Positions 1 through 64,000 of a DNA stretch of 64,000 nucleotides are shown here, in pieces (position 1 is the stretch's first letter; each line of letters opens with the position of its first letter). The notes under the pieces are model-generated. The model made no database searches. It saw only the letters and a list, made by a program, of their open reading frames with translations, and was not told the origin of the DNA. The stretch lies in NCBI RefSeq assembly GCF_009914755.1, contig NC_060930.1; one strand, given 5' to 3'. The stretch is from the human T2T-CHM13v2.0 reference genome, Homo sapiens. Made by a program: the position numbers and the translations under genes.

Positions 1-387
1 AAACAAAATTTGCTTACAAATTATAGTTTGATACAATTATAAAGTAATAAATGGCATAAAGTTACATAGATTATGTATCACTTGGCTGACCATCTGGTGC
101 CTTCCAAAGGCTGCCAAAACTGCTGCAAGCCAGGCTGAGGCTTGAAGAACCCCTGAATTCCTGCATCTAGAAGGATGCAGGTGTCTCTTGTCTAGGACAT
201 TTCAAGGAAATGTCTTCTCCCTATTTCCCTGCTCCCGACCAGTTTATACAGATTACAGGGAATCCGTAGGATCTGGAGGCTGAGAGAAAGGTGCAAAAAG
301 GTAGAGTGACAAAAATGGACTTTTAAAAACTGTTCCATCAGGTATTCTTTGGTTACAAGTAAAAGAAAGGTATCCTAACCCAACTTA

Positions 388-706
<319 letters not shown>

Positions 707-1018
707 TAAAAGGGGATGATCAGAAATCCAGAGGGGAAGATCACAGATCCCAAGTAGAGGTCACAGATGTCAAAGTTGTCAGACCACTACTCTCTCCACC
801 TTTCTCTGGGATTGTACAGTTGCTGCATCTGTTGACACATCCAGGCTATGGCTTATCTCTGATGACTGGATTTCCTCATTTATGAGCATGCATACATCAA
901 AAAAAATGGCTGCCACTCCTCACACTACCTGACTCTCCAGCTCTGGTGTCCTCCACTGAGCTAGTTACTCAAAGTCGAAGTCTCTGGGTTCAAATTAGCA
1001 AGCAAAAGAATTGGATTG

Positions 1019-1121
1019 GTGCTCGTATAAATGCACATATACTAAAATTGGACCAATACAGAGAAGATAAGCATAGTCACTACGCAAGGATGACACCCAG
1101 ATTTGTGAGTCATCCCATGTT
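1019..1121 (+). pseudogene. U6 snRNA pseudogene (diverged, near full length)
   Basis: GTGCTCG..GCACATATACTAAAATTGG..ATACAGAGAAGAT.AGCAT...CGCAAGGATGACAC matches U6 including the ACAGAGA box; many substitutions. Confidence 0.9.
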
Positions 1122-1483
1122 AAGGGGGGGAAAAGCATCTGAATGGATTAGGTGTTCTCTGATCCCATCAGCTGTGGCTAGGGAGACAAGGTCTAATGGT
1201 AAGTAGCATAGCTGCCCCTGCCAAGGACTCTGTGGCAGGGAAGATTTTCTGAGATGGGGAAGTGGGTAGGAAGAAGACAATTAGTATCTCAAATTCCTAG
1301 ACACCAAATAGGCTGAAATGGACTTTCTAAGTTGGACTTTTTCAGTCTCTATCTCTCAAGTTGGAGGTTCAGGCTCTGGAGGGAAGAAGGGTCAGATCAT
1401 ATCAGCTAATTTTCCTTATTCCAAAAAAGGCAGGATTTGTGTGTGGCACATATAGTTTGGTTTATTAAAAATTTGAGTGGTCT

Positions 1484-1785
1484 GGCCAGGTACAGTGGCT
1501 CACGTCTGTAATCCTAGCACTTTGGGAGGCCAAGGCAGGTGGATCATTTGAGGTCAGGAGTTCAAGACCAGCCTGGCCAATATGGAGAAACCCCATCTCT
1601 ACTAAAAATACAAAAATTAGTTGGGTGTAGTGGCGGGCACCTGTAATCCCAGCTACTCGGGAGGCTGAGGCAGGATAATCACTTGAACCTGGGAGGCGGA
1701 GGTTGCGGGGAGCACAGATTGTTGCCACTGCACTTCAGCCTGGGCAACAAAGAGAGACTCTGTCTCAAAAAAATAAATAAATAAC
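1484..1785 (+). mobile_element. Alu (AluS-like)
   Basis: GGCCAGGTACAGTGGCTCAC ... A-rich tail. Confidence 0.9.
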
Positions 1786-1854
1786 CAACTAAAACCTATG
1801 TCCAGATAACAGAATAGCTTTTGTTCTTCAGCTCCACATAAAAATATCACTATA

Positions 1855-2142
1855 GCCGGGCACAGTGACTCATGCCTGTAATCCCAACACTTTGGGAGGC
1901 CAAGGGGGCGGATCACCTGAGGTTGGGAGTTCTAGACCAGCCTGACCAATATGAATAAAGCCCGTCTCTACTAAAAATACAAAATTAGCTGGGCGTGGTG
2001 GTGCATGCCTATAATCCCAGCTACTCGGGAGGTTGAGGCAGGAGAATCGCTTGAACCTGGGGAGGTGGAGATTGTGGAGAGCCGAGATTGTGCCATTGCA
2101 CTCCAGCCTGGGCAACAAGTGAAACTCTGTCTCAAAAAAAAA
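1855..2142 (+). mobile_element. Alu (AluSp/Sq-like)
   Basis: Alu body; TSD ATATCACTATAG at 1844-1855 and 2426-2437 encloses the Alu plus the TA array. Confidence 0.9.
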
Positions 2143-2144
2143 GT

Positions 2145-2430
2145 TATATATATATAGATGGTATATATATATAATATGGTATATATATATAGATGGTATA
2201 TATATATATGGTATATATATAGGTGGTATATATATAGATGGTATATATATATAGATGGTATATATATATACAGATGGCATATATATATATACAGATGGCA
2301 TATATATAGATGGTATATATATAGATGGTGTGTATATATATATATAGATGGTATATATATATAGATGGTGTGTATATATATATATATAGATGGTATATAT
2401 ATATAGATGGTATATATATACATATATATC
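2145..2430. repeat. Compound (TA)n-GATGG tandem repeat at the Alu tail
   Basis: About a dozen units of (TA)n followed by GATGG or variants (GATGGC, GATGGTG). Confidence 0.95.
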
Positions 2431-2439
2431 ACTATAGAT

Positions 2440-2749
<310 letters not shown>

Positions 2750-2769
2750 TAAAAATATCCCTAGAGGAG

Positions 2770-4920
<2,151 letters not shown>

Positions 4921-5119
4921 GAAAAAGATATATATATATCCTGAGAAATAATATATTTATACTCATAGTTTATTGTTCCAATTATTCCAGCTTTTATCTT
5001 TCTCAAATAAGAAGAGTGCAGAATAAGCCATAAACAGAAGTTAAACAATTCTTTAATATTTTCATTCTATTGCCCTAATTATAATACCATTCTATGTGAT
5101 TAAAAAAAAACACACACAT

Positions 5120-5494
<375 letters not shown>

Positions 5495-5544
5495 TTACTT
5501 CTGATTTTTAAATTTGTGGTGATCCCTTGCTTTTATTAATTGGC

Positions 5545-6466
<922 letters not shown>

Positions 6467-6601
6467 TTAAATAAAACAAAATGAAAAATAAAGTAATAAT
6501 TTTTACTCAAAATGTTAAAGGTGTTGCTCCATTGTCTTTAATCTTCCAATGTTGCTGTTGAGAAGTTCAATGCATTCTGATTCTTTGTTCTTTGATTGTG
6601 A

Positions 6602-6825
<224 letters not shown>

Positions 6826-7072
6826 CCAATTTTTAAAAAATCTCAGCAATCCTAGCTTTAATTTCCTAGCATTCTTTTTTGTTCTCTGAATTCTCCTTAT
6901 TCATAGTATTCTGGTTTTGTGTGATTGTTCTGTTTTTTTTTTTTTTTTAATGGATAGAGTGCTTTCTCTTATTTGTATGGGGTATAATGATGGTCTTTTA
7001 TCCTTGGAAGTTTCCTTCTACTTCCTGCATTATTTCTGTTTCCTCTGGTTTCCTTTTTTGCCTATTTACTTA

Positions 7073-7846
<774 letters not shown>

Positions 7847-7972
7847 CCCAAGTTCGTTTTTTTAAGTTGGAATGAGTCTCGATTGTAGATACATGTCTTT
7901 TACTTAGGGCTACTTCACTTCTACAAAGTAGAAGCTTCCTAACTCTGGGAAACATAAACCTGATTCTGCTTG

Positions 7973-8271
<299 letters not shown>

Positions 8272-8566
8272 TGATTCTGCTTTCTATAATTACACATTAG
8301 ACTTTGAGAAGGTAGGGTGTGTAGGGCTGATTTCTCCAAGAATTTATAAATTACATATTCTAAAGAACTTATTTCCCATAACACTTGACTTAAAAACTTA
8401 CCATGAAACAAATGGCATCACCTGGAGCTTAAGAAGTTCATTGAAGGCCTGGTGAGAGACAATAGCCAAGAACAAATAAAGAGGGCAGAAGTCCAGGAAT
8501 GTATTTCACATAGCCAACCAAAAAAACATGAAGGCCAAAAACAAAGCAAAACCAGTTACCACTAAT

Positions 8567-8870
<304 letters not shown>

Positions 8871-9945
8871 TAAACATTATAAATGACAAAAAAATTAAGA
8901 GTAAATAAAGCTTTTGTAAATATACAAAAGGAACCTGCACACTTCTCAAAAGTCCTTTTTAAAAAAATCTCTGCAGGAAGAACTAATTCCTCAGTGCATC
9001 ATTAAAGTGAACCAGTTAATGTTGATGAAGCTACAAATAATGGCTCAGTTGTAATACAGTGGTGAAGCATCTAATTCCCCCAAAAGACCAATAAATTATA
9101 AATGTTTTATACAAAAAAATCTTACTATGAGCAGTAAACTCAGTAATTGAATTTGTATAAATATTTGTCCTCAGAAAACATGGGCTTTTAAATTTCAATC
9201 TGACAGATGTTTTGAGATAGTGATTGGTGGAACCCCAATCATGGGGTCGGACCCCAACAATAGTGATTAATGGGACCCCTTAACTTTCTAACTTTGTCTA
9301 CCAGTGGCCTAGAAAGACTAGGGAAGTGTTGGGAGTTTCTGTGACTTCATTTTGTAAACTCTGACTAGCATCACCCCTAGACACAGCAAGAGGGGCCCCT
9401 GCCCTTAACCTGGCTTGTCACAAATAAATGCCAAAATGCGTTTATAAAATAACACACAGATACCTTTGTTACTTGGAATCCAGCATACAGGCTGGCATTG
9501 TATGACTTACAAACTTAAACATCCACTCCTGGAAATAACACCTATTAGACCCCAGGGAAACACTTCACATCACTTGCTCTATGTCTACAAAACAAAAGGC
9601 AACCGAATACAAATGCCATAAAGCTTTATGGTTTCTGCAGCTGTTGAAGTAGGAGAAAGACCTTGCTTTGGAATGTGGGGAGGATTCCAAACAGCAGAAA
9701 CAGATAAAAGACAAAATAATTAGCTTGTCAAATAAGTTCTTCCTCTCAGTGTGAATGCAATAGCTTTTGGCTTAATAGAGTATCTTTTCCTAGTGTCAAG
9801 CATTTTCTTGCTTTTCTTAGGACACCAGAGATGCCCACAAATTAGGATGAAATTTCAGATGGGTAGCTGAGGAACATTTTGCAAAACTGAGCAATTTTAT
9901 ATTATTCTTAAATGTTTGTATAGATGTAACAAAGTATGATACTGA

Positions 9946-10296
<351 letters not shown>

Positions 10297-10310
10297 CAAA
10301 TTGCAGATAG

Positions 10311-10663
<353 letters not shown>

Positions 10664-10926
10664 CTTCATTAAATTTTCAAAAAATTAAATTAAAAAACTT
10701 CAGCCTTATCTACATAATTTTAATTTTAAGTTTTATTAATTTTAGTTCATTTATTGATTGTTTTAAAGTTTTAATAGATAATCAAGGTTACAGGAAATAC
10801 AGCTTTTGGAAATATCTGAAAATAATTTCCTGATTATTTTACAATTTCCATAAAATAATGGAAATGTAATATAAAATGGAAATGTAAAGGTTTTTTAACA
10901 TGCACCTTAATTCATATTTTATACAC

Positions 10927-11411
10927 TGTAGGGATCAAAAGAGGGCTTTCCCCTTGGCCCTCTGAAGGTTCACTGAAAATCACTGTCATGAGGCAGTTTA
11001 ATGGAAGAGCAGGCATACAAATTTATTTAACAAGTACACAACGAGCACAAGAGGAAAATCACAAGTCATCGCCCACCCCCATTGTGATTCAGAAGCTTAC
11101 AGACCACGCTAGCAAAACAGGTTGTGGAAGTAGGGAAAATAATTCTATTACTAGGGAGAATGAATGGATTAGGGAACAGGGATTAAACTGTACATGATCC
11201 TGTGAAAAGCTATGTTCAGGTGTAGTTACATTCCTGGCCTTCCAGGGAGGAGAAAAAAATTAATTTTTTTTGATGGTCTGGATCTTAGGAAGATAAAGGA
11301 ACTCCTGTTTTTCAGAGGGTGGGGGAAGGGAGGGGTGTAAGTCAGAGAGACTTTGAGACTTCCTCAGTTCACCAAGCCATATATGGTGGTATCGGTTTCT
11401 GAGCTCCAACA
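10927..11411 (-). mobile_element. Solo LTR, ERV1 class (MER39/MER34-like)
   Basis: TG...CA termini; 4-bp TSD ACAC at 10923-10926 and 11412-11415; minus-strand start TGTTGGAGCTCAGAAACCGATACC; subfamily from memory. Confidence 0.75.
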
Positions 11412-11419
11412 ACACTTTC

Positions 11420-11915
11420 TTTTTTTTTTTTTGAGACAGAGTTTCACTCTTGTTGCCCAGGCTGGAGTGCAATGGCGCAATCTTGGCTCACTGCAACCTC
11501 CGCCTCCCCGGTTCAAGCTAGTCTCCTGCCTCAGCCTCCCGAGTAGCTGGGATTACATGCGCCCAACATCGTGCCCAGCTAATTTTTTGTATTTTTAGTA
11601 GAGACGGGGTTTCACCGTGTTAGCCAGGATGGTCTCGATCTCCTGACCTCGTGATCCACCCGCCTCGGCCTCCCAAAGTGCTGGGATTACAGGCGTGAGC
11701 CACCGGGCCTGGCCCAACAACACTTTCTAAACAATTACTTTTTCTTTCTTTTTTTCTTTTTTTTTTTAGAGACTCTCTCGCTCTCTTGCCTAGGCTGGAG
11801 TACAGTGGCTCAATCATAGCTCACTGTAACCTCAAATTCCTGGGTTCCGAGCAATCCTCCTGCCTCAGCTTCCCAAATAGCTGGGACTACAAGCATGAGC
11901 CACTGTGCTAGCCCA
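11420..11915 (-). mobile_element. Alu (11420-11713) followed by an Alu monomer (~11737-11915)
   Basis: TSD CCAACAACACTTTCT duplicates the LTR end, so the Alu postdates the LTR. Confidence 0.85.
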
Positions 11916-11982
11916 ATTAGTTTTTTAATCATTTAAATAACAGAATAAGTATAGTTGAGATTATAACATAAAAAGTAAATAC

Positions 11983-12314
<332 letters not shown>

Positions 12315-12599
12315 TTAAAAAAATTTCAAAAGAAAAAATAAATTTAAAAACATTCATAGAGGCTGTCTGGTTAAATATTTTAAAACTGAAATAATGAAAG
12401 TGTTCATGAACCACATAAAATCTGCAAACAGCACATTACAAATTCTTTGTTTACTGAATATTTAATTACTGATGAAAATGAGTAATTACTAATGGAAAAT
12501 TACATTGGCATATTTTGCTAGGACAATGGTCAACCACATTGCTTATAAATGGCCTTGTCCATTTCCATTAAGTTCATTGTTCATCTTTTCTTATTTATT

Positions 12600-13048
<449 letters not shown>

Positions 13049-13374
13049 CGTCTTTTCTTATTTTTAATCTTATATCTGCTGTTAAATATTTAATTCATCC
13101 TGGGAAACATTATCACTAAATGTGTTATATTCTGAGCCTTTTATTCTCTCTTATTAGTTTCACTTCCTTCTGTTACTTGTCTTTCACCTATGTCTGATAA
13201 ACTGAAATACAGTACTGAACATTGAGGAGAGTCTTATCAAATAAAATTATATTTTCACTTCTGGTATATCTCCTCTATCCATATTAGTTACACCAAAGAA
13301 GACAAACAGCTTTTGGGACAGATTATACATAGTTACTTTTGTTTCACAGTTAAACTTAAATTAATGTAATTCAA

Positions 13375-13676
13375 GGCCAGGCGCGGTGGCTCACACCTGT
13401 AATCCCAGCACTTTGGGAGGCCAAGGTGGACAGATCACCTGAGGTCAGGAGTTCAAGACCAGCCTGACCAACATGGAGAAACCCTGACTCTACTAAAAAA
13501 AAAATACAAAATTAGCCAGGTGTGGTGGCGTATGCCTGCAATCCCAGCTACTCGGGAGGCTGAAGCAGCAGAATCGCTTGAACCCGGGAGGCGGAGGTTG
13601 TGGTGAGCCAGATTGCGCCATTGCACTCCAGCCTGGGCAATAAGAGCGAAACTCGGTCTCAAAAAAAAAAAAAAAT
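13375..13676 (+). mobile_element. Alu (AluSp-like)
   Basis: TSD TTAATGTAATTCAA flanks. Confidence 0.9.
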
Positions 13677-13695
13677 TTAATGTAATTCAATGTAA

Positions 13696-14652
<957 letters not shown>

Positions 14653-14699
14653 AAGAAAACCATGTTTTTAACACCATCAATGTGACAGATTTGTGAAAC

Positions 14700-14921
14700 C
14701 AGAGGCATGCTGGTAAACGTTTAACAACCGGTAAGTGTTTAACAATCACCCAGCTGAGGGTATGGAGAACCCTGATTGTAGTTTGCCAATTTCACTGATG
14801 TAAATGCTCACAACATGGCTGCTTTCAAACCACCACTGTGATGTCAACTGACTCCCCAAATTTCTGAGAGTGTAACGATTAGTTCTCAGAAACAGTAGGA
14901 AGCCAGTTCCAGCACACTACT
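14700..14921. mobile_element. MER63A-like hAT DNA transposon (MITE)
   Basis: Imperfect TIRs CAGAGGCATGCTGG / CCAGCACACTACT and internal GTAAACGTTTAACAACCGG typical of MER63. Confidence 0.7.
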
Positions 14922-14944
14922 TGGTCACTTTAAATTGAATCTAA

Positions 14945-15262
14945 GGCCAGGTGTGGTGGCTCACACTTGTAATGCCAGCACTCTGGGAGGTTGAGGTGGG
15001 CAGATCATCAGTCCAGGAGTTCAAGACCAGCCTGGGGAACATGGTGAAATCTGGTCGCTACTAAAAATACAAAAATTAGCCAGGCATGGTGGCACTTGCC
15101 TGTAGTCCCAGCTACGTGGGAGGCTGAGGTGGGAGGATCACTTGAGCCCGGGGAAGTTGAGGCAACAGTGAGTTAAGATGGAGCCACTGCACCCCAGCCT
15201 GGGTGACAGAGTGAGACCCTGCCTCAAAACAAAAACAATAACAAAACAAAAACAACAAAAAA
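14945..15262 (+). mobile_element. Alu
   Basis: Alu consensus motifs. Confidence 0.9.
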
Positions 15263-15349
15263 AGTTTCCATATCTTGTTTTTATAAGGAAAGTGGTTTTT
15301 GTTCCTTTCTTTTTTTCCTCTTCTTCCAGGCTAGACTGTGGACAGATTA

Positions 15350-15555
15350 AGCCAGCTTCAATAATGAGAATAAAGACTTTACTCTATGGTCAAAATGGGT
15401 TAGAAGGAACCTGGTTCCCTGAATGATCTCATGGAACAGAGCTGCCTACTCACCCTAGACTACCTGTCTACCTCTGTACTGTTATGTGAGAGAGAAATAA
15501 ACCTTAATCTTTGAGTTATTGTATTTGGGGATCTCTTTGCTATAGTAGCTTAGTG
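15350..15555 (+). mobile_element. MLT1-type MaLR LTR fragment
   Basis: ATGTGAGAGAGAAATAAACC...GTATTTGGGGATCTCTTTGCTATAG 3' motif typical of MLT1. Confidence 0.55.
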
Positions 15556-15559
15556 ACTT

Positions 15560-17000
15560 CTCAGAAGAGGCAACATTTAAGCTAAGATCTAAATGACAAG
15601 AATGAATAAGCCATACCAAGAGGGAGAGAAAGAGCATTTCAGATAAATGAAAATGACCTAAAGGGAGACAGGTCAGTACGGATGGAGTACAGAAAGTGAA
15701 TGGTAGAGATGAGGTTGGAGGATAATTAATTCAGGACCAAATCAAATAAGGGTTTGAAGGCCAGGGTAAGAAATTTTGATTTCAATTGTAATGGGAAACC
15801 CCTGGAGAATTTTAATAAGTGTCATAATTGGGCTTATTTTTTAAAAACATCATTCCATCTTGGGCTATGGAGACATTTAAAAAATTAAAACAAAAAAAAT
15901 CACTCTAGCTGCTCTGTGTTAAACCAAGTGAGGTGGCAAAGTGAAGACAAACACTACTATAGTTAGAAAGCTACTGCAATAGTTCAGGGGAGCTAATTTT
16001 GTGCTCTGAACTAGGGTGGTGGTAGAAATGAAGACAGAGAGAACAAATTCTTGAAATGTTTTAGAAATATCAACAAGGCTAATGATGAGTTGGATGTAGG
16101 ACAATGCAGGAAAGAGTGGAATCATTGATGATTTTGAGTTTAAGCAACTGCTGTATAACGAGGTGATTTGTTGTGTAAAGGGTGGACCATAAAGAGGTAA
16201 GAAGAGATAAGAGTGGAGACAAAGAGGTCAGTGGAAAGCTTGAGTTGAAGACAGCTGAGTTTTTGTAATTTGTTTTGCTTTTGTGGGGAGGAGGCAGATT
16301 TTGCTGTGAAAAGTAACAGCTCTTTTCTAATAATGTTAGCTTCTATATGCTTGTTAGGCATTCAAGTAGTCAGGCAAGTGTCTCAAAGGTTTGAAATTCA
16401 AGGGAGATGTCTGGGTTGGAGATATAAATTTGAAAGTCATTAATACTATGGGCAGGTCATAAAGCCATGGACTGGATGAGGTAGGTCACCTAGGGAGAAA
16501 ATGTATGTAGAAAAGAGGACACAGGCATAGCCAAGAGCACTGCAGCATTGGGAAGAAAATTTCCAAGGAAAACCAAAAAAGAGAGATGTCACGAAAGCCT
16601 GGAGACTTTTTTCTAGAAGGAAGGCATAGTTAATTGTGTCAGAAGCCATTGAAAGATTGAGTAAATGGGGATTGAGACCATTCACTGGTCTCAATGGCTT
16701 TGGCAACCACTGGCTTTGGCAAAAAGTGGGCCTTGAGAATTGCCATTTCAGTCAAGTGCTAGGAATAAATACCCATTTGGAGAATTTGAAGGAGAGATGA
16801 GGAGGTAGGGACCACACATACAGACATGTCTTTACATCTTTTAGGGAGTTTTGCTGTTAAGGGAAGCAGAGAAATTCGGTGATAACTGAAGGTAGAAGTG
16901 GGGTCAAGTAAGGATTTTTTTAAAATTTGAGTAAGATCTTAATAGGAATGATTACTAAAGAGAATAAAGGGAAGATGTACAATCAGAGGTATCTTAAGAA
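15560..17000 (-). mobile_element. Ancient L2 LINE fragments
   Basis: Purine-rich strand with L2-like motifs (GAAGGCCAGGGTAAGAAATTTTG, GGAGATATAAATTTGAAAGTCAT); highly diverged. Confidence 0.55.
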
Positions 17001-17695
17001 GGCCTAGTGAATGGGAGTCCTTTAAGTGTTTTATGTGCAAAGTGCTATAGCCAATGAGGCATTTTTAAAAAACTGGAAATCTGGGGGAAAGATGGTCACT
17101 CTTGATAGAAATGGGGCTGAGAAGGGAAATCATTTTAGAAATAATGGTAAATGTATTTTGGACATATTGAGTTCAGGAAAATATTTAAGCAAAGATTAAC
17201 CAACTTAGTACAAGGGATTTTTATTTTTATTATTTCTATGATCTGAAGAGAAACCAGAGTATACAAGGAATTTTGAGCTTCAAGATAACAAGAAAAATGA
17301 TATATTTTACAAAGGACCAATCCAGTTGGTAGACTATTTAAATTATCCTATATCAAATTAATAAGGATTTACTTTGCCAAGATTCTTGGCACTTTTATAT
17401 TAACTTAAATTGCACTGGGAAAAAAGCATAATAGTAGTTGAGAAGCAACTAATTATAAGCAATTATAAGCCAAATTATGTTTATACCACAATTAGTGTTT
17501 GAGGTGGTTTAGTAGGCAGATTCTTCAGTAAGAACCATCAAATAATTGAACAGCTTGTAAAACACAGAAATACTTCTTTTATCTTTATTCCAAGTAGAGT
17601 AACCACATTCTTTTATCATTATAAAATAAGCAACATTTATTATCTTTTGTCCCAATCCGCAGTTTGAGTTGGATGCTTATAAAACATGGCAAGAG

Positions 17696-18000
<305 letters not shown>

Positions 18001-19320
18001 CTAGCTCACAACATAGCTTCTTTCAACAGGTTTCACGGAGACACGTGAACCACGTTCTTGTAAGACAAGAGCTATTCTACAGGGTATCTAGAGTGCAAAC
18101 CGAAACCATGTCTTTTTCAGTGGATTTTTCATGTTGACATCATCTTATTTCACTTTGGGGAAAGTTTTTTTCTAAGGATGATAGCGAAAAGTCCTTTTGT
18201 CTTGTGACAATAGCAATTTTTATGTCAGCTTGGGTTTTTTTCCTCCCATATTCCCAAGTAAAAGTAATAACTTTGTTACCAGTTTTGCCATCTGAGGTTA
18301 AACTGTTTGACCATGGCTTGACGACTATTTTATACTTAACACTTATAAAATATTAGACTGATAGTTATTTAAGTTACCACCAGTGATAGCTCTGGAATCC
18401 CTGTTTTATTAATTTCCAGGTAAATCCTTCTTAAGCACATGGGAAGATAGCACTGTAAATTTTGGGGGGTAAGGAGAACCTCCATCAATTAATACATCAG
18501 CTTGATAAAATTCAAAGAAAAACATGATCAAATAAGTTCAGATTATATTTAACACATTCAGTTTCTAGAAGTAGTTTTGCTGAATAAATTCCCACCAGTT
18601 GAGCTAATGGAGCAACGGAGCTGCCAGTGCTTCCCGGAGGCTGCTGTGCTCAGCCAATTCGGAGGCATGGCGAGCCACACGGTGGGAGGTGGGTAAAGCC
18701 GGGGCCCTCCAAGGCTGGGCGCCACGTTGCTTTTCTCTTCTGAAATAGGAAGACAATGCTTCTGGCTATTGTATAAACCAGCCGAGGACTGCTTTCATTC
18801 GCACATCAGCCAAGGCGTGAGCAGAATTAAAGCGCCTTCTAATTCGACCCCTGGCAACGTGCGCGTCACGGACAAATGTTTAGTTTTAACGCCTGGCTGC
18901 GTTCGCCTTGGGAAAACACACTTTTAAGAATGGCCAAGTACCTCAGCAGTCGCGGTGAACTGCACAAGATCAAAACCACCACGCCAACCCAGCGCTGGCC
19001 ACCGTCCCCGCTGAACCCCGCCAACACCCCTAAGGACCCACCCATGTTTTCTGCTAATCATTTTTTTTTTCTAAACAGCTCTGCACAGCCTTTCCTCATT
19101 CCGTTCCCGCTCTCCCCACCCACTCTGCATTCGATCCGAGGTTTCTAGTCCCCAGCTGGACATCACAGCACCAACTCCCACTCAGGAGCCGGCCAGAGCC
19201 CGAGCCGCAGCGCAGTGGGCAGCTCCCCGCGCTCTCCGCCAGGCCCTCGGCCAGCCAGCCGCCACTCGGCCGCGAGTGATTGACAGGCGGCAGCAGCTAT
19301 AGGCCGTGGAGGTGGGACGA

Positions 19321-19363
19321 TGCGTCACTTCCTGGTCTTTTGGGGGGAGCCGGGATATATAAG
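19321..19363 (+). promoter_or_regulatory. AMD1: AMD1 core promoter: CRE/AP1-ETS composite (19321-19335) and TATA box (19356-19363)
   Basis: TGCGTCACTTCCTGG and TATATAAG ~28 nt upstream of the expected TSS (~19384). Confidence 0.8.
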
Positions 19364-19397
19364 GGCGGTGCTCACGCAGCGCTCTCGCTTACACAGT

Positions 19398-19418
19398 ATG
19401 GCCGGCGACATTAGCTAG
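19398..19418 (+). CDS. AMD1: Regulatory uORF MAGDIS (polyamine-dependent arrest peptide)
   Basis: ATG GCC GGC GAC ATT AGC TAG near the cap site; established mammalian AdoMetDC uORF. Confidence 0.97.
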   Translation: MAGDIS

Positions 19419-19707
19419 CGCTCGCTCTACTCTCTCTAACGGGAAAGCAGCGGAATACAAGAGACTGAACTGTATCTGCCTCTATTTCCAAAAGACTCAC
19501 GTTCAACTTTCGCTCACACAAAGCCGGGAAAATTTTATTAGTCCTTTTTTTAAAAAAAGTTAATATAAAATTATAGCAAAAAAAAAAAGGAACCTGAACT
19601 TTAGTAACACAGCTGGAACAATCCGCAGCGGCGGCGGCAGCGGCGGGAGAAGAGGTTTAATTTAGTTGATTTTCTGTGGTTGTTGGTTGTTCGCTAGTCT
19701 CACGGTG

Positions 19708-19817
19708 ATGGAAGCTGCACATTTTTTCGAAGGGACCGAGAAGCTGCTGGAGGTTTGGTTCTCCCGGCAGCAGCCCGACGCAAACCAAGGATCTGGGGAT
19801 CTTCGCACTATCCCAAG
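19708..19817 (+). CDS. AMD1: AMD1 exon 1 coding part ([22 protein letters not shown]...TIPR)
   Basis: [12 protein letters not shown] AdoMetDC signature; donor AAG|GTGGGT. Confidence 0.97.
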
Positions 19818-22159
19818 GTGGGTCCCCGGGGCGCTCGCTGACATCCGGGCCTGGGGGCTGTCGCCGCCGCCGAGGCACCAGCCACGGGTGGAGCCCGAGT
19901 TCCCTCAGCTTTCAGTTGGGGGCAAGTCTGCGGCCTGGGGTCGCTTCGGCGGCCTTGGAAGGTGCGCGGTTTGGGGGAGAGCGGCCATGTCCACGCGGGC
20001 CGGAGCCGGCTTCTCCCGCCGTGGTTGCCGCGCCTGGCATTGCCCTGGGGGAGGGGAGGAGGCCGGCGCGGCCGCGTGCTCAGGTAACGTCCCGCGCTGG
20101 GCGGCGGGCGGCGCGGCCCGGGGTGGTTTTGCGGCCCGCGCCTCCCGACATTTCCCTCCGTAGTAGTTGGCGGCAGGGGCCCCAGGTGGGGGTCGGGGGC
20201 GCCTGCGCGGGTTGCCTCCGGCAGGTGTGGCTCGGCGGGCTTAGTCAGGCGCTAATTCGGGCGTGCCCGCTTCGGGGAATGGAGGGCGGGAGCGGCGCTT
20301 GTTCTTGCCTCGGGCGCGGATAGGAGGGGCCCTCCCGGCCTTGTCTGAGGGGCTGGCGAAGAGGCCTCCCACCCGCGGCGGCCGCGGGCAGCATGTGGCG
20401 TTCGGGCGGCGGGGATTGGGCGGGAGCAGTTATGTCGCAGTGGCGGGGCCCCACCGCTCCCCTAACATGCTCTGCGCCAGAGCCTTTTCGGGGCGGCTGG
20501 GCAGACGGCGCAGTCCCCGGGGCCGCCCTCGACACGGCCGCTGAGGCCGCTGGGGGCTGCTCCCCAATCTCTTGACCTTGGGTTGTGTAACCTGCTACGG
20601 AGCCGGCGGAGCGGGGCGGGAGAGGTGCGGGTGGAGGGAGGCCCGCCTGCCCCAGGACATAATGCCTCTAATGCCTTAAGCTTGAGCAAAGGAATCTGGG
20701 GCCCACTCCCACTGCGGGCCGTCACGCGAGAGATACTTGGGCTGACCGCGCCGAAGAGGCGTTTTAGTTGGTATTGCTGTGGAAATCCATGCTTATATAA
20801 AAGCCCAGAGATCCCGTGGATGCTTAGGCCTTGTTCCTGGCGGCGGTCGCACCGGTGGCCACCAATGGCCTTCCTAGGCCCTGCCACCGGATCCCTGGCT
20901 CCTCTGCGCACGAGTGCGGCTAGGGTGGCGGTGCAGCGGAGTAACTGGCGTGGCCAGCTTCATTGAGAGGCGGCGACCAATGGGCTCCTGGGCCGCACTC
21001 AGAGCCTGGCCCCAGGGTGTGGACCAATGGGCGTTTTAGGAGTGTTAGCTGTTCTTGGAGCTGTCCCTTGACAAAAAGCAACTGGAAAAGGGAATCCAGG
21101 CAGACACGTGCTACCGAGACTTTAAGGCACGACGGGAAACCCGGTTTCTAGCAGTGTATCTTGAACGATTCCATTGTAGAAAAAAATACTAGTCATAGCT
21201 AAAATGTCACACGTCTCATTTTTTTCAAGCTTCGTGTGACACTTAAAATGTCTATAGCGCTTACTACGTGCCAGGCTCACGTGAGATTATAGGAAGCGGA
21301 CTTTGGTCATGGAGAAGCTTAGTATTTCCTTCATTTCACAGATGAGAAAGATGGTATTTGTGATAGACGTTTGGTAAAACGATTGTGATCAGGATAATTA
21401 ACCTAGAAAATCTTGGCAAGAACCTAGAAAATCTTGGGTAAGAACAGTCCTAGAAAACGAATAACAGAAGTTGTCACTTTGGCTTTTTAAATGTTTGAGC
21501 CCTTAAATAATAGTAAGTACATGTTCTTAATAAAGGGAAGAAGATTTTGTTCTCCCCAAGTTCTTGGCGGTTTGGCTGTTTAGAGCTTCCTGAGTCAAAG
21601 TGGAGAGAGGAGGAAGAGGCTTTTTACAAAGCAGCCTGCTTTCTTTAAATGTTTAAGAACCCTTTTTACTTTGTACTTTAATCAGCCCAAATTGTTTTAC
21701 TGCTCCAGTGTGGCTTTTAAAATCATGGCCAAAGTTAAACTTTGAAGGACAAAATATTCCCTTGTGTAGATGATTTAGTGCCATCCATTTTGTGGACATG
21801 TAACATTCATTGAACAACTATTGGTAGTACACTGCCACATTGTAACTGTTGTAGATAAAGCAAGTTAAGCAAGAACTGAAAAATATGTTGATTTAACTAA
21901 GGTCCCGTGATAACCTTCGTTGGAACATTTTTCAGTGACCACTCAAGTGGTTAGGTTATTTACCAGGATGTTTAAAAAAGCCTGAAATAGTAGGTGTTCC
22001 TTGAATCACCTAAAATCAACAGCCTAGCAAAGAGAGTATCATGGACGGAGTCCGGTCGGTGGGGACATGGGGCCAGCCCCAGAGACCCCAGGGAAGGATA
22101 ATCGGTCATCTAGAAGAATAAAGCGTGACATGTTTTACTCAAATGACGTGATTAAGTGC

Positions 22160-22310
22160 ATAGCCTCTGGAATAACAAGATTTGAATTCAAACAGCATTT
22201 AATAGCTGTGTGAGCTGTTTCCTCATCTGTAAAATGGAGACAATAATGGTACATAGCTCATGGAAGTTGTGAAGAATAAATAAGTTAATATGTTATATGT
22301 AGTACGTAAA
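22160..22310 (+). mobile_element. MIR
   Basis: Core GTTTCCTCATCTGTAAAATGG. Confidence 0.7.
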
Positions 22311-23682
22311 CTGTTATCTTTAACACTTTAAAGACAGGATCCCTCTATAGCCCAGGCTGGAGTGCAGTGGCAGGATCATGGCTCACTGCAGCCTTGACCT
22401 CCTGGGCTCTATTAAGATGTGAATAAACTAAAAGTAGGTTAAAAGATGAACAGATGGAATTAAACAAATCTGTTTATAAAGCATAATAAACATAGGGACA
22501 TAAAAACGATTAAGAGAATGAAAGGCTTAAATGTCCAAAGAGAGCATTAGTATTGATGCTAAAGACAAGGATAACAAGATAAGGATATGAGGGAGAAAAA
22601 AATCCTGGAAAAATAGCTTTCCAAAACTAATGCAAGAAGAAATGGAGAACCCAAAACAGTCCTAGAACACCTAAATAACTTGAATCAGTCAATCATCTAG
22701 GCCCAGATGATTTCACTGGAGTGTTCTGTATAATTCAAGGGAGAAAATATCCAACTTTTTTCACGCATTCTTCTGGGAAACAACATACTTCCCTCGGTTT
22801 TCTCATCCCAAAGTCTGAAATATTTTTTTCTCCTACACGATATTTACCTTTCATATTTAGATCTGCAATCCATCTGGAATTGATTTTGTGTGTGGTGTGA
22901 GGGAATACACTTTAAACAAACTTGGCTCATCAGTCCAAGCTTTAATGCTTGGAATCTTTTCTGAATGTACACCTTTTTACTAAACACTGCTTCCCTCTTG
23001 TAGACCATTTAAGATATTTTATCTTAAGTGAACAAATTATGTAATACTGAGAAATTTAACAAAGAAAAATCTTTTATGATATAGCTTGGGTTAAACAATA
23101 CTGTTGGAGAAAAGCAGCAGTCCAGGTATATCCAGATGAATAAAGGACAATTAAGGGAGAGGCGGTTTCTTAGGGGTAACCTGCAGTTTTCTCTGATTTT
23201 TCAGATTTTACGGATGTTGAATAAAAATCAGTGACCATTTAAAAAATGGTTTAGTTGTTGGATCAAAGTGCTGTAACAAACAAAAGCTTTTTATAAGACA
23301 TGGCAGCTTTAGGGAGGGTGAGAGTAGTAAGAAGGAAATCTGTTAGAAAATAGAAAATTTTGCTGAGAAAAGAATGATTTTTCAGGACTGGAAATCCTAT
23401 TACTGTGCTTTACTCAGATTTTATAAACTAAAACATAATTTTTAGTAAAGGATTGGGGCAGTTGTAAAGATAGTCATACCTCAGCTTAACTTTCCCCAAA
23501 CTCATGACTTATTTGACTACATCATTATGCAGCATTATTGCAATATCAATAATTTACATTGAAGGAATTTACAACCCGTTGCCAAAAAACCTTTTAGTGT
23601 AATGTTTCAGAGTAGAAATGCTTCCTACTAAAGAATAAAGCTTCTCGTTACATTCCTCCCAGCAGTTTCAAAAAGGTTTCAT

Positions 23683-23960
23683 GGCTGGGCTTGGTGGCTC
23701 ATGTCTAATCCCAGCACTCTGAGAGACCAAGGAGTTTGAGAGCCCAGTCTGGGCAACATAGTGAAATCCTGACTCTACAAAAAAAATTGAAAAATTATCT
23801 GTGCGTGCTGGTCCATCCTGGTGCGTGTCTGCATCCCAGCCACTCGGGAAGCTGAGGTGGGAGGATTTTTTTGAGCCATTGGGGGATCGAGGCTGCAGCG
23901 AAATGAGATTGCACCAGTGCGCTCCATCTGGTGGCAGAGTGAAACCCTCTCAACAACAAC
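23683..23960 (+). mobile_element. Alu (AluJ-like, diverged)
   Basis: Alu motifs. Confidence 0.8.
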
Positions 23961-24540
23961 GAAAATATTTCAACTGTTGTTTACAAACCATGTATCTTTA
24001 AGAAGCACATGTTGAAAGTAGCAGAAAACTGAGAGGAGTATCCCGATTTGGGGTAAAAATTTGAGATAGAGAAACAATAATGTGATGATAATAGGTTCAT
24101 ATCTTTGAACAAAAGGGAGGAGGCTTATTTCTCAGGTTATCTGAATTCACTGCCGCAGGAAGGCACCCTCAGAATCTAACTTCTGGTCAGTCTAGCTTTA
24201 CTCAAGAATGATCTGGTTTTAGGATGCCTTTTACCTAAAGACTGCTTACTACCTGGGGTAGAGGCACCCTGATGAATGTACTGTAATGAGAGCCTCTAAA
24301 ACAGACCTAAAAATATGAGGTAAGAGCAGAATTGAGAAGCTGCAGTGACTTTGGATAAATTACCTGAACTCTGAAACCAGCTGGTTTTACATTAGGAAGT
24401 AATGAGTAATCTAATGACCTGGAAGCTTTTCAAATAAAAATTTGCAGGCATCATCCTCAGAAAGTGTCTGACCTAACTGGGTATGGGAATAGCATCTATG
24501 TATTGAGTTTTCAGGTGATTAGAGCATAACCCTGCACTAA

Positions 24541-25540
<1,000 letters not shown>

Positions 25541-25800
25541 ATTTAATCAGGCGACATAGAGAAGTCTTGTTATAATATAATTATCTTGTCCCTGTAGACA
25601 TTTCTAAATTCTATTTTTATTAGACCTCAGCCTCTAAGAAAATGTTTTAAATATAAAATGTGGCATGCCACTAAAGTGTTGTTTTTCAGACATACAATTT
25701 GTGTGCTGTTATTAATATAGAACATCTATTTTTCTTTGGGATCATTTATCATGATCTCTGATTATATTTAATATTTTAGTATCTAGTCTTTAAGTGAAAT

Positions 25801-26017
25801 TAGGGTATCTCAACCTCAGCATTCTTGACATTTTGATTCAGATAATTCACTGTTGTCAATGACTATCCTGTTAATTATACCGTGTGTAGCAGTGTCCCTG
25901 GCCTCTATCCACTGCATGCTGGCAACACCACCACCACCCCAGTTGTGATAAAAAATGTCTCCAAATGTTGCCACATGTCTTCTGGGTGGCAAAATTACTA
26001 CAAGTTGAGAACCACTG
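25801..26017. mobile_element. MER20 hAT DNA transposon
   Basis: TIR-like ends TCTCAACCT / AGTTGAGAACCACTG and internal CCCTGGCCTCTA..CACT motif. Confidence 0.75.
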
Positions 26018-26083
26018 AGTTAGATCAGAGAGGTGGCATTTAAGATGAGAAAAAGGAATTCAAATCAGGAAATACTCAATCTA

Positions 26084-26458
<375 letters not shown>

Positions 26459-26914
26459 TTATAATAATTTCTAATGACTAGATCAGTATTACGTGAGCTG
26501 TAATGTGAACAAATCCCAAAATCATCTTGCTATCTTGCTTCTCTTGATTCTGCTTTATATCCATCAATTTGATTTATTGACTCTTTAAATAGCAAGGATT
26601 GCCAAATAGATCAGTTTTATAAATAGTTTATAATAGACTAGTGCTTCAAAGTCTCAGTTTGTAGTGTACTTGGGAGTGAAGCAGAGACAAGACCACTATC
26701 ACTACTGAGCCTGATAAAACATTCTAGCTTAATACTATCTTTTCTATTTTTGACACACAGTCTCACTCTGTCGCCCAGGCTGGTGTGCAGTGGCACGATC
26801 TTGGCTCACTGCAACCTGATTTTAAAAATGGCTCTGTCGACTGTATAAAGCACTTTGTCTTTTCCATCATTAATTTGATCAGAAAGCAGACCACTGAAAA
26901 CCTTTCCTCCAAAA

Positions 26915-27090
26915 CAAGAGTCAGCAAACTTTCTGTAAAGGACTAGGGAGTAAATTTTAAATTTTGCAAGGCAGACAGTCTGTTGCAATTACTCAGCTCT
27001 GCCCTTATAGGGAGAAAATAACCATAGTCAATGTATAAATGAATGGGTGTGGCTAGGTTCCAGTAGAGCTTTATTTACAAAAGCAGGCCA
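26915..27090. mobile_element. MER58A-like DNA transposon
   Basis: GTCAGCAAACTTTCTGTAAAGGG...ACTCAGCTCTGCC...TTTATTTACAAAA. Confidence 0.7.
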
Positions 27091-27439
27091 TTTTTTCCCA
27101 CAGAAATGTGATAGAAATAATTTGTGCTGAAATTTTCAGCTGTTGCAGAGTTTTTCACCTCTTTTATGTACATGTATAGCATTGTATTGACTACTTTTTT
27201 CTTTCGTCTATTTTGCCCTCTGATTTATTTTTCTTGAGCTTAGTAGCTCTGGTAAATGCCTTTATCATCACTAGGTTGATAGACAGTTTAACTGTTTGTC
27301 CTAGGTTGCTTAAAGTAATTGCTTTCTTTTGATACTATGATTGAAAAATTCTGATTACCGGAGCATTACTATTAGTTGAGGAAAGGTTTGAATGGAGAAT
27401 TTTATTAACTGATGATGAGTGAGTATAAGAGCATTTTGA

Positions 27440-27735
27440 AGCCAGTGGGTTGGCACGTGCCTATAATCCTAGCACTTTGGGAAGCTGAGATGGGAGGATC
27501 TCATTAGCCCAGGAGTTTGAGACCAACCTGGGCAACATAGGGAGACCTCATCTCTACAAAACAATTAAAAATATATTAGTAAGGTGTAGTGATACATGCC
27601 CTGTGGTCCCAGCTACTTGGGAGGCTGAGGTGGGAGGATCTCTTTGAGCATGGGAGGCCAAGGCTGCAGTGAGCTGTGATTGTGCCATTGTTCTCCAGCC
27701 TGGGTGACAGTGAGACTGGCTCAGAAAACAAAAGG
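27440..27735 (+). mobile_element. Alu (AluJ-like)
   Basis: Alu motifs. Confidence 0.85.
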
Positions 27736-28189
27736 TTATTTCTCTGCCATTACAGAAGAAGCATGGTACACTGTCTTCTCTTATTAAAATGCAATTAATA
27801 AACCCTGGACAGAATGCATTGTTGAGCAGCTATCCAAGGACTCTGAGAAGTAAATTTTAGCAGGTGAAATGGAGAAGAAAGCCAGAACTTTAAATTCCAC
27901 TGAACCAGCAGTGAATTTCCTGTTTTTTTTCCCCTGTGGTATCTCCTCGCTGATTTCTCCTGGGCTTGCCAGAAACCCAGAACTGAAAAGTAGGGGCAGG
28001 CAAAAATAGTTCCAAGAAAGGCTCTCTAGTTCTCCTCTGCAAAGAAAGAATGAGAGGCCCCTTTGAATCAGAGTGGAAGAAATCTCTTTTTTGCTTTTGT
28101 TTTGTTCTATTCTGCCCCAATCCTCTTGTAGGCCTTTAGCAGCTGTGGCAGTTAGGCAGATGTCTAAAACAACGAGAGAAGGGAATCAT

Positions 28190-28492
<303 letters not shown>

Positions 28493-29012
28493 AAAGCCCT
28501 ATTTTTATAGGTAGTGGATGAAGAAGAGTCCTTCCCCTATCCCCTATGTGAGTCAGGCATTGTCAGAGAGATTATGGAAGGTTGAAGAAAGTAAACCTAT
28601 AAAGTTTTATATGAACACTCCTTAGCCATTTTGCATGGATCTGACCCTAAACAGCACATCAGAGGCTTTGAAAACTAGAATACACAATAGACTGCCTCTC
28701 CAGGGCCAGCCTGGCCATTGGGTGGCAAATAAGTGGGGCAGATGCAAATAGCATAGCAAAGGAGTTCATAACAAACCTGACACTGGAACCATAACACAAC
28801 CTACAAACATTGAGTAAAAACTTGAAGCCTAAACCAAACCAGATTGTCTGCTGAAAGTTTTTAAAAATCAAGACCTAGAATGATGTAACATGTCAAAATA
28901 TCCAGGATGCCATCCTAAATTAGTCAACATACTCAAAACCAGGAAAATCTTAACATCTCAAAGGAAAAGACAGCAGACACCAACCTCAAGGTGACATGGA
29001 CCAAGACTTTAA

Positions 29013-29368
<356 letters not shown>

Positions 29369-29724
29369 TAGTTCAGCCATGGAACGTGTTTAAAAGTCTT
29401 AATAGAAATGGTGAATATAACTGAGAAAGGGAGGGTGGGATTTGTTAGTGCGTCCAGTGGGTAAAAAGGAGTATGTGCAAGAATAAGTTATAGTGGGAAG
29501 TCAGTAGGTGATGACTTAAGCAGGTAGCATTATTGATGGACCTGAATTAGATAAGCTCTTTAAAAATCTGAAATTGTAATGTTTCTAATACTTAAATCAT
29601 AGTGGATATTTTTATTTACCTTCATATTCAGGAATGGGAGTCTTAATAGTAGATAATTTTTGCAAGGATTTTGTAAATTTATCTTAGTCAAGTGAAGCAG
29701 GATTTCATTCCCACGAGTAGTTTG

Positions 29725-30204
<480 letters not shown>

Positions 30205-30555
30205 TAATTTCAAGGGTTGTCACAGTATATATCCCACATATGTATTCTTTCCATATATGAACAAATTGTTAGCACCCTTTTTAAAGAACCTTAAAACTTT
30301 TTAGTAGCTCTTTTAAAAAAGTTGCTTAGTCATGTTATAGTCTAATACAGGAACTCAGCTCTGTAATCATTAGCAAGCCTTTCACATTAAAGATTTTTGG
30401 ATGGGTATTGGTACGCAGATGGGTCAGTAACAGTTTCTTGTAGCAAAATGGTGAGACAGGCACAAAATTCTACCAGGCATGTTTGGTGTTGTGTTTGCTT
30501 TTTAATACAAACGAATAAAAACATTTTGCTGTTGGATTTCGCTCAAAAGGTCTTA

Positions 30556-30843
<288 letters not shown>

Positions 30844-30909
30844 ATTTGCCATTTTTATGAGTGTAGAGCAATGGCCTGTCAGATATCATAAGGCTTAAAA
30901 ATTTTTCTT

Positions 30910-31395
<486 letters not shown>

Positions 31396-32107
31396 TTAAG
31401 CTGTTCCATGGAATTACATTGTCTTTTTATAATGGGCACACTAATGAAAGAATGAACACTTTCCTAATTCTATTCTCAGGCAAATTAAGACTAGTTTCTT
31501 CATGTCCATATGACCTTCATTGCTATGGTTGCTTGTACTGCACATTTCCTGTTAAACGGGCTTTCTCATTGCATTTGGAGAGCTGCGTAGTATTCCCAAA
31601 ATCTTCTAGGTATGCTTGTAATTGGCAGTCATTCCAGTTTTTTGTGAGTGCTATAAGAGTAACATCACTCACTGTGTCCCGACAGACAGGCTTTTAAATT
31701 TCTATGCCAATTAGATTGGTAAAATTATGCTCTTCTTTTTTTTTAAGTGTTTCTTAAGGTTAAAAATCTGCACATTTTATAGACAAAGTATCCCATTGAA
31801 TTTCTGTAATCATTGATTAGTTAATGGTTTACCTTGGTTTATGGACCTTTGAACATTTTTTTGCCTATTTTTCTTTAAGTAATTTGTAAATACATAGTAT
31901 AATGACCAATTTTTGTTTCATATATAGCATAATATACCTATCATTTATCTGGGTATGTCAATATAGATTATTTTGAAAGAAACTAAAAGTTGGTGTACAA
32001 TATTAATTAAAAATGTGGTCTTCATGAGAAAAAGTGTGAGCTTTGTAATTTTTATGAGTAGGTGGGTACTATTGTGGATTAATCGTAACTTTTTTGTTAA
32101 ATGATAG

Positions 32108-32194
32108 ATCTGAGTGGGACATACTTTTGAAGGATGTGCAATGTTCAATCATAAGTGTGACAAAAACTGACAAGCAGGAAGCTTATGTACTCAG
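32108..32194 (+). CDS. AMD1: AMD1 exon 2 ([29 protein letters not shown])
   Basis: TAG| acceptor, CAG|GTAAGT donor, frame continuity. Confidence 0.97.
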
Positions 32195-32285
32195 GTAAGT
32201 CCTGTAAAACAAGTGTTAGGTAGCTAATTTCAGTCCTAATCATAATGTGAAACAGTTAAGTTCCTCTCAGTTGTAGTTCTGGGGG

Positions 32286-32619
<334 letters not shown>

Positions 32620-32849
32620 TAAAAGGAAACATTTAGTGTAACGTGGATGTTTCTAGGACATAGGTTTTGAAGCCTCACCGGACAGTTCAAGGTGTTTGCC
32701 GTCTTTTCCTCCCAATTGGTAAAGAAGGACCTCTTAATTAGAAGTTCAGGCAAAGGGAAAGTTAGCTTCTCTATACAAATACAGTTGTCTAATTGGTATA
32801 TAAAAGCTCATCACCTTTTTTGTAGTTGCAGAGTTAATTTATTCCATAA

Positions 32850-33208
<359 letters not shown>

Positions 33209-33459
33209 TCTCTCTTTTTTTTTTTTAAACTAAGTTTATATTATGAATATACGAATGTTTATCAAAATGCTTACCATGTGCCAAGCCCTGGGGATGTTTT
33301 GTATACTAGAAAAGGAAAAGAATAATGTGTTACTTGCTTCCTTGAGATCCTAATATTTAAAAGTACTAGCCAAAATTGTAAATGATAATTAAATTGGTTG
33401 ATTGCACCCTCAGTAGTACATTAGTATTGTTATAATATTGTGACTTTTTTCAACTGCAG

Positions 33460-33586
33460 TGAGAGTAGCATGTTTGTCTCCAAGAGACGTTTCATTTTGA
33501 AGACATGTGGTACCACCCTCTTGCTGAAAGCACTGGTTCCCCTGTTGAAGCTTGCTAGGGATTACAGTGGGTTTGACTCAATTCAA
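33460..33586 (+). CDS. AMD1: AMD1 exon 3; encodes the Glu67-Ser68 autocleavage/pyruvoyl site (33461-33466) and TCGTT motif
   Basis: [23 protein letters not shown]; CAG| acceptor, CAA|GTAAGT donor. Confidence 0.98.
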
Positions 33587-34054
33587 GTAAGTAAGCAAAC
33601 ATTTAAATATTTTTCAGGCATAAATGTTAGCGTTCTTATCCTGTAATATGCGAAGTAAATAAATTTATATACTTACTGCCTTTGTTACAATGCATGCAAA
33701 CACGTGGTAAGGTGTTCATACCTTAGGAAGAGATCTGATTCTCAAGAACAGCAGAAAATAGGAAGCAGAGAATGAGTTAGGATGAAATTCAAATGGGAGA
33801 AAGAAATGAAGAAGCCAGATACTTCCAGTAGTTAATTTCTTAACATGGCTACTTATAATAATAGAGAAATGGTAAGAAAAGAAGGAAAAGCAAGAAAAAT
33901 GTCGTTACTGAAATTGTCCAGTCTTTATAATGAAGAGTTAGGATGAAGAGCAACAGTCAGTATTGAGTTAAATTCTTATACTTTTCAAGAACTAAGGTGT
34001 TTTTACCTAGGGTATAATTTTCTGATTAGCAGTTGTTACATTTTATTTATTTTC

Positions 34055-34350
<296 letters not shown>

Positions 34351-34856
34351 TGAATTTTAATCTTTAACTTCATAAGGAAAGGATGGATTGTCATTAGTAC
34401 TCAATACAGTTTTTGTTGTTATGAATTGATCCTTGTAAGAAATCTAAAGCAATGTGTGCTTAACCGATGCTTAAAACTAATATGTTATTCCCCCCAAATT
34501 TTTGCTTATATGACTATTAATAAGCTCAGTTTAGAAACTACTGTTCTAGAAAGGAATATACTTGGTGTTAATAGTTGTTATGACCCATCATCACTAGACT
34601 GGGCTTTTTAAAAAAAAGAGAGAGAGAGAGAGATGGGGCCTCAGTATGTTGCCCAGGCTGGACTCCTGGGCCAAGTGATCCTCCTGCCTCCTAATAGCGA
34701 GACTACAGGCATATGCTACCATGCCAAGCTAAAATATTTGAGTTTTGATTTTGCCGAGTTTTTGATATGTGGACAATAGTTGATTAGCTTCGAAAAGTGA
34801 TAGAATTCTACATCTAAAGTCATCTTTTTTTTTCTTTCTTTTCTTTTTTAATAAAG

Positions 34857-34959
34857 AGCTTCTTTTATTCTCGTAAGAATTTCATGAAGCCTTCTCACCA
34901 AGGGTACCCACACCGGAATTTCCAGGAAGAAATAGAGTTTCTTAATGCAATTTTCCCAA
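34857..34959 (+). CDS. AMD1: AMD1 exon 4 ([34 protein letters not shown])
   Basis: Polypyrimidine tract + AAG| acceptor; |GTAAGT donor. Confidence 0.97.
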
Positions 34960-35094
34960 GTAAGTTTAAATAAAATATAAACCTGTTGTCTTCTTAAAGA
35001 TAGAAAGTGCAACCTCAGAGATCTTTCTATATGAGAGCATACTTATGCATATATAGCATTCTACACACACTAATACTTGCTTTTCTTGTGGGTT

Positions 35095-35407
<313 letters not shown>

Positions 35408-35709
35408 TAGATGTTTTGGGAGTACAGTAGTGATCTTTATATAGCTTGTAATTCAAAATATGCAGAATTTATAAAGAACATTAAAATATCAGATAAAATA
35501 TTTTTAGTTAAGATTAATAGCTTATTGCAAATTATGTATACACATGTAAAAATAATTGTGTATCATAAATCAGTGCTGTTTAAATGATGGAATTTTAAAA
35601 TGTAGAATTGATCACCTGCCACCTCTGATTTTTCATACAGCATAGAGAGAGTTCATCTTCATCTGGCCATTCACTCTACTTTGTGTCTCACTCAGTGGTT
35701 CTTTTTGCG

Positions 35710-35900
35710 TTTTTGTTTGAGACAAGTTTCACTTTGTCTCCCAGGCTGGAGAGCAGTGGCATCATTATAGCTCACTGCATTGTCAAACTCTTGAGTTCAA
35801 GCACCCAGCTAATTTTTATTTTATTTTTAGTAGAGATGGAATCTTGCTGTGTTGCCCAGGCTGGTCTTGAACTCCTGCCCTCTAGCAGTCCTCCAGCCTC
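35710..35900 (-). mobile_element. Alu fragment
   Basis: Reverse Alu with internal deletion. Confidence 0.75.
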
Positions 35901-36253
35901 AGTGGTTCTTAACATACAGATCATAATGTCCTTTGACAATATGAAGAAGGATATGATTCCCTTCAGAAAAATGCCTAGTGCTCTGCTCCAGCATTTTATA
36001 TAATAATTGACCTGGCTTTTTAAAATTGCACAGTGTAAATTAGTGTTTCTTGAATGAAATTCGTAAGGGTTTCTTTCATCCATTTACTAAGCTTTTATTT
36101 ATAGAGGTCAGGGAACAAAGGTTATCTGATAACATCCTTACTTCCTAGATAAGGCTGAAAACCTAAGATAATTTAGTAACTTTGCACAAAGTCGCTCATA
36201 AGCATGAAAATTGAACTTAGCACATCTACTAATATGAAACCAAACCAGGCTAA

Positions 36254-36638
<385 letters not shown>

Positions 36639-36763
36639 CACTGATGGATGACATTTCTAATAAGTGGCAAATAGTATCATTCTGCTTATTGTGGAAGGGT
36701 AGTAACAAACCATCCTATTAAATGGATGTGTTATATTTATTTTGCGTTCTCTTCCCTCAACAG

Positions 36764-36806
36764 ATGGAGCAGCATATTGTATGGGACGTATGAATTCTGA
36801 CTGTTG
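36764..36806 (+). CDS. AMD1: AMD1 exon 5 (NGAAYCMGRMNSDCW)
   Basis: CAG| acceptor, TG|GTATGT donor. Confidence 0.95.
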
Positions 36807-36901
36807 GTATGTTTAATGCAATTTTGTGGATTTTTGTTGTCCTATGTAAGATTTAAACTGCCAATTGTCATTTTTAGGAACTATTTTTAATTTTTATTTA
36901 G

Positions 36902-37046
36902 GTACTTATATACTCTGGATTTCCCAGAGAGTCGGGTAATCAGTCAGCCAGATCAAACCTTGGAAATTCTGATGAGTGAGCTTGACCCAGCAGTTATGGA
37001 CCAGTTCTACATGAAAGATGGTGTTACTGCAAAGGATGTCACTCGT
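36902..37046 (+). CDS. AMD1: AMD1 exon 6 ([28 protein letters not shown]...DVTR)
   Basis: TAG| acceptor, |GTAAGC donor; DQTLEILM motif. Confidence 0.97.
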
Positions 37047-37102
37047 GTAAGCATTTTTAGTAATAATTGTTGCTGGACTCTTCTGCGTGGGGACTAAATT
37101 TT

Positions 37103-37264
37103 ATTTTTCATTCTGTAACTTTTAAGTTCAGGGTAACAAGTGCTAGTTTGTTACATAGGTAAACTTGTGTCATGGGGGTTTGTCGTACACAGTATTTCGT
37201 CACCCAGGTGTTAAGCCTAGTACCCATTAGTTATTTTTCCTGGTCCTCTCCCTTCTCCCACCCT
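37103..37264 (-). mobile_element. Short 5'-truncated old L1PA 3' end in AMD1 intron 6
   Basis: L1 3'UTR motifs (GTTTGTTACATAGGTAAAC, AGCCTAGTACCCATTAG); 13-bp TSD GGGACTAAATTTT at 37090-37102 and 37265-37277. Confidence 0.85.
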
Positions 37265-37338
37265 GGGACTAAATTTTGGACTCAATTGAAGTTTATTTGT
37301 CAAACCCTTGTTAAACTCGGTCTTTTTCCCCCCCCCAG

Positions 37339-37431
37339 GAGAGTGGAATTCGTGACCTGATACCAGGTTCTGTCATTGATGCCACAATGTTCAATCCTTG
37401 TGGGTATTCGATGAATGGAATGAAATCGGAT
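37339..37431 (+). CDS. AMD1: AMD1 exon 7 ([31 protein letters not shown])
   Basis: CAG| acceptor, |GTGAGT donor; FNPCGYSMN signature. Confidence 0.97.
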
Positions 37432-37513
37432 GTGAGTAGTTATATATTGCTTCAATAATTATTTAAATGTGAATAGTCTTTCCATTCTTAACACTGTGAA
37501 CTTTTTCTCTCAG

Positions 37514-37669
37514 GGAACTTATTGGACTATTCACATCACTCCAGAACCAGAATTTTCTTATGTTAGCTTTGAAACAAACTTAAGTCAGACCTCCTATGAT
37601 GACCTGATCAGGAAAGTTGTAGAAGTCTTCAAGCCAGGAAAATTTGTGACCACCTTGTTTGTTAATCAG
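37514..37669 (+). CDS. AMD1: AMD1 exon 8 ([22 protein letters not shown]...LFVNQ)
   Basis: [14 protein letters not shown] signature; CAG|GTAATT donor. Confidence 0.97.
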
Positions 37670-38079
37670 GTAATTTTATATTTTATTATTAATCAGGTTA
37701 TTTGATTTTTAAAATCTTAAAGGAAATGAGACAGTGAGGCCTAAGATGTATTCTGAGATAGCACATATACCAGCCACTCAGATATCCAGAAGTAATATTG
37801 TTTGAGGTTACTGGTAGCTGAGAAGCTTTGTTTCATTAGACCTGTGTCAGTCCTTGTTTTCTGTCTAGCCAAACTGATGGGTTCCTCCTGTCTTGCTATT
37901 GACAGGCCTCTGGTGGGAGGAACCATAAGATGCCCTGGCCCCTCCAGCACATAAGAAGGCAGCTAAAATAACTCAGATGTCTTAGTTTCATTAAGATAAA
38001 AGTCTGTCACTTAACTGTTTTGGTTGAAAATACTTCTCTGGATTGCAAACACTAACGGTTATTTAATTTTTTCCCCCAG

Positions 38080-38220
38080 AGTTCTAAATGTCGCACAGTG
38101 CTTGCTTCGCCCCAGAAGATTGAAGGTTTTAAGCGTCTTGATTGCCAGAGTGCTATGTTCAATGATTACAATTTTGTTTTTACCAGTTTTGCTAAGAAGC
38201 AGCAACAACAGCAGAGTTGA
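38080..38220 (+). CDS. AMD1: AMD1 exon 9 coding part ([13 protein letters not shown]...[10 protein letters not shown])
   Basis: Branch-point-like CTAAC, CAG| acceptor, stop TGA 38218-38220. Confidence 0.97.
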
Positions 38221-38604
38221 TTAAGAAAAATGAAGAAAAAACGCAAAAAGAGAACACATGTAGAAGGTGGTGGATGCTTTCTAGATGTCGATGCTGGGGG
38301 CAGTGCTTTCCATAACCACCACTGTGTAGTTGCAGAAAGCCCTAGATGTAATGATAGTGTAATCATTTTGAATTGTATGCATTATTATATCAAGGAGTTA
38401 GATATCTTGCATGAATGCTCTCTTCTGTGTTTAGGTATTCTCTGCCACTCTTGCTGTGAAATTGAAGTGCATGTAGAAAAAACCTTTTACTATATGAAAC
38501 TTTACAACACTTGTGAAAGCAACTCAATTTGGTTTATGCACAGTGTAATATTTCTCCAAGTATCATCCAAAATTCCCCACAGACAAGGCTTTCGTCCTCA
38601 TTAG
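38221..38604 (+). other. AMD1: AMD1 in-frame stop-codon readthrough tail (127 codons + TAG)
   Basis: No in-frame stop for 381 nt after TGA in AT-rich 3'UTR; matches the published AMD1 tail. Confidence 0.85.
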
Positions 38605-38898
38605 GTGTTGGCCTCAGCCTAACCCTCTAGGACTGTTCTATTAAATTGCTGCCAGAATTTTACATCCAGTTACCTCCACTTTCTAGAACATATTCTTTAC
38701 TAATGTTATTGAAACCAATTTCTACTTCATACTGATGTTTTTGGAAACAGCAATTAAAGTTTTTCTTCCATGAGTTGAGTCCTTAAGAAAATGATTCCAG
38801 TTACTCATTTTGCATATTTGCTATTTTAACATTATTGGACCCTGCATTTATAGTCCTTTGATTTCTTCCCTCTCCCTGGTGTCTCCCCCAAGACCCCA

Positions 38899-38904
38899 AA
38901 TAAA
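38899..38904 (+). terminator. AMD1: Proximal poly(A) signal AATAAA (gives ~2.0 kb mRNA)
   Basis: AATAAA with downstream GT-rich element; fits the known short AMD1 mRNA. Confidence 0.7.
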
Positions 38905-40040
38905 GCAATACACTGTTAACACTGTGGGTTTATATACTAATTCTATACCCCAGATGGGGAATGGGGGAGATGGTCCCTGGGCTTAATATTCTTTAAAGGG
39001 CATGGGAATTTAGCCTCTCTTTTATTGTAATGTGCTCTTTTGGAAAATAGTTGGTTAGCAGGGAAGACCCAGAGTTGTAGATTGAGATTAGGGTGTACTG
39101 GCTGAACTGTGGAAAACATACAATTCTGTGTTCCTCAGTAAATGAGATTAGCGTCTAATGAGTAGCACCCCTTTACTAACTTAGTAGTAGTATAAAATCA
39201 TTTTTATTTAGTTAATTACCAGAGAGATTTAGCATAATTTTGTTCTGGATTCAGTAAATCAAGTCAGCTTGGATCATTCACCTTAACTTTTCCTTTAGCA
39301 GCCATTTCCACTAGTTTCCATTAAGTAGTGTTCTATAAACTTTGATCCAAAGCAGAATCAATGTCTTTTCCATCTCGTGACTTAAAGTTCTGTGACTGTG
39401 ATGCATGTGAGTGTTCCGACTTCATCTGTTCCTCTTAACTACGGTGTTTCCCTTACCATGGCATTCATAGGATGAAATGAATGACTGCCCAGAATGAGAA
39501 TTTGTCCAGATTATTCAGATAAACATCATAAAGCAGAATACATTATAAATAAGTAGAATATGAATAAATAGAATAATAAAATTCCAAAATACTCAATGGG
39601 AAATGACTAGTAATATAGGCTTTCAAGAGTTGGTACCTTTTAGCTATATTTGCAGATTCTCTGGGATTTTAAGGAACTGAGAAAACAGCAAAGTTGACTA
39701 AATTTTATATTTCTTGTCCTCTAAATATTTTGATAATTTCTGGATTGATGCAGTGATGTTTTTGTTCCTTCCGTATTTATAAATGAAACACCTTTTTTTA
39801 GTGTTTCTAAACCTAAAATCTACTTGGTTTGAAATCAAGTGGTTGGAACACTGTTTGACTTTTATTTGAAGCATGTTGTTGATTGAAAATTTCATTGAGG
39901 AAGTTTTCAATCAGTGTGATCAGTTTGATTCTGTAATGAGCACAGCACCTAATATTTTGAGGAGCTCTGTTTTGAGGACCAATGCTTAAGGTGGACTTTG
40001 TTCGTAAACAATATCCCAATAGATTTGTTGACTTGAGGTC

Positions 40041-40088
40041 TGGTTTGGTTTTGTTTTTGTTTTGTTTTGTTTTGTTTTGTTTTGTTTC
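40041..40088. repeat. (GTTTT)n microsatellite in AMD1 3'UTR
   Basis: Direct reading. Confidence 0.9.
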
Positions 40089-40288
40089 CAATAGAATTAA
40101 GAATTCTAATGTTGAAAAACTGCACAAATTTTTATGGGACAAAGCCTAGAAAAGAGAAATGTAGTTTGAATCATAATCTAAATCATCGTATGATAGAAGA
40201 GGGAAAGTTTTGGTGCCATAATTTCTCCTTTCACTGGTGTTGGACTTAAATCAGTTGAAATGTATTTCTGTACCACAATTTACGCTTC

Positions 40289-40294
40289 AATAAA
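40289..40294 (+). terminator. AMD1: Distal poly(A) signal AATAAA (gives ~3.4 kb mRNA)
   Basis: AATAAA with upstream TGTA motifs and downstream T/GT-rich tract; fits the known long mRNA. Confidence 0.8.
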
Positions 40295-40569
40295 AGTTTA
40301 ATTGTCTAGTGACATTCAGAAACTTTTCTGTTGCCCTGTTTTTTAAGTAGCCTACTTGACCAAATACTACATGTCTGAAGTTTAAAATCAATACAACAAT
40401 GTGTATTTATGAGTTTGGAGTTAGACAGAAGTTTAAAAGTGTTAGGTCCCAACCTTTATTATAGACTAGACTCTTAAAACATTGGTTGAGGATGATCAAA
40501 CTCAAATAAGTTTCCTTATTTCATTCATGGTTATTTCTATTAAGTAGAAAAAAATTTATAACCTTGATC

Positions 40570-40742
40570 ATTTTCTTTATTTTTTTTAATTTAGGATCTT
40601 GTTCTGTTGTCTAGGCTGGAGTGCCGTGGCTGTTAACAGGTGCGATCATAGCATACTGCTTCCTTGAACTCCTAGGCTCAAGCAGTCTTGCTGCAGCTTC
40701 CCAAGTAGCTGGGAATGCAGGGTTCTGCCATCACACTTGGCT
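40570..40742 (-). mobile_element. Alu monomer
   Basis: Reverse Alu right arm. Confidence 0.75.
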
Positions 40743-41294
40743 TTGTCATTTTCTTTATTTGGCAACATTTTAGTTCCACAGTCAAATATGTAATAAGCTG
40801 AAAAATCTTATGAAAATGTATATTCTGATCTTTCTCAGAATATGCTTCCGTTAGAAAATATTTCCTCAATTTTCATTAAAAACAGATGGTGTTCCTAGAA
40901 AAGCAAAATATTACATATCTGTGCAATATGTAATTCACAAGATTCATTTGCCAAAAACAGGTGAGTGAATTTGGGGGTTCATTAGTAAGCAGTCACCAAG
41001 TTTCTGTCACAGACACATAACTGGAAATGTGATTTTATTCTCCTGGATGGACAATTGTGATGGATTTTTTGGGTTCCGGGCTTCAGGCTTTGCAATCTCA
41101 TCTTCTTTGCCCTTCCTCTTGTCATAATGGAAGAGGTGCTGCTAATTTGGGTTCCATCCTTTCCTGCTTTCAGAGACTGTCCTGTGATTTCCTAAAACAT
41201 TTCCATTAGTTTGTTTGAATTTTCTGATTTTCTTCCCTTAGGGCCCTCCACAGGCCTCTGTGCTAGTGCCTTGAATGATGGCAAGTGTACAAAA

Positions 41295-42840
<1,546 letters not shown>

Positions 42841-42929
42841 AGTTATAATTTTGGTAAGTGGTTCTCCTTTGCCCACACCTTACCAGGACAAAAGGAGCTT
42901 ACTCTACCCAGGCAATTAAGCAATCTCCC

Positions 42930-44720
<1,791 letters not shown>

Positions 44721-44954
44721 CTGTGACTAAAGTGAGGTATGTAATAAAATGTAAGGAGGCACCGTCAGGGCAGTGGAAGCGTAGAGTGGGCATCTGAGTG
44801 GGAGTACATCCTTGTACTTGCTCCCTCCCTTGCACTTGTACCTTACTTGCTTGGTCTCATGTGCTGTTCCTGTATTAAGGGCTTACCTCCTTGCCCTGTT
44901 CCCAGTTTGAGGAAGAAAGCATTGAATATTCCATCAAGAGTGTTTGCTAGTAGG

Positions 44955-46815
<1,861 letters not shown>

Positions 46816-47544
46816 TCAACAGACCACAATTGGTGGTAGAGTGTAGAAGCCGGGACATGGGAGAAGGGGAGACATGACGATACGGGTCACACAATCAGCT
46901 GCAGGCCAAGTCACCCTGATGAAACAGGAATCCAAATGGCATCTGGGGCCAGAGGCTTCCCCCACGACACAGCTCACTTATTCAAAGTTGTTCAAAAGAA
47001 TTGACTGCCAGTACTGCCTCCTTAGGAGGTGAACTCTCTGCTAAGGCAGAATAATACTGTGTAATTTTTAGAAGTATGTATTAGACATAAAATATGTTAA
47101 AATGCATGTGAAATAAAGTACAATTCACAGCAGAACAAAGTTTTAGTTTCTTAGGGCTGAAATGTAGATCATCCTATTTGAAATCATTACTGTTAACTAT
47201 ATTAGGGCAAGACTCCTCAAGGACATAGAAACTAATTGAAGCAGTTGATTCACAATTTGACCTTTCTTGCAGTAGGCACTTAGGTTGATAAATCCCTAAT
47301 CTAATAACTAACTGTTCTATGCTCTGGAAAGAAATTTGGTAAATTCCCGCTTACCAAAATGCCCTATGTTAACATTGTGAATTCTTTCACAAATACTGTA
47401 TTGTGAAATGGGAGTACATATTTGTGATGTGCTGTTTATTATGTGGACATAATATAGGAAATTATCAAGAGTTGTCAGTAAACAAAAGGAAGCATCCTTT
47501 CCATTCAAAAGAGAGTAATTCAGTGGACTAGAGACTTTAAAATT

Positions 47545-47670
47545 TCTTTGTTTTTAGAGGTGGGGCCTCTGTGTTGCCTAGGCTGGTGTCCAACTCCTGG
47601 ACCCCAGCAATCCTCTTGCTTTGGCCTCCCAAAGCTCTGGGATTACAGGAGCTAGCTGCCACGCCTGGCC
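47545..47670 (-). mobile_element. Alu monomer (FLAM-like)
   Basis: Single reverse left arm. Confidence 0.75.
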
Positions 47671-47959
47671 TAGACTTCTGTTTTTACGTAGTAGAGGCAA
47701 TTTATGAAGATAAAGTCCCAGCTGTAAAAGTGTGGTGTTAAAATTAAATTACTTCACATTTTTTCTTTTTTAAAAATATTGGTGCACACTTCACCTGGAC
47801 TTCATTTTTTTTCAAAGTATACTTGTGAGTTATCTTAATGGTATTCCTTAGTTATTTGTAACTATGTAGTGTTGTCTGAAGGTTTCACTATGCTTTTCCT
47901 GCCTCAAAACATCCTCCCCACCTTCGGCTGCCTTGTCTCCTCGTGTCCCTGACCTGCTT

Positions 47960-48340
47960 CCTCCTTGCTCAGTCCTCTCCAGGAACTCTGGCTTCTTGCT
48001 CTTCCTAGAGCACACCACGCATGATTCTGTGTTAGGATTTCTGTGCTAGCTGTATTCTGGAATGTTCTTCCTTTAGACATCTACATAGCTCACTCCCTCA
48101 CCAGTCTGTCTTTGCTCAAAGTCTTACTGAGACATACCATACCCTGACCATCATATTTTATATTGCAAACTGACCCCCAAACAGTCCTAATCCCCCTCAT
48201 CTCTATTAGTGTGTTTTAGATACTAAGTATTCATCATGCTTACTTTTATTGTCCAGCTCCCTCTACTAGAATGTAAGCTTTCTGAGGACAGGGATTTATA
48301 TCTGTTTTGTTTCTATTTCCCAAGCATTGAGGTCCAAGAT
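47960..48340 (+). mobile_element. L2 3' end fragment
   Basis: CTAGAATGTAAGCTTTCTGAGGACAGGGA L2 3' motif. Confidence 0.65.
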
Positions 48341-48604
48341 AGCCCTAGTAATGACCACATACTGTGCTGTGTTCACAACCTTCTGTAGTCTCTTCCCACA
48401 CTGATAGGGCTGACTTATGTGGCCAGTAGGTTGTTGCAGAAATAAGAGAGTATGATTCCAAAGATAGGTCATAAAAGGCATCTAAGGAATAGGTCCTCTA
48501 GACCCAGTCAAGCTTTAAATTACTGTAGATCTCTCCAACATCTTTGTATTTTTCATGCAGTCTTTTTTCCCCATTATCTTTAATTTTTCTTTCCTGAGAG
48601 CCAT

Positions 48605-48910
48605 TATAGGTTTACAGCAAAACTGAGCAGAAGGTACAGAGATTTCCTATACATTGTCTTCCCCACACATGCATAACCTCCTTCATTATCAACATCCCCC
48701 ACCAGAGTGGCACGTTTGTTACAATTGATAAGCCCACATTCCATTACCAAGGGTCTGTAGTTGACATTAGAGTTCGCTCTTACTGTTGCACATTTGATGG
48801 GTTTAGACAAATGTATAATATCATGTATTCACCATTATATTATCATGCAGAGTATTTTTACTGCACAGAAAATCCACTGTGTTCCTTCTATTCATCCCTC
48901 CCTCCTCCTC
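48605..48910 (-). mobile_element. L1MC-type 3' end fragment
   Basis: AGGTTTACAGCAAAACTGAGCAGAAGGTACAGAGATTTCC..CATCCCCCACCAGAGTGG. Confidence 0.7.
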
Positions 48911-49189
48911 AGAATTATTTGTAAGACTCCAAAAACACAGAACAGAGGGGAGGTTCCAAGATGGCTGAATAGGAACAGCTCCAGTCTGCAGCTCCTAGTG
49001 TAAGCGACGCAGAAAACGGGTGATTTCTGGATTTCCAACTGAGGTACCAGGTTCATCTCACTGGAGCTTGTCAGACAGTGGGTGCAGCCCATGGAGCAGG
49101 GTGGGGCATCATCTCACCCGGAAAGCACAAGGAGTCAGGGAATTCCCTTTCCTAGCAAAAGGAAGCCATGACAGACAGTACCTGGAAAA

Positions 49190-49372
49190 TCAGGACACTC
49201 CCACCCTAATACTGCGCTTTTCCAACGGTCTTAGCAAACGGCACACCAGGAGATTATATCCCGCGCCTGCTTTGGAGGATCTCACTCCCTCGGAGCTGTG
49301 CTCACTGCTAGCACAGCAGTCTGAGATTGAACTGCAAGGCAACAGCGAGGCTGGGGGAGCAGCGTCTGCCAT
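49190..49372 (-). CDS. L1 ORF0 homolog (60 aa, truncated)
   Basis: MADAAPPASLLPCSSISDCCAS...EKRSIRVGVS aligns with primate L1 ORF0 MAGAPPPASLPPCSLISDCCAS... Confidence 0.6.
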   Translation of the reverse strand: MADAAPPASLLPCSSISDCCASSEHSSEGVRSSKAGAGYNLLVCRLLRPLEKRSIRVGVS

Positions 49373-49929
49373 TGCTGAGGCTTGAATAGGTAAACAAAGC
49401 AGACTGGGTGGAGCCCACTGCAGCTCAAGGAGGCCTGCCTGCCTCTGTAGACTCCACCTCTGGGGGCAGAGCATATCTGAACAAAAGGCAGCAGAAACTT
49501 CTGCAAACTTAAACATCCCTTTCTGACAGCTTTGAAGAGAGTAGTGGTTCTCCCAGCACGGAGTTTGAGATCTGAGAATGGACAGACTGCCTCCTCAAGT
49601 GGGTCCCTGACCCCGAGTAGCCTAACTGGGAGACATCTCACAGTAGGGGCCAACTGACACCTCATACAGCTGGGTGCCCCTCTGAGACAAAGCTTCCAGA
49701 GGAAGGATCAGGCAGCAACATCTGCTGTTCTGCAATATTTGCTGTTCTGCAGCCTCCGCTGGTGATACCCAGGCAAACAGGGTCTGGAGTGGACCTCCAG
49801 CAAACTCCAACAGACTTGCAGCTGAGGGTCCTGACTGTTAGAAGGAACACTAACAAACAGGACATCTACACCAAAACCCTATCTGCACGTCACCATCATC
49901 AAAGACCAAAGGTAGGTAAAACCCTAAAG

Positions 49930-50949
49930 ATGGGGAGAAACCAGAGCAGAAAAGCTGAAAATTCTAAAAATCAGAGCACCTCTTCTCCTCCAAAGGAACG
50001 CAACTCCTCACCAGCAATGGAACAAAGCTGGATGGAGAATGACTTTGATGAGCTGAGAGAAGAAGGCTTCAGACGATCGGTAATAACAACTTCTCCGAGC
50101 TAAAGGAGGATGTTCGAACACATCGCAAAGAAGATAAAAACCTTGAAAAAAGACGAATGGCTAACTAGAATAAACAGTGTCGAAAAGTCCTTAAATGACC
50201 TGATGGAGCTGAAAACCAAGGCACGAGAACTACGTGATGCATGCACAAGCTTCAGTAGCTGATTTGATCAAGTGGAAGAAAAGGTATCAGTGACTGAAGA
50301 TCAAATGAATGAAATGAAGCGAGAAGAGAAGTTAAGAGAAAAAAGAGTAAAAAGAAACGAACAAAGCCTCCAAGAAACATGGGAGTATGTGAAAAGACCA
50401 AATCTACATCTGATTGGTGTACCTGAAAGTGACGGGGAGAATGGAACCAAGTCGGAAAACACTCTTCAGGATATTATACAGGAGAACTTCCCCAACCTAG
50501 CGAGGCAGGCCAACATTCAAATTCAGGAAATACAGAGAATGCCACAAAGATACTCCTCAAGAAGAGCAACTCCAAGACACATAATTGTCAAATTCACCAA
50601 AGTTGAAATGATGGAAAAAATGTTAAGGGCAGCCAGAGAGACAGGTCGGGTTACCCACAAAGGGAAGCCCATCAGACTAACAGCGGATCTCTTGGCAGAA
50701 ACTCTACAAGCCAGAAGAGAGTGGGGGCCAATATTCAACATTCTTAAAGAAAAGAATTTTCAACCCAGAATTTCATATCCAGCAAAACTAAGCTTCATAA
50801 GTGAAGGAGAAATAAAATCCTTTACAGACAAACAAATGCTGAGAGATTTTGTCACCACCAGGCCTGCCCTACAAGAGCTCCTGAAGGAAGCACTAAACAT
50901 GGAAAGGAACAACCGGTACCAGCCACTGCAAAAACATGCCAAATTGTAA
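49930..50949 (+). pseudogene. L1 ORF1 (disrupted)
   Basis: MGRNQSRKAENSKNQ...YQPLQKHAKL; frameshift ~50088, in-frame TGA 50260. Confidence 0.92.
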
Positions 50950-51012
50950 AGACCGTTGATGCTAGGAAGAAACTGCATCAACTAATGAGCAAAATAACCA
51001 GCTAACATCATA

Positions 51013-55151
<4,139 letters not shown>

Positions 55152-55249
55152 ACAATGAGAACACTTGGACACAGGATGGGGAATATCACACACCGGGGCC
55201 TGTCCTGGGGTGAGATGGGGGGGAAGGCTAGCATTAGGAGATATACCTA

Positions 55250-57264
<2,015 letters not shown>

Positions 57265-57319
57265 ATCAACATAGAATTCTTTACCCAACAAAAATATCTT
57301 TCAAAAACCTAAGTAAGAT

Positions 57320-59170
<1,851 letters not shown>

Positions 59171-59224
59171 TTAAGATGACAAAGCCATTCTGTATCTTTC
59201 TTTTTTTTTTAGAGATGGGGTCTC

Positions 59225-61360
<2,136 letters not shown>

Positions 61361-61361
61361 A

Positions 61362-61859
61362 TGTTGGGAACAGGCCCCCAAATCTGGCCATAAACTGGTC
61401 CCAAAACTGGCCATAAACAAAATCTCTGCAGCACTGTGACATGTTCATGATGGCCATGATGCCCACACTGAGGGTTGTGGGTTTACCGGAATGCGGGCAA
61501 GGAACACCTGGCCTACACAGGGCAGAAAACCGCTTAAAGGCATTCTTAAACCACAAACAATAGCATAAGCAATCTGTGCCTTAAGGACATTCTCCTGCTG
61601 CAGATAACTAGCCAGAGCCCATCCCTTTGTTTCGGCCCATCCCTTTGTTTCCCCGTAAGGAATACTTTTAGTTAATCTATAGAAAGAATGCTTATCACTG
61701 GCTTGCCGTCAATAAATATGTGAGTCAAACTCTGTTTGGGGCTCTCAGCTCTGAAGGCTGTCAGCCCCCTGATCGCACTCCACACTCTATATTTCTGTGT
61801 GTGTGTCTTTAATTCCTCTAGCACCACAGGGTTAGGGTCTCCACAACCGAGTCTCAGCA
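61362..61859 (+). mobile_element. MER9 LTR (5' LTR of HERV-K HML-3/HERVK9)
   Basis: TGTTGGGAACAGGCCCCCAAATCTGGCCATAAAC...AATAAA...GGGTTAGGGTCTCC...CA, ~500 bp. Confidence 0.9.
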
Positions 61860-61861
61860 AA

Positions 61862-61887
61862 TGGTGCCCATACGTGGGGCTCGAACC
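61862..61887 (+). other. Primer binding site, tRNA-Lys(CUU)
   Basis: TGGTGCCCATACGTGGGGC vs canonical TGGCGCCCAACGTGGGGC, immediately after the LTR. Confidence 0.85.
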
Positions 61888-62009
61888 TGGGTCGAAGGGT
61901 TGCCAGAGCGACAGTTGGAGAACAAGGAACTAAGCTGGATGACACCTGAGTACTCCTAAGCAATCCCTCTGGTGAGTGAGAAAGGGAGCTCAGAAGCATC
62001 AGGGTAACA

Positions 62010-62678
62010 ATGGGACAAGTGTGGGCTCTGATTCATTCCACCTTGGAACCTTTTCACACTAATGATGAGGAGGAAGGAAAGTATAACGAAGTAGCAGAAG
62101 AGGTGACAGAGCAGGTTTGTTTGCCAGCTAAAGCTAAAGCAGCAAAAGAGGAAGAGGTTCATCCCTACCCTTCTGCATCCTCTCATTATTTTGAAGAAAA
62201 AGAGTGGCCTGACCCTCCAGATCTTTCTTTTCTGGAGGACACTGGGCAAAAAGTAGTTGCCCCAGTGACTGTTCGAGCAGCACCTCGAGTGACCGCTTTC
62301 AGTTCTACTCAGGCAGGAATCCAGTAAGCTAGAAGAGAGGGTGATTTAGAGGCTTGGCAGTTCCCTGTTAGAATACATCCCCCAGATCAACAGGGAAATA
62401 TTATAGCTACATTTGTGCCTTTTCCTTTTAAATTACTCAAAGAATTTAAACAAGCTATCAATCAGTATGAACCAGGTCTATGCCCGAAGTGTAAAAAAGG
62501 AAAACATTGGGCTAATCAGTGTCACTCTAAGTTTGATAAAGATGGGAACTCGATTTCAGGAAATGCCATGAGGGGCCTGTCCTGGGCCCCGTTCCAAACC
62601 GGGGCATTTCCAGCTCAGGCCATTCCCCCACCTGTGTACAATGCCTGTCCCCCACCACAGCCAGTAGTGCTGCAGTAG
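62010..62678 (+). pseudogene. gag: HERV-K(HML-3) gag remnant, internally deleted
   Basis: WALIHSTLEPFHT (end of MA), [14 protein letters not shown] (start of CA), [14 protein letters not shown] zinc knuckle; stop at 62325. Confidence 0.85.
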
Positions 62679-62679
62679 A

Positions 62680-63523
62680 TTTTTGCTGCACAAAAGCTGT
62701 GAGCCTTCTACGTGGAGAACCCCCACAAAAAGTTCCAACGGGGGTCTGTGGACCCTTGCCAGCAGGGACGATATGATTACTTCTAGGTAGATCTAGTTTA
62801 AATTTAAAAGGAGTGCAAGTACATTCAGATTACAATGGGGAAATTCATCAATTCATCATTGATTCAGATAACAAATCAATTCATCATTGATTCAGATTAC
62901 AATGGGGAAATTCAAATTGTTATATCTACTTCTGTTCCCTGGAAAGCAGAGCCAGGAGAGCTCCTGATTGTGCCATATGTGGAAATGGGGAAAAGTGAAG
63001 TTAAACGAACAGAAGGATTTGGAAGCACAAATAAATAAGGCAAAGCAGCTTACTGGGTGAATCAAATTGCTGATAAACATCCTACCTATGAAATAACTAT
63101 TCAGGGAAAGAAATTTAAAGGTTTGGTAGATACAGGAGTGGACATTTCAATCATTTCTCTACAGCACTGGCCGTCCACGTGGCCAATTCAACCCGCTCAA
63201 TTTAACATAGTTGGAGTTGGTAAAGGCCCTGATGTATACCAAAGTAGTTATATTTTGCATTGTGAAGGGCCTGATGGACAACTTGGGACTATTCAACCAA
63301 TTGTAACTTCTGTGCCTATAAATTTATGGGGGAGAGATTTATTACAACAATGGGGAGCACAAGTTTTAATTCCAGAGCAATTATATAGCCCTCAAAGTCA
63401 ACATATGATGCATGAATGGGGTATGTCCATGGTATGGGACTAGGAAAAAATTTGCAAAGTTTGAAGGAACCACTTCAAGTGGAAAGACAAAATTCCCGCC
63501 AAGGTTGAGGATATCATTTTTGA
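62680..63523 (+). pseudogene. pro: HERV-K(HML-3) dUTPase-protease-G-patch (disrupted)
   Basis: GRSSLNLKG, IDSDYNGEI, GFGST (dUTPase); LVDTGVD and NLWGRDLL (aspartic protease); GMGLGK. Confidence 0.88.
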
Positions 63524-64000
63524 TGGCAGCCATTGTTAAGCCTCTAGAACCTACACCTTTTAAATGGTTAACAGATAAGCCAATTGGATAACAGATAAGC
63601 CAATTTGGATAGAACAATGACCGCTAAGTAAAGAGAAACTGGAGGCTTTAGAGGACTTAGTTAATGAACAATTAGAAAAAGGATACATAGCTCCAATATT
63701 TTCCCCTTGGAATTCTCCAATTTTTGTAATTAATAAAAAATCAGGTAAATGGAGAATGTTAACTGATGTATGAGCCATTAATTCAGTTATACAACCAATG
63801 GGACATTGCAGCCAGGACTGCCTTCTCCTGCTATGATTCCAAAAAATTGGCCTTTAATAGTCATAGATTTAAGACTGTTTCTTTACTATCCCCTTAGCTG
63901 AGCAAGACTGTGAACGGTTTGCATTTACAATTCCTGCAGTAAACAACCTACAGCCTGCTAAGCGTTTTCATTGGAAAGTGTTGCCACAAGGCATGTTAAA
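63523..64000 (+). pseudogene. pol: HERV-K(HML-3) pol/RT 5' part (disrupted, cut by window end)
   Basis: [36 protein letters not shown]; stops, frameshifts, 20-bp tandem duplication at 63570-63610. Confidence 0.9.

What the first reader, a model, noticed from the sequence alone, without database searches (positions are those of the whole stretch)
38218..38604. AMD1 stop codon is followed by a 127-codon in-frame open tail (readthrough / ribosome-stall control element)
Seen: after ...CAG AGT TGA the frame stays open (TTA AGA AAA ATG AAG AAA AAA CGC ... GGC TTT CGT CCT CAT TAG), with the next in-frame stop ending 384 nt downstream. That is unlikely by chance in an AT-rich 3'UTR. The context UGA-UUA resembles the readthrough-permissive UGA-CUA. 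The extension is LRKMKKKRKKR... then a Cys/His-rich hydrophobic segment ending IPHRQGFRPH. Known: Yordanova et al. (Nature 2018) reported readthrough into this tail and stalling near its end, proposing a ribosome queue that caps proteins made per mRNA. As I recall, the queue interpretation was later questioned. Inference: together with the MAGDIS uORF, this mRNA carries stall elements at both ends of its CDS.
Basis: partly seen in the sequence, partly recalled or inferred. Interest (0 to 1): 0.85.

Follow-up and report, generated by a model that had tools for sequence, protein, structure and literature searches.

The report
AMD1 readthrough tail and ribosome-arrest peptide
The open frame after the AMD1 stop codon is real and far longer than chance allows, but it is the already published AMD1 C-tail, a readthrough extension whose last residues jam the ribosome at the next stop codon.

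Summary
Observation confirmed. TGA at 38218-38220 is followed by 127 sense codons (38221-38601) and TAG at 38602-38604. None of 20,000 dinucleotide shuffles reached that length.

It is the published AMD1 C-tail. About 2% of ribosomes read through. A nascent-peptide arrest then traps eRF1 and ABCE1 at the second stop, using a Lys117/Arg121/Phe124 clamp and an Arg125 hook (PMC13025110). Tail residues 108-127 are identical to PDB chain 9q7q_1, named 'AMD1 C-tail'.

Evidence added here:
- All 8 independent human AMD1 retrocopies have a broken tail frame.
- 55 predicted ORFs in public assemblies, down to 39% identity and including a carp protein, match the tail. Of the 48 that cover its end, 38 stop at the same residue.

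The ribosome-queue model has been weakened by its own authors (PMC8831848), by a proteasome/BAG6 degron study (bioRxiv 10.1101/2022.07.20.500724) and by the absence of queue footprints (PMC7089771).

Novelty: already known. One point is open: a middle block (residues 60-86) is conserved almost as strongly as the arrest motif, and no passage I read explains its sequence-level conservation.

The parts
38218..38220 (+). AMD1 main stop codon TGA, read through at low frequency
   Evidence: Readthrough of about 2% is quoted in bioRxiv 10.1101/2022.07.20.500724. G418 raises the downstream peak (PMC7089771). 4 of 55 database ORFs carry the CDS end, then W, then the tail (P0014, P0019, P0021, P0036). 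I infer that a gene caller read a conserved TGA as Trp.
38221..38601 (+). AMD1 C-tail open frame, 127 sense codons
   Evidence: for length against chance. One search found 55 homologous predicted ORFs. One search showed that all 8 independent retrocopies are frame-broken.
38230..38253 (+). In-frame ATG (tail codon 4, 38230-38232) and basic cluster MKKKRKKR (residues 4-11)
   Evidence: Met4 is invariant in alignment A2 (34 sequences). 40 of 55 hits start at this Met. A gene caller needs a start codon, so this count is biased upward.
38398..38478 (+). Conserved middle block, residues 60-86 (LDILHECSLLCLGILCHSCCEIEVHVE), hydrophobic and Cys/His-rich
   Evidence: The mean top-residue frequency is 0.77 in 20 divergent ORFs, against 0.40 and 0.36 in the flanking linkers. 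H64, E82 and V85 are invariant, and C70, H76, C78, C79 and H84 are at least 90% conserved in A2. The hydropathy maximum lies at residues 65-79.
38551..38601 (+). Arrest peptide, residues 111-127 (FLQVSSKIPHRQGFRPH). Lys117 is at 38569-38571, Arg121 at 38581-38583, Phe124 at 38590-38592 and the Arg125 hook at 38593-38595.
   Evidence: Residues 108-127 are identical to PDB 9q7q_1 'AMD1 C-tail'. Residue roles come from PMC13025110. Among the 48 hits covering the end, F124 is kept in 48, R121 in 44, R125 in 42 and K117 in 40.
38602..38604 (+). Second in-frame stop TAG, the stall site
   Evidence: 38 of 48 hits end exactly here. PMC13025110 reports the stall at this stop with eRF1 and ABCE1 trapped, regardless of stop identity or downstream RNA.
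38753..38758 (+). Proximal poly(A) signal ATTAAA. A short mRNA isoform ends near 38773, about 170 nt after the stall site.
   Evidence: for the signal. Retrocopy L002 turns into an A-run just after 38772, and L008 and L009 stop aligning at 38776 and 38770.
19398..19418 (+). MAGDIS uORF (ATG GCC GGC GAC ATT AGC TAG), the 5' stall element of the same mRNA
   Evidence: Its function is described in PMC13025110 and PMC10659439.

Best explanation
This is the AMD1 C-tail, a programmed readthrough-and-arrest element.

Shown in print:
- A small fraction of ribosomes (about 2%) decode the AMD1 UGA as sense and translate 127 further codons.
- The last residues of the nascent chain then lock the ribosome. 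Lys117, Arg121 and Phe124 clamp an rRNA base in the exit tunnel and compact the chain.
- Arg125 inserts into the peptidyl-transferase centre and blocks the eRF1 GGQ loop. The peptidyl-tRNA is therefore not hydrolysed at the TAG, and eRF1 and ABCE1 stay trapped.
- The stall is peptide-driven, not RNA-driven.
- In reporters, the extended protein does not accumulate, because hydrophobic parts of the tail send it to the BAG6/RNF126/proteasome route.

Inferred: selection across vertebrates keeps the frame open and keeps the arrest motif. The stall itself is therefore useful, most likely as a negative feedback on the individual mRNA. Whether that feedback acts through a ribosome queue, collision-triggered decay or something else is unresolved.
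For: Anatomy is exact and beyond chance (0 of 20,000 shuffles).

Identity: residues 108-127 are identical to PDB 9q7q_1 'AMD1 C-tail'.

Mechanism: the cryo-EM structure and alanine scan in PMC13025110 (Results and Discussion read). Stalling there was unaffected by changing the stop codon or adding 135 nt of downstream RNA. My folds agree: no unusual RNA stability at either stop (z 0.11 and -0.92) and no Rfam family above threshold.

Readthrough origin: G418 enlarges the footprint peak (PMC7089771).

Constraint, tested here:
- 8 of 8 independent human retrocopies carry frameshifting indels in the tail, and 6 of 8 also carry in-frame stops. This includes the copy that is 96% identical.
- In relative-rate tests the parent gene changed more slowly than the retrocopies in the tail (2:10, 7:20, 9:39, 10:30).
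- Only 1 of 8 retrocopies keeps the CpG-containing Arg125 codon CGT, against 42 of 48 database ORFs with Arg there.
- 55 predicted ORFs (39-94% identity) match the tail. 38 of the 48 covering the end stop at the same residue. Length differences are in-frame, and one hit is from the carp Cirrhinus molitorella (49 of 125 identical residues).

Degradation: proteasome inhibition cut the reporter loss from 19.4-fold to 1.9-fold, a P2A site rescued it, and BAG6, TRC35 and RNF126 were screen hits (preprint passages).
Against: - No footprint data could be examined here. Readthrough and in vivo stalling rest on papers, and the founding paper is not held.
- The database ORFs are biased. Only open frames get predicted, and the set mixes orthologues with decayed copies (P0025 and P0031 are frameshifted near the end). 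10 of 48 run past the second stop.
- The slower evolution of the parent is not specific to the tail. The 166 nt after it (2:5, 2:7, 5:15, 4:17) and the 5'UTR show it too.
- Synonymous changes are not significantly enriched on the parent branch (6 of 13 against 40 of 153, Fisher p 0.19).
- In cells, a tricistronic reporter showed most ribosomes passing through the tail. Deleting the last 21 codons did not rescue reporter loss, and knockouts of the RQC factors NEMF and LTN1 had no effect. The stall may therefore be transient in vivo.
- Lys117 is Leu in 6 of 48 ORFs, so the clamp is not universal.
Confidence: 0.9

Rival explanations
1. Degron only. The tail is one case of general readthrough mitigation. 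Its hydrophobic segments send the extended protein to BAG6/RNF126 and the proteasome, and the stall at the end is brief and has no regulatory output.
For: Preprint 10.1101/2022.07.20.500724, passages read:
- MG132 rescued the reporter loss from 19.4-fold to 1.9-fold.
- A P2A site between reporter and tail rescued it.
- Deleting three hydrophobic regions rescued it, while deleting the 21-codon pause signal did not.
- 17 of the 20 top CRISPR hits were proteasome subunits; the other three were BAG6, TRC35 and RNF126.

The tail has hydrophobic maxima at residues 47-57, 60-83 and 102-119.
Against: A generic hydrophobic degron would not need a 17-residue motif kept from fish to human (F124 in 48 of 48, Q113 in 48 of 48, R121 in 44 of 48), nor a stop kept at the same place (38 of 48). 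PMC13025110 reports footprint peaks at this site in most vertebrates with data. In a monocistronic vector the tail cut reporter output more than 10-fold, which its authors say exceeds what loss of the readthrough product alone would give (PMC8831848).
Confidence: 0.25
2. Ribosome-queue counter ('molecular memory'). Stalled ribosomes pile up along the 384-nt tail until the queue reaches the main stop and shuts the mRNA down. This would cap the number of proteins made per mRNA.
For: This is the original proposal as summarised in PMC8831848 and PMC7089771. The frame and roughly its length are kept across vertebrates: most hits are 115-137 residues. A spacer of set length would fit that. The more-than-10-fold monocistronic effect also fits.
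Against: - The authors state that the key titration test (their Fig. 3C) reflected the readthrough context plus the EMCV IRES, not the tail.
- No queue footprints appear upstream of the stall, even with G418.
- The P2A rescue and the roadblock reporter argue against a stable block.
- Linker regions vary in length by in-frame indels, so the length is not fixed.
Confidence: 0.1
3. Stall-triggered mRNA decay. A second readthrough ribosome collides with the stalled one and triggers no-go decay or ribosome quality control. The mRNA is then destroyed after a few readthrough events.
For: Suggested in PMC7089771: G418 raised the stall peak and AMD1 mRNA fell at 24 h. The trapped eRF1-ABCE1 state means the ribosome is not recycled normally.
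Against: Knockouts of NEMF and LTN1 did not change the tail reporter. G418 has many other effects. I read no direct measurement of endogenous mRNA half-life with a mutated arrest motif.
Confidence: 0.2
4. Entry by re-initiation. Some ribosomes enter the tail at the conserved in-frame AUG 9 nt after the stop (38230-38232) after terminating. They would make a free 124-residue peptide rather than extended AMD1.
For: Met4 is invariant in the 34-sequence alignment. It is kept in 6 of the 7 retrocopies that cover it and is disrupted by a deletion in L008. 40 of 55 ORFs start there.
Against: The count is inflated, because ORF callers need a start codon. Re-initiation after a 334-codon ORF is normally very inefficient (established knowledge). 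The G418 response supports readthrough. The Met may simply be part of the conserved basic motif.
Confidence: 0.05
5. Chance open frame in a 3'UTR with no function.
For: At about 1e-4 per gene, a couple of human genes could show such a frame by chance (inference).
Against: 0 of 20,000 shuffles reached this length. All 8 neutral retrocopies lost the frame. Open homologous frames ending in the same motif exist down to 39% identity. A solved structure of the stalled complex exists.
Confidence: 0.01

Closest known systems
AMD1 C-tail / 'AMD1 tail' (Yordanova et al. 2018, not held; Maldosevic et al. 2026, PMC13025110; PDB 9q7q)
   Same: It is this element: same gene, 127 codons, 384 nt between the stops, and clamp and hook residues at the published numbers.
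   Different: Nothing differs in sequence. One paper calls the frame '125-codon' (PMC8831848), whereas the window and the 2026 paper give 127.
MAGDIS uORF of the same mRNA
   Same: It is also a nascent-peptide arrest at a stop codon that lowers AMD1 output. It is present at 19398-19418.
   Different: It is six codons long, lies in the 5' leader, depends on polyamines, and blocks scanning or initiation. No trigger is known for the tail; PMC13025110 lists this as an open question.
XBP1u and hCMV uORF2 arrest peptides
   Same: These are mammalian arrest peptides that remodel the peptidyl-transferase centre, and PMC13025110 compares them directly. Like XBP1u as I recall it, the tail has a hydrophobic segment some 50 residues upstream of the arrest site.
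   Different: The tail takes a Z-shaped path and uses the clamp and hook. Its interactions are stated to be distinct from both. XBP1u stalls in elongation, whereas the tail stalls at a stop with eRF1 bound. The XBP1u geometry is recalled, not from a call.
Conserved human readthrough extensions (LDHB, AQP4, OPRL1; MAPK10, SACM1L)
   Same: These also show UGA readthrough into a conserved extension. MAPK10, SACM1L and EEF1A2 also show downstream stall peaks.
   Different: The LDHB, AQP4 and OPRL1 contexts give 2.5%, 6% and 17% readthrough. They use a CUAG context (recalled) that AMD1 lacks, since it has UUAA. No sequence motif is shared among the stall sites.
General readthrough mitigation by C-terminal hydrophobicity (BAG6 pathway)
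   Same: The tail was the model substrate, and BAG6 binds its hydrophobic regions.
   Different: Typical substrates are unconserved 3'UTR translations. This tail is conserved in three blocks.

Membership tests
AMD1 C-tail readthrough-arrest element | In-frame open extension of 127 codons between the AMD1 UGA and the next stop | tested here: met
   0 of 20,000 shuffles were as long.
AMD1 C-tail readthrough-arrest element | C-terminal arrest motif with Lys117, Arg121, Phe124 and Arg125 | tested here: met
   All four residues sit at the published numbers. Residues 108-127 are identical to PDB 9q7q_1.
AMD1 C-tail readthrough-arrest element | Open frame and arrest motif conserved across vertebrates | tested here: met
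   55 predicted ORFs at 39-94% identity match the tail, one from a cyprinid fish. 38 of the 48 covering the end stop at the same residue. Caveats: only open frames are predicted, most sources are unnamed, and no orthologue DNA was available.
AMD1 C-tail readthrough-arrest element | Ribosome footprint peak at the second stop, arising from readthrough | not testable with these tools
   Reported in PMC13025110 and PMC7089771. No profiling data were available here.
UGA-CUAG readthrough context (motif recalled) | CUAG immediately after the UGA | tested here: not met
   The window has UGA UUA A, which matches 2 of 4 positions.
RNA-structure-stimulated readthrough or stalling | Unusually stable structure just 3' of the stop | tested here: not met
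   Folding z-scores were 0.11 (38212-38340) and -0.92 (38540-38680). No Rfam family reached threshold. The stall is independent of downstream RNA.
Folded protein domain | Pfam match or a confident predicted fold | tested here: not met
   Pfam gave 0 families. The AlphaFold2 model built with 34 sequences had mean pLDDT 39 and pTM 0.19.

The most novel reading that the evidence does not exclude
The stall may exist to display the conserved middle block (residues 60-86, 38398-38478).

This block is conserved almost as strongly as the arrest motif: 0.77 against 0.85, with linkers at 0.36-0.40. With the ribosome held at the TAG and roughly 40 residues buried in the tunnel, the hydrophobic, Cys/His-rich block would sit just outside the exit port. 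That layout resembles XBP1u as I recall it, where a pause exposes a hydrophobic segment to a targeting factor. The block could recruit a factor such as BAG6/SGTA, SRP or an unknown partner to the stalled mRNA-ribosome complex and so decide the fate of that mRNA.

The cryo-EM construct held only residues 78-127, so it lacked most of the block. The degron study treats the hydrophobic regions as redundant, which does not explain conservation at the level of individual residues.
Probability: 0.12. Interest if true: 0.6.

Novelty: already known. Interest (0 to 1): 0.2.

Why it matters
AMD1 sets the flow into spermidine and spermine, and its mRNA carries nascent-peptide stall sites on both sides of the coding region. 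The tail is the best-characterised case of readthrough followed by programmed arrest in a human mRNA. For this scan, the value is that a reader working from raw sequence recovered a genuine, experimentally verified recoding element, together with the correct caveat about its proposed function. What the stall does for the cell remains open. The strongly conserved middle block is a concrete place to look for an answer.

Tried and rejected
- RNA-level explanations. Folds around both stops were no more stable than shuffles. The Rfam scan of 37900-40500 gave only a mir-1814 match at 20.7 bits against a gathering score of 90 (E 0.42), which I treat as chance.
- Domain explanations. Pfam found nothing. 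AlphaFold2 with a 34-sequence alignment gave mean pLDDT 39, so I made no fold search. There is no support for a zinc-binding or other autonomous fold in the Cys/His block.
- Codon-level selection from retrocopies. Synonymous enrichment on the parent branch was not significant (6 of 13 against 40 of 153, p 0.19). Two of the 13 inferred parent changes (38260, 38594) are artefacts of repeated CpG decay in the retrocopies. The slower parent rate is shared by the flanking UTR, so this test does not show coding constraint specific to the tail.
- Parent-branch changes do cluster in codons 1-40 (9 of 13, against 37 of 153 in retrocopies, Fisher p 0.0014).
- L004 was dropped from all counts because it duplicates L003 (X and Y copies).
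- The original Nature 2018 paper could not be read.
- The first shuffle script timed out. I reran it on the first 600 nt only.
- PMC9841425 mentions AMD1 only in its reference list.
- Supplementary figures of PMC13025110 (vertebrate profiles, alignment) were not examined.

Full report
**1. The observation**

The last coding exon of AMD1 (38080-38220) translates to ...[10 protein letters not shown] and ends in TGA at 38218-38220. The same frame then stays open for 127 codons (38221-38601), from LRKMKKKRKKRTHVEGGG to KIPHRQGFRPH, up to TAG at 38602-38604.

The stretch is A+T-rich, at 63%. The other two frames of the same 381 nt hold 12 and 9 stops. The next-longest open run in frame 0 of the 2102-nt 3'UTR is 57 codons. 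The composition-based chance of 127 stop-free codons is about 1e-4. None of 20,000 dinucleotide-preserving shuffles of the first 600 nt reached 127 codons (median 7, maximum 125).

At genome scale, 1e-4 per gene still allows a couple of chance cases (my inference). Length alone is therefore not decisive.

**2. What it is**

A literature search shows that the element is published. I read the abstract, Introduction, Results and Discussion of Maldosevic et al., Sci Adv 2026 (PMC13025110). They report the following.

- In reticulocyte lysate the chain stays on the P-site tRNA.
- The cryo-EM structure shows eRF1 and ABCE1 trapped.
- Phe124, Arg121 and Lys117 clamp rRNA base A3908 and compact the chain.
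- Arg125 inserts into the peptidyl-transferase centre and keeps the eRF1 GGQ glutamine about 8 Å from its active position.
- Alanine substitution of the clamp residues or of Arg125 releases the chain.
[quoted passage not shown] Adding 135 nt of native downstream RNA does not change the stalled product either.

In the window these residues sit at exactly those numbers: K117 at 38569-38571, R121 at 38581-38583, F124 at 38590-38592 and R125 at 38593-38595. Tail residues 108-127 are identical to PDB chain 9q7q_1, deposited as 'AMD1 C-tail'.

The stall is peptide-driven, and my RNA checks agree. RNA folds around both stops are no more stable than shuffles (z 0.11 and -0.92), and no Rfam family reaches threshold. 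The tail has no Pfam match and no confident predicted fold (mean pLDDT 39).

**3. Independent evidence: retrocopies as a neutral control**

The human assembly holds nine further copies of this region. They align to a spliced model of the mRNA across exon junctions, so they are processed retrocopies. L003 and L004 are X/Y duplicates, which leaves eight independent copies.

- All 8 carry frameshifting indels inside the tail, and 6 of 8 also carry stops in the parental frame. The youngest copy (96% identical in the tail) already has two 1-nt insertions and a TAA at codon 39.
- In relative-rate tests, with the older copies as outgroup, the parent gene changed less than the retrocopy in the tail (2:10, 7:20, 9:39, 10:30).
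- The parent changes cluster in codons 1-40 (9 of 13, against 37 of 153 for retrocopies; Fisher p 0.0014).
- The CpG-containing Arg125 codon CGT survives in only 1 of the 8 retrocopies.

Results against a tail-specific reading:
- The 166 nt after the tail and the 5'UTR are also slow in the parent.
- Synonymous enrichment is not significant (6 of 13 against 40 of 153, p 0.19).
- Two of the 13 inferred parent changes are CpG artefacts.

**4. Independent evidence: homologous ORFs in public assemblies**

A protein search with the tail returned 55 hits at E ≤ 0.001 among 59 candidates, at 39-94% identity. Most are 115-137 residues and come from unnamed assemblies. One is a hypothetical protein of the cyprinid Cirrhinus molitorella, with 49 of 125 residues identical.

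- Of the 48 hits that cover the C-terminus, 38 end at the residue matching His127.
- F124 and Q113 are kept in 48 of 48, L112 in 47, R121 in 44, R125 in 42 and K117 in 40. K117 is Leu in 6.
- Four hits (P0014, P0019, P0021, P0036) carry the CDS end, then W, then the tail. I read this as a conserved TGA translated as Trp by a gene caller.

In the 20 most divergent hits, conservation falls into three blocks. Residues 4-11 score 0.68, residues 60-86 score 0.77 and residues 111-127 score 0.85. The linkers between them score 0.40 and 0.36 and vary by in-frame indels.

Caveats:
- Only open frames are ever predicted, so the absence of stops is partly built into this set.
- The set mixes orthologues with decayed copies. 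P0025 and P0031 are frameshifted near the end.
- 10 of 48 run past the second stop.
- No orthologue DNA was available.

**5. What the stall does**

I know it only from papers that cite it, because the 2018 paper is not held.

Its authors later reported that the key titration experiment (their Fig. 3C) reflected the readthrough context together with an EMCV IRES, not the tail. In a monocistronic vector the tail still cut reporter output more than 10-fold (PMC8831848; abstract, Introduction, one Results section and Conclusions read).

Wangen and Green saw the stall peak rise with G418 but found no queue footprints. They suggested no-go decay instead (PMC7089771, passages).

The preprint 10.1101/2022.07.20.500724 (passages read) reports:
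- Near-complete rescue by MG132 (19.4-fold to 1.9-fold) and by a P2A site.
- No rescue on deleting the last 21 codons.
- Only about a 2-fold effect in a roadblock reporter.
- Proteasome subunits, BAG6, TRC35 and RNF126 as screen hits, with no effect of NEMF or LTN1.

[quoted passage not shown] It lists the trigger for stalling and the rescue of stalled ribosomes as open questions.

My reading is that readthrough and peptide arrest are established, and that degradation of the product is shown in reporters. Deep conservation of the arrest motif and of the stop position argues that the stall itself is selected. Its output (queue, collision-triggered decay or factor recruitment) is unresolved.

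**6. Comparison and novelty**

This is the known element itself, not a relative, so the rating is 'already known'.

It lacks the CUAG context of the high-efficiency readthrough genes. That motif is recalled; the window has UUAA.

One paper gives the frame as 125 codons. The window and the 2026 paper give 127.

**7. What remains interesting**

The middle block LDILHECSLLCLGILCHSCCEIEVHVE (38398-38478) is conserved almost as well as the arrest motif. Most of it was absent from the cryo-EM construct, which held residues 78-127. It would lie just outside the tunnel exit of a ribosome stalled at the TAG.

That suggests the stall may display the block to a binding factor. I rate this at about 0.12 probability. 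The structure prediction gave no confident fold for the block.

Noticed in passing
L002-L010 (own genome); window 38080-38914: The human assembly holds eight independent processed retrocopies of AMD1 mRNA, plus an X/Y duplicate pair. None aligns beyond window 38914, although about 1.3-1.5 kb more flank was held for each. They therefore all derive from short-3'UTR isoforms, not from the annotated 2.1-kb 3'UTR.
   Followed up: partly
window 38753-38758 and 38899-38904: There are two proximal poly(A) signals. ATTAAA at 38753 is followed by the A-run of L002 at about 38773 and by the alignment ends of L008 and L009. AATAAA at 38899 matches the end of L005 at about 38914. In the shortest isoform the stall site lies only about 170 nt from the poly(A) tail.
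   Followed up: partly
window 38398-38478: The middle block of the tail (residues 60-86) is nearly as conserved as the arrest motif. H64, E82 and V85 are invariant and C70, H76, C78, C79 and H84 are at least 90% conserved in 34 sequences. No paper passage I read explains this sequence-level conservation. AlphaFold2 gives no confident fold for it.
   Followed up: partly
window 38230-38232: An in-frame ATG lies 9 nt after the main stop and is invariant in the 34-sequence alignment. 40 of 55 predicted ORFs start there. Because ORF callers need a start codon, the count is biased.
   Followed up: no
P0011, P0012, P0013, P0016, P0018, P0025, P0026, P0034, P0038, P0046: 10 of the 48 tail homologues that cover the end run past the position of the second stop, several with Gln at that position. 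I could not tell whether they are retrocopies or lineages in which the stop has moved.
   Followed up: no
window 38593-38595: The Arg125 'hook' codon is CGT, which contains a hypermutable CpG. 6 of 8 retrocopies have changed it (three His, plus Cys, Tyr and Leu) and one has deleted it. The gene itself keeps it.
   Followed up: yes
window 19398-19418: The MAGDIS uORF starts 11 nt after the annotated exon start (19387), so it lies very close to the cap.
   Followed up: no
literature: PMC8831848 calls the tail a '125-codon' ORF. The window and PMC13025110 give 127 codons and 384 nt.
   Followed up: yes
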